DNA of 62,326 bases, the filler included. It is 9 parts of 9 records of this genome, joined end to end, with 100 filler letters (N's around TTAATTAATTAA, not from the genome) between each part and the next. Parts side by side here need not be neighbours in the genome. Positions count along the whole stretch, not along the records: positions 58,859 to 62,326 come from SRR7504441_78; 8 more parts are not named here. One strand, written 5' to 3'. Each line of letters begins with the position of its first letter. Position 1 is the first letter of the stretch. The notes below the pieces were generated by a model. That model was not told the origin of the DNA. It ran no database searches and saw nothing but the letters and a program-made list of their open reading frames with translations. Both the position numbers and the translations under genes were made by a program. Below, one piece after another: positions 1 through 62,326 of the stretch.

Positions 1-140
1 AAATTAATGATACGAGTAGGCTTTGATGAGTCGATGAGTTTGATCCGTCGATCTATCTGTATACTTGATACTGGCAGTGGAGTGACGCCCGCTGTTCGTT
101 TCAGGTCAAAACTCCGAATGGTTGAGCAACCGTGTTTAGA

Positions 141-206
141 CTTAGGGTTAGGGTTAGGGTTACAGCCCCGGATTTTTTTTTTTGACCTGGTTCGTTAGGG
201 TTACAG
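141..206 (+). repeat. Interstitial telomere-like (TTAGGG)n upstream of methyltransferase gene
   Basis: cTTAGGGTTAGGGTTAGGGTTAcag at 141-165 and a second TTAGGGTTAcag at 195-206. Confidence 0.8.
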
Positions 207-226
207 AGGGAAGAGAGGAGTGGGCC

Positions 227-1042
227 ATGTGGCTGCGCGGGCTGGGTGGGGCAGCGGCAGCGCTGGCGGCAGGGACAGCGTACAACCTCACCCGCGAGCG
301 GCCATGGACTGTGAACAGTGCGCTCTCCCCGGAGGCGGTGCTAGCGACGGCGCGCTACCCGGAGGCGGGGTGGGTGGGGCCGGAGCCGATGACTCGAATC
401 AACAATGTGCCCGACCGCGAGTTTTACGGCACCCCGAGGATCGGGGTGCATCACCTGGACCCGAAGGCCAGGGCTGCGCTCGCCCGGTACTACGCGCAGC
501 TGCCGGTTTCCGAGCCGGCGGATGTGCTGGACCTCGGGTCTTCGTGGACAAGTCACATCGAGAGAGACCCGAGCCGGTTCAGGCGGGTGAGTGGGCTCGG
601 GATCAACCGGGCCGAGCTTGCGGCCAACACCGTGCTCGACGAGCTGGAAGAGGTGGATCTGAACGCGGAGAGCTTCGGTGGCCTGAGTTACGCCGCGGAC
701 AGCTTCGACCTGGTGCTGTGCTCGCTATCGGTCGGGTACCTGGTGCGGCCGGTGGAGGTGTTCAAGGAGATCAACCGGGTGCTCCGGCCGGGCGGGCTGG
801 CCGTGGTCAGCTTCGGCGATAGAATGTTTGTGGGGAAAGCAGTGAAAGCCTGGCGGCTGGCGGGGGAGAAGGATAAGCTGTGGATTGTTGGGTCGTACTT
901 TCACTACGCCGGGGGGTTCATGCCGGCCGAGGCCACCCAACTGGATACGGCTGGCGGGGATCCTGTCTACGTTGTCCAGGCGTTTAAAAAGGCTGGTGCT
1001 CGTTCCGAGGCTTTAGATACGGCGGCGTTCACGATTTCATGA
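227..1042 (+). CDS. Class I SAM-dependent methyltransferase (Methyltransf_11-like), intronless
   Basis: Motifs VLDLGSSWTSH, SFDLVLCSLSVGYL, EINRVLRPGG; first ATG at 227. Confidence 0.85.
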   Translation: MWLRGLGGAAAALAAGTAYNLTRERPWTVNSALSPEAVLATARYPEAGWVGPEPMTRINNVPDREFYGTPRIGVHHLDPKARAALARYYAQLPVSEPADVLDLGSSWTSHIERDPSRFRRVSGLGINRAELAANTVLDELEEVDLNAESFGGLSYAADSFDLVLCSLSVGYLVRPVEVFKEINRVLRPGGLAVVSFGDRMFVGKAVKAWRLAGEKDKLWIVGSYFHYAGGFMPAEATQLDTAGGDPVYVVQAFKKAGARSEALDTAAFTIS

Positions 1043-1358
1043 ACAACTATAAATTTTAATACACTTGACGGTGTCTGTGCGGTCGGCTGTTCAAGAGCAC
1101 GTGGGCCGGTCCCCGCCCTTGCTCTCATTCGCGCGGTCATGATCTCACGGGCACGCAGTGCTCGAGTGCTCGACCCAACGCCCCATGCATGTCAACAAGC
1201 TGTGGGTTTGTTTCACAAATTCTTCCGATCCTTATCTGGCGCAGTGCTGGCGGTGGTGTGCTCGCTGCGCAAGACCGGGCGCGGCGACTGCTGAGGCAGG
1301 CCACTCGGCGGTAGGGCCGGCCGAGCGGATCATCACGGGCGGGTCGGGATAGTCAAGC

Positions 1359-4300
1359 ATGGGCGGGGTACAGTCCGCCCCGGACTCGCGCTGGCTCGGG
1401 ACCTTCCTGCCTGCCCAGCTCTTCCTGGACGATAGGTTGCTCCTGCGCGAATCGGCCGGGCTTTCGTGCTCGTCGGCCTCCCAGCCAGCCATGTGCGCCC
1501 CCCACCCCCACCCCCTGGGCCTCGGCTTGCGCGGCTCACCTCTGTTTGCTCCAGAGCCCGGAAGGCGGCGCAGTGCGCGGCCCAGGCCTCCCGGTCGGCG
1601 GAGCTGTTCGCCTTAGTCCAGCAGCAGGGCGGCACCGACCAGGAGCGGAGCCAGCGGCACCGGGCTGCCACCACAGCCATCTTGGAGGCGCTCCGTGGGT
1701 GCGCGGAGGCCGAGGTGGGCTGCGTGGTGGATGAGGAGCGGCTGGTCCGGCGGCGCGCTGTGTTGCAGCGCGTGTACCGGATGTTCAGCTCGAGCGCCGC
1801 GCACGTCAGCGCCGAGCCGGGGGTGGTGAGCCGGCAGCCCAAGCCAAGCGCCCCGGTGAGTCAAGGCGATCTCTCTTACAGGGTGGCTGCCGCACCTGGG
1901 GTCGGCTGCTGACAGGTCGGGCAGGTGGCCATCCAGGCCGCGGTGCGGATCGTGATGGTCCTGATCCGGACGGTGAGCCGGACTGCGCCCGAGGTGCTCT
2001 GGGAGGTGTTTGCGATCTTGAATGACGTGCTGGTCACTATCCAGCCCCTGGTGCGCCAGCTGCTCGGCCGGCCTCCAGCGTGTGTCGCAGGCGCTCTGCA
2101 AGCAGGACCGGGAGGACGGCTCGGTGCAGGCGCTCCGGAGCTCGATCGACGCAATCTGCGGGTTCTTGATCCGAATTGCGGCCGACGAGGTGAGGCTGGT
2201 GCGTGGGGGAGCCAACGAGAGTGCAGGCGGATCAGCCAGTGGGTCCAACCGAGCGGCTGTGCGCTTGTGGGCTGCTTGTAGGGCTCGGGTTGGTGTGCGG
2301 TGCGGCGGGAGATCGGCCATCGGGTTAACGGCTGGGCAGGCTGCACGGAACATTTGGTGATGGTGTCAGCACAACTGGCCCAAATAGGGCTGAAACTGCC
2401 AGGGTGCGCTCGCCTGGAGGCGACAGGCAAGCCAGGGGGCAGTTGGGGCGGGGCTAAAGCGGGCGAGATGGCCTGCCAGTACCTGGTGCCGCACCTGGAG
2501 ACCCTGAACCAATTAGAGATTCTAGCCATGCTGCCCAGCCTCCAGACGTCCGACAACGAAGGCGCCTGGAAGGAACCTCAAGGTGCACTCAGGCAGGCCG
2601 CGGGGTGACAATCGCTGCCAGAACCGGCAGCCCGGTGGGGTTCGAATATTGTGACCATGTTTGATAGCGCAGAATTCTATGGCTTCAGCACGGTCAGGTG
2701 CGCCCGCACAGTGTGTACCGGGTGGGAGCCTGGGTCGCAGGATCTCCGGGGCCCCCGTGAATGGGATCGGCCGAGCATTTTACGAGGCCACGCTGCTCAG
2801 TTCAGGCTGCATGCAGATCGGCTGGGTCGAGGCCGAATTCAGCCCAACAGTCACTGTGAGTTGAGCTGGGGTGAGGTCTAACCCGTGGGTGACAGGTGGG
2901 TGTGGGGGATAACAAGCTCGGGTACTCAGCTGACGGCAACAGGTCGCTCAAGTGGAACCAGGGCTCTCAGCCGTACGGGAACGGCTGGCGGTGGCGGAAG
3001 GGCGATGTGCTGGGATGCCTGCTGGACTTGGATCAGAGAAGCATCTCGTTCGTGCATAATGGCACTGAGCTTGGGACTGCCTTCTCGGAAGTGCCGGTCG
3101 AGCAGGGGCTGATGCCGGCGGCCTCATTCATGCACGGGCAAGGGTGCGTGTTCAACCTCGGGGACAGTGCTTTCAAGCACCCGCCCTCGATGGCGCATCG
3201 GTCTGTGCTAGAGATGCTCGCGGACCCCAAGCAGGCCAAGATGCGGCATGATCTGCCCACGCTGCCCCAGCCAATGCCTGAGAGCTGCGCTTCCGCGGCT
3301 GGGTTCATTTTGGCCCATATAGACCGGCTAATCAACAGGCAGCAAGACTTTGAGCCCAACAGCCCAGGTGGGCTGTGCTCATCGCCTCCCCATTGAGCAA
3401 CTGTTTGGCAGGCGAAGAGCCGTTCAGGGCTTGCATCTCCCCGCGCACCCTGCGGTCGCTCCTGACTATAGTGCAGCTTCCTGACTCGGTGTTGAGCTGC
3501 TCGTCTTTGGAGTCTACTTTGAGCATATTGCAGCAGCATCTGGAGCTCGCAGTCAGCTCTGGTGATCCCCCAGCCTTTCTGTCATGCTGATCTGACGTGC
3601 AGGCGAGGTAGAGCGGGAAGAGGCGGGGCTCACAACAGGCAGCAAGGGTCTGCTTGAGCCGCTGAGGAAGCATCTGTTTGACCTTGTGCTCAATGAGCTC
3701 GAGTCGAGCTCAGCACTGACACTGGAAGCCTCAAAGACGTTGGTTGCAGGCTTCTCGCTGTTCTATCCAACAGTGCTTGAGCAGGCCAACTTCTTGATCG
3801 GGATGCTCCAGCGGCGGCTGCAGCTGCTCACTGAAGCAGGTTCATCCGAGCCATTGGAGCCGATGGAGAACAAGCTGTTGACTATGCTGCTCAAGCAGTT
3901 CGTCGACCACACAGGCAACATCACTGCTCTGCTTCAGGAGGCTGGCACCGAGCTGTGCTCGATTATGTCTGTGCTGCTGGAACTGGTTCTGGCGGAGGAG
4001 GATGCCATGAGAAAGCAAACTACCCCTCCCCCCGAGCCTCAGGCTCTTCGGCTGCTGGAGGCGATTCAACTGAGGCTCACTTACCACGCGAGCTGTCACA
4101 GCTGCTTTGAACCCGGTGACTCGATTGGCACTGCGCTTCTGCAGCACACTGTGTCTGCACTCACGTGCTCTGCCACATTGGTCACTGCTGCTACCAGTGT
4201 AGACGAGCTGAGATCCCGACCAATGCTGACTGGATTGGTGCCAATGCTGATTACAACACTCTGCACAGTGGATCTGAGGCCAGAACTGGCAGCTGAGCTG

Positions 4301-7300
4301 GCAGTGCCAACCATGCTCTTCCTCAAGGCGCTTGTGCAGCATGCACCTGCGTCTGAGAACCCTCTGATGGCACTCAGGACTGCATTTGACCGCTGTGTCT
4401 GTGTCGGGGACGGCGATCAGGTGATGGCCGAAGATCTGGTGGCAGAGGTGATGAATGACAGCCGGACTATGCAGTTCTTGGAAACACATCTGCTGATTGA
4501 GGAGCGTGAGCGGCTTCTGGCCGAGTTGCTGATGCGATCCACCGTCTCATTCAATGATTATGTGGAGATTTTCCGTTCTTGCTCGGTCTATGGGCAGCAA
4601 CAGCCAAGGATCGACGATGAGGCTCTGCCACTGCCAATCCCAGAGGAGTCGGTCTGTGTCGAGTTCGATGAAATAGTGCAGATGCCACACGACGCTGGCC
4701 AGACAGCTGAATGGAAGCACGATGTGCACAGAGAGGGCGCACAGCAGTTCCGGATTGTCGTCGATACTCCACCAGAAAAGGTAAACCCAAGCAGTCACCT
4801 GCAGTTTTTCCATAGTGACCTGTCACCTGCCACTGAGAGATTCACCATGCACAACTGGCCCGAGGAGCCGATCACAATCGAGTCTGCAGGCAACATCAGG
4901 ATAGAGTTTTGCTCAAGTGATAGACCGGCGGCTGAGTTCAAGTGCTTTGTAACAGTGGTGTGCAAATCAAACCTGAAGCCAATTAGCTGGGTGGATGACT
5001 TGATCTCCATGGCCACAGCATTAGGATCTCACCTGATGACCACACTCTTCGACTTTCCAACAACTTGCTCTGAAGAGCTCGCTGCCCAGATCAACAATGA
5101 GCTGCTATCTGGAGGGATTGATGTCGAGGCTCTCGAGTGCCCTCCTCCGGAGCTGAGTATTGCAATCAAGCGAATGAAGGGATTGGGTGAGTTATATGGG
5201 GATGGGCAGCTCGACCCACCCGAGCAGCAGGGCAGTTTCCTGGGGGCACCAGCGATTGAGGTTACGGATCGCCACCCTAGGAGAGCCTCGATCGTTGAGC
5301 AAGCTAACTTCTTGCAGCAGCTGGTGCAGGGGGTGGGCCCTGCCGCAGAGATGGACTCGAGGGCTCGCACCACTAGTGAAAACCCAAGTGTAAGGAACTT
5401 GGAGAAACTGCATCGAATGCTGGTCGCGATACTGCTTCACCACAGCAGCTTGACGCAGGATGCACTGATTGTGTCGGCAGCATCACCTGGGCAGCTCCCC
5501 CCTAGCCTGAAGAGTGTCTGGCAAAGAGCGGCCACCCTTAGGGTGCGGATGGCAGCACAGCGACAGCACATTCTTGCTGCCGAAGGCGACCAAGCTGCTG
5601 ACATCTGGCTGATTGAGATACTTGAGAGAGGACAGCTGCTATTGAAGAGCATGCCCATCGCACACAAGCTCCCAGCTACTCCGAGGTCATCGCCACCACC
5701 TTCGCCTCCTCTGTCCCCTGAGCCACTGCCGTCTCCAAGATGGCGTATCCGCCTTCGTGAGGCAGTCGAGACCACTCGACAGCTGAATCAGCTCTTGGAT
5801 GTACCACCTGCAGTCCACCAGAGCAGGCTGTCCCAGATTGCCGAAATGATCCGAACTTTCCTCACAGTACCAACAAGCTGCGCGGAGACAAAGCACGAGC
5901 TAGCCAGCCGTTGGCGGCGAGGGCTATGCCGCACTCTTGGACTCCAGACCATGACGATGCTGCTAAGCATCGCTGGAGGCGGCTCACAGAGCCCAGTACA
6001 GAAAGCTGGCTATGCCCGTGTGCTGATTGGCTTCGCACGAGCATTCATGGGCCGGCATTTCTTGGACGGGATAGAAGGATGCCAGCACAGCTTGCAGCAA
6101 GAGGTGGCAGAGGTGTTCTTCCAAGTGTACGAGTCCCTGCTGGTGCGCGCTTCGATGAGGGAAGCTGACCCAGCTGTGAGTGCACATCCAGAGATCGGGA
6201 CAGCAGTGCAAGTAGCACTGTACTCTACATTACTGATCGACTTCAAGCGGGCAGACCATGATGCCTTGGTCAGCTGCGGGATGGTGCCGGCCCTGAGGCA
6301 GTTGCTTCTACGCTGGCGCAGGTACTGTGGCCGTTCATATAACAATCTAGAAAGCTTGGACCGGTCCCAGGAGAAACTTGGGTTGATGCGAAAGCACGGC
6401 GAGAAAGTAGAATCTGCTGGCTGGCTCTGCGTCAAGGCACTACTGTACATTGCATGTGGAGGCAACCATGAAGGGAAGAAGGTGTTTGATGAGCAGGAGG
6501 TAAGCGAGCTGCAGCAGCTGCTGTTTGGGACAGTGCTCGAGGAGCTCGAGTCTGTCGAAGGCCACCTCCGCCGCAATCGCGTGGACAGCTCGCTGATGGT
6601 CAGCGGCCGGGCAGATGACAGCGAACGTGAGTTGGCGGGTGGCGAGGCTGGAATGCAGTTGCCTTCAATGCCAGTATTTGATGCGACTGAAAAGTCGCCT
6701 GGGATGGCCGTTTGTGATGGTGGGATAAAGATCCGGTCTACGATGGGCGGCAAGCAGCATGTTCTGATCAATGCTGGGTTTTCCAGTGGTCAGGCCTCAT
6801 GGGAGCTACGGATTGATGACGACATACACGGCGATGAGTGTGTCTGCATCGGAATTTCAGTCAAACCTGTCTCGTCGTCGAGCTATGACAGTGAGTGCAT
6901 GTGGATGTATCGAGCATACTCTGGTGAACTGTACAATCGTGGAGTCCCATCAGGCTCGTTCGACAAGTTTCACGCAGGCGATGTGGTATCAGTTCATTTG
7001 GACATGGACGAGGGCACAATTGCATACGCTATAAATGGCAAGGCTCAAGGGATAGCATGTCGCCAGCTCACCAGCCGCGATCTGAACGGGAAGGAGGTGT
7101 TTCCTTGTGTGATCACCTACCAGCATAGCCGCTCAGTCACACTGCTGTCTTTCCATGGATCTTCACTCTCATATAACTCCACAGGCTCAAATGCTCGCTG
7201 GCGCTTGCCATTGCGAGACTTGTGTGGAGCGTGGGCCCCTGCTAGTCAGCTGCGTGGGCACGATTCCGACACAATCGATGTGGAGAAGGAACTTGTGCGT

Positions 7301-10300
7301 CTGCAGGCTGCCGGTGCCGATGTCAGGCAGTTGCGAGCATTCTTTGATCTGTGTGACACCGATCGTGATGGGATAATTGCTGAGAGCGACCTGATGCAGC
7401 ACGGAGGATTCTTGCTGCGACACTACAACTCAGACGCAGAAGGCGAATGCTGGTGCTTTGCCCCCTCAACAGCCACCCAGGCTGCGGCTGCACAATTCAT
7501 CCAGGCCCATGATACGAACCTCGATGGTGTTGTGGACTTCTATGAGCTAACCCGTAAGATGTTGTCAAGGCAGCCTAGTATGGATCCTTCGGCTCTGGCA
7601 CTACTGCCGAGAAACATCGGCGACGCATGGTTGCAAAAAGCCAAGCAGCAGCAGTCAGAGGGCTCTGGCGCGCGGGGCGGAGCAGCAGCTATGTGTGCTG
7701 GGCTGCTGCTGTTGCTCTATCGCAGTTCCACATCCGGAAGAGAGGCACTGGCCTCGCAGCAAGTTGTCGACCTCCTGGTGAAATGTCTCGATGTAGCCTC
7801 CGCAGCAGCCCAGACGTTGGCACTGCGTCTGCTTCATCTCCTCATCCCTGATCTGCCTGATTACAACTGGACTTTGCTGATGAAGAACCTGATGACACAC
7901 ATCGGTAGTGCTGCATACAACAATACTGTGGCCCACCTCTCGGGCAAGTCAGTAAGTACAGGGCGGCTCACAGTGAATGGAGTGGTAGTCCATGAGGCGA
8001 TTGGCCTAATCCGAACGCTGCTCTCCTCGTCCCACCATGGAGCTTCGATTGGAGAACAGCTCGTGGCACAACTCTCAGTCAGCCAGTCATACTTCAAGCC
8101 TGGATCAGAGCAAGAGATGGCTGCGCTGCTCGGAGTGCTCAGTATCCTGGGCGGCTCGATGCCACAGGTGCACGATCTCTCAAAGATTGTGCTCCGAACA
8201 GGAGAAGTAGTAGAGCTGGTGCAGCTGGATACAGACTCATCACTGGTGCTTACTGGTGACAAGCTCAAACAGGTGGCCACAGCCAACCTTCTTAGACCCT
8301 GCGAGGATGGGCTTGTGGGCTCTGGTGGCTTGCGCCGATCGCTTGACCCTTCAGTAATGCAGCAACTGTTCGAGCGGATGCTCCACCTGCTTCGCATGCC
8401 TTTGCCTCAATCAACTAGTGCTCAGATGCAATGCTCTCATGTGTGGATGCAGCTCTTCCGCTCACTATCTCTGCTGCTTCAGGACCAGGTGCTGCTGCGT
8501 AGTTTCGTATCCACGCCTGGTGCTACAAAAACTCTCTTTACCATCACAAGCGAAGCGCACCAAGAAGCTTACAACCAGAATGATCCATTTGTGCCGACTT
8601 CTGCGTTGGAGAGCAACTTGCTGCTGCTACGGTCTGCGTTATCGCAGCGGCGACCCTCTCGACCTCAACAGCAGGCTCAATTTAACTGCACTGTGAAGCA
8701 ACTAGAGCAAGTCGAAATACTCGAATCGATGGGGTTCAATCGCTCAAGGGCAATTGCAGCAATGGAAGCTGTGGAATATAGCAGCATAGAGGCTGCAGTG
8801 TCGTGGTTGGATCTCCATATGCACGACGAGCTCGACGAAAGCCCGCCAACTTCTCCTGTGGAGGAGCCATGGCAGCTCGAACATGAAGAGCCCACCGTAA
8901 TATTCGACCTGAGGCTCGAGGACAAGCTGGAGCAGGCATCCCTGCTAAAGAAGCACCCCCACATGATTCTGAAGGGAGACATGACCGTTCATTCACAAAA
9001 TGGCCTTCACCTCTCCATGACTCGCCCTGGGATGTGCTCCCTACACTTTGCTCCTGCAGTGCGAGCCAGCTCTGGTGACTGCCAGGCAGTCACATTGCTT
9101 GTGGAGTTCGCCTGGTTCCCAGTCGCAGCTTCGACTGATCAGCCAACCGAGGAATCTACCGCCTGTGGCGTTGTGTTGGGTGACTATGTGGTGTGCTTCT
9201 CCCCTGGGGCTGCAGCGCCGCTGGGGGAGACCCTCTATATCGATGGTCCAGGGGGCAAGTCCATGGATGTGGGCAAAGTTCCTCAGGTGGGGATGTATCA
9301 CACCCTGGTAGTGGTGGTAAGGCGGAAAGGCCAGCTAGAAGCTAGTCTATTGGTCGCTGGTTCCAGCTCAAAAGAAGCAGTCACTAGATTAGGTTGCAAG
9401 ACTGACTCGAGCCTCTTCGATGGCCTGCACCTGGAAGCCCCCGCCGTGTGCCTGAGAGGCGAGCGTGCAGGTATCTTAGTGCCTTGCCTATCTGCTGACA
9501 GTGTGGCCAGGTCGCTTGCATGTACATCGTGCCTGCATAGTGGAAGGCATTTGGGGCGACTTCCCGAAACCAGATACTAGTGTTGCAGCAGCCCGCTGCG
9601 ACCCCGACACTCTGGCACTATGGCAATTCACTCGCTCTACTGATAAAGAGAAGGCCAAGACGCTGGAAGATCTGTCAGGGAATGGCCTTGATGGCGAAAT
9701 GGTGGGACAGTGGGCCGAGTGCGAGGGCGGACTGCTGCGGCCTTCCACCCTGGGCTCCCGATTCGTCACATCCTGGAAGCCTCGCAAGGGAATATGCGAG
9801 ATGTCTGTTGAAGCCTGGGTCAAACTCGAGGGTTCGGCGCTCGAGTCAGCGTCTCTGTGCTCTCTCACCTCGCTGAATGCCAGCTGGGACCTGCGAGTTG
9901 GTTGTCGGGGTGTAGAATTTGTGCTGGAGGTGCACGGAGAACCAATGCATGTAGCCACAAACTACGACAAGCCTATAGAGCCCGATCGGTGGTATCATGT
10001 GGCTGGGACAGTTACTCGGGATGGCGGGGTGACAGCTTACTTGAATGGGGTAGGAGCTGCGCAAGTAATGCTTCTCCAGCCCGAAAGCCTAGATTCGTGG
10101 CTCTGCCAGAGAGATGCTGAGGTCGAAGTCATGCGTATCTCGCCTCCTCTGTCGACTGAGGTCGACGACCAAGGTCTTATCCACTCATGTATCCCTATAA
10201 TCCCTAGTTGCAATACCTTGATCCATGGTTGATGACTCATTGGCTGGTACCAGATGAGGCGGAGCAGCCGCTGTTGCTTACTGTCGAAGCGCTGAGGATC

Positions 10301-13300
10301 TCGAGCTGCATCAGATCATTGGGGGCACAGCTCCAGCGACAAGAGCACCCTGAAGAGCCTGCAGCTCACGGTTCTGCTCCAGAGTTACCCCTGGACAGCT
10401 TGTTCTTGTCTGTATTTGGGGCCGATCTACCCGAAAACAAGCAGAGCCTTTCACAGGGAATTAGCTGGCTGCTCGAAAGCCCTGACATCACACGGTGAGC
10501 CACTGTGTGCTGCAGCTCTGAGTGCTTGACTGACAGGGGTTCATTGAAGCAGCTGTTTCATCTGTGCCAGACGCCAGACGTGGACCCTGTGAAAGGAGTT
10601 AGTCGGAGCAAGACATACGGACTGTCTGACAGTGTCAAGCCTCCCAAGTCGCTGGGCACCTGCCAAGCTAGTCGAACAGGCTTCCTTGAGGTATGCTGGG
10701 CTGAGTATAGGCAGATTGCATTGAGAGCTGGCTGGCAGGTGAGCAACGTGGAGACTCTGACAGTGGTGCAGCTTCGGAAGGCAGTCTTATCAACGCAGCG
10801 CAAGCTGCTGTCCAAGTTTGTGCTCGAGTCTGCAGTAAAGGTCTTGCTCGGATGGCCCTCGGCAGAGTCTCTTGATGTAGCCAACCACATTGGCGGCGCC
10901 CAAAACTTGAGTCATTTCCTTCGGCTAGCTGTGGTGCGCTGCAACGAGTTCTCGGAAGCGCTGCCACAGATGCAGACCAAGCTGCGGACGTTGAGCGGCA
11001 ACTTTGCCGATCTTAGACGTGAACTGGTGGCTGAATGCATATGGCACCTGGTGGGCTCGATTCAGTGTGGCTCAGCCTCAGGAATCTGCTCGAATGTGAT
11101 ACTAATAGAGAGCGAGCACCCTTACGAGAATAACACGGATTTACACCGCCGGATCCACCTACCCGGTGCAGTGGCACTGAAGATCCACTTTGACCTTCAG
11201 AGCAAGACAGAGCCCAACTATGACTGGCTAACTTTCTATGCTGATGCAGAGCGGCACCATCTGCTACACAAGTTTACTGGCAGATCGTTCAATGATGTGG
11301 TGATTCCAGGCGATTGCTTCTACATGCACTTCCATTCGGATGGCTCCAACACCGAATGGGGCTACAAGTTCACTGTGACTGCGGACGGGATTGACCAATC
11401 TGTCAACCCTGCGGATGCTAGCGCCTTCTCTTCCCCTTCGCCAGCTGTGGCTGTGTATTTGCTCGAGCTGCTGTTTCACCCAGATACAGTGCCTCATCCC
11501 AGTTTACTCCAGCATCAGGAGCTCTGGCGAGCATCGCTCGCTTTTGTGCACGTGGCCACTAATGTATGGAAGAAGAAGGTCCTTTGGCTGCTTAACGTGA
11601 TGCTACGCGAAGCAGCGGAGTTGCAAAGACGGAATGCTCCCGACCCAGAGGATTTCCAAGCTCCTGTGATAAGGATTCCATGGGGCGAGATTCTCGATGG
11701 CGCCTTGCAGATGCTTGCAAACGAGCGGCAAAAATGCGGAGAAGTCGAGTCTGATGGCTTGATTGACCTGGTCCTGCAAGCGATGCACAAATGCGGTGAC
11801 CATGACGCATTTTCGGACCGCGAGCTGCATTGGATCAAGCCTCTCTTTGAGACAGTGTCGGCGATGCACTCTATTCGCACGCACCGAGGGGTGCCCGAGT
11901 GGTTACTGGCCGAGGTATGGGCAGAGTACATCGACCTGCAGTTTGAGGCGTCGCGAGGTGTCACAGTAAGCAGCGGGGGGTCAAAGGTGTGCTCAAGCGC
12001 TCATGGTACTCATATTGTGCATGGACACACGCCGGTGCGAAGCGGGACGAAGCTCTGGACATTTGAGGTGGAGCAGTCTAGGGAGATAAGGCGTGCAAGC
12101 GGTAAGGTGTGCATTGGAGTGACTACCAAGCAATGGTGGACAGCACGCGAGCAGCAATGGCTGCTTGATGTCTCCAAGGCAATTGTGCTGGATAAGAATG
12201 GGATCGTGTTATGTTTAATCGATGGCGTAGAGACCGGTGGACTATCCTCAGACCCTATTAAGGTCGAGATAGAAATCGATGTCGAGGCTGATAGCATCCG
12301 GTTCTCTATGGACGGCCATTCTTCTACTATCAGTGGCCTTGGTCTCGCCAGTAGCGGGTCCCTTTACCCTGTTGTGCAGCTGCATGGGCGACACCAGGTA
12401 GCAACTATGGAGCCTCCGGAGCTGACGGCACAGAGCTCGTTCCTAGGGCTTTGCGAAATGGTTGTCGAGAGTCCGCACCCCTGCCAGCCCGACTCCATAC
12501 CAGTCCAGGAAGTCTTCATCGACGGCGCCTCTGCGCTGCAAGCCTCGTTCGATGCCAGGTCAGTGTGTCGCCCGGGTGAGTTGGTAACAGTCTCAACTGA
12601 CAAGGAGGGCCGCCGAGTCTACCGGGACATACACAAGGGCCTGCAGAGGCTTTTCTTCTGGGAGCAATCGCGGATGGGACCGGATGTGCAGATCTCTAAC
12701 CAGGGGCTCACCGCCACACGGTTGGACGACCAGAGTCCAGACTGGGGGGTGCAGCTGGTGGATGCCAAGCTGACACGCGGAGTCCACCAGATTGATATTC
12801 TGGTGGAAGCTCAGGGCAACGAGGATTATACATACATTGGGGTTGTTCAGCCGCAGTGGAACCTCACTACACACATGTGTGCTACTGGAGCATGGTCCAT
12901 GCGGTAGCTGCCTCAGTCATGGCTGCAATTCTAAGCATGTCTGTTTGCAGGCGCACAGGGAAGGTCTCCAAGGACGGCCGGGAGATCCTTGAAAACTCGT
13001 CGACACGCGAGTTCCACACTGGCGATGTGCTTACCATGGTGATAGACATGGACACCAACCCACGCACGCTAGTGTTCCACATAAATGGGCGACAAGTGGC
13101 GATGGTGGACGATCTACCTGGTTGTGTTTGCCCAGCAGCTTGCTTCGGAAGCCGAGGGACTGTGTTGACTTTGCAGAATTCAACCAATCGATGTGCTGGA
13201 GTGCCAAGCTGTCACTCGCTCGCCACCAGAAAGCTCACTCTGCGAGGCGAGAGGCTATATGTGCGAGGGCCATCGGCGAGCCTCTCAGGATGGGATGCAT

Positions 13301-16300
13301 CGTGTGTGCATCCTGGCATTACAATTGGGGAGCAGTACAAGCTGGCTGGTAGGCAAGAAAGCACCCCAGAATGGGCTGTTGTGCGTGCCTGGGAGACCAC
13401 CTGCACTGACTGTGAGCATTTTCAGCAAATTAATATAACGAAGAAGCCCAAACAGAGCCTTCTGGCAGTAGGTGTGGTGAGCGTATCCAAGTACGCGGAC
13501 AAGCTTGCCGGCCAGGGGCTGCCATATGTGGACGGCAGTCTAGCTGAGCTGGGTTCTTCGCAGATGTGGTGGTGGTCGAGCACAGGCGAGATGCACATGG
13601 ACGGTACCCAACAAGCCTCGGGGATCACATTTGAGGAGAACGATGTTATCTCTGTTCTGATAGACCAGATTGACGAGCTAGAGCCAGCTATGCCTTCGAA
13701 TGAATCTAATGCCGTCTCAATCGACTCAAGTACAACCCCAGACCCGCTGCCCATGATGGACATCCCTGACCTCTCCAGCCTGTCTGCCTCGGGAAATGTG
13801 AGTGCGGCCAGTCCACTCGGCCCGAGTGCAGAGCTCTTCGAGTTCCTGGCAGCACGGGTGGGTGACACATCGGATGGATTATCTTTGAGTACCAGGAACA
13901 GATTCAACCGAACCAGCAATGTTGGCACTCAAACTGCACCACCGCCCGTGCCACTTCGGCGGTCGCTGCAAGTGCGAAGGCCACCTCCACTACAGCTGCA
14001 AGGGACACATCCTCGTGGCAGGATAGCCCTGTTCAAGAATGGCGCATTGATTTGCACTGTGGATAACGCCAGCTTGCCTGAAGAGGGCGCTTGTGTGTGT
14101 GTCGCATTCGGTCACGAGGCACAAGTGACGCTCATACCTGAGGCGTCTCCACCGCCAGCTGCAGCAGCCGTGCTTCGGGAGAGGGACGCACCACCGCAGC
14201 CCGTAGAACCTGGTGACACTTGTGCGCAATGTTCATTTGCAACGACTGGCACACACTATGCGTTGCAGACGTACTACCGGTGCCGAACATGTGGATTGAC
14301 TGGAGGAGAGGGCGTGTGCGAAGCCTGCGCGCATGGCTGCCACAGGGGACATGACCTCAGCCCGCCAATCTATGGCAACTTCTTCTGCGACTGTGGAGCG
14401 GGCTCTGGACCTCAAGCATGCAGCCTGATGCGAGCCCGGCCACACGGCTGTGGCAACTCGGAGGGATCTGACGTCGCTCAGGTGAGCCTGCTTGCCCCCA
14501 CTGCTCAGACTGAGCTGTGTGTGCTGCAGCTGGTTAGGATCAATCACGTCCCAACCAGCACTCGACCACGGCACCACCGACGCACCAACATCCCCTCGAC
14601 CAACAAAGACAAGACGTCAGTGCAAGACGGGGAGCCAGAGCCGGAGCGCTTGGATGCACAGGAGCCTGAGGGGGTATGGGGGTTTAAGATTCGGGTTGCG
14701 CCGCTGGGGCTGTGTAGGCGAGGCCACTTGGCAGTGGCCAGCAGCAGTAGGTTCCGGCAGGAGTTTGAGGAGCTGCTTAGTGTGATGCAGAGCTGGACGC
14801 TGCAGGAGGACGAGGGCCTGGTGGCGCTGGTGAACAAGCTTGTGCTCGAGCGCAACATCAACCTACTGAGCATGCCAATGTGCACACTTGCCACGGTGCC
14901 GCACGAGCAGCTGGTGGCCTCCGGGTTGCAGGATCGCGGCCCGCAGGAGATCGGGCTGAGGTTCCTCTTGCTCAAGAAGATGAACACAATGGTAGAGACT
15001 CACGTGCTCCCTGTGGTCGACTTTAGCCAGCTACGCCAGCGGCCTGTGGTTCTTGCTCCAAGGGCCGACCGGCAATGCTCTGCACTGCTCCCGCTGAGGC
15101 AGCAGGTGACCACATTGCATGGGATGCTCTTCTGGCAGATCAAGCGCAAGCTGTGGATCCCGTGCATAGAGCGGACCCACTTCACTAGCGAGCGGCAGGA
15201 GGTTGTGATAGACAGGAAGAAAGCATTCGATTTAGTAACTCAGGGCAAAACAGACAACGAGGGCAGGGCCACTGTGTTTGGCCAGTGCTTCAGGCAGCTC
15301 TCGGGGCTGGAGCCTTCCAAGCTGCGAGGCAAGTCCAAGGCCTTCTCCGTAATTTTCCGGGGAGAGTCTGGCGAAGATGCTGGAGGGGTTTATCGGGAAG
15401 CGCTGGAGCAAATGTGCCGCGAGCTGCAGTCTAGCGCACTCCCGCTGTTTGTGCGCTGTCCAAATGGAGTGCAGGACGTCGGGACCAATCGCGACAAGTG
15501 GCTGCCGTCGCCGGCCGCTTGCTCGGCAACGCACATATCGATGTTTGAGTTTGTGGGCCAGCTGATTGGGATCGCACTCCGGACTAAGAACTTGCTCTCA
15601 TTGGACCTCCCGCCCTTGGTGTGGAAGGTACTCATAGCTAAGCTGGCGCGCGGCTAACCTGGGGGCAGGCGCTAGTGGGCTCACCCGTCGGACTGCCAGA
15701 GCTTCGGGAGGTGGACCTGTGCGTGGCACAGGCGATAGACATGTTGCATAACCTCGAATCACATGGGGTGTCGCCCGAGGTGTTCACTGACTACTTCAAC
15801 GACGTGTTCGTGACCCGCGACTCTAGTGGCGCCACGGTGGAGTTGTGCGAGGGTGGGTCAAACCGGCCGGTAACGTACGACAACCATCTCGAGTTTGCGA
15901 GCGCAATGGAGCGGTTTAGGCTGCAAGAGGGCAAGGTGCAGCTGACTGCTATCAAGCGTGGGATCGGCACGATCGTGCCCGCCGGGATGCTGGCCCTCTT
16001 CACGCACAAGGAGCTAGAGGCGCACATCGCGGGCTGCCCACAGCTTGACATTGGGCTGCTCCGCTCGTGCACAACCTACAGCAGCGGCGCCACCGGCCAA
16101 GAACCGCACATTGAGGCGAGCCGTGCCCGCAAGCCAGTGTGTGAGCTGTTGGCAGGCGCTGTGGCAGTCGCTGGAAAGCTTCACAGAGGAGCAGCGGTGC
16201 TCCTTCCTAAGGTTTGTGTGGGGCCGGTCGCGGCTGCCACTCTCGGCGACCGAGTTTGAGCGCAACTTCGAAGTCAAGACGATGGTGCGAGACCGGCCTG

Positions 16301-16516
16301 ACGAGGCGCTGCCGGTCTGTCGCCGCTGGGCTGCCAACCGGAGATGATCGGCTGCAGGTGTCGCACACGTGCTTCTTCTCGCTCGAGCTGCCCATGTACT
16401 CGAGCTACACCATCTGCCGCGAGAAACTTTTGTACGCCATCACGAATTGTCAGGCGATCGACGCCGATGATGCGTATGCGGCCGGGCGGCGGGCGAGAGA
16501 CATGGGTTGGGAATAG
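1359..16516 (+). CDS. Giant multi-exon HECT-type E3 ubiquitin ligase (multiple SPRY, EF-hands, UBA, LamG-like, ESEHPY/CUB-like, UBR-type zinc finger, C-terminal HECT)
   Basis: HECT motifs FRGESGEDAGGVYRE, FEFVGQLIGIALRT, LP|VSHTCFFSLELPMY; SPRY GCMQIGW..GDVLGCLLDLD; UBA LESMGFNRSRAIAAM; EF-hands DTDRDGII and DTNLDGVVDFYE. ORFs join through short introns, e.g. 1883-1924, 2051-2090, 9471-9510, 10174-10253, 16116-16155 (GC-AG). The first exon is less certain. Confidence 0.85.
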
Positions 16517-16721
16517 CATCTTGTGTGATACCTGAGATATCTTCACATAAATATCACAATTACAAGTAAATTACAAGTACTTATTCAGAATGATAGATCT
16601 TTCAATAATTTAAGTGGACGTGCTACTCGTATAGACAATCATGTATCACTTGTAACCGAAGTCTAACCGAAGTCTGTGATAGGTCAGCGACGTATTTATT
16701 CGCAGCTAACTAGCGACGTAT

Positions 16722-16821
16722 NNNNNNNNNNNNNNNNNNNNNNNNNNNNNNNNNNNNNNNNNNNNTTAATTAATTAANNNNNNNNNNNNNNNNNNNNNNN
16801 NNNNNNNNNNNNNNNNNNNNN
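16722..16821. other. Artificial contig linker (N44-TTAATTAATTAA-N44); same linker at 21066-21165, 28995-29094, 37105-37204, 40537-40636, 43702-43801, 52738-52837, 58759-58858
   Basis: Identical 100-nt block with stops in all six frames; flanking genes are truncated. Confidence 0.97.
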
Positions 16822-17011
16822 GCACCACCAGAAGCATAAGAATCGGGTTGAGCTTCATTCCCGACTCCCGAGTTCCGCGGCTCTTCGTTGTGGTGAGAGT
16901 TCGAGGTGGACACAAGCGCAGGCAAATTAATACAGGAGAGTCTATAGCATGACAGCTGAGAACCGACTACTACCGCACATGCATGTTTAGATCAAGCTTT
17001 GTCAATCGCCC

Positions 17012-18187
17012 TTATTCCAAGAACGGGCAGTGCGCTGCTATAATGCGGCGGCGGCTGCCATCGTCGTCTACGGCGGCCAAGAACGCGAGGCGCAAGGCCT
17101 GATCCGCACGGAAAGAGTGCACCATGTCTGAAAAAGCTGTTAGCCTTGGGATCACAAAATCGTCCCATGCTGAGCCGTGGATCGAGCCCTCCAAATCGAC
17201 CCGGCAGACCAGGATCCCTGGAGCTGGCTGGCCCGAGGCGGCCGGCTCGACGCACTGCTGCACCAAATCTCCCCTGTTGGCGCCGGTCATCTTCATGTAG
17301 GCGACCATCTGGATGCAGTCGTGGATGTTGGGAGTCTGCCGCATCCCAGTCACACTCATCCGGTTCTTGACTTCGACGACCACCGGCTCCAGCACCCACT
17401 CTGCCTCCTCCCCCTCAAGTTGATCTGATTGCGCGTTGACCAGTTCCGCCCCCTTGATCAATTCGAGCAGCCCGGCCCACTCCCCCTCGCCCTCCTTCGC
17501 CCTCTTCCGCTGTCGGATGCTCAGATCTTCAGTCATCCCGTCAACCTTGCCAACGATCCGGAATCGACCCTCGTCCACGTAATCGTCCAGCGTCATAAGC
17601 TCATCATTCCTACTATGCACCACTGTGCCTCGCTGCCGTTCGTACTCCTCCAGAGCCGCGCCCTCATTCCGGGTGCCAAACCCCTTGTTCACCCGGCCGT
17701 GCAGCGCCCGGCTCATTTCCGTACCCGCTTCCGCCGTGATCGCCTTGGCCGCCACTGCCGCCGCCACGGTCTCCGAGATGGCCGCCTTGGCCTGGTCCGC
17801 CCCGCCCGTGTCCTTGACCAGCACAGCGCCAGCCAGCGCCTCCTGTAGGACCTCCGCCCCGCCTGCCTGCGCCACCAGGCCCTCCAGGTGCTCGTCCTCG
17901 GACTGCACCACCATCCCCAGCTCCAGTGCGTCAGCATCCAGTGCCTCGCCCCAACCCTGATAGATATAGTGCATTGCCAGCTCGACCGTGTCGCTGTAGG
18001 GACTGTAGCCGCAGGCCGCCGCCACGTCCGACGCGTAGAAGTTGACCACCGGCGGGGGCGGCCCGGGCCCCGTCGCCCCAGGGCTGGTCGCATGCTCGGG
18101 ACGCTGCCGCTTGCGCCGGCGCTGTACCACGACCCGGGGCCGCTGCGGCCGGTTGGCCTGCGGCTCCGCGGCCGGCTGGGGGGTCAT
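17012..18187 (-). CDS. YqaJ/lambda-exonuclease-like PD-(D/E)xK nuclease, intronless
   Basis: Ordered motifs ASDVAAACGYSPY, GTRNEGAALEEY, IVGKVDG, VVEVKNR, IQMVAYM. Confidence 0.75.
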   Translation of the reverse strand: MTPQPAAEPQANRPQRPRVVVQRRRKRQRPEHATSPGATGPGPPPPVVNFYASDVAAACGYSPYSDTVELAMHYIYQGWGEALDADALELGMVVQSEDEHLEGLVAQAGGAEVLQEALAGAVLVKDTGGADQAKAAISETVAAAVAAKAITAEAGTEMSRALHGRVNKGFGTRNEGAALEEYERQRGTVVHSRNDELMTLDDYVDEGRFRIVGKVDGMTEDLSIRQRKRAKEGEGEWAGLLELIKGAELVNAQSDQLEGEEAEWVLEPVVVEVKNRMSVTGMRQTPNIHDCIQMVAYMKMTGANRGDLVQQCVEPAASGQPAPGILVCRVDLEGSIHGSAWDDFVIPRLTAFSDMVHSFRADQALRLAFLAAVDDDGSRRRIIAAHCPFLE

Positions 18188-18239
18188 CGCCCTCCAGCGG
18201 GTGCTGGTTCAATTTTATAGACTAGAGTTAGATCTAGGA

Positions 18240-18282
18240 GGTTAGGGTTAGGGTTGGTGGTTAGGGTTAGGGTAATAGGGTT
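18240..18282 (+). repeat. Degenerate TTAGGG array upstream of the YqaJ-like gene
   Basis: ggttagggttagggttggtggttagggttagggtaataggg. Confidence 0.75.
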
Positions 18283-18523
18283 GCTTGGCGGTAGATCTAG
18301 GGCTCTACGGCGGGGCCTCTACCAGGTACACTGTAGGTCAACTGGTGTAGGAATTCCTACTAGAGCTACGTGTAGACTGACTTAGTGACGTCGACCAGCG
18401 CATAATCATAACCAGTAATCAATTGATTACACAGGTATGCATATGCATGCAGTACTAACAAGCAAATAACAGGTACTTCGGATGTTGAACGCTGATCAGC
18501 TGCTCTTGTTTTTTTATAACTTT

Positions 18524-20893
18524 TCAATCGAGCTGAATATGCACCACTGCGCAGCCATCTGCCAGCGGCACCTTAATCTCCCAGCTCGAGCCGACCTTGG
18601 TCGCGGCCGGGAGCGCAAACCAGCCATCGGATCCTGGGAGGAGAGCCTTGGCGCTGATGCGCTGGACCGTCGGCCACCCGAGCTCGGCGACAGTCGGCCC
18701 AAGGTTGAGTTCTACGGTCGCTGATGTCGTGGTCGTGCTGTTGGCTAGCACCACCGGCACAACTAGCATTGGCAGGGCTGTGTTCGGGCCCTCCGTCTGG
18801 CTGCCGACAGTGAAAGCGTTGATCGAGGGTTGGTCACCGCTGCCACTCTTGACAGACACGGGCCGAGTGCTCAGCAGCCACTTGGTCCCGTGCATGGCGT
18901 CGAATAACGGACCGTACTTGATGTAGGCCGCTTCGACCACTGCGCTGCCTGGCTGGATGCTGTGGTCATTGAGTGGAATTGGAGCCATCGGATATGCCCC
19001 CATCAACAGGTGCTGCTGAAAGTATGCATAGATGAGTAGCGGGTCATCAGATAGGCTGTATGTCCACTGTATGGTCGGGGTGCGTAATCCGGTGAATGCC
19101 GCTGGATTGAGCGCAGAGCCCTCGGAGAAGGTTCCGTCGAAGTTCTTGAGCAGGTCCAGACGACAAACGTTCCCAAGAGCGTTGCAGTTGTTCATCATCG
19201 GCCCGCCTCGGCCTTGCCTTGCCTTTTTCAACACCTCGTGGAGCCGTGCATAAGTGTGGCGATACGAAAGCCGGTTGGATCTCGCGGGGCCCCACGTCCA
19301 GTTGGCAGTGTTTGGCCACGCACCTCTCGGGTCGGCACCAACGCCGGGAGCGAGCGGGACCCAGGACGTGTTGTCGTCTCTGTCATAGTTGTAGGCCTCG
19401 CTATAGTCGAGCCGGTCTATCGCTATGCCCTCAAAGGTGTTGGGAAACTGAATGATATGGCGCTCCAGTTGCTCGACGAGCAGGTCTTCGAAGCAAGGCT
19501 CCATCGTGTCCATCCAGGTGGTGCCCACCCAGTCGTTGTGGTGCACCATAAACCTTCCAGCGCCAATGTCCCACCCGTGGTGAAGCAGCCCGCTGAACAA
19601 ATAATCTCTGAGGTACTCCTGAGCCCCAGCCCAATCCGGGCAAGGTGCGGGCTGTCCGTTGGGTCTTCTCCCGCACGTGGTGTTAGGGCCTCGGTAGGTG
19701 GTTGTCACCGATAAGCCCCAATTGCCAATATCGAAATACGAGAGCGAGTGGAAGCCTTTGGCCTGCAGATCTGCATAGTACTGGTCGATCATTGCGTAGG
19801 TCACGTTATACTTAGCCAGTCCGCTGTTGATCGGGCCCAGATTCTCCCACTGGTCGCTATACGGCAGGAACAGCCCGTCATAAGGCATAAACGTGCCGGA
19901 AAGATCCCAGTTGGTCTTGAACCCCATGGCCTTGGCCTTCGAACTGTTCAGCTTGCTCATGTTCCATGTATACGCCCCGAGCCCCTCAAACCCCTCCAGC
20001 CCTTCAACCTCAGATATGAAATACTCCGGAAACTGCCTGACCATAAACCCTAGTGCCGGCCTGAAGTCCGCCCGGTGCCCAACCAGGTGCGCGCTGAACT
20101 CTACCGTCCGGCCGTCCGCCAGCCGGAGCAGCTCGCGCCGGAAGCTCACCCCAGACTCGGACGTCTCAAGCGCCACCTCGAGCAACGGGTCCTCCACGCT
20201 CAGCGCCAGCGACACGCCGATGTCCTCCCCTAGGTTCAGCACCGACACTACAGGGATAGAGAAGACATCCACTGCGTTGCGCCCGAGCGCGCCGTATCGG
20301 TAGAGCTGGCTCGAGCTCGGGAGCGGCTCCGGGTGGAGCGGATCCTGCCAGTCTGGGATACCGCGGCAGGGCGAGCGGCTTCCGGCATTGATAGTGCAGC
20401 CCTTGCCCCAGGGCATCCACACCTGATGTCCCGGCGAGCCCGCCCAGTGCAGCCCGGTCTGGAGAGCCGAGCTGAACGGCGGCGCGCTTGAGTCCGGGGC
20501 GGTGATTGAGGTCTGGATCCGGACCGAGTTGGTTTCAGGGACGAAGGAGTCGACCACGACCACCTGCACCGCCGACCCGTTCCCGGGCGAACCGTCGAGC
20601 ACCAGGCAGGACCACTGGCGCGACAGGGCCGCCCCGCCCCCATCGGCGCGCGCCAGCACCGCCGACGCCGCCGGCTGGCAGCGGCTGGGGGAGAAGGCGG
20701 TCAGATTGCCGCCGGTAAGTTGGGTGGTGCCCGATGGCCCGAGCAGCGGAGCCGGGGGGCTGCCAGCCACCGACACGCCGGCGACCCGGCCGTCGGCCAG
20801 GTGAACTGTGACCGCACCGTCGATTGAGCTCACGTTGATCACGTCGGCACGAGCTGCCGCTACCAGCAGCACCGATAGGACGGTGCACCGCAT
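18524..20893 (-). CDS. Secreted 789-aa protein, possibly an unclassified glycoside hydrolase, intronless
   Basis: Signal peptide MRCTVLSVLLVAAARA; aromatic-rich core with SYFDIGNWG and GIAIDRLDY suggestive of a TIM-barrel GH. Confidence 0.6.
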   Translation of the reverse strand: MRCTVLSVLLVAAARADVINVSSIDGAVTVHLADGRVAGVSVAGSPPAPLLGPSGTTQLTGGNLTAFSPSRCQPAASAVLARADGGGAALSRQWSCLVLDGSPGNGSAVQVVVVDSFVPETNSVRIQTSITAPDSSAPPFSSALQTGLHWAGSPGHQVWMPWGKGCTINAGSRSPCRGIPDWQDPLHPEPLPSSSQLYRYGALGRNAVDVFSIPVVSVLNLGEDIGVSLALSVEDPLLEVALETSESGVSFRRELLRLADGRTVEFSAHLVGHRADFRPALGFMVRQFPEYFISEVEGLEGFEGLGAYTWNMSKLNSSKAKAMGFKTNWDLSGTFMPYDGLFLPYSDQWENLGPINSGLAKYNVTYAMIDQYYADLQAKGFHSLSYFDIGNWGLSVTTTYRGPNTTCGRRPNGQPAPCPDWAGAQEYLRDYLFSGLLHHGWDIGAGRFMVHHNDWVGTTWMDTMEPCFEDLLVEQLERHIIQFPNTFEGIAIDRLDYSEAYNYDRDDNTSWVPLAPGVGADPRGAWPNTANWTWGPARSNRLSYRHTYARLHEVLKKARQGRGGPMMNNCNALGNVCRLDLLKNFDGTFSEGSALNPAAFTGLRTPTIQWTYSLSDDPLLIYAYFQQHLLMGAYPMAPIPLNDHSIQPGSAVVEAAYIKYGPLFDAMHGTKWLLSTRPVSVKSGSGDQPSINAFTVGSQTEGPNTALPMLVVPVVLANSTTTTSATVELNLGPTVAELGWPTVQRISAKALLPGSDGWFALPAATKVGSSWEIKVPLADGCAVVHIQLD

Positions 20894-21165
20894 GGCTTTG
20901 ACGGGATTCCGTTACGATTCGAGAGATGCCGAGCACCCAGCGAACCACCCCGAGCGCCAACCCGGCTGCCAAGCGCTCCAAGCCCAATCCACCCGCCCCT
21001 ACACCCCCGCCCAGCCTGCTCGGCTCGCTCACCGCCGAGCTCCAGACCGCCGTCCTGTGCCACTGNNNNNNNNNNNNNNNNNNNNNNNNNNNNNNNNNNN
21101 NNNNNNNNNTTAATTAATTAANNNNNNNNNNNNNNNNNNNNNNNNNNNNNNNNNNNNNNNNNNNN

Positions 21166-21683
21166 GGCTCGATGCTGCTGCTGGCCGGCCGTGGCGCCAC
21201 GGAGCCAGGATGCTCAGCGGGCGAGAGATACGATTCACTTTCGACCAGCTCGCAGACCTTGCTCCAACTTGTAGTTTCGCTTCCTGAATCCTGATAATGA
21301 GTTGGAATCACGGAATCACTAGTTCTTCACTAACGTATCTTACTTCAAAGCCCGAAAGCCGTCACGGTAATAGATACAATAATACGTCAATGGTACATGC
21401 ACTTTACCGCGGAGTGGGTCTACTGATTGACGCTCCTCGCATGCAGCCAGCTTCGGCGCTGATCGAGAAGACAGGGCTAAACATGAAATATATTAGTGTC
21501 AAAAGCAAATACGCCCACGCTACTCAACAGCTTGAATTGTGCCACCATGCTAAGACGGGCATTGCTCAGGACCTACCAGTACCTAAGGCGGTGACTACGA
21601 ATACATCCAACACGGCAAACGCGACAACCACCACTAACGCCACTAAGTCAACGATTCTATCTTGGAACATGTTAGAAAGCTAA
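21166..21683 (+). CDS. 3' fragment of unknown gene with Thr/Asn-rich tail
   Basis: Open frame from contig edge; possible GT-AG intron 21271-21446; ends ...NATKSTILSWNMLES*. Confidence 0.35.
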
Positions 21684-21934
21684 AATAAATTTTGTACATG
21701 ATTATACGTGCCGGTTTACGTATGGTAGCACTTGATGTACTATAAGCGGCGTACTGACTCGACCGGCTGTACTGGTACTGATTAAGTACTGTTGTATGTT
21801 TAATTAACTGTAAGCTTATGCTAAGCTATGATGCGAGGGTCGGAGGGCAAGTGATGTGAGCCTTGCCAAGCGTACCCCACCCCCGTGAAGCTTGCGTTAC
21901 TTGGAACGCATTGTGCCTGGAGTCAACGATCAAT

Positions 21935-22516
21935 CTATGGTGCAGCATCTCCTCCCCCGTCGTTACTCTGTGAATGAGGCCTCTGTGCAGCTTGCATGAA
22001 CTGTTGAATCAGCGGTGCGGCATGTTGGGCCGCTTGGGCAGCTTGCGCGATGAAATCCTGCATCGTCGGTCCAGCCGGTGGCTCTGGCTGCTCGGCAGCC
22101 CCCGGTTGGTGTGAGCCCGTTTGTTCTGCTGTGGTGTTGGCAGCTTGCCGCGCCTGCGTTAGCCGGGTCAGCAGCTCGCTCTTCTCCAGGAGCCCAGCGA
22201 ACGATACCCCCAGCCTGAGAAGCTCGGCCTTGATGTCCCTGACCGAGGTCGCAGCCTCGGGAGGAGCAGCTGCGGCCACCTCGACCCGGAGGGTGCCCCC
22301 CGTGCACTCGCGCACGGCCTCTTGCAGGTCGGCCTCGGTACCCAGAGTAATGTGGTCCCCGTCGCTATCGATCCAGCGGAGAGCGGGACTTTCGGCTTGG
22401 CCAAAGTGCGCCTGGACCTCGGCGCGGAGCTTGTCGAGCGAGAGCTGGTCGGCAGGGGTCGACCAGCGGCGCAGGTCATCTCCGAGTCGGGCTTTGATCG
22501 CGATCACGGCCGCCAT
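21935..22516 (-). CDS. PB1-domain protein with SAP-like helical motif
   Basis: IKARLGDDLRR and LRWIDSDGDHITLGTEADLQEA (PB1); SVRDIKAELLRLGVSFAGLLEKSELL. Confidence 0.8.
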   Translation of the reverse strand: MAAVIAIKARLGDDLRRWSTPADQLSLDKLRAEVQAHFGQAESPALRWIDSDGDHITLGTEADLQEAVRECTGGTLRVEVAAAAPPEAATSVRDIKAELLRLGVSFAGLLEKSELLTRLTQARQAANTTAEQTGSHQPGAAEQPEPPAGPTMQDFIAQAAQAAQHAAPLIQQFMQAAQRPHSQSNDGGGDAAP

Positions 22517-22684
22517 GTGCTGTGAAGGAGTTGCCGTGGTTCTGCGCCTACTTATTAGAGCGCGCCTATGAGGTCATCGGCAGCCTGAAGCCCTGAACCA
22601 GGCAACCTCTCAGATTCCTCGTTCTACAATTACTAAATATAAGGCGTTTTCTGCAGCTGGGGTGGGCCCGCGGTGCGGGGCGGG

Positions 22685-23406
22685 ATGGACGACTTTGGCG
22701 CCAACTTCGGGGGCAAGGGCGGACACGACGACGACTTTGATAGCAGGGCCGGGGCTCGCCAGCCGCGCAAGGCGCTGGTCGGTGAGGATGGCCAGCCCAA
22801 GCCGCAGGGCGGGTTCCAGTACCTCAAAAAGGCAGCAGCGCGGGCCGGGCACCGGGCCGAACGGGCGGGCCAGCTGCCCAAGTTCCTGCAGAATCTGCAG
22901 CAGCAGCATAAGCCGCCGGAGCCCAAGAAGCGGCGTACCGAGGAAATGATCGGGGACGACGAGGCGCGCCCGGCCCTTGATCGGGCAGCCAGCCCGCGGC
23001 CAGGGGGACGACCTGCCCACCGTGCTGTACGACGAGGCGGACGAGGACGATAGAGCCACGGTGGACCAGGTGCCGGCGGTGGGCGGCTTGTCGGTCGAGC
23101 GCGGGCAGTGGCGCGCGGAGCAGGAGAAGAAGCGGGCCGCAGAAGAGCGCCAGGCCAAGCGGTCGGTGGAGGAGCTCGAGCGGGAGGCGCAGGAGGCGCA
23201 GGACGAGAAGGAGGTGTGCCTGCAGCACACTGATGGCGGCAGTGTGGACGGGGCTGGCAGGGGAAGCATTCCTTCAAGCCCAAGAAGAAGAAGAAGAAGC
23301 CCGGCGAGGGGATAGACAAGAAGTGAGGCCTGCCAGCGGCTGCCAGCTGACCAGGCGGTGCAGAAAACTGTCAAATACTAGCATGCTGAGCTTTGAGGAC
23401 GAGTGA
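22685..23406 (+). CDS. KIAA1143/DUF4604-like small protein, 5 introns
   Basis: Spliced product FQYLKK|LPKFLQNL...DDLPTV...KKLSNTSMLSFEDE*; GC-AG introns 22832-22873 and 22964-23003. Confidence 0.65.
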
Positions 23407-23754
23407 TCTAAGATGTTATCGAATTCAAATTGTTCACACGTAAAGTTGTCTTTGCTCAATTCGCTTAGAAGATTTGCGTAATGCGGCTATTTCGTCCGCA
23501 CGCATTTAGCATGGGTTGTCGTTCTTGCTCATCGCGAATGCAGCGTGGCGTGCGCAAGTGTACTGCATTTAGGATGCCAACCGCAGCAGTGTGCAGTGAT
23601 TGTGCGTCCAAAGCGCCTGCAACACAGGCGAACATTTCGCCTTGTTGCCTTTTGTCTGATGCGTTCAGCAGACCCCAAGCTGGGCATAAGCCGCATAACG
23701 GCAAGCTGCCTTAAAGTTGGTGCCAAACCCTCCGCGGTGGCAAGGGCCTCGGAG

Positions 23755-25263
23755 ATGGACAACCCATTCAACAACGGCTCGTTCGGGGAGCCGAACAACG
23801 TGTTCGGGTCCGACGGCGGCTTTGGTGGTCCGGTCGAGCCAGCTTTTGGCGAGCCGGGCCCCGTCGCCTTCGGTGGGAGCCTGGATGCGCCGCCACCTTT
23901 CGGCGCCGACCCGGCACCGCCTTTACCCGGCAACGCGTTTGGGTCAGCGCCGGCGTTCCCGGTCAATGAGCCAGCCCCAGAGATAACAACCGCCCCCGGG
24001 CTCACGGGGCTGGCCGGGGCGCTCGAGGCGCAGGCCACGCTAGGCACAGTGACCCGAGCCTGCGTAGGGAGCAGCGCGGACCAGAGCGGCAAGTCCAGCG
24101 GCCCGACGCTGACAGTGACGGTGAGCGACCCGGTGGAGCAGAAGAGCGCCTTCTCATCGCACATCACGTACAAGATCAATGTCAAGACCTCGCTGCCGCA
24201 GTACCAATGGCAGGAGTTCGCCCAGATCCACCGGTACAGCGACTTCGAATGGCTGCACACCCAGCTCAAGGAGACCCACCCCGGCTGCGTGATCCCCCCG
24301 ATCCCGCCCAAGCAGTCCAGTGGCAACAAAAGCCCCGAGTTTGTCGCTGCGCGCAGGTGGGGCCTCGAGACTTTCCTGAAGCATTGCGCGGCCCAGCCTG
24401 AGCTCAAGCTATCTCGCGTGCTCCAACTGTTCCTCGAAAGCTCGTCGGACACCATGTCGCAGACTAAGAAGGCCTGGGAGTCGGAAAAGGCCGCGAACCC
24501 TTCCATTCAGATGGCCAAGACCTTCTTCCGGAGCTTAGATCCAACGTTTCACGACCCCGAGCTTGAGAATAAGAAGGCCGCAGTAGGTGTCGATCTGGCC
24601 AACCTGACACGCCTGACTGGCAACACCTCGGCGCTTGATCCAGCACAGCGCAGCGTGGCCTCTGCTCTGGGCTCTGTCGGTGACTGGCCACTGCTGTTTA
24701 ATAACCTGACGTGTGTGACGGCAGGGGTGGCTTGTCAACGGCACAGCGAGACCCAGTCTGGCAAGATGGGCCGGGCCTATGGACACGCGGCGGAGCACTA
24801 CTTTCGAGTGGGCAACGCGCACGGCGAGTTTGCGCAGGCGGAGCGCGAAGCGCTGCACATGCCACTGGAGTACCAGCAGGGGCTGTACAACGCGTGTCTG
24901 GATGTGTTTGAGAACAGGAAGGCTTGCGCGATGGCGCTGCAGGGGATGGCGGCCGATAGTCACAAAGCGGGCGCCGACTATGGAAGATATAAAGACGACC
25001 CCTCAAAGCAAGGGAAGGCCCAGAAGGCCCAGCAGTTCCTGCAAGAATGCCAAAACAAACTGACTATCCAGCAGGATGAGTACAGCAAGTTGATTGGCAG
25101 GCTGCCCGAGGAGGTCCGGCGGTTCGAGGGGGAGCAATCCGGGGAGGCGCTGGCTGCGCTCATCCAAGTGGCGAGAGTCACCAAGATGCATCACGAGAGA
25201 TTGCACATCGAATGGAGCAACTACCTCGCCAAGCTCGAAGGCGAACTCGCGAGCTCGGTCTGA
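23755..25263 (+). CDS. Sorting nexin (PX + BAR/Vps5)
   Basis: PX motif HRYSDFEWLHTQLKETHPGCVIPPIPPK..RRWGLETFL followed by a helical BAR-like region; one 45-nt in-frame intron. Confidence 0.88.
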   Translation: MDNPFNNGSFGEPNNVFGSDGGFGGPVEPAFGEPGPVAFGGSLDAPPPFGADPAPPLPGNAFGSAPAFPVNEPAPEITTAPGLTGLAGALEAQATLGTVTRACVGSSADQSGKSSGPTLTVTVSDPVEQKSAFSSHITYKINVKTSLPQYQWQEFAQIHRYSDFEWLHTQLKETHPGCVIPPIPPKQSSGNKSPEFVAARRWGLETFLKHCAAQPELKLSRVLQLFLESSSDTMSQTKKAWESEKAANPSIQMAKTFFRSLDPTFHDPELENKKAAVGVDLANLTRLTGNTSALDPAQRSVASALGSVGDWPLLFNNLTCVTAGVACQRHSETQSGKMGRAYGHAAEHYFRVGNAHGEFAQAEREALHMPLEYQQGLYNACLDVFENRKACAMALQGMAADSHKAGADYGRYKDDPSKQGKAQKAQQFLQECQNKLTIQQDEYSKLIGRLPEEVRRFEGEQSGEALAALIQVARVTKMHHERLHIEWSNYLAKLEGELASSV

Positions 25264-25342
25264 GGCCAGGCATACGGCCTCCGCCGCTACGCGCGCCTAG
25301 CATAGCACTAGCGCTAGCAACCGTTGAGTAAATGACGATTTA

Positions 25343-26027
25343 TCACTGATGACCTTGGGCGGCGGGAGGGTCCGTCGCGCCAGCAGGGTCTGGTGAGATC
25401 ATCTTGTGTGCATATGCCTTCCTCAGCGTGTTATCCATCAGCAGCTCCACTCCAGTATCAATCGGATGGATGATGAGCGGGATCATCGCGAGCCCGACCA
25501 GCGTGGGCACCGACTTAGTCACCGCCGGCCCCATCCCGCCTGCGCGGCCTCAGCGCCGTAACCCTCTATAGGGCAGGCTACCTCCTGTGACTGCGCTCTT
25601 GGTCAGACCGACTACCTTGTGAATCACCCAGCCCGGGATGGCCACGCTCGCCTGCAGCCAGCTAACCGCTGCCAGCACGGCGACCACACCAGCGTCTGCC
25701 ATATGAAACAGTCTGCAGCGGCAATCATGCTCGCGCTGGAGGCCAAATCAGCCGCTGGGCTGCCCCTCTCGGCTCGCTGGGCCTTATCGTAGGCGTCGGC
25801 CGAAACGTAGGCCATCGAGGCCGCGTATGTGCTCAGGACAAACGCCCGGCTCGTGAGTGGCCTGAAGGCCTCACCTACCTATTCGCACATGCTCACTGGC
25901 GGCCCGGTAGGGCTGCTGCCTCGTTGCAGTAGCCCATGTACCGCAGCTTGCTCTCCCGGTAGATGTCCACCGGGCTGTCGGCCGGATAGCCCAGCGCCTG
26001 CTTCAGCCGTCCTGTCATCAGATCCAT
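25343..26027 (-). CDS. MTFP1: Mitochondrial fission process protein 1 (MTP18), 3 introns
   Basis: Spliced DIYRESKLRYMGYCNE|VGEAFRP...IWQTL|ASVAIPG...PTLVGLAMIPLIIHPID; first intron is GC-AG 25879-25919. Confidence 0.9.
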
Positions 26028-26054
26028 GCCCGAGTAACGGAATCAGGACGCCAG

Positions 26055-27059
26055 ATGCTCCCCAGGCTGGAGCGGGCGGTCGGCCAGCTGCAGCGGCAGG
26101 GCTACGCCGTGATCGACGGGGCGCTCGGCCGGTCCGAGTGCGGGCGCGCCCGGCAGGAGCTGCTCCAGGCCGGGCGGCACATGCGGCCGAACCACACGCA
26201 CCTGGTGCGGACCTCCGGGCAGGCCGAGGCAGTGCCCAAGCGCCGGGTGCTGGAGCTAGACCTGGCCGTCCAGCCCGAGGCCGCTTCGCTGCTCCCGCTG
26301 CTCGCCGGGACACTCCGGTCAGATCTGGCTGGCTTGCTACAGACCGTACTCGCGGCTCACCAGCCGCAGCTCGGGGTTGCGCGTCGGCTCGACGCGGCCC
26401 CACTCAAGCTGCAGCTCAACACGGGTGGGTGCTTCCCCGTGCACACGGATGGGGAGCTCTCGCTGGCAGACACTCGGGTGGTGACTGCTATCCTGTACCT
26501 GAACCCCGGCTGGTCAGCAGAGCACGGGGGGCAGCTGCGATGCTACCCACTGCTCGGCCCGCCCGTCGACATTGAGCCGGTGCAGGGCCGACTGGTGCTC
26601 TTCTCGAGCCCGCTGATGCCGCACCGGGTGCTGACATCCAGCGCACCGCATGACTCGCCGCGCTGCTGTGCCACATTCTGGATCCACAGCACCCAGACAA
26701 ATCAACTCAGAGCCTCGGCTGTGGCAAAGCCGACCAGACCCAGCAGTACGGACCCGATTCAGGTAGCGTTACACATGTTGGCGCCAGCAATGCGGGCATT
26801 CACTGCCAAGATCACCTTGGCGGAGGAGTGGGCTCAGTCGTTGCGTGAGAGCCACGCCAAGCAAGAGGCAGACCTCTTGGTGGAGGACCACTGGAGGAAC
26901 GTCGACGTCTTGACCAACACTTTGAAGGACTCCCTGGCTCCACTGCATGAAGGCCTGGAGATGCTGCGAGTAGATCCTACAGTTAGTGAGGAAACAGATA
27001 CGAATAGTCAGTTCGAGACGTCGATTAGGACAGAACATCAAATCGAGTGGCTTTTATAG
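26055..27059 (+). CDS. 2OG-Fe(II) oxygenase (prolyl-hydroxylase-like)
   Basis: FPVHTD, RVVTAILYLNPGW..GGQLR, GRLVLFSS..MPHRVL. Confidence 0.85.
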   Translation: MLPRLERAVGQLQRQGYAVIDGALGRSECGRARQELLQAGRHMRPNHTHLVRTSGQAEAVPKRRVLELDLAVQPEAASLLPLLAGTLRSDLAGLLQTVLAAHQPQLGVARRLDAAPLKLQLNTGGCFPVHTDGELSLADTRVVTAILYLNPGWSAEHGGQLRCYPLLGPPVDIEPVQGRLVLFSSPLMPHRVLTSSAPHDSPRCCATFWIHSTQTNQLRASAVAKPTRPSSTDPIQVALHMLAPAMRAFTAKITLAEEWAQSLRESHAKQEADLLVEDHWRNVDVLTNTLKDSLAPLHEGLEMLRVDPTVSEETDTNSQFETSIRTEHQIEWLL

Positions 27060-27177
27060 TGGATGCAGTAACGATAATAATTAGATAATAATGATGAAAT
27101 CGGATACATCCTAGATGCAACCTGTATCTCTCTCAGATCTAGGTATTCATACTGATTAGCCACGGCAATTAAGAATG

Positions 27178-28994
27178 TCATAGGTCGATACCCACGTCAT
27201 TGTCGCCCTCTTCTCCAGCTACCGGGCTTAGGGAGCCTTCCGTGAACAAATGTTTCAATTCTTCAAGTTGACTTCGGTCGTTGGCGGTTGCAGCCTCTGC
27301 TTCGGCCAGTTGCCTCTCTAATATTCTGAGCTGCTCCTCCCTGTCTTGCTCTAGCTGCTCATTTCTCTCTAATGCAGTTATTCGCTCTTCGTTTAGAGCC
27401 AGTGTCCCCTTGAGCCGGGCGAGCTCCTCGTCCTTGGAATTCAATAACTGCTCCATCCCACGCAGCTGCTCCACAACCTCGAGTCCCTGCAGCACTCCGC
27501 CTCAACTAGGCTTCCACCAGCGCCGAACCTTCTTGCCGGCCGCTTCTTTCTGCAATCGCTCCCTCTCGACGTCCTGTTCGAGCACGCGGATCCGCTCAGT
27601 CGCTTGCTGCTGATTCCCATCCGTATCCGTATTCCGCGTCTCTTTTACATTGCCCGACCGCTTAGCCTCCTGCTCGAGCTGACGGACTTGTTTGCGCGAC
27701 TCCTCCTGACAAGCCTCTGTCCAAATGAGTGCTAGACTATTGCGCTACCTGCTGCAGCATACTCTCTTGCAGCATCTCTGTCGTGCTCTTGTTCTCAGCC
27801 TGCGCCTTGGCGAGCTGCGCCTCTAACTGCCTCAGCTGCCCTGACTTGTTAGCCTCCAGCTCCTCTAGCTCAGTAATTCTGCGCACCATCGTCTCCTCCT
27901 GCGGACATAGCCTCAGTCTCTCAGAGGGACCTCACGCTGATGCCTTGGATTCGAGCTCAGCCTTGCTTACTTGCTCTCTTGCCAGAGCACCCTCCACTTC
28001 CTTTACATGCCGCGCTTTCGAAGCCAGCGCGGCCTCTAGCTCCTGCACTCTGTGGTTCTGCTGCTCGTCCTCTGGGCCCTGCACCACCATAAACAGAAGC
28101 CCCCACCAGGCACGCACTGTGGCTCCACTCCCCGTTGCAGCGCGCTCATGTTCCAGCTCGCGCTGCAAAAGCTCGCTGATTTGCTGCTGCTTGCCTCTCA
28201 GCTCTGCGCTCAGTGCCTGCTGCTGCTGCTCCAGCGTGCTGATCCTGTCTACCGCAGCATGCTCCTGCGGCCCAGTGATGGCATGGCTTCTCTAGCTGCC
28301 ACCTGTAACTGGACAGCCTGCTGCTTGGCCTCACTGTTGGCTACACTCTGCTCCTTTTCACTCAGCCTAGTCTGCAATTCCGCCTGCCCCGGAGGCTCGC
28401 CCAGCTCAGCCAGCACCGTACCACTGTCAGTTGCAGCGAGTCCCGCTTCATCTGCTCCTCGACCGCCTGACCGGTTGGCTCGGCCAGACCAGGGCCGAGC
28501 ACACCTGCCGCTGCCACTGGGTAACCTCGATCCTGAGCTTATCATTCGCCTCCTTGGCCTGCTTCTTGCCCTCGTGCCACTGCTGCTTTTCCTCCTCTGC
28601 AGTCTGCTGCGTCTCTATCCGGCTGTTCTCGGCCTTCTCTACCATTGTCGACCAGGTGTGCTGTGCATCCTGTGTCGCCCGCGCCACCTCCTTGGCCATT
28701 TCTTCACGCATTAGCACCAGCTCGTCGCTGTGCTGTGCCCTGGCAGACAACAGCTCCTCGTTGGCCTCACTCAGCTCGATGCTCCGCTTATCCAGCGCCT
28801 CGGCCAGCTCCTGCTGCCGTGCGCCCCTGCTGTTCCTGTCTGCCCGCTCCCGCTCCAGCTCGTGCTCCAGCTCACCACACCGAGCCTCAACAGTGCCCAC
28901 GATCGCCAACGAGGTCGCGCGCGCCTGCTCCAACTCGTGCTCCACCGCTCCCACCGCCTGCTCGAGCTCCTGCTCCAGCTGGCTGCAGCGGGCC
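27178..28994 (-). CDS. Coiled-coil protein, 5'-truncated, about 7 short introns
   Basis: E/Q/L heptad-rich exons joined by 38-45 nt introns, including GC-AG 27899-27943. Confidence 0.7.
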
Positions 28995-29336
28995 NNNNNN
29001 NNNNNNNNNNNNNNNNNNNNNNNNNNNNNNNNNNNNNNTTAATTAATTAANNNNNNNNNNNNNNNNNNNNNNNNNNNNNNNNNNNNNNNNNNNNATAAGT
29101 AACGCGAGCTCCTACAGGTTTGACTGATATGCATGCAGAATCCGTAACGTGCGTACATATAATTATAGCGCGTACATGTCAGTCGATTGGGCTGACTTGG
29201 GCACTGAGCACTGAGGCGAGCCAATTTTAATCGGTCTATTGCAATCAAGCGTCGGGCCAAATGCATGCAGCCGCCCTCGTAACTATCAGCCGCCCTCACT
29301 AAAGGTAGGCGGCCTCTGTTGCCGTCAGCGCCGATC

Positions 29337-30365
29337 TCACATTGGTGGCGGAGCCCCTGCACAGCCAACCCATCAGTCGCTGACTGCTGCCGCTGCTTAC
29401 CCATAGGAGGAGGGGGCTGAAACGGCGGCGGCGGGGCGCCGCCCTGGAACGGCGGTGGTGCCATCATCGGCGGCGGGGGCATCATTGGGGGCGGAGCGCC
29501 CATCGGTGGCGGCGGTCTCATCGGTGGCGGAGCAGGTGGCATCATGGAGCCAGGCTGCATCGGGGGAGGAGGGGCGCCACCCGTTGGAGCTGCAGCAAAG
29601 AACATATTCGGGCGGGCCTGGGCCTTCATGTTGGACGGCGTATTCATCGCGAGCAACCGTTCGGCGGCACTGCCGTGCCGATCTGCTTTGGTGTCTTTCT
29701 TAATCGCGTAGCTGACAGTGATCGAACGGTTGCACAGGTACTGTCCATTCATCGACTCGAGTGCCGCGTCCGCAGCGCCGAAGTCGTCGAAAGAGGCGAA
29801 CCCGAACCCGCGCGAGGCGCCGGTGTCTGGATCTCTCATGATCTGCCTCAGCTCAGCAGGCCGGCCAGTCGAGGTGCTTACCCTAGTCGAGATCACCACG
29901 CCGAACGCTGAGAAAGTGTCGTACAGCAGCTTCTCATCGACGTCCGGGTCCAGGTTCCCGATGAACAGGTTGGCCCCGACATCCAAAGTCTTCTTGTCTC
30001 GGGAGGCCTTGTTTACCCGGATTGGTTTGCCGTACATTTTGATCATATTCATAATTTTGATGGCGTAGTCGGCGTCCTCCTCCTCGCGGAACTCGACAAA
30101 TCCAAATCTGTCGCCCACCCGGGCCTCAGGCCAGCCGCACCACCCTGGGGGCACCCCATGTGCGTCATGGTGAGCTTGTCCTTGGGGATGAACACATTCA
30201 CCACCGGGCCGGCCTGCAGGAAGAGCTCCCAGAGCAGGGCTTCGTCCACCTGCCGCCGAGTGACCAGCCGCCCGGCCGCGCGGCTGGCCGCACGTTGGCT
30301 TCGAGGTCGCCGACGTAGCACGTGGCCTCCTGGTTCCGCTCGTGCTGCGGCGGGGGCGGGGCCAT
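29337..30365 (-). CDS. SF3B4: Splicing factor 3B subunit 4 (2 RRMs + Pro-rich tail), 4 introns
   Basis: [83 protein letters not shown]. Confidence 0.95.
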
Positions 30366-31012
30366 GCTGCGCGCTGAGTTGGGGCTCGAAGCCGGGCAGG
30401 CTCAGTGGGAGCGCGGCGGCACGACGAGTGTCAGCGCAGCACTGCGAGCCCCCGAAAACAGAGAGCCGACAGCCGCCGGTACGAAGCGCAGGTGCTCGGC
30501 GTGTGTCTGCCGGTGCGCGCTCGGCCAGGTGCGACAGCAACGTACTCGACTGTGGAGGGTATTTGTCAGGCAGCGTCAGTTGCTCAGCCAACCTCCGTCC
30601 CGACTTACCTGAGTGTTGTCGTAGTGTCGTCGGCGCTCCGAAACGACTTCTGCGGACTGGTTCGAACTAGATTGCTCATGTCGACCGCCACCCCCCTCGG
30701 GAGCGGCAACTTGTTCACCTTGTGCTAACAATGGCCGACTGAATGGCTAGCACTGATGCGGCGCAAGTCGATAATACGTAGGTCTTCAGCGGCGCGGCCC
30801 TATAGTATTTTACTCGATGCCGTCGATGCGGGCAAAATTCCCGCAGATTGATCATGAGACTGACGTCACTGGCACCTCGTTCTCCGTGTTCGCCGTGTTT
30901 GGGCTCGCTCCCGACCGTCGAAGGGCCGGTAACCTGAGCAAAAAATCCGCAACCAGGAAAAAATTTGCCGACCCCCCCCTTCAGTGATCTCAAGTCATCT
31001 GAGAGGAAGGCT

Positions 31013-32795
31013 ATGGCGGCCTCGTGGTGGATGCGGGGCGCCACGGTGGTGCTTTTGGCCGTCGCGCTCGCCGAGCTCGAAGAGTTGTCGTTGGTCGAGC
31101 AGATCCGCGACAGCGCCTCCGAGTCACTGGGTGAGCCGCCTCTCCTCGACTATCGACGCCCACCGCCCAGCCCGGAGCCCGCCGCGGCAGCTGACGCCAC
31201 GGGGCAGGTGAAGGGTTCAAGGGGTACAGCGAGACGCCGGACTTCTCCATCCGGGACGGCGCTACCAACCATCCCAGTGCCCAGTCGGCCACGGCGTGCA
31301 AGGAACAGTGCGGTAAGCCCTCTCAGCACCATGCCTGTGCACTGTGCAAAGGCCAAAAACGAGACGGTGACGGTACAGAAGAAAGCGAATGAAGACATCG
31401 ACGCTGAGCTCAAGAAGGTTACTGATGACAAAGCCAAAGCAAAGGCAGAGCAGGCTAAGCAGGTCGCTGCATTTAAGGAGAACGCAGACAAATCGGTTGC
31501 GGAAGAAAAAGAAAGTATGAAAGCACAGGCCGACGCCGACACAAAGCAAAAGGAGAGCGATGCAAAAAATGGGTTTGCCGCCCAAGCACTGAAGGAGCAA
31601 GAGCAGGCCGCAGAAAAGAAGCTTGATGCTGAAACAGCGCGTACCGAGCGAGAAATGCAGGAAAAGAAAGCTGATGCCGAGAAGGCAGCCAAGGATGCTA
31701 TTGCGTTGGGCAAGGCGAAAGCCGAGATTGCTGCAAGAGAAGTTACCATCGAGGCTGAAACAAAAGCGGCAGAGGCTGAGGAGGAGAAAGCGAAGGAGTC
31801 TAAAGCTAACGCCGATAAGCTCAAGGAGAAAGCCGAGGAGGTTAAGGAAGAGGATGCAAAGAAGACTGCGAAGAAGGAGGAAGCTATTAAGGAGAAGGGC
31901 GAAACTGCAAGGGAGGTTATAGAGAAGAAGGCCGAAGAGGAAAAGAAGAGGGCCCAGAAGAAGATAGAAGAGGTCAAGAATAGGCTCGAAAAGACCTTCA
32001 AAAAGGAGCAGGCTGATGAGCTCAAGGCCAAGCAGACGGGCGACAAAGAAAAAGGTCAGAAGGCTGCTGAACGCGTCAGGGAAGCAGTGACTGAGAAAAA
32101 GGCAGCTAAGGAGGCACTCTTGAGGAAGAAGACCGAGGCACAGTTGGAGCAGGAGCTAAAGCAGCGTCAGGCAAATGAGCAAGCCAAGAAGAAAGAGCGA
32201 CAGGAGACAGAAGAATTGTACGTCAAGCAAGGTCTGGTGCCTGTGGAGGTGAAGGCAAGCGTAAACTGCCGGAGATGCAAGCCAAGGAAGGTGAGCTGCG
32301 AGTCCGAAATAGCCCTAATTGGGAAGACGACAGCTTCTTGAAGTTCCCCTGCAATCATTTGAAGGAGGCTGACAGCATTGTAGAGGGTGGAGCATCCCTG
32401 ATGCTCTACAAATTTGACAAGAGCACTGCAAGTCCAGTGGCAGTCCATGCGGCGTCCTGGAGAAGCAGGTTGCTGCCTATGCACAGAATGAGAAAGATGC
32501 CGCAAAAATAAAAGCAGAGAGAGAAAGGATGAAGGCTGAAATTGAAAAACAGTCTGCTACACAGCTGCAAAATGCTCTCACCGCTAAAAAAGAAACAATT
32601 CAGAGGAGATGCGATGATGCCAAGCAAGACCGAGAGGCGAAGTTTGGCAACTTGAGCGACAATCAAGCTTCTAAAGTTCGGCAGCAGGTGAACGCAGCTT
32701 TGCCGCAGGTCATGGCTAATTTTGAAAAGGCGGCTGCTGTTGAACCACAAGAGTCATATTTAGATTTGGTTGAGCTACTAGATATTGGTGTTTGA
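31013..32795 (+). CDS. Secreted PAN/apple-like plus long K/E/A coiled-coil protein; apparently scrambled (see findings)
   Basis: Signal peptide; intron 31131-31207 leads to GYSETPDFSIRD..SATACKEQC; the rest of the PAN-like motif lies downstream of the coiled coil. Confidence 0.65.
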
Positions 32796-33042
32796 ACATG
32801 GTGGGAGACCGCAAGTAATTAGTTGCGGGAACAAACCGAGTTTTAGCCAATTATAATAAAACACGAAATATAAAAAAACACGTTGTAGTAGCATAGAGGA
32901 GACGCAGGACTCTGGTGCTCGGTATCTTTGCGACTTTGGGTAGTCGTACTTGCGCATAAATTCATGAGTGAATCATCATGCCACCTTGGCATGCCATATT
33001 AATTAAATCTAACAAATACTAGAGGCGGTGAAGCCTCGTGCA

Positions 33043-34624
33043 TCATGCATATGGTGCAGATGGCCTGGCCACTGATACGAATTCGCCTCCATCCAAATGG
33101 TTGGTGTAGGCTACTGACCATGCATTATCACTTATCAGCAATCCAGTAACCTGAAACATCACACTCAGCTCACTCGAGACCAAGCAAGCATTGTGCCTTG
33201 GAGAACGTGAAATGCGTGTGCGAGTCCATGCGTGTATCCAGCATCTTAGCTCCTGCACCGGATTCATTGGCCTGCCTAAGGCAATGCACAGGACCTCGAC
33301 AGTCTGAGAAGTCGAAACGTGCACCGGTCAGATCAGCACCCTCGAAATTGCTTTCAGACTGCAGCAAACAGACGGGACGCGGTCAGAGCAGACAGGCTTG
33401 TGGGCCGAGTGGCTACCAGATCAGCGTTTGTGAAGTTTGCACCACTGAGCACGCAGCCTTGGACCATCGACTTGGGCAGCTTGAGCCACGAACAGTCGAC
33501 TGGTCCCAGGATAGCGCCTGAGCCGAGCCTGAGCCAGGGGCACCACCCAAGCCGCGCACCAATAAGCCACCCCTCGGCAAAAGCTTTCTCGATATCCAGT
33601 ACGCAGCTATCCGGCCGATTAGACCATTCAATAAGGCAGCTCACCCAGTCAGATCCGCTCCATTCAGCCGAGCACCCGACAGGTCGGCCCCAGCCAGGAT
33701 GCAGCCACGCAGGTCGGCGTTCTCCAGATCGCACCCCTGCAGCTGCGCGTCGGACAAGTCCAAGCCTCGCCAATCCGCCTGCCACGCGCTCGGCCCGACC
33801 TCCAGCACGGCTCTCACCCCATGGATCTGGGCCCCTCGGAGCCAGCCAGCCCTGGCCCAACTCTCCACCTCAAAGACGGCCCCGGCCAGGTTGCAGTCCA
33901 CCACGCACGCGCCCTGGCCCGAGTGAGCGCTGGCCGGGCCGCGGTGCGACCTGCAGGCAAGCTCCCTCGAGGTTCGAGTTTGCCAAGTTGGCCCCTCGCA
34001 GATTGGCCTGGCTCAAGTCGACCCCGACCAGCTTCGAACCGGCCAGCTCCTGCCCAGCCGCTCCCCCACGTCCCGGGCCCGCGCCGCACCTTGCCGCTCC
34101 AGTCCACAGCCCCGACACTCGCCCCGACCAGCCATCCGTGCGCGCAGCACTCCTCCACGTCGATCTTGGCGTCGCTGCCCGGCAGAATCAGGACCCGGCC
34201 CGGGGGCAGGCCGCACCGCAGGTCGGTGCCCTGGAAGTCTGTCCCGGTCAGGTCGACGCCCCTCAAGTCGGCAGCCTGCAGGTTCCCGTCGTGGAGGTCC
34301 AGACCGCGCAGCGTGGCGCCCCTGCGCCGGGGGCTGAGCGGGGCCGCAGCCATGCCGGGCACCTGAGGTCCTTGTGCGTCCAGAGGACAGGCGCGTGCAC
34401 CCGCTGGGGGAAGGCGTCGGCCACCACCGGCCACTTGGCCCCAGGGCCCGCGCCCCTGTCCCAGGAGGGCGCCGGCTTGGTGGTGTAGAAGAGCGGCGGC
34501 GAGAAGTAGACCTGCTCGCCGGCTGGGCTGGGCTTAGGGAGGCTGGCCGAACCGGCGGAGGAGCGCCACCGTTCCGCAGGTCCTGGACCGGTGCCAGCCG
34601 CACTGTATTGTGGTGACCAGGCAT
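33043..34624 (-). CDS. Pentapeptide-repeat protein, about 9 introns
   Basis: A(D/N)Lxx repeats (ADLRG, ANLRG, ANLAN, ADLSG); last intron GC-AG 33151-33196. Confidence 0.85.
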
Positions 34625-34677
34625 TGCTAGCTGGTTGCTGCAAGCTGCAACGGCAGACTCACATTCTGATCGGGCAC

Positions 34678-36757
34678 ATGAAGGCCTTAGTGTGTGGCCT
34701 TTGCGGCTCCTAGGCTGCGGTTGGGGCAGCGGCTGGGGGCAGGGCTGGCCCAGGCCGAGCAGCGCCAGGCAGCCAGGGCCGCGCTCGCCTAGGCCAGCAC
34801 CGTGGGCCGGTCGGCGGGGAGCACGGGCAGCCTCCTCCCGGGAAGCTCATCCGGATGCAGGCCATGCGTAAAGAGGATTTAGGAGCTGAAATCGAGGCCA
34901 AGAACAGGGAGCTGTCGGCGCTGGCCCAGCAGCTGATGCTAGAGGAGTCGCCGGGCCGGCGCCAGGCGATCGAAGCGCAGGTGGCGGCGCTCGATGCGAC
35001 CATCGGCCAGCTGCAGCAGCTGTACCGGCGCAAGGCCAAGGCCACTCCTGAGTCCCTCCAGGCCGACATCGAGGCCAAGAACAAGCAGTTGTCGACGCTG
35101 GCCCAGCAGATGATGCGGGAGGAGTCGCCGGGCCGCTGGCGGGCGATGCAGCAGACCGCGGCCGAGCTGGATGAGGAAATCGCCGGGCTGCAGCAGCTGT
35201 ACCGCAAGGCGGCCGCGGACCAGCCGGCGGATGGGCCCAAGGCGGAGCTGGAGCGAGAGAACCGGGAGCTTCGGGCGCAGCTGCAGGAGGCGCAGGCTCG
35301 GATCCGCGCGTGGCAGAAGTGTTTTGAGGAGCGCGAGTTGGGGATGGAGCAGCGCGGCCGGGCCGAGGCAGCCAGGGCCGAGAGGGAGGCCGAGCTCGAG
35401 CAGCTGGCCAGTCTGAAAACCAGGCAGGCCGAGCAGCAAGCTGAGCGCGCCGAGGCCGCGACCAGCCGGGCGGCCGAGCTGGACGCGCGGATAGAGACGA
35501 TGGGTGCTCGCCAGCAGGCGCTGGAGCAGAAGCTGGCGCTGGCGGAGGGGCGGGAAGCCGATGCGGCCCGCAGGCTGAGCCAGGCGACCATCGAGCGACC
35601 TGTGGAGCGACCACCTGTGCCTGACCCGAATCAGATGCAGCTGCTGGCAGCCGAGCTGAGTGTTGTGCGGCAGATGAAGCGGCAGTTGGAGGACAAGGCG
35701 CGAGCCGGGCGGGCGCCTGCTGACCGGGCGGCAGGTGGCGACGCTCACCGCGGAGCAGCACAGGAGGGGCGCGGACCCGGGGGTCGCGCTGGCCGAAGCG
35801 GAGGCCAGGCTAGAGGCGGAGCGAGCTGCCAGAGCCAGTGCAGACCGCAGGCTGGCCGAGTGCCAGGGCCAGCTAGAGGCGGCTCGGGCCAAGCTGCGGG
35901 AGGCAGCGCTGGAGGCCGAAGGGTACGGGAACCAGGCGGACACGAGCGAGGAGCAGGCGCTGCTAGCCCCTCAGCTGCAACAGGCGTTTGCTGCTAGGAT
36001 CCAGGCGCTGCAGGCAGAGCTAGCCGAGGAGCGCAGGGCCAGGGCGGAGGCGGTGGCGGCCAACCGAGCGCTGGAGCAGCTGATGGATCCGCTCAAGCTA
36101 GAGCTGGCAGGGTCGGCCCAGGACAAGGCGCTGCTTGCCAATGAGCTGCGGATGACGCGCGGTGCGGCCCAAGTTGGCCGAGCGGCCGAGCTCTGGGGGG
36201 CAGAGGAGCAGGGCGCGCTCAGGGGGCGGGCAGTCGGGTCAGAGCAGCAGCTGGCTGAGCTCGGGAGCGAGAATGGCGAGCTGCGCAAATCGGTCTCGGA
36301 GGCGGCCGAGGTGTTTGGGGCCACAAACAAGGCGCACAGGCTGCAGTTGGTGCACCTGGAGGAGCAAGTGCAGGCGCAGCGGGCCGAGCTGGCGTTGGTC
36401 CGGGGGCAGTTGGAGCAGGCTCGGGCCGAGTACGACAGCAGGAGCAAACTGTGCGGCTTGATGTCGGACTCACTCGAGCAAGCCGAGGTGTCAGCCGGGC
36501 TGGGCTGAGCAGAGCGGGCGGGCCAGGCGCTGATTGAGGCCGAACGGAGCACCAACGAGGATCTCCGGCGGCAGATGCTGCTGCACCGGGCTCAGTTGCA
36601 ATCAGCTGAGCAGGCAGCGGCCACTGAGCAGCTCCGGCAGCTGCTTGTGATGGCCAACTCTAATGAGAGATCGAAGGCCAGCCCGTCCGTGAGGCCCGTG
36701 ATTGAGCAGATATTCGACCGCACTGACAATCGTACGAACTCACGAGTGAAGAATTAA
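34678..36757 (+). CDS. Coiled-coil protein with internal 59-aa duplication
   Basis: IEAKN..LAQQ..EESPGR..QQLYR occurs twice, 177 bp apart (34891, 35068); GC-AG intron 35698-35734; 5' exons tentative. Confidence 0.65.
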
Positions 36758-36949
36758 TATGCGCCTTGAACTCCAGTAGTTAGCTCTAACATTAGCTCTG
36801 CCGCTCTGCGCCGCTAGTGCTGATTTAATTGTAATGCTTGATGCATACAATCATGTACATGATTGATCATGATGCGCACTTGTATATGTACTGTACAATC
36901 AAATGCATTGTCTAGAGTGCCCGTCATGGCATTGTCATCGTCAATAGAG

Positions 36950-37087
36950 GGTTCCGCTACTTGCCCCAGGTAGGAATCTAGGGAACTCACCCCAGAAAAT
37001 CTAAGGAACAAGATTTTGGTTCCGCTACTTGCCCCAGGTAGCTACCTAAGGAACTCACCCCAGAAATTCGAATTTTTCAAATTTGAA
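36950..37087. repeat. 68-bp-period direct repeat followed by AT-rich palindromes at contig end
   Basis: ggttccgctacttgccccaggtag at 36950 and 37018; ggaactcaccccagaaa at 36982 and 37050; aaattcgaattt and ttcaaatttgaa follow. Confidence 0.8.
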
Positions 37088-37216
37088 TTTAAACTATCAT
37101 ATGANNNNNNNNNNNNNNNNNNNNNNNNNNNNNNNNNNNNNNNNNNNNTTAATTAATTAANNNNNNNNNNNNNNNNNNNNNNNNNNNNNNNNNNNNNNNN
37201 NNNNTGGTGAACGCTC

Positions 37217-38443
37217 ATGACTGACGGCCAGGCACCAGGCATGCAGGACCTCGGCCACGTGCAGCTGGCCGGGGACAGCAGCCGAGGGTCATCCGAGCTA
37301 CGAATCTTGCAGTTCACCGACGCACACATGTTCCCTGCCGGGCTGCAACGGTGGGAGGTGCCGGGCCGATCCGTTGACCTCGCCGCGGAGGGCTACGAGG
37401 CCCACGGGCCCGTCCAGCTGCTCCGCAAACTGGTGCGCGACACTGAGCCGGACCTCGTGCTGTTCACCGGGGACATTGTGGACGGACGGCCTTTCGGCCA
37501 GCTCAAGCTCGTCGGCGGCTGGCGGGATTGCTTCATGCAGCTCCTGAAACCGCTCGGACATGGCGGGGCCGGCGGCCGGGCCATCCCGTGGGGGTTCTGC
37601 CCCGGCAACCACGACGACGACCAGTCGCCCTGGGAGCGGGCCGAGCTGATCGAGCTGTTCAGGCTCCCGGGCTGCCTCACACCGGGCGCTGTCCAATACG
37701 ATTTCACGGTGTCCGTCGGGTTCGGGACGGCCCAGGACAGCGGCGCGCTCCGGCTGTGGCTGTTCGACTCGGGCGGAAACCACCCGGTCACCCGGTTTGG
37801 GACGGTGCGTCCGGATTCGGTGGCTGCGTATCGCCAGATGAGCGCCGCGCTGCCCCGGTGTGGAGCCCAGCTTGTCTGGCTGCACATCCCGCTGCCGGAG
37901 TACAAGGGTCTCGACTACATCGCCGGCCGGAACCAACTGTACGCCGCACTGGAGACCAGCGGGGGCTTGCCCCGGCCCTGGCGCTGGGTGCCTTGGCTGC
38001 CTCGGCTGCTCGGGAAGCATAAGGTTGTCGGGTGCTCGACTGTCAACGTAGGCATGTTCGACGCAGTAGCGGCCGAGCCGGCGGCCAACGCAGTTTTGTG
38101 TGGGCATGACCACTACTGCGACTTCGTTGCCCTGCGACGGGGAGTTTACCTGTGTTATGGGCGGGTATCTTCGACCACCCCGCCGCGCGACTGGGAGGGT
38201 AAAGGCGGCCCGCTGCCGTTTAAGGAGGGCGCTCGGGTGGTCGGCTGGGCGGGCGGGCGGCTGAGCACCTGGCTGGTGACCGAGGATGGCCAGGAGCCGG
38301 ACTCGATGGTGCAGCTGGACGGATCGCACCCGGATAACGAGCGCGCCGGGCCGGATGGGTGGGGTTTATCCTTTGACTTAGTTGTGGTGCTCGGGATAGT
38401 TTTGCCGGGGCTGGTGTGGCTCGGAGGCACGTACTTATTATGA
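37217..38443 (+). CDS. Calcineurin-like metallophosphoesterase (Dcr2/PAP14-like) with C-terminal TM
   Basis: QFTDAH, FTGDIVDG, PGNHDD, WLHIPLPEY, CGHDH. Confidence 0.88.
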   Translation: MTDGQAPGMQDLGHVQLAGDSSRGSSELRILQFTDAHMFPAGLQRWEVPGRSVDLAAEGYEAHGPVQLLRKLVRDTEPDLVLFTGDIVDGRPFGQLKLVGGWRDCFMQLLKPLGHGGAGGRAIPWGFCPGNHDDDQSPWERAELIELFRLPGCLTPGAVQYDFTVSVGFGTAQDSGALRLWLFDSGGNHPVTRFGTVRPDSVAAYRQMSAALPRCGAQLVWLHIPLPEYKGLDYIAGRNQLYAALETSGGLPRPWRWVPWLPRLLGKHKVVGCSTVNVGMFDAVAAEPAANAVLCGHDHYCDFVALRRGVYLCYGRVSSTTPPRDWEGKGGPLPFKEGARVVGWAGGRLSTWLVTEDGQEPDSMVQLDGSHPDNERAGPDGWGLSFDLVVVLGIVLPGLVWLGGTYLL

Positions 38444-38730
38444 AAGCCTTATGAGTCAGGTAGAAGCCATTCTAAATGAGGAATGAACTGCCGCAACCAT
38501 TCTAACCTTAGGCGTCCTACGGTCCTAGGCGTCCGCTCAAGCGCTCACGGTTCGGTCTATTTTTGTGGCCATCGCTAATCGTTCCTGTCATATTGCGAAC
38601 GTAAGGCATACGCGGGGCCTCTAGACAGTGGCTTCTATAGATCTGTAGACGGGTACTGCCGTGTGCAGGTTGCCGTTACCTTGAAAATGTTCAATTCGAG
38701 CAAATTTCCTGTCGACGCCCCTTCTCCTCC

Positions 38731-38960
38731 ATGCAGTCATCGCTCATGGTCCGTCCGGGCGCGCTGCGGCTGGGCTGACAATCCAGGCGCAGTCTATAGG
38801 CCTGATCGCGCTGTGCTGCGCGTTGGCCTTCGCGTAAGTGACTACTGCAAGCTCAGGAGGTACAGCGGCTTCTGCAAGCTCAGGAGCAGCGGCTCAGCCA
38901 TCTTCAATCCAAGCCACTCTGGCTTTGACCACAATTTTGATTGCATCAATGCTCTTCTAA
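38731..38960 (+). CDS. Putative very small GPI-anchored peptide (signal peptide, short S/G/A core, hydrophobic tail)
   Basis: MQSSLM|AQSIGLIALCCALAFA via intron 38749-38786; second GTAAG donor at 38834; tail ..QPSSIQATLALTTILIASMLF*. Confidence 0.5.
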
Positions 38961-39315
38961 CCAACTGAAGGTGCACTAACCTACACAATTTGAACTTGCA
39001 CACCCATTCACCCATTGACGGCCAATATCTTTGAGTACCCATTGCGAACCATACCGTGTACTTAATTAGTCTCTATATAGAGGTGTAGCCCGATGACTCA
39101 GCCGACTCAATCAACCCGGCCGTGTTACGTGCAAGTCACGTGTCGATCATGATTAGATCATGATCGAAGCATTCGAACGCTTGAGACGAATAATATAAAC
39201 TGCTAACTGTTTAATTAATTTTAAGGCGAATGCAAGGATTGTACAAGATTTTAATCATTATTAGTTAAGCATGATAAAGCAGCAGCTCATACAAACGTCA
39301 TTTTTAGCATGGTAA

Positions 39316-40536
39316 TTATGGTCCCGCCGACTCGGCGTAGCTAGGCTGCTGTACAAACGCGTGCGCGTAGGTATGCGTAGTCATGTTTTCGTCCGGGTTG
39401 TTGCCATCAAACGAACCGCTGGTAAAGAGATAGAGCGGGATGCTGCTGTTGGGAGCAAATACAAGCTGAGGCCGCTGTCGTGTCTGGAAGCGAGCGCGTG
39501 AGCCGTTGGTCAGGGTAACGTTCTCGGTGTAGGCAGGATGCGATGACAGGTGCCAAGGGCCATGCGGACTGTGGGCATACCAATGCGCGCCGCAGCTGTG
39601 CCCTGCATCTGGGCCGCCACACACGTTGCCCGTGCTCTGCTGGTGGTTGATTATATGCCACGATCCTTCCTTTCTACCGGCGTGGGGCCCGTTGTCACTA
39701 CTCTCCGCTCCCGTTTGGAACCAAAGAAACGGGTCCTCGTTGTTGGCCTCGCCCTCGAAGCGGATGATGGGCTCCGGGTCGCGCACAAATTGCTCAGACC
39801 AGTGCGGCGCCACAGCCAGCCCGAGCTGCTCGCCGCCGCCTTTGGTGCGGCAGGCATTGGCTCGGAATACCAGCACGACCGTGCCGTTGGGCATGATCTC
39901 CGCAGCCGGGTTGTTTTCTATGCAGTGCCAGCCGGCCCGGTCGCGGAGCACCACGCGCTGCCGCCACGAGCTGGCCAGGGCAGGCGTCTTGGTCCAGGCC
40001 ATGCTGATATATCCGTTACTCAACGGGTCCGGATGGAGCGGCACATCCGGGATCGCGCTCCTGCAGTCGAGCGCCCCTGTCCGGTTGTCGGCTCCGATGA
40101 AGAACAGCAAGTAGTAACCGTCCGGCGTCGGGCCGGCGATGGTGGGATTGTGGTGGAATGGGGGCAGCACCACCTCCGCCTTGCGGTAGGGCCCGCCGGG
40201 TTTGGTCGCCACGGCCCGGATCACCTGTGAATTGTATTCGAACAAGATCAGCGGGCAACGGTTGGCGATCTCCGTTGCAAACAGCTGCCACCGGCCGGTA
40301 GAAGGGTCCAGGACCGGCCGGCCGCCCCACGACGACTCGGTCTGGTTGTGGTAGCCCAGAGCCAAGTCCAGAGGCCCCAAATGAGCCTGGCTGCAGCCTG
40401 GACCGCCCCAGCCTGGGTGGCAGATGCAGCGGGCTCGGACGCAGGCGCCGAGCAGGGAGCAGTCTTCGGGGGTGGTGCAGCCTCCGGCGTGGGGGCAGCA
40501 GCACGCTAGAGCGGCGAGGAGACTCGCGAGCCGCTG
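39316..40536 (-). CDS. EGF-like plus five-bladed beta-propeller glycoside hydrolase (GH43 clan-like), 5'-truncated
   Basis: CSLLGAC..CICHPGWGGPGC; SSWGG, HNPTI, ENNPA, EDPFLW, RQRPQLVF. Confidence 0.75.
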   Translation of the reverse strand, partial: QRLASLLAALACCCPHAGGCTTPEDCSLLGACVRARCICHPGWGGPGCSQAHLGPLDLALGYHNQTESSWGGRPVLDPSTGRWQLFATEIANRCPLILFEYNSQVIRAVATKPGGPYRKAEVVLPPFHHNPTIAGPTPDGYYLLFFIGADNRTGALDCRSAIPDVPLHPDPLSNGYISMAWTKTPALASSWRQRVVLRDRAGWHCIENNPAAEIMPNGTVVLVFRANACRTKGGGEQLGLAVAPHWSEQFVRDPEPIIRFEGEANNEDPFLWFQTGAESSDNGPHAGRKEGSWHIINHQQSTGNVCGGPDAGHSCGAHWYAHSPHGPWHLSSHPAYTENVTLTNGSRARFQTRQRPQLVFAPNSSIPLYLFTSGSFDGNNPDENMTTHTYAHAFVQQPSYAESAGP

Positions 40537-40636
40537 NNNNNNNNNNNNNNNNNNNNNNNNNNNNNNNNNNNNNNNNNNNNTTAATTAATTAANNNNNNNN
40601 NNNNNNNNNNNNNNNNNNNNNNNNNNNNNNNNNNNN

Positions 40637-43400
40637 GCAGCTGCTTGTCATGCGAGAACGCTTTCATTGTTGTTATGATGCTATGGCATGGCAGTTCCCA
40701 CATGGCAGTGTCTCCTTGTTGCGATGACACAGCAGCACAGAGGACATTGCACAGTGCTGTGATCACCAGCGCAGACTTTGAATTTGCAATGATCGCTGAG
40801 ATTCGATGCAGTTCTTGTTCAATCTGGGCTGAGGCCTCAATTGATCCGAGGCATAGGTGATACAATGCTTGCGATCCTGGGACTAGAACCTCAGGAGTAG
40901 ACTCGTACGTTCGTATCAATTGTAGAAACGACGCCACACCGCCTTGCAGCCGTACCAGATTCTGACAATGTGAAGAATCACGAAGCAAGATTGCGCTCAG
41001 CCGGCAAAGAGCAGCGATCGTGACGTTGGAAGAATGCTGATGAAGCACCTCCACAGCGAGCTGAAGTACAAGCTCTCGGCGCGGCATTTTGCAAGACGAG
41101 TGATAACTAAGCACTGTCTGGATTGCCGAAGCCGTGTCTGCTAGTACATTTGGGAGTATGGTCACGTCAAGGAAAAGCACACATAGCTGACCTATCACAA
41201 GATCGCAGTCTTCGTCCGCTAAGACATTTCGCGGCATCAATGCTGTTAGTGCAGAGAGCACTGAGACTTTAAACACTGGTGTTGATTCAGGCTCCAGTGG
41301 CAACGCCCCAAGCAAAGCGGTTGCTATTCTTTGCAGGGCAGGCACATCCGCTGGATCAGATCCGGCGAGAAGCAGGCTTTCAGTAGCTCTGCATGCTTGT
41401 ATGACTAATGAAGGTGTCGAGGGACGGGCCTGCAGGCAACGGTCCAGCAACTTGAGTGCGGCCTCACGGGTCGATGCCAACTGCCCATCGACCTTCAGAA
41501 TATTACTTAACAGTGTGGCAGTGTGCTGCAGGACAGGAGGAGACTCATCTTCCTGCTCAACCACAGCCATAGCCCGCTCAACGAGTTTGATGCGTATCAT
41601 TGCGATACAAACCTTCTCGTTGCCTTCAACCATGTTGCTCAAGAATGCAAGCGCGCGCGCAACAGTGTTTGGCTTCGTAGAATGACGGGCAAGCAGCTCG
41701 ATAGACTTCACCAGCGCCCCCTGTTGGAGAAGAACCATCTGGTTCTCTACGTTACAATTGCACACAAGGTTTGCAAGGGCCCAAAACGCCATGCCTAGAA
41801 GAAGCGGGCTGTTGGGGAAATCGTCAAGGATTCGAAGCAGGGCCCGTATTCCGCCCATTCGCGTTACGTTATGTTGCACTGCCTTTGAGTGCGTCAAAAG
41901 GTTGATCAGCAGGCCGATAACATCGTGCAGTAGGTCCTTGTGTGAAGGATGTTGCACCATCAGTGCCAGAGCCAGTTCAATCCCGCCATTATCCACCAAG
42001 CTTTGCTTTCCAGCTGGCCAGTTTGCAAAGCGAGACAACATGACACACCCACTGGCGGCCACGTCAGGAGCAGTTGCGTGTCGCTTGATTGTATCAAGCA
42101 CGCTCAGCATGTGAGGCTGAAAGTCTGCTGCAATCGTGCCCGAGTCCGTTGCCACGAGCAAGTTGCAGATTGTCCTGAGAATGTGCTTATGGAGCTCGTG
42201 TGAATCTGGATGGCGGTCGAGCAACTGCAACAGCACGGGTATTGGCTGCATGGATATGAGCTGGGTGGCAGTGTCAGGGTCTCCACTGAGTACCCACAGG
42301 ACCTTGGAGCCAGCACAAGGCACCGCGTCCTGAGACCAATCCAGTGCGAGGCTCTGAACCACTAAGTGGTTGATTGCTGCCGCCGCAGGATGGTGCGCCA
42401 AAGCAGGGAGCTGAAGCATTTCAGTCAACAGTCCAAGCGCTGATTCGGTCCGAGTCGGCTCCCCTTCGGCAAAGTCAGCGGGGGAAAGCTCAAGTGCCGC
42501 AGTGGCCACGTCGAGTCCGCCCATTGCGAACAGCTTTGTGGCTGCAGCTTCGCTCAGCCGCATAGCTGCTGCCAGGTACTGGCAGACATGCCGCAGCACA
42601 ATCGACTCCTCGCGCTTTAGCGCCCCCGTTCGCTGGCTCCCTGAGGCCTGCGCAGCCGGCGCTGCACCGTCGCTTGGCACCGGCTCGGCCGCTCTGAAGT
42701 ACTTGACCGCCGTCCTAAACAACGTCGGGAGCAGCGTGCCATCGTGGGCACTGATGTACGCGGCGGTCGACCGCCTGTCAGTGAGCGCGAGGCCCGTGGC
42801 CGCCACTGCGATCAGCGCCTGGGGCAGCCCGCTCGACTGCTCCAGCACCTGCTCCAGCAGCGCCACCGTCTGGCCGGCCACTGCCTCGGCCGGTTCGCCC
42901 AGCGACAGGCTGGAGGAAAGCAACCCCTGCAGCAGGAACAGCCCCCCCAGCTGCACCGCGGCCGACTCGGCAAACGCGGCCATCCAGCCAAACACCAGCC
43001 GCAGCCCACCCGCCGACACCAAGGCCGCGTGCCCCACCGGATCGTCCTTCACGTGCCGGAGCACCGTGAGAGCGGCGGCCACCAGCCCTGCGCCCCCCGG
43101 GGCAGCCAGGTGCCCCTCCACCAGCCCGAGCACCGCCTCGGTGCCGTTGGCCCGGAAGAAGTTGCTCCGGAACTGCGGGCTCTTCAGGCTCAGCTGGTCG
43201 GCCTGCTGCAGCGCCCGGAGCGCTAGCTCGGGGCCCCGGCTGTTCCGGAGGGTGCTCAGGATCCCAATCAGCCGTCCGTCCGCACCCCTCTGCCGCGGGG
43301 TCTGCCCCCGCCGTGCGCGGCCGGCCGCGTTTGGGCCGGTCGGCGGGGTGGCCGTCCGCGGACTGATCGCCGGGAGGAACCCCGAGCCGGCCCGGCCCAT
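40637..43400 (-). CDS. Armadillo-repeat protein, 3'-truncated
   Basis: Long ORF with repeated ARM-like units (LVDNGGIELALALM, MGGIRALL..AFWALANL). Confidence 0.8.
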
Positions 43401-43509
43401 CCCGAGCCAGCCCCTCGAGCCCACGAGCTCCGGCTGTCAGCTGGCTGTATTTTTGGAGTTGAATCATTCAGGCCGCCGGGGAGCCCGAGAGTTGAAGCGG
43501 AGCTCGGCG

Positions 43510-43701
43510 ATGGGCGCGTCCAAAACCAAGTGCAAGGTGGTGGTGGTCGGGCTGGACAACGCAGGCAAGACATCGATCCTCCGGCAGCTCTCCGAGGAGC
43601 ACAAGGCGCCCCGGGCTCCGCCGGCCCGCCCAGCTGGGCCAGGGCAACATGAACGAGGTGACGCCGACAGTTGGGTTCAACACGGAGGAGTTCGAGCACG
43701 G
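43510..43701 (+). CDS. ARF/ARL small GTPase (ARL6-like), 3'-truncated
   Basis: VVVVGLDNAGKTSIL then, via GC-AG intron 43606-43642, TPTVGFNTEEF. Confidence 0.85.
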
Positions 43702-44008
43702 NNNNNNNNNNNNNNNNNNNNNNNNNNNNNNNNNNNNNNNNNNNNTTAATTAATTAANNNNNNNNNNNNNNNNNNNNNNNNNNNNNNNNNNNNNNNNNNN
43801 NGGCCGAATGAGTGCACTGAGTGTGGGTGTGAGTGGATTGATCATCAAAATGTAATGACCTTTGAATGCAACATTTAATCATTGAAAGTGCTCCAATCAT
43901 CGAATTAAACTGAGATAAACGTATTAAACGATGCATAAGTATATGCTCAAAATATTCGAAACCTCACGTAAGCGGTACTGAGCACTGCTGATGCGCGCCG
44001 GGATGTTT

Positions 44009-46786
44009 TCATAGGTATTTAAGTACCTGTACCTGTATTGTAGATTGCTTTGCCGTTAACTGCAAATGCTGTCGTGGCAGCGACTGAATCGGCACCAGCG
44101 ACTATGGGCGCTGTGCCATCCCAAGGCCATGGAATACCGAGACAGCAAGTGAACCTGCTCCCGAGCCGTCAATTGTGCACCGATTTATCTCTGGACCAAC
44201 TGAGTGCAGCCATTTGGCTCCATGTGGAATCTCGGCACAATGTGGCTGCGGAGTGTGTGCCGAGAGGGATTCTGTTGAGTCCGCTGGCGATTGTCCAGAA
44301 ATTACATCGTGGAAGTCTGCAGTAATAATGGGGGAAATCATCTTGTATGTATGCGCAACCGTGATGCTCTGGACTCTGACCTGCTGTCTGTGTGCCTCGT
44401 CAACCTCACAGCTGTCATTTCAAAATCTTGCATGGCATGAACCATCACACGGGCAACTTTGTTGACAAAGTACAGACAGGTAAGGTGGATATCTGCATGG
44501 ATGTGTAGCATACATTTCAGGTCCGGAGTTGGAATATTCTCGACATCGCATGCAAACACGTGGAGCTTAACTGCGGAGGCGCTATCAATTGAAAGCATCG
44601 ACTTACCCGACTGAGTGGCGAAGTGAGCAATGGCTAGAATTCTGGGTGGCATCTCAATTAGCTCATAGTGCATTACAAAACAGGGCTGGTCAAAGCGCAC
44701 GGTACTGTCCTGCCCAGTTGAGTTTCTTCTATTACTCCTGACAACTAAGCTGAGTCCATTGTACTCCCCCCTGATCGCACTGTGTGTTCGCTGATCAATC
44801 GGAATCTTGACTGAGAACTCGTCAGTTTTTGCAGGACAAGTTACCCTCACATGCCCCATGTCCAGAGTAAAGCCTTCGCCCATCGGATGCCCAAACTCGA
44901 CAACAGGGAGCTTTAGATCCAGAGAGAGCTGAATGCCGAGAGTCTGTTTCTCACTGGATACTGCGTTACCTTGTAGGCAGCCCTGGCCATGCAGCAGGCT
45001 TTGATAAACCTTAAAGCGGTCACACAGCTTTTCAATCGACCGTGCCACCTCTTCTCCTGGATTTGCTGATAAAGTGTCGTAGAACTCATCCTCTGCGAGT
45101 TCTAATTGGTGGTGCAGGCTGTCTATCACCGCTGTCTTTTGCTCAAGCTCCTCCCGTACCTCCCCTATTTCGTCCTTAAAGTCCTCCATCAGCTTGTTAA
45201 ACGTTAGTCCATCTCCACAGGATTCCTTGTTCGGACTGCTACTCCCAAGGCTTTCCCCTGAGCTCTCCCGCAGTTGGGCTAGCCGGACCACCAGCCGCTT
45301 GCTGTCAAGCTTGGCCCTTGTGAGTTGCTGGTCGAGCTGGGAGTGGAATTCCTGCATCTCACGCAGCCGAGTGGTGTCAGAGTTGTCAAGGCTGGTATCC
45401 ACCCATGGGCGGAGCGCCTCCACGTTTCCGGCGATTCTGTGCATCTGGTTGCACAGTCGGAACTGAAGCAACTTGATATTTGGGTTGTTATCACACACGG
45501 GAGGGTAAGCACAGTGAGATTTGGCCGTGGGCCGCCAAAGCAAGGGAATCCTGGATGGGCCCATAGTGACATGGGCTGACCAGACGTGCCCTTGGATATC
45601 GAAAAAGGTTGCCTCCTCGAGCCGAATGGAAAGATCCACATCATGTTCGTTGTCCTGCTCACCAAATCCGGGACTGTCAGTGTAGATCTCGAGGCACTGG
45701 TCGCCTAGTACCAGATGCACACGGTTGCAGACCATATTAAGCGGCATGTGTGAGAGGTGGTACTCCAGCGCATTCGCCATGCTTTGCTTCTCCAATTGTG
45801 CGTACCTTTCTCGTTCCATTCCAAAGAGCTGTGCGTGCTTTAACCTGAAGTCGTCCAGATCCAGCTTGATTTGGGCCTCAAAGCGCGAGTCGGGCCAATA
45901 GGCCCTGTGTGTATCCAACTTCACGATCATCTGGTCCATTTTAATTGAGAGCCCCATCAGCACCCAGTTGGATACCACGTCAGCCACTCGGTCTGTGGCC
46001 GCCCGCTGCAGGCAGGTGGGGCAAACCCGGCAGGTGCAGTTATGGCACCCGCCCGACTGGTTGCAGCTGGACGAAGAGGCGCGGCCCTGCCCCGACAGCC
46101 CACTGGTCGGGCTGAGCAGAGCGTCATACAGCGTGGGGCTCCGGCCTGCAGCGCACGTGCTGCTTGAGCATCTGCTGGCCACTGAAAGAGCCTCCACTCG
46201 CAGCACCAGCTCCATCAGGGATACGCGCACGCCTGGCGTCGTGATCCGTATCCGGCCGATCCGGCAAACCATCAGCTGCCCGTCCCAGCTCGATTCCTCG
46301 GCCTCCACCCGCTCCACCACCGACGGCACCTCGCCGATCAGATCACCCTGCCGCCGGGTGTGAGTGCACGCGGGGCCGCGCACCGTGAACATGGCCTGCA
46401 GGTCCACTTCGAGCTGCAGCTGACCAATCCGGGTGGCCTCCGAGTCCAGCACCAGCCCTGTAGCCTCGAGCACCAGCGCCGCCACCTCCGGCTTGAGCCT
46501 AACATCGCTGAAGCTGCCTTTAACTGCCCCCCTGGCTGGCCGGGCCGGCTGGCCGGGGCTCACTCGGGCCGGAGTTGCTCAGTTTGATCTCGACGTCCAG
46601 GAACCTCTCGAGCAGCCCGGTGACCACAGCCTCGAGCCGTTGGCCGGTGTACGACTCGTACGCTACCCGCGAGATGGAGGTGAGCGCGTTCAGAGTCATC
46701 CGGGTGGTCCGGCCGACCAGCGTCCGCACCCCAGCCCGGGTCCGGGAGGCCACCCACTGGGACCAGCCCATGGGGCCCGACGACAT
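44009..46786 (-). CDS. Large protein with Chorein-N/VPS13-like N-terminus; C-terminal segment possibly inverted (as written it stops at 44102)
   Basis: LEAVVTGLLERFL..FSDVRLKPE..IGQLQLEV pattern and beta-rich body; 3' end depends on the inversion model. Confidence 0.5.
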
Positions 46787-46890
46787 CCCGCCCTATCGCC
46801 CCGCCAACATGGCCCTGCCAGGGAACAAACGGAAGAGCCGGATCCGTTGGTTGGTCGAACACACCACCCTGCAGGCAGCTTGGGCAGGAC

Positions 46891-48828
46891 ATGTGCGGCA
46901 ACATTTGGGTGCTGGCCGCCGTGTGCCTGGCTGGCGTGGCGGCGGACCCCGGGGCTGTGCCGACCGCCGGCTGCGGCACCGCCCCATTCAGCTGGCCCGG
47001 GTACAACCAGTGGTTCAACTTCGCGCCGCCGGACGGATCGGAGCGGCTGTTCTGGATTCACATTGGGAGCGCCTATGACGGCCGGCAGCCGGCTTCCTTG
47101 GTGATGGCCTTCCACGGGCTGTACGACACTGCGCGGGGCGAGCTGGGCGAAGGCGGGCTGGCGCGGTACATCGAGGAGCAGCGGCTGAACGCGATAGCGG
47201 TGTACCCGCTGGGATCCGGCGAGCGAGGCTTCAGCTACAACTGGTGCGCCGCAGGCAATCCGTGCGCTGCCGGCTTACCGGGCGGGCAGGAACGTTGAGG
47301 GCAACGGCCTGGACACCCAGCCCGGCCCCGACGGGCCCGTGTGCGCCACCGACCGGGCCGATTGGGCGGTGTATCCGTGCTTCCCCTCGTGCAGCCCCTG
47401 CCATCCGAACAGAGGCTGCGACTTCGCGGCGTGCGTCAACGACCGCCAGTTCGTGGCCAGCCTGCTGGCCTACCTCGATGCCAAGCTCTGCCTGGACGCG
47501 CGCCGCAGGTTTGTTACGGGTATCTCGTCGGGCGGGATGATGGCCTACCAGACCGGGCTCGACCTGCCCCAGCTGGTGGCCGGCGTGGTGGCCGTGGCCG
47601 GCTCCCGGCTGGTCGGGTTCAATCGCCGGCCGGCGGGCCGTGTGGCGCTGATGGATATCCACGGTGCTTCTGGTTCGGGGCCGGGCCGAGCGGTGGACAG
47701 GCTGGGAGGATAGCTACGTGCCGGCCAACATCTCATCCGGATGGTACCCCGCCCCCGGATCTGGCCCGGCCCCGCACGCCGCCGTCGGCTCGGACGGGTG
47801 CCCAGCGCGCCCGCTGCCTGCTGAAGGCTGGGCAGCTTCTTCTATACCCCAATGAGGGCGATACTGTCGAGCTGGGCTGAGGCCAATCAGTGCGACCGGA
47901 AGGGCAACTTGCCCTACCCGACCGCCTGGGACGGCCGCCGGGGCTTCGCCTGCAATCGGCCGCAAGGCGAGTGTGCGGCCGACGTGGTGCAGTGCACCGG
48001 CAAATGGGCACACACTTGGCCTCTGCACCGCGACAGCCCGGGCGCGTTCGCTGGGCTAGCGTTCGGATTCTTTGACGCCAATCCGAAGCCTCGCGCCGCG
48101 GCCCGGCTGTGTGATAATAGCAGCGTGGCCCAGATGTCCATCTCGCCTCTAAGAGCGCCTGTGTTGCTGAATCAGTCCGGCACAACGGCAACTGGCTTGG
48201 CCCGAAATACAAGTAGAATAACTTCCAGGCCTGCCTCCACCGGTGCGCCTGCCATGGCCATCATACTTGTACGTACGCTCAACTAATTGCAATGTGCGCA
48301 GGCGGCTACGCTGCCGATGCAGATTGGAGCGAGTGGACGGGTTGTGAAGCGTTCCCTGGTTTCGGTTCTGCAGCAGACACTGTCAGGCTTACTGCCACGA
48401 GCTTCAACATCAGCACAGCCGATTACGTCACGGCTCATAGTTGCGGTGGCGCCCCTGACCTAGTGTGGGGTCACGAGGGGGCCTACGTATGCAACAAAAC
48501 CGAGGCCAGTTCGATTGCTACGTTTTCACGCCATTCTCTGTGGATCAGGCCTTTCACTGAAGCAGGCTTGCTTTTTGGCAAGGTTTTATGCCCTCACCTG
48601 GAGATGAAGAAGGGCGTGCGAACTTTAGTCCCCGTAGCAGAACTCCCATCGCTCTGTGCTTCTATCACATTTGACAACTGTGCTGTTTATTTCGATGCTC
48701 TTGGTGGCAATTCGACAGTGCTACGGCGGAGTAAAGAGCCCAGCTGCAAACCCCAAGCTTCGCCCACTGCTGACGGCCCAGCTCTGCATTGCAAATCAGG
48801 TAAATGTGTTGCACCGTGCACGGCGTAG
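46891..48828 (+). CDS. Secreted LpqC/PHB-depolymerase-like esterase with extra Cys-rich C-terminal domain
   Basis: SLVMAFHG, AVYPLG, FVTGISSGGMMAY, MDIHG|WEDSYVP, HTWP; 59-nt intron 48243-48301 joins the downstream ORF in frame. Confidence 0.75.
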
Positions 48829-49062
48829 GGCTGATAGAGAGTGGAGGCGGATGCAAGGCGAATAGATTACATGTATAACATATGCATTGTACAATAATTG
48901 TACAACCGACGTTGAGCAACGTCGACTACCATAATTATTTATAAGTTCTGCAATTTAGATAGGAAGTGTGAATATAGTTCAGTGTATTTAAGATAGCATA
49001 AAGTTTGAATACATCTTACGGAAACCACTAGCACTAGACGACGGTGCGGTTATCAGCGCGAG

Positions 49063-50249
49063 TTACAGAATTTCTAGAGTGGCTTGGTCCTGATACTCGA
49101 CTTGGCTGACTTTGCCATCTGCCTCAAACTGCAAGACTGTCCAGTACAGCAGATCGTGCTTCCGCGGCCCCGGCGGGCTCTCGGACAGCCCAGAGTTCCA
49201 TTGATTGCCCATCCAGACGTGCTGCAGCTCACCGTCCGGATTTGGCACTTCAAACACAGTTGAAGCCTGCGCTTTGGTGACATAGTTATGCGGGCTGTGC
49301 ATGTCGAATGGCGTCGGGTTGGAGCCCACCTCTCCGGCGTAGTGCCACGGGCCGGCCATCGAGTCGGCCATGTCCACATAGATGGAGCTCCCTCCGATGC
49401 AGGCGCAGCAGCCTGTCCCTGTCAGTATGTAGTACTTGCCCGCCCGCTTGAGCACTACAGGCCCCTCCGAGTCCTTGGGGGTCTTGAACGAACTCATGTG
49501 CTCCGCCGGCCCAGTGAACTCGTCATTCAGCCGCACAATATCAAACCCGGTACGCACGTGGTACGCCGACCCGTCGTCGTCCACAAAGATGTCAAAGTCT
49601 CCTGCACCAGACCTTGTCAGCGGCGCCAATGCGAAGCGAGCGCACCGATCCTGCCGGAGCCGGGGAGCGTGACGTTATAGTGGGTGGTCTTGAACGGCCC
49701 GCCCGGTGTGGCCGCCTGTGCCACTGCGTACCCTTGCAGGTTGGAGCCGCGGTCCTCGAACCACATGACGAACATCTGCGACTTCGGGTTGAAAACAACG
49801 TGCGGCCGAAACTCTGTGCCCGGGAGCCGCGCATCCAGCGGGAGCGCGACCCCCAGGTTCTCGAACCGCTCAAAGTCGGTGGTCTTGTACGCCTGCACCG
49901 TGTGGTACAGTCCGTACGGGTCTGCCGCCTGGCTCAGGCGCCTGACAGCGGGGTGCGCACCGGAGCCGTTTGTGAGGTCGGCGCAGCCCGGGGTGTAGGG
50001 GTGCGGCGGGTTGTCGAAGCAGCAGGTTGCGCAGCCTTTGGGGTCGTCGCAGCAGTTGACCCCCGGGCAATCGCCCCAGTTGTTGAAGTACAGGTAGTAG
50101 GCTCCCCCGTGCACCAACACGTCGGCCTCCCCAGTGATCAGCTTCTGCCCAAACTGGTCCAGAGGCAGCGCCACGTTCGACAGGTTCACGCTCCGGCCGG
50201 CCACCCACGGCACGAGCACCAGCACCCAAGCGCCCACCCGCCACGCCAT
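49063..50249 (-). CDS. Secreted GH43 glycoside hydrolase (exo-galactanase-like), 2 introns
   Basis: GAYYLY, FRPHVVFNPK..FVMW, GDFDIFVDDDGSAY, EGPVVLKR..YYI, KAQAST. Confidence 0.85.
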
Positions 50250-50290
50250 AGCTTGCCTCAACCCGGTGGTGAGCCGTTACGTGGGTCGCC

Positions 50291-50900
50291 ATGCTCGTCG
50301 GCGCCCGCTTGCTCAATGGAGCGGTGGTGTCCGTGGCCTGCAAGCCGACCGACACGATCGAGCAGTTCGAGCAGAAGCTCGCGCGCAGCGCCGCGGCCCA
50401 GGGTCAGCCGCTTGCCCCCTGGCAGCCCGGACACCCCTCGTGGGGCGTGCTCTTCGGGGGGTCCACCTTCCGCCGATACGGCCGCACCCTTAAGGACTAC
50501 GGCTTGACTGGCCCGATGCCCAAGGTGCCCGGCCGGCCCGTCGGGTCCCTGAGCCTGCCGCAGGTTCGTTTAGTCTCCAACTTCACCAGCGAGGCCACCC
50601 TCCGCAAGCCGCGGCACCCACTGCTCCAGCCCGCCCCCCCAATCAACCCGGCGAGGCCGGTAGACAGCGGCAAGTGGGAGACCGCGGTGGCGCTGGCCCG
50701 GATGGGAGGGGACTCCTCCCAGCAGATGCTGCCCTGGTTGCCAGACCACCCGCTGCCCACCAAGCAGTATCCAACTAGGTGCCCGGGCAGGCTCTCTGGC
50801 CCGGCTGACCAACTGCAGGGAGTGGAAGCCGGAGCCGTACCAAGGGCACTATCTCACCCAGAGGGGCGTATATGTCCAGGCCAATGTCAACGGCCCCTGA
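50291..50900 (+). CDS. Ubiquitin-like domain protein, 2 introns
   Basis: LLNGAVVSVACKPTDTIEQFEQKL..RTLKDYGL. Confidence 0.6.
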
Positions 50901-51043
50901 GTTGTGCCCGCGTGTTCACGACCAATTGGTTCTAATATAATAAAAGCGCTCAACGCTACACGTCAAAGTACCGGAGCTTGCTCGAATTGGCGCACTGTTC
51001 TACTCTACACCGTGAACTATCTTATGGCGACGTCCTGGCCACG

Positions 51044-51705
51044 CTAGCTCGCAGCATGTCTCGCTCGTTTGGGCTGAGACACGGCGAGCTCATCGTCAGT
51101 CGGCTGGTCGCTGTCACTCCCCGCCGTCAACCGCGCCAGCTTGGCCTGCCGAGTGCTCAGCGGAGCCGCCAGGGCCGGCACCTCGGTCACGGCCAGCTCC
51201 CCCAGTGGCTCGCAGTGGTTGCTCAGCACTTGCAGCGCCAGATCAAATTCCTCCTCTGGCCCGGCCCCTCTCCCGGCCCGGCCCCCTGCGGCACCCGGCA
51301 GCTGGATCAGGCTGCTCAGCTGCACTGCCCGCGCCACCAGCCCCTCCAGCCCCTCCCCCTGGCCGGCGGCTCAGTCGGGCCGGTTCCAGCTCGAGTAGCA
51401 GCGGGCACCTGCGGCGGTCGGCAGAGCCGGGGCACGGCCAGCTCGAGCAGCAGGTCAGCCGTCTCCGGCTCGGCCGCCAGCACCTCCAGCGCCTCCGCCA
51501 GTCCGACCGCGCGCGCCCAATCCGGACCGCGGGCCGGGCGAGCTGGGGCGGCGGCCGGCGGGCCGGGCGGAAGCATCCGGGCGAGATCGAGCCAGGCCAG
51601 GGGCACGAAGCTCTTGGGCGGCTTGGGAGCCGGCTCCGGCGGGGCCAGCAGCCGGAACTCCAGCCGCTGGCCGAGCGGGAGCTCGACGCCGGGTGGCCAG
51701 GCCAT
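51044..51705 (-). CDS. Hypothetical protein, 1 intron
   Basis: ORFs 51316-51705 and 51044-51337 are joined by a ~50-nt GT-AG intron. Confidence 0.45.
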
Positions 51706-51756
51706 TGTACCAGAATCTCAATCATTGTGTTCCTTTTTTCTCGCGCTCGAGGCACA

Positions 51757-52482
51757 ATGGCCAGCAACAAAAGCTCGGCCGCGCCCGAGCGGCGGCACGG
51801 GCGCAAGTGGACGTTCGAGCTGGTGCGGCCGGGCCAGGCGGCGCAGGGCTGATCCCGGGGGGGAGCAGGCGTCTGACGGCAAGGTGGCCACCAAGGGGGC
51901 CGGGAAGAACGCGGGGCTGAGCGCGCCGTTCGGCTGGATGGACCAATTCGACCCCAAGGAAGGCGCGGTCAAGAAGAAGGAAGACCTCACTGCGCTCCGC
52001 TCGTCGGTGCCCGGGCCGGCAGCCGGCGGGGGCGAGCGGAGGGGCAGATGGCGTTCGAGGTGGCGACGGGGCAGGGCCGGTCGCTGATGATGAACATGTT
52101 CATGATGTGGATGGCCGGCAGCTCGATCCACATCGTTCCGATCATGTTCACCGGGATGGCGCTGTGGACCCCGCTCTCCGCCATAATGAACATCAACACC
52201 GGTGCCCCGGCCCTCGCCGCCTAGCCCGACCGGTCCGGGCAGCGTTCGGCAAGTTTGCGGACATCGACGTGACGCTGCCCAAGCTGATCTACATCGCGAT
52301 CAACCTGCTCGGGCTGCTGGCCGGGTGCTACAAGTGCGCCTCGCTCGGGCTGCTCCCCACCAAGCCGGCCGACTGGCTGCAGGCAGACAACATCAAACCG
52401 GTCCCCCCCCCCCAGCGCAGGTTGCGATTGAGTACGGTGGCGGCAGGCGCTAGAGTTCAGTGGCGGCGGAATCCCGCTATGA
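51757..52482 (+). CDS. EMC4: ER membrane protein complex subunit 4 (DUF1077), 4 introns
   Basis: MNMFMMWMAGSSIHIVPIMF..YKCASLGLLPTKPADWL..LEFSGGG. Confidence 0.92.
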
Positions 52483-52837
52483 GGCGCGCGTTTGGCCTGG
52501 ACGGAGCAGTGCTGGGTACTCGCCCGATCTGGGCCGCTCTCCCGCATTTAATTGCTCTTCGTCTCAGCTCTCAGGCGCACAAATAAAACAAGATAATTAT
52601 ACGTATTCCGTCTCTAGGTCTAGTGAGCAACGTACGTGCATGCCAGGATGCGCCGTGGCGTGGTGTTTGGCGCATTCACTCGTGTAAGGTGTGATTTATT
52701 CTCATCATCGAGCGCCGCAGACCCTGAACCACAGCTCNNNNNNNNNNNNNNNNNNNNNNNNNNNNNNNNNNNNNNNNNNNNTTAATTAATTAANNNNNNN
52801 NNNNNNNNNNNNNNNNNNNNNNNNNNNNNNNNNNNNN

Positions 52838-53259
52838 GGCGGCAGGGGGGGAGCAAGTATGAACTGCTGGTGGACGATGCTGCGCCATCGAGCCAGGCGG
52901 CGGCACCGGCGGCCCAGCCATGGATGGCAACCGGGGCCAATGCAATTGCGATGGATCCGTCGGGCGAGCGAGCGAAGCTCGACAAAAAGCTGCTGAAGAA
53001 GTTGAGCAAAGCCGAGAAGAAAGAGAAGAAGAAAAAGAAAAAGGAGAAAAAGGAGAAAAAGGAGAAGAAGGAGAAGAAAAAGGACAAGAAAAAGGAGAAG
53101 AAAGGTACCACGGATTTCAACGAAAAGCTGGAGAAAGCAATCAAGGATGGCGACACAGACGCCATAAAGAAGTACATGAAAAAAGCGAACGAGCAAGCCG
53201 CATCGGAACCAGTTCCTGACCAAGGCGATGATTCTGACTCTTCGTCATCGAGCGATTAG
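52838..53259 (+). CDS. 3' fragment of Lys-rich protein
   Basis: Open from contig edge; KKEKKEKK tract; acidic/Ser tail. Confidence 0.6.
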
Positions 53260-53465
53260 TAGTAATTAGTAGCTCACCGGCTAGCATCCATTGAGTGCCC
53301 ATAAATACGAGCATTAAGTAAGCATCAAGGAGTTTGGGTTTGAACTGCACTGTGCCGGTCTAGCTGTCGGGCATGTAAGGCAGTAGTAGTAGTAAGGCAC
53401 CACGGGACCGCCACTGCGGGCATCGGCTGTGCCGTTGACACCGCTTATTCCTGGCGTGGCGGGAG

Positions 53466-55559
53466 ATGGGAAAGCCACGGTCCAGGAGGGGCAGCTTCGA
53501 TGAAGTTGTCTCCATGGCCACCGGCCAGGCGGATCCCGCCCAGCCGGAGGCCGATCTGGTGCACCCGGGGGACCCGGGAGTCATCCAGAGGTGGCGCCGA
53601 GCCATCAGCAGCGTCATGGCCGCCCGGGCCGAGGTAGCCTGGCTGTCGGGGCTGCGGCTAGCTGGAGGACAGGTGCGGACGATCATGGTGGACAGGCGGG
53701 AGCCCAGGGCCAAGACCGATCAGGACGTGCGCAAGATCGCAGCGCTGCTGGCCGACAGCCCGATGCTGAGCAAACTGCGCGAGGTGAGCAGGACCGAGGT
53801 GGCTAGGCACGTGGTGCTGGTCCGACGGGCGCCGAACGTGAACCCGTTCCTGTTCCGGGCGGGCCAGCGCGTGGATCGGATGTATATGGTGCTCGCTGGC
53901 CAGGTGGACATCGTCCACCCGACCAGTGGGGTGGTCAAAGAGAGCTTCAGGCAGGTGGGTCCCCAGACAGGCTGGGGGCAGGCGCTGACTGCGGGGCAGG
54001 GTGATACTTTCGGTGCCAGGGCGCTGTCTAATCTCAAGACCCACGTGGATGACTGTGTAGTGACCGAGGAGAGCGCATTTGCTGCCATCCCGAAGCGGCT
54101 TTTCTCAGAGTACATTAAGCCTGAGATGGCTTCCTGGGTACGGCCAGTGACCAAATTCCTTCAGTCGGTTGCCGTGCTAGACGGTTGCATCGCGGACGAC
54201 TATTTTGGGCTCACGCTGAGTATAAATCAGAAAAAATACGAAAAGGGCGAGCACGTACTCTCTACGAGACTTCCCGGACCGGACTGTGTATCTCTGATTC
54301 GGTATGACAACTTGCATGCACACACTGAGTGAGCGGTGGGCAGGTATGGCAGCTGCTCGCTCCAACGGCACTGCAAGCTGATGGCACGGATGCAGACACT
54401 TGAGCTGGCCAAGCTAGTGCCAGGCGATGCAGTGCTCCCAGAGATGGTACAGTGCTCCCCCACGGATATCCGAATTGTGGCCGACTCGGCGCTCTTAGTG
54501 TACTGCATTGCACTGACCGAGCTGCCGCACTGCACTGGTTGGGGAAATCTGCGGCTCAACTTAGCCAAATATATGGAGACCCGGCGGGCAGCATGGGATG
54601 CCAGGACAGATGATGCAGTCAGGTTGATTGAAGATGCAAAGGTCTTCTCCTCGCTGCCGTGCAGTCTACAGGAGTTGCCAGAGCCTGCTCCAAAGACGTC
54701 ACCATCACCCAAGCCTGCGAAAGTGGACATCTTGGCACCTCCGTGCCAGCCTATGTCCCGGTTAGCTGGCCTTACCATGAACTTTAGCACAAGCCAGAAG
54801 ATCGAAGAGGCCAGCCCTCCGAGCCCTGAGGTTGACTACAGGACAGTCCAACGGGTTAGATATACCAAGCAATACAAGAACACGATGCTCACCCTACCAA
54901 CACTGGCACCACACTCACTGCACACGCCACGGTCATTCATTGCCAAAAGCCATGCCTGTCGTCGTGCCAATCTAGTGCCACCACCAGCTCCTGACCACCA
55001 CGACGCATTCGCATCCTCGGGTAGCAGCATTGCAGTGCCGCTGCCGAAAGAGTATCCGCTGCCACGATGCTCAATTGTTGCTTCACGGCAGGGTGTGCGA
55101 GGCCCCAGCCGACAGTGGCGGTCTGTCCCCGGCCGCATGACAACGCTACTCCCGACTGAAACAAGCAGGCACGATCTGGGCGTGACAAGAGCCGAGCGGG
55201 TGCTGGCAATGTGTGGCAAGCAAAGCACCACCGGCCTTGGGAAGTTCGGCGTTCGCCTTGACATCCAACCACGTGTACCAAAGCTCTGTAGAGTTGCTAT
55301 GCCAGAGCTGAAACGACGGGCCGATACTCCGACCTATACTGGGAGGCAGATGTGCAGGATGTGCGACTTTCATGGGAGACAACACATAAAGAAGAAACAC
55401 CGTAGACCACCACCTCCCGTTGAGCCAACGCTTTTCATTGACAAAGACGAAGCAAACAAGGAGACAAACCACAATAGAGTCACGCGAGACCCGTTATATA
55501 TGACCCACTCGCCTGCGGCGCAGCAGATATTTGCGGGCTTACAAGCGTTAACAAGCTAG
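53466..55559 (+). CDS. Cyclic-nucleotide-binding-domain protein
   Basis: LFRAGQRVDRMYMVLAGQVDI..GDTFGARAL plus a second degenerate CNB domain; 42-nt intron near 54302-54343. Confidence 0.75.
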
Positions 55560-55794
55560 CATTGAATCGAATTAACAATGAACCAACTACAAGTAATAAC
55601 TTAATTAACGGTGGTGCGCTCGTGCCACGTTAGTCCGTTCATTCTTTAGAGTATTAATGCGCAATGAGACATGTGCTATCACCAGCATCGCCAGTTCGCT
55701 TGGCGCGGCCAGGATGTCATTAAACACACAGGCGGTTCGAAAACCGGTTAATTGGTGCAAGCTGCAGCAAGCACCAGTGGCAAACTCAGCACAG

Positions 55795-57372
55795 CTACTG
55801 AGGAGAGCCACGAGTGACGTTTTGTTGGTTGGGAGAAGTGACCAGGCTTGGAAGCGAGCTGCCCGCTCGATGTGTCACTACGTTGTTGGCTGCTGTGTCA
55901 TAAATCACGACGACAATTGTGATATCGTCATGAAGGCCCCGCCTGCCGTAGCCACCAGGCTCGATAGCCACTAGGTCCTGCACGCAACGAGTCACGCAAA
56001 GCCAGCCGGCCAGCTCACTGGCACGCCCGTCAGCTCTAAATCCGGTTCCTCTGCCTGCAACCGACGGACGATCTTGACCAGCGCAAATTGGAGCAGCCGT
56101 TCAGCTATATTGTCATTCTTGCCGTGCCGGTCTATCATGCCTCGCACAGCGTGCACGACCTGTCGCGGCTGGTCAGCTCGGGCGGGCTGGCGTTAGACCT
56201 GGTCGCTGGACATCTCGTCCCACAGCCCGTCGCAGGCCATCACAATAAATTGGTCCCCTGGTGCCACCCGCCTCATCCGCACCTCACCCCGGCATCATCG
56301 GCGGGTGCCGGCCAGCGCGATACCTCTGTCTTATTCGACACATACGGCTTCTTGGGCAGCGGGAGCATCTTGGCCAGTCCATCGGGCACGCGGTCGTTGT
56401 AGAAGGAGGCCGAATCCACGTCCTTCATGCACGCATCGCCAAGGGAGCGAGTGAACCTGCGATCGACACGGTCCAGCACAGCCAACTGCTCGGAGTCAGA
56501 CCTGGCCCGGTTTTTGAGGAACCACGCGTACTCCTGCACGATCTCGTCCCACTGCTCCTTGATCACCTGCACCCAGCCTCAGCCCAGCGCAGGGCCCGAG
56601 TGTCGCACGGTCGGATCCGACGGGTGCTCTGTTCTCACGCGAAGCCGCTCCGAGTCGGTTGTGGCCGAATGGTCCCGGCTCATCTCCACCGACTCTAAAA
56701 TCCCCTGCGCGCACCGCTTGTCCCCGGGCTGTGCGGCTCGCTCACCGAATCCGCGCACACACTCCCGACCACGCATCGCGAGTCGCCCAGATTGCCGACA
56801 TACAGGAAATTCTTTTTCTTGTCGAGCACCGCAGCTGCGCCCAGGTCAGGCGCCGGCCGGGCCCGTGCGCACCGATGGCGCAGGATCCGACGGTGACTTC
56901 GTGCCATACGTCCCGTACCCGCTCCTTGCTGGCCATATGTTGCTTCACCATCTGCAGCCAGCAGGCGTCCGTTTCAAGAAAACTGCCCCGCCGCTCGGCC
57001 GAGGCGCGGGGTGCGGGGCGCCACCTGTGCGCCAGCGCCTTGCCGGGGTCGTGCATGGCTTTAAGGTATTTCTTAAATTTGCCATGGCACTCGGCGGCGC
57101 AGTATCTCGAGACATCGTCGCCTCCGTGACCTGGCCGGACGGTCAGGGGCCACGCGCAGACAGAAGCGGCGCACCGTCGAAAATGGCTATGTAGAGGTAA
57201 GTCTCCTCGTCTTGGATCACGAAGGTGTCCTGGCACCGGCGAACGGTCAGGCGGCAACGCTCCGGTCGGCTAGCTCGGCCAGGCAGGCCCGGCGGCCATC
57301 TCGGGGGGGCACCTCGATCGGGTCGTTGGCAGCGTGCGCTGCCGAGCACACGATTGGGGGCGCCGCCTCCAT
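55795..57372 (-). CDS. PP2C-family protein phosphatase, 9 introns (C-terminus may extend to 55654 if the inversion is real)
   Basis: ANDPIE|D, IFDG|HGG, VGNLGDSRCV, FTRSLGD, FIVMACDGLWD, RRGLHDDITIVV. Confidence 0.92.
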
Positions 57373-57503
57373 CCGTGATCTCCGCCCGCGCCACCGCCCG
57401 CACCTCGCCGGGCACCACCTGTTTTGTCGATGCCTGCAGCGTCCGTTGTTTTTTCTCCTTGTGAACGCGGGCCTTGCGGGCTCTGCCTGGTGGGTGGCGT
57501 CAG

Positions 57504-58341
57504 ATGCAGGCGCCGGTGGAGGAGCAGGCGGCTCGCGGGAGCGATGGGCCGGAGGGCTGGGACTCGGGCGCCCGCTCGTGCTTTGCCACCTTCATCCCGA
57601 TGGAGCCCATCACGGAGCAAAGCACCGTGACCGTGATCGTGGCCACTTCGCTGTGCTGCTGCCTGATGTTCCTCGGGGTGCTCGCGGTGGCCGTGGCCTA
57701 CATCTTCCTGCTCGGCTGGGGCGTCTACATCCTGCAAGACACCAGGCACCCCCCCTCCGGCGCCGGGCCTGACGTCCGGCCAGCGGGGCGGCCAACGGAG
57801 ACTGCGAGAACATCTGGAGCTTCTGCCTGGTCAACGAAGTGCTCGGGGTGCTCGTCACCACCATCGGGTGCTTCGAGATCAGCCGGGCCTACCGCATGCT
57901 AAACTCCGACGAGGACGCGTCGGCTGGCCTCAGTGGTCAGAGCTCCGCCCGGCTGGCCTCCGACCTGGCGCAGGCGCGCTCAAGATCCGCTACGGACTGA
58001 TGTTCCTGGGGGCGTGTGGTCTCTTTGTGTGGGGGCTGGTCATGTGGTTCCGACTTTCGGATAGCGTAGCCCAAAGCAGCGGCTGCAGCTGAGCGGGCCG
58101 GCAGTGCGTGGATAAATACCACAAGGACTACCACGCGCTGATGCTCTTGTTCCGCGTGGGCGTGGTGTCCGACGGGGTGGTGATGCTGCTAGTGGCGCTG
58201 GTCTACACGCTGCAGGTGAGTACAGGCCCCGGCTGGCGCGAGCGCTGGCAGGCATTTCAGTTGGGTCCGAAAGCACAGGAGCTGCAACAGCCCGGGGACG
58301 AGAATGCAAGCACTGAGCGGTTACTCAACAAGAGGAACTGA
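57504..58341 (+). CDS. Multi-pass membrane protein, 3 or more introns
   Basis: Four hydrophobic segments joined by 38-39 nt introns, including GC-AG 57746-57783. Confidence 0.6.
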
Positions 58342-58572
58342 GCCCTCCACGGGCTTCCAGAGAACTCCAGTGTACAATTACTCGCGTTTTAATTAAATCA
58401 TTCTTTGAGTAATTCTAAATAGTGTAAACACTCACAAATGAGTTAGTACGACGAGCACGTACTCGGGGGGATGGTCGCTCATTAGATGCTCATAAGATGA
58501 TCAAGAGGTCATGCCATTTTGTGCAGCCGCTAGTGTACAGACTCACTGAGCCCATGCAAGGTGGCACGAGGC

Positions 58573-58758
58573 TCATTCTAGCGTCATCACATTCTCCGAC
58601 ATGTGAGCAATCGCGTGCCCACCGTCCATCCCACCCATATCAAACCCATTCTGGCCATCCGTCGCCAAGCACTGCCGTTTACACTCGAGCAGCGTCCTCA
58701 GGTTTTCGAACATGATCATCTGCTCCTTCGCTGGTTCGAACATGAGCTTAACTTGCTT
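58573..58758 (-). CDS. IFT81: Probable intraflagellar transport protein 81, C-terminal fragment
   Basis: Reverse strand reads KEQMIMFENLRTLLECKRQCL..ENVMTLE*, which resembles the IFT81 C-terminus as I recall it. Confidence 0.65.
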   Translation of the reverse strand, partial: KQVKLMFEPAKEQMIMFENLRTLLECKRQCLATDGQNGFDMGGMDGGHAIAHMSENVMTLE

Positions 58759-58860
58759 NNNNNNNNNNNNNNNNNNNNNNNNNNNNNNNNNNNNNNNNNN
58801 NNTTAATTAATTAANNNNNNNNNNNNNNNNNNNNNNNNNNNNNNNNNNNNNNNNNNNNCT

Positions 58861-61800
58861 TTAGACACTAGCTTTTGTACAAGTGTACCACGTTGTCAGA
58901 ACTCGCAGTATGCTGAAGCAGTGCAGAATGAGCAAATGTTCCACGAGCGCCAGAACTTCTCCAGGCTCGAGCGCTTTTGGATTACTGAGCTGGAGTCTCT
59001 GACCCAGGGCTCAAAAGCTCACCTGGTTATGGCGCAAAAGCATGCAGCAGCCCTGCTGGCAGAATGTACACAGCTGAAGAGTCAGAGCAAAACCGATAGC
59101 CAGGCGCTGCGGCGCCTCAAAGTTAGGTTGAAGCATAGTCAGACTGAACTCTACCTTCACAAAAAAGCACTTTCCCACTCCATAGCTTCCATGCAAGCGA
59201 GATCGCAACAGCTAATCACAAATCAGGAGCTCAGAGTGGTGCCAAACCCAGGTGAGCAGCCTGAACTAGTAAGCCAGAGGAAGGCTTCTCTACGGAAAAA
59301 GTGGTTCAGGGAAATCCGTTTGAAACAAAAGGTGTACAATGGTTTGAGTACACAGGTGCAGGCATCCACGGGTGAGGCTCAGGCTCGTCGTGAGTCCTTA
59401 GACCACTTGCGTCGCGAAACTAAGGACACAGAAACACAAGAGCTCCGTGCTAAGCAGAGTCTCCAGAAGCAGCAGGATCTGTCACTGCAGATTCAGGACC
59501 TAGAAGTCACCAAAGAGGAAAACTGCAACTCTTTTGCATGGTCGCTGTGGAGTGCCTGTAGCTCACCTTGTGGCGGTGGTGTGCGCTTCCGTCATCGCAA
59601 TCTGGATAGCAAAGATGTGGGATCAGCATGCAAAGAGGACCTAGAGTCGGCACACTGCAACCGAGAGCCTTGCGGTCAGTTTCCTGTGCTAACTCGTAGC
59701 TACATGAGTCCAATGCTTTACTTGCGCTGCGGCAGGTGTTCCTGCATCTGTGTTGGGTTACAAAATCGACAAGGAGCCCACTGATGGGATCCACGTTTCA
59801 TGGCATGCACCGTTTAGCAAGCTACCGATTGAGACATACGAGCTCGAGGCAAGGCCTATCACTAATGCTTCCGTCAAAATATCTGTCACTGTCACAGACA
59901 CAAGCAATACAGCCGGAGCTAACAATGGTGGCCACTTTACCTTCAGAGGGCTTCCGCCTGGTCTCTACTATGCAATTTCAGTTAGAAGCAAGAATGCTGT
60001 TGGGTGGGGGAATTGGAGTCTTCCGGTGTACTTTGGAACCTCTGGTGTGAATCAAAGCAAATTGTACGGGCAGACTACAAAGTTCATTTTTGATGACCAA
60101 CATGAGATGCTGTTAAAGCTCATACAGTGGTACAACTATGTGAGGACTTTGAAGGGAGAAACAAAAAGGCAAGCGTCTCAAAGAGTGGCTGCACTGGCAG
60201 GTCAACTGGAAAATTCAACATCACAGCTTTTCATCCAAAGGTTTCAATCATTGAGTGGTGATTATGATGTTGATACTCTGAAGCGCTCAGTTCAGGATCT
60301 CGCGAGAAAAGCGCAGGTCCTTGCTCAGGACCATGCCAAAGAAGCAACAAACAAGCTGCAGCAAAGGCATCGCTTGCAAACAATTAAGGAACTTCATCAG
60401 CGTGTAGAAGGAGTGAAAATGAGTGCCAGTGTGGCATATAAGTTTGTACATGGGGTTGATCTCCGCAAAGAGTCACAAGGAATGGTGCACATGAGGCAAG
60501 TCTCTGAACCATTGAGCCCCATTGGCCTAATGACAGCCTACCAATCTGCCCAAGACTTTGGACAAAGGTGGCACAATATTGTCCGTTTGTTGCAATTGGA
60601 GGAGAACCGCATTGCTAACATGACTGCAGCATGCTGTTGGTGTGCTCAACCCTCTTCTTCAGTATGTTGACCCAAGCGTGATGAGACATATTACCACGAA
60701 GCCATGCGGTGCACAGTGTCCGGCTTTGCAAATTGTTGAGTTTATCCTGTGCCAATTCACAAGCCACCGCCTTCTTCACTCGGTGCTCAGATCTCAGTCT
60801 CCTTGCATGTGCTTCAGCAGCTTTCCTGGTTTGTTTCCTGCCCAGGTAAAGCTTAACGACTTGATCAGTATGGTGGTCATTCGACACTACCTCTAAACAT
60901 TTCTGATGTGTACTATTTGCTTCCTTCTTCACACTGCTCAGGGATTTGTCTGCCTGCTGTATTCGCAGTAGGTCATCGTTAAAGCCCTGAGCCTCTCTAA
61001 GTAAATACATTTTTTTCTGAATGAAGGATTTTGTTGCCTCGGGATTACGCTTTTTGTCACTCTTCAGCTCAAGTGTTGTCCTGATTGCAGAAGCCAAGGT
61101 ATAGTTCCTATGAAGCAGGATATTTTCCTCCCTTGAAGGCGGACTGTCATCATTGCTTATTCCAGTTGTCCTTTGACAAGAACTCATCCACGCCTGCACC
61201 AATACTAGAAGCATGGAAAAGCTTCCTGAATGAGCGGAGAACTGATCTAAATGATGCTTTAAATTCTACCCATTTGGGCTTCAATCCTTGCCAGATAGCG
61301 AGCCGTAATGAGGTTGACACCATAAGGGAGATGCAGCAGCAGGCTCTGGCGACTTCCAAGACCACATATCCTGGATCAATGCAAGTATACGATCACCTCT
61401 ACCAGAAGGAATTCATCAGATTGCGGTGGCTGCAGATGCTTGCTTCAACAATCTCCTTTCATGCTGAGAAGGTAAAACATCTGAAGGAGCGAAGCTCAAA
61501 ACGATCAGATCTTGAACAACTAGCCAAGAAGCACGCTCTTTATACAAAACTCGTTTCACAGGATGCAAAAGCAGGCATGCACTGGGACCTTGTGGCACGC
61601 AAAGCTTCAAATTCAAACAAGGGATTCCGGAAGCAGCTTGAGCAGACCAAGAAGCTGGTGCAAATGCTTGCTTTCAAACTCAAAAGTGGCAACACTTGCG
61701 AGGGGAGCTTTGCAGAATGCCGAAGAATGCGGAGGCAAAACGTAAGGCAAAGAAGATGGTCATGAATGCAAAGCAGAGAGTAAAGGACACAATTCAAGAT

Positions 61801-62326
61801 GCTATGCTTGCTGGTCAGGCACAATGCGACAGTTGTTGCAACTAGGGCTGCTGATAAAGCATCAGAGGGCTCAGAAAAGGCGTGATCAGACAAAACAGGG
61901 ACACAAGAGGGGGGTAGAGGATGAGGCCGTATCACAGGCCAAGTCTATGGTTATTGAGAAGGAACAAAAAGCGGCAAGTGCGAAGCTGACACAAGAAACT
62001 GCTCGCGGGTGCAAAACGCACCCCCAAAAAGAAGTTACTTTTCTTGACCTTCGGAGAGCAAAAGAGCAAATGGAAGCAAACAAGGAAGTCTACGCCGCCA
62101 TCCGGACCAAGTGCGAAAAGTTACAGATAAGGTTGACTGAGCTAACCCAGGAAATACGTTCGCTCTCCGCATCAACAACCTTGCCCAGCATTACACCCAG
62201 AACTATTATTAATGGATCATAGAAGCGCTGCCTCGTTGCAGGAAAGCAAATTCAAAGCTGCAGTGCAATATTCCACAGGGCGGTGCCAAGCGGCCAGGAG
62301 GAGGTGTGAAATGGCAGACCAGAGCC
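58861..62326 (+). CDS. Large TSP1 + FN3 + coiled-coil protein, truncated at both ends; apparently scrambled (one inversion, one block swap)
   Basis: TSP1 WSLWSACSSPCGGGVRFRHR; FN3 VSWHAP..GLPPGLYYAISVRSKNAVGWGNWS; introns 59675-59735 and 62158-62200. Confidence 0.75.

Follow-up and report, generated by a model that had tools for sequence, protein, structure and literature searches.

A balanced 543-bp inversion within an exon of a TSP1-fn3 gene distinguishes a marine protist contig from its seawater counterparts

The last contig of the window (the whole 62,326-nucleotide stretch of DNA that we analysed) contains, within one exon of a gene with thrombospondin type 1 (TSP1) and fn3 domains, a 543-bp segment of 181 codons (60625-61167, minus strand) that is inverted relative to contigs assembled independently from seawater. 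As a feature that sets this contig apart from the natural population, the inversion is real, exactly delimited, and balanced. It is an ordinary structural variant or, alternatively, a fault of assembly or amplification, and nothing points to a programmed mechanism.

The window consists of nine contigs of 3.1-16.7 kb each, separated by spacers of the form N44-TTAATTAATTAA-N44, and is not one molecule. Its last contig (58859-62326, plus strand) covers part of one eukaryotic gene, with both ends open. On the plus strand, the frame that runs from 59708 stops at a TGA (60668-60670) and is open again from 61085, following another TGA (61082-61084); on the minus strand, a frame is open over 60615-61265, with a TAG stop at 60615-60617. 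An earlier note on this DNA had interpreted this arrangement as an in-gene inversion of 457 bp (60629-61085), bounded by the repeats CTGCA (60624-60628) and TGCAG (61086-61090). Both motifs are indeed present in the sequence, and when the 457 nucleotides are reverse-complemented in silico and translated, a single open frame extends from 59708 to 61765. The reading of the inner stretch as the same gene backwards is likewise borne out by codon usage and purine skew. When codon scoring is trained on the flanks, the inner minus-strand frame scores +42.7 bits and contains no stops, whereas the five remaining frames score -72.1 to -5.8 and contain 4-19 stops; purines make up a share of 0.41 of the inner stretch and of 0.54 and 0.55 of the two flanks.

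Near either end, neither strand meets a stop for tens of codons, and thousands of flips therefore restore the frame; the limits of the inverted piece are hence unreadable from the frames alone. Altogether, 3166 of the 23,520 pairs of cuts tested are frame-restoring, which corresponds to 2354 distinct flips; flanking inverted repeats of 5 bp accompany 7 of these, repeats of 4 bp another 7, and repeats of 3 bp 27 (41 with at least 3 bp). A 5-bp pair, such as CTGCA/TGCAG, is thus what chance gives.

The limits were obtained from independent sequence data. The region 60200-61500 is present in marine and seawater metagenome and metatranscriptome runs (20 rows, 14 studies, best share 0.71). Contigs of four runs were aligned to the last contig, namely, X1 and X2 (both from study P1), X3 (P2), and X4 (P3); X4 is an oligo-dT RNA library, and what kind of library X1-X3 represent is a guess ('RNA?' or 'DNA?'). 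The X1-X4 contigs leave 58859-59786 and 61411-62106 unspanned. The most complete picture comes from X1 record 2 (1152 nt; two other letters and one gap), in which 60076-60624 and 61168-61228 lie in one orientation, and 60625-61167 in the opposite one. The three pieces abut both in this record and in the last contig, with no letter lost or added. In X2, record 4 contains the joint 60624|61167, and record 5 contains the other joint, its loose end being the reverse complement of the bases that follow 61170. X3 record 6 reads 60621|61170, equivalent to the joint of X2 record 4 given the 3 ambiguous letters. Thus the flipped, colinear form was found in all three runs that bridge a joint (X1-X3), which come from two studies, and the joints that define the segment are 60624|61167 and 60625|61168. 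The as-written joints were found in none of the four runs, a count that refers to contigs, which drop rare variants, and to a set in which three runs bridge a joint. The earlier note had named a lack of genomic reads for the as-written orientation as grounds for abandoning the inversion; this count bears on that point in part, as it describes contigs from other samples rather than the reads behind the source assembly.

Relative to the seawater orientation, then, the idea of an inversion within the gene that neither adds nor removes a base stands, and its proposed limits are replaced: the true piece is 60625-61167 rather than 60629-61085. According to the joints in the seawater contigs, its size is 543 bp instead of 457 bp, its right end lies 82 bp farther, and the 27 codons of 61086-61167, which had been assigned to the downstream plus-strand frame, belong to the inverted piece. 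Four contigs (X1 record 2, X2 record 4, X3 record 6, and X4 record 11) run unbroken across 61085/61086, which overturns the previous right limit. The right limit rests on the contigs, given that codon scoring of the 27 codons discriminates weakly (-1.7 versus +2.5 bits). Flipping 60625-61167 also yields an open frame. The contig joints and the chance count together rule out CTGCA/TGCAG as a recombination site: TGCAG lies inside the inverted segment, where there is no joint, and CTGCA overlaps the true left joint by chance.

At the actual joints, the only shared sequence is a 3-bp inverted microhomology, with GAC on the left (60622-60624) and GTC on the right (61168-61170), which accounts for the 3 ambiguous letters at each joint (60621|61170 equals 60624|61167). 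This homology is weak on its own, with exactly 3 bp in 27 of the 2354 frame-restoring flips and at least 3 bp in 41. An end-to-end comparison of the segment revealed no homology beyond these 3 bp, the repeat searches detected no inverted-repeat pair placed at both joints, and there are no inverted repeats of at least 30 nt across all nine contigs. As for splice signals, no GT..AG or AT..AC pair was found at the joints in any of the four equivalent registers.

Several further features of the seawater contigs deserve mention. X3 record 9 (358 nt) is identical to 62181-62221, beyond which it continues for at least 255 letters that are unlike the last contig; the split, at 62221/62222, falls inside the TAG (62220-62222) that ends the last contig's frame. 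As a weak indication, the frame continues without a stop through the first 30 loose letters of this record (10 codons), and the break may represent a second rearrangement joint or a paralogue. The outer ends of X2 records 4 and 5 (at 60409 and 61188) share 11 loose letters, mutually inverted and absent from the nine contigs, which look like what is left of one amplification primer or adaptor in that library. The X1 contig is one base short at 60456 relative to the last contig, and because the last contig's frame is intact at this position, it is the low-depth public X1 contig that is probably in error.

The gene itself can be followed on both sides of the inversion. The first exon part (58861-59674, plus strand) encodes a coiled-coil-like stretch and a TSP1 domain (Pfam TSP_1, PF00090; E 1.2e-10, 41.8 bits versus a gathering cut-off of 21.6; residues 227-271 in the translation of 58861-59784). 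A predicted 61-nt intron (59675-59735, plus strand), with a GT, a CTAAC branch-like motif, and an AG, would connect the TSP1 and fn3 frames; including it keeps the gene model open. The exon part to the left of the inversion (59736-60624, plus strand) encodes an fn3 domain (PF00041; E 2.1e-10, 41.1 bits versus a gathering cut-off of 25 in the translation of 59708-60628), followed by a coiled-coil-like stretch, and is matched by X1 records 1 and 2, X2 record 4, X3 record 6, and X4 record 10. To the right of the inversion, the exon part 61168-61741 (plus strand), again coiled-coil-like, continues in the same frame as the left part, and X1 records 2 and 3 reach 61379. Two frame changes, near 61720 and 61830, occur within about 110 nt at 61700-61850; a 91-nt GT..AG intron (61742-61832, plus strand) would account for both. 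The middle frame of this stretch appears coding-like (+13.8 bits), and thus two 1-nt indels at its ends are possible as well. With the segment flipped and the two predicted introns removed, 1070 codons are open, with no in-frame TAA, TAG, or TGA; the as-written gene model contains 7 internal stops.

The TSP1-fn3 gene is surface-protein-like, with adhesion-type domains, and the host is a marine protist. A Pfam search of the gene outside of the TSP1 and fn3 domains identified no family; judging from its composition, this remainder looks like a coiled coil. Word-indexed searches for protein homologues with 152-aa and 180-aa pieces of the segment returned none at E <= 0.001, a HMMER search of the 180-aa segment against protein representatives gave 0 matches among 1.84 billion, and the 212 pattern matches among JGI metagenome contigs included no relative. 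The ESM Atlas added no label beyond sorting nexin and fn3 and yielded no taxon. Inspection of the last contig with Pfam and by frame revealed the TSP1-fn3 gene only and no recombinase gene. Pieces of both the flank and the segment occur in the oligo-dT RNA library X4, which makes expression of the gene in the sea probable, although carry-over of DNA may also have supplied these pieces.

The remaining contigs provide the context in which the quality of the assembly can be judged. They encode eukaryotic proteins, such as a SPRY/UBA/UBR/HECT ligase and a PX-Vps5 sorting nexin, and contain intact frames of up to 1994 aa. Frame changes in these contigs fit short GT..CTAAC..AG introns. The long intact frames and the intron-fitting frame changes together indicate that the assembly is not generally error-prone. 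For example, the HECT domain in contig 1 is split by three changes of frame, and the Pfam profile continues across the gaps, which span a few tens of bases. Short predicted introns of about 43-61 nt, built of GT, a CTAAC motif, and AG, are seen both in the low-GC last contig (59675-59735) and in the GC-rich contig 1 (about 15627-15668). This shared build implies that the DNA is genomic, makes a single organism plausible as the source of both contigs, and suggests that the frame changes in the assembly are mostly introns, not indel errors. GC content is 0.46-0.50 in the last contig versus 0.52-0.71 in the other eight; among 2-kb bins, it ranges from 0.46 to 0.71, with the last contig being the lowest. 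The last contig may be a low-GC part of the same genome or may have been mis-binned.

We also scanned all nine contigs for other cases in which frames of the same phase are bridged by an antisense frame. This yielded about a hundred rows, mostly from GC-rich contigs with antisense frames that are open by chance. One of these regions, 33280-35995, formally resembles the arrangement in the last contig, with two long plus-strand frames of 402 and 427 aa that share a phase, a 228-nt gap, and an antisense open frame (34013-34847) that bridges it. Here, the DNA has a GC content of about 0.71, antisense frames are open by chance, and the pattern most likely reflects an intron.

How the as-written orientation came about is a separate question from its existence as a difference. 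We put at about an even chance the explanation that it is a real, non-programmed, gene-truncating balanced inversion allele of the sequenced genome. Under this explanation, the colinear arrangement would be the normal one, and a 543-bp stretch of one exon (60625-61167) would have been turned round exactly in place, either by two polymerase strand switches or by two breaks that were rejoined, at the GAC/GTC 3-bp inverted microhomology. This would have been a one-off, non-programmed structural mutation in the sequenced strain or population, and it would have produced a null allele, or one coding for a truncated protein, rather than a switch. The frame stops 14 codons past the left joint, at the plus-strand TGA 60668-60670; hence a protein made from the as-written gene, if real, would be left with TSP1 and fn3 but with none of the coiled-coil tail. 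Both the mechanism and the existence of the as-written molecule in the organism, beyond the source data, are what we infer from these observations.

One argument for such an allele is the form of the rearrangement, that is, an exact reverse complement in place, without gain or loss, as expected of inversion by template switching or through microhomology. The parts of PMC8755829 and PMC5453318 drawn on here report exact in-place inversions in real genomes and trace them to template switching or microhomology-mediated repair. The micro-inversions in these accounts, attributed to template switching or microhomology-mediated break-induced replication, share with the present case the exact reverse complement and the short inverted homology at the ends. 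The human-chimpanzee micro-inversions, as given in the relevant part of PMC8755829, are 17-33 nt long and have perfect or near-perfect flanking repeats, whereas the present inversion is 543 bp long, has 3 bp of homology, and lies in a protist exon. The joints also bear on the assembly step. They contain no repeat on which a k-mer graph assembler could flip, which implies that both new joints were present in the source reads and rules out a graph-assembly flip on a repeat. The absence of the as-written joints from the contigs of all four runs weighs against the allele.

[quoted passage not shown] In a variant of this explanation, another kind of chimeric library molecule would have come to dominate before faithful assembly. 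We regard an artefact of this kind as a serious possibility, if short of an even chance. It is favoured also by the second break relative to X3 at 62221/62222, by the short length of the contig, and by its GC content, which is unlike that of the rest of the bin. Two structural differences, the inversion and the break at 62221/62222, at a base identity above 99% point to a faulty contig more than to a natural allele. Furthermore, chimeras produced by multiple displacement amplification (MDA) are mostly inverted joints of nearby segments with 2-21 nt of complementarity; according to the portion of PMC1855051 considered here, the share of inverted joints that also have an intervening deletion was 85% among 475 chimeras, and more than 90% showed complementarity when the segments were less than 10 kb apart. 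Strand inversion of nearby segments at complementarity of 2-21 nt is thus common to these chimeras and the present case. However, the chimeras in that portion of PMC1855051 consist of a single joint with an intervening deletion, whereas 60625-61167 has two reciprocal joints in perfect balance, with nothing lost; the single inverted joint plus deletion that marks the MDA type is not what is found here. Also against an artefact, there are no fold-backs or long inverted repeats across the nine contigs, the other contigs look clean, and there is no indication that the source DNA was amplified at all.

A very unlikely alternative to both the one-off allele and the artefact is a programmed or recurrent reversible inversion that switches a surface-protein-like gene between full-length and truncated forms, as a eukaryotic counterpart of bacterial intragenic invertons. 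Both orientations do occur when the public data are combined (the last contig versus X1-X3), and the adhesion-type domains of the gene would suit such a switch. In addition, the inversion is exact and one of its orientations has a premature stop, as in one class of the invertons described in the sections of PMC10028968 at hand, in which inversion within a coding sequence results in recoded or prematurely stopped products, so that a full protein alternates with an early stop. However, the invertons in these sections of PMC10028968 rely on invertases and on inverted repeat pairs recognised by the recombinase, with both orientations present within a population. The repeats of such invertons are typically about 10 nt or longer at both ends (11 nt in one validated intragenic case in the same sections of PMC10028968), which is not what we found at the ends of the present segment. 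Here, the homology is 3 bp, there is no recombinase gene in view on the last contig, the host is a eukaryote, and there is one orientation per data set, with single runs (X1-X3) containing only the flipped form, as far as contigs, which drop rare variants, can tell.

A switch of this exon segment of the nuclear TSP1-fn3 gene with almost no repeat, or else a pair of germline and somatic arrangements as in the scrambled genes of ciliates, seems to us highly improbable. In spirotrich ciliates, scrambled germline genes contain inverted segments and pointer repeats. The present case resembles these genes in that a coding segment is inverted in one form of the DNA and colinear in the other, with a short repeat at the joint. 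It differs in that there is no spacer DNA between the segments and that the 1070-codon model is free of all three stop codons. The GC-rich neighbouring contigs and the GT-AG introns of 43-61 nt do not suggest a spirotrich ciliate either.

We find scarcely credible the explanation that the as-written DNA is normal and that the RNA is made colinear, be it by removal of a long intron or by trans-splicing of an antisense exon, as well as its variant with three separate genes on alternating strands, although GTATGT at 60662 and a TTGCAG whose AG lies at 61089-61090 would splice in phase, and the flipped form, given the guessed library kinds of X1-X3, may in principle derive from RNA: the joints 60624|61167 and 60625|61168 fit no GT, AG, or AT-AC pair in the four registers, which speaks against a long intron and trans-splicing; the predicted introns here measure about 43-61 nt with a CTAAC motif, not 429 nt; the RNA contig X4 record 11, which comprises 60961-61111, is unspliced across 61090/61091; and the inner stretch resembles the flanks in codon usage and is in frame with them at the joints. 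The long intron that the earlier note had offered as the outcome that would undo its inversion thus finds no support.

What the inversion means depends on which of these explanations holds. If the as-written form is an artefact, the last contig and perhaps the whole assembly would contain balanced inversions that gene callers would read as three genes. Regardless of origin, strands that are open near the ends of a segment allow thousands of frame-restoring flips, and short flanking repeats picked by eye weigh nothing. A true switch would give the intragenic invertons of bacteria a counterpart in a eukaryotic nucleus. If the as-written form is true as a one-off allele, it would represent no new kind of system; it would be a clean natural in-place inversion of several hundred bases at 3 bp of homology that cost one strain of a widespread marine protist the tail of this surface-protein-like gene, and it would be useful for the study of mutation mechanisms.
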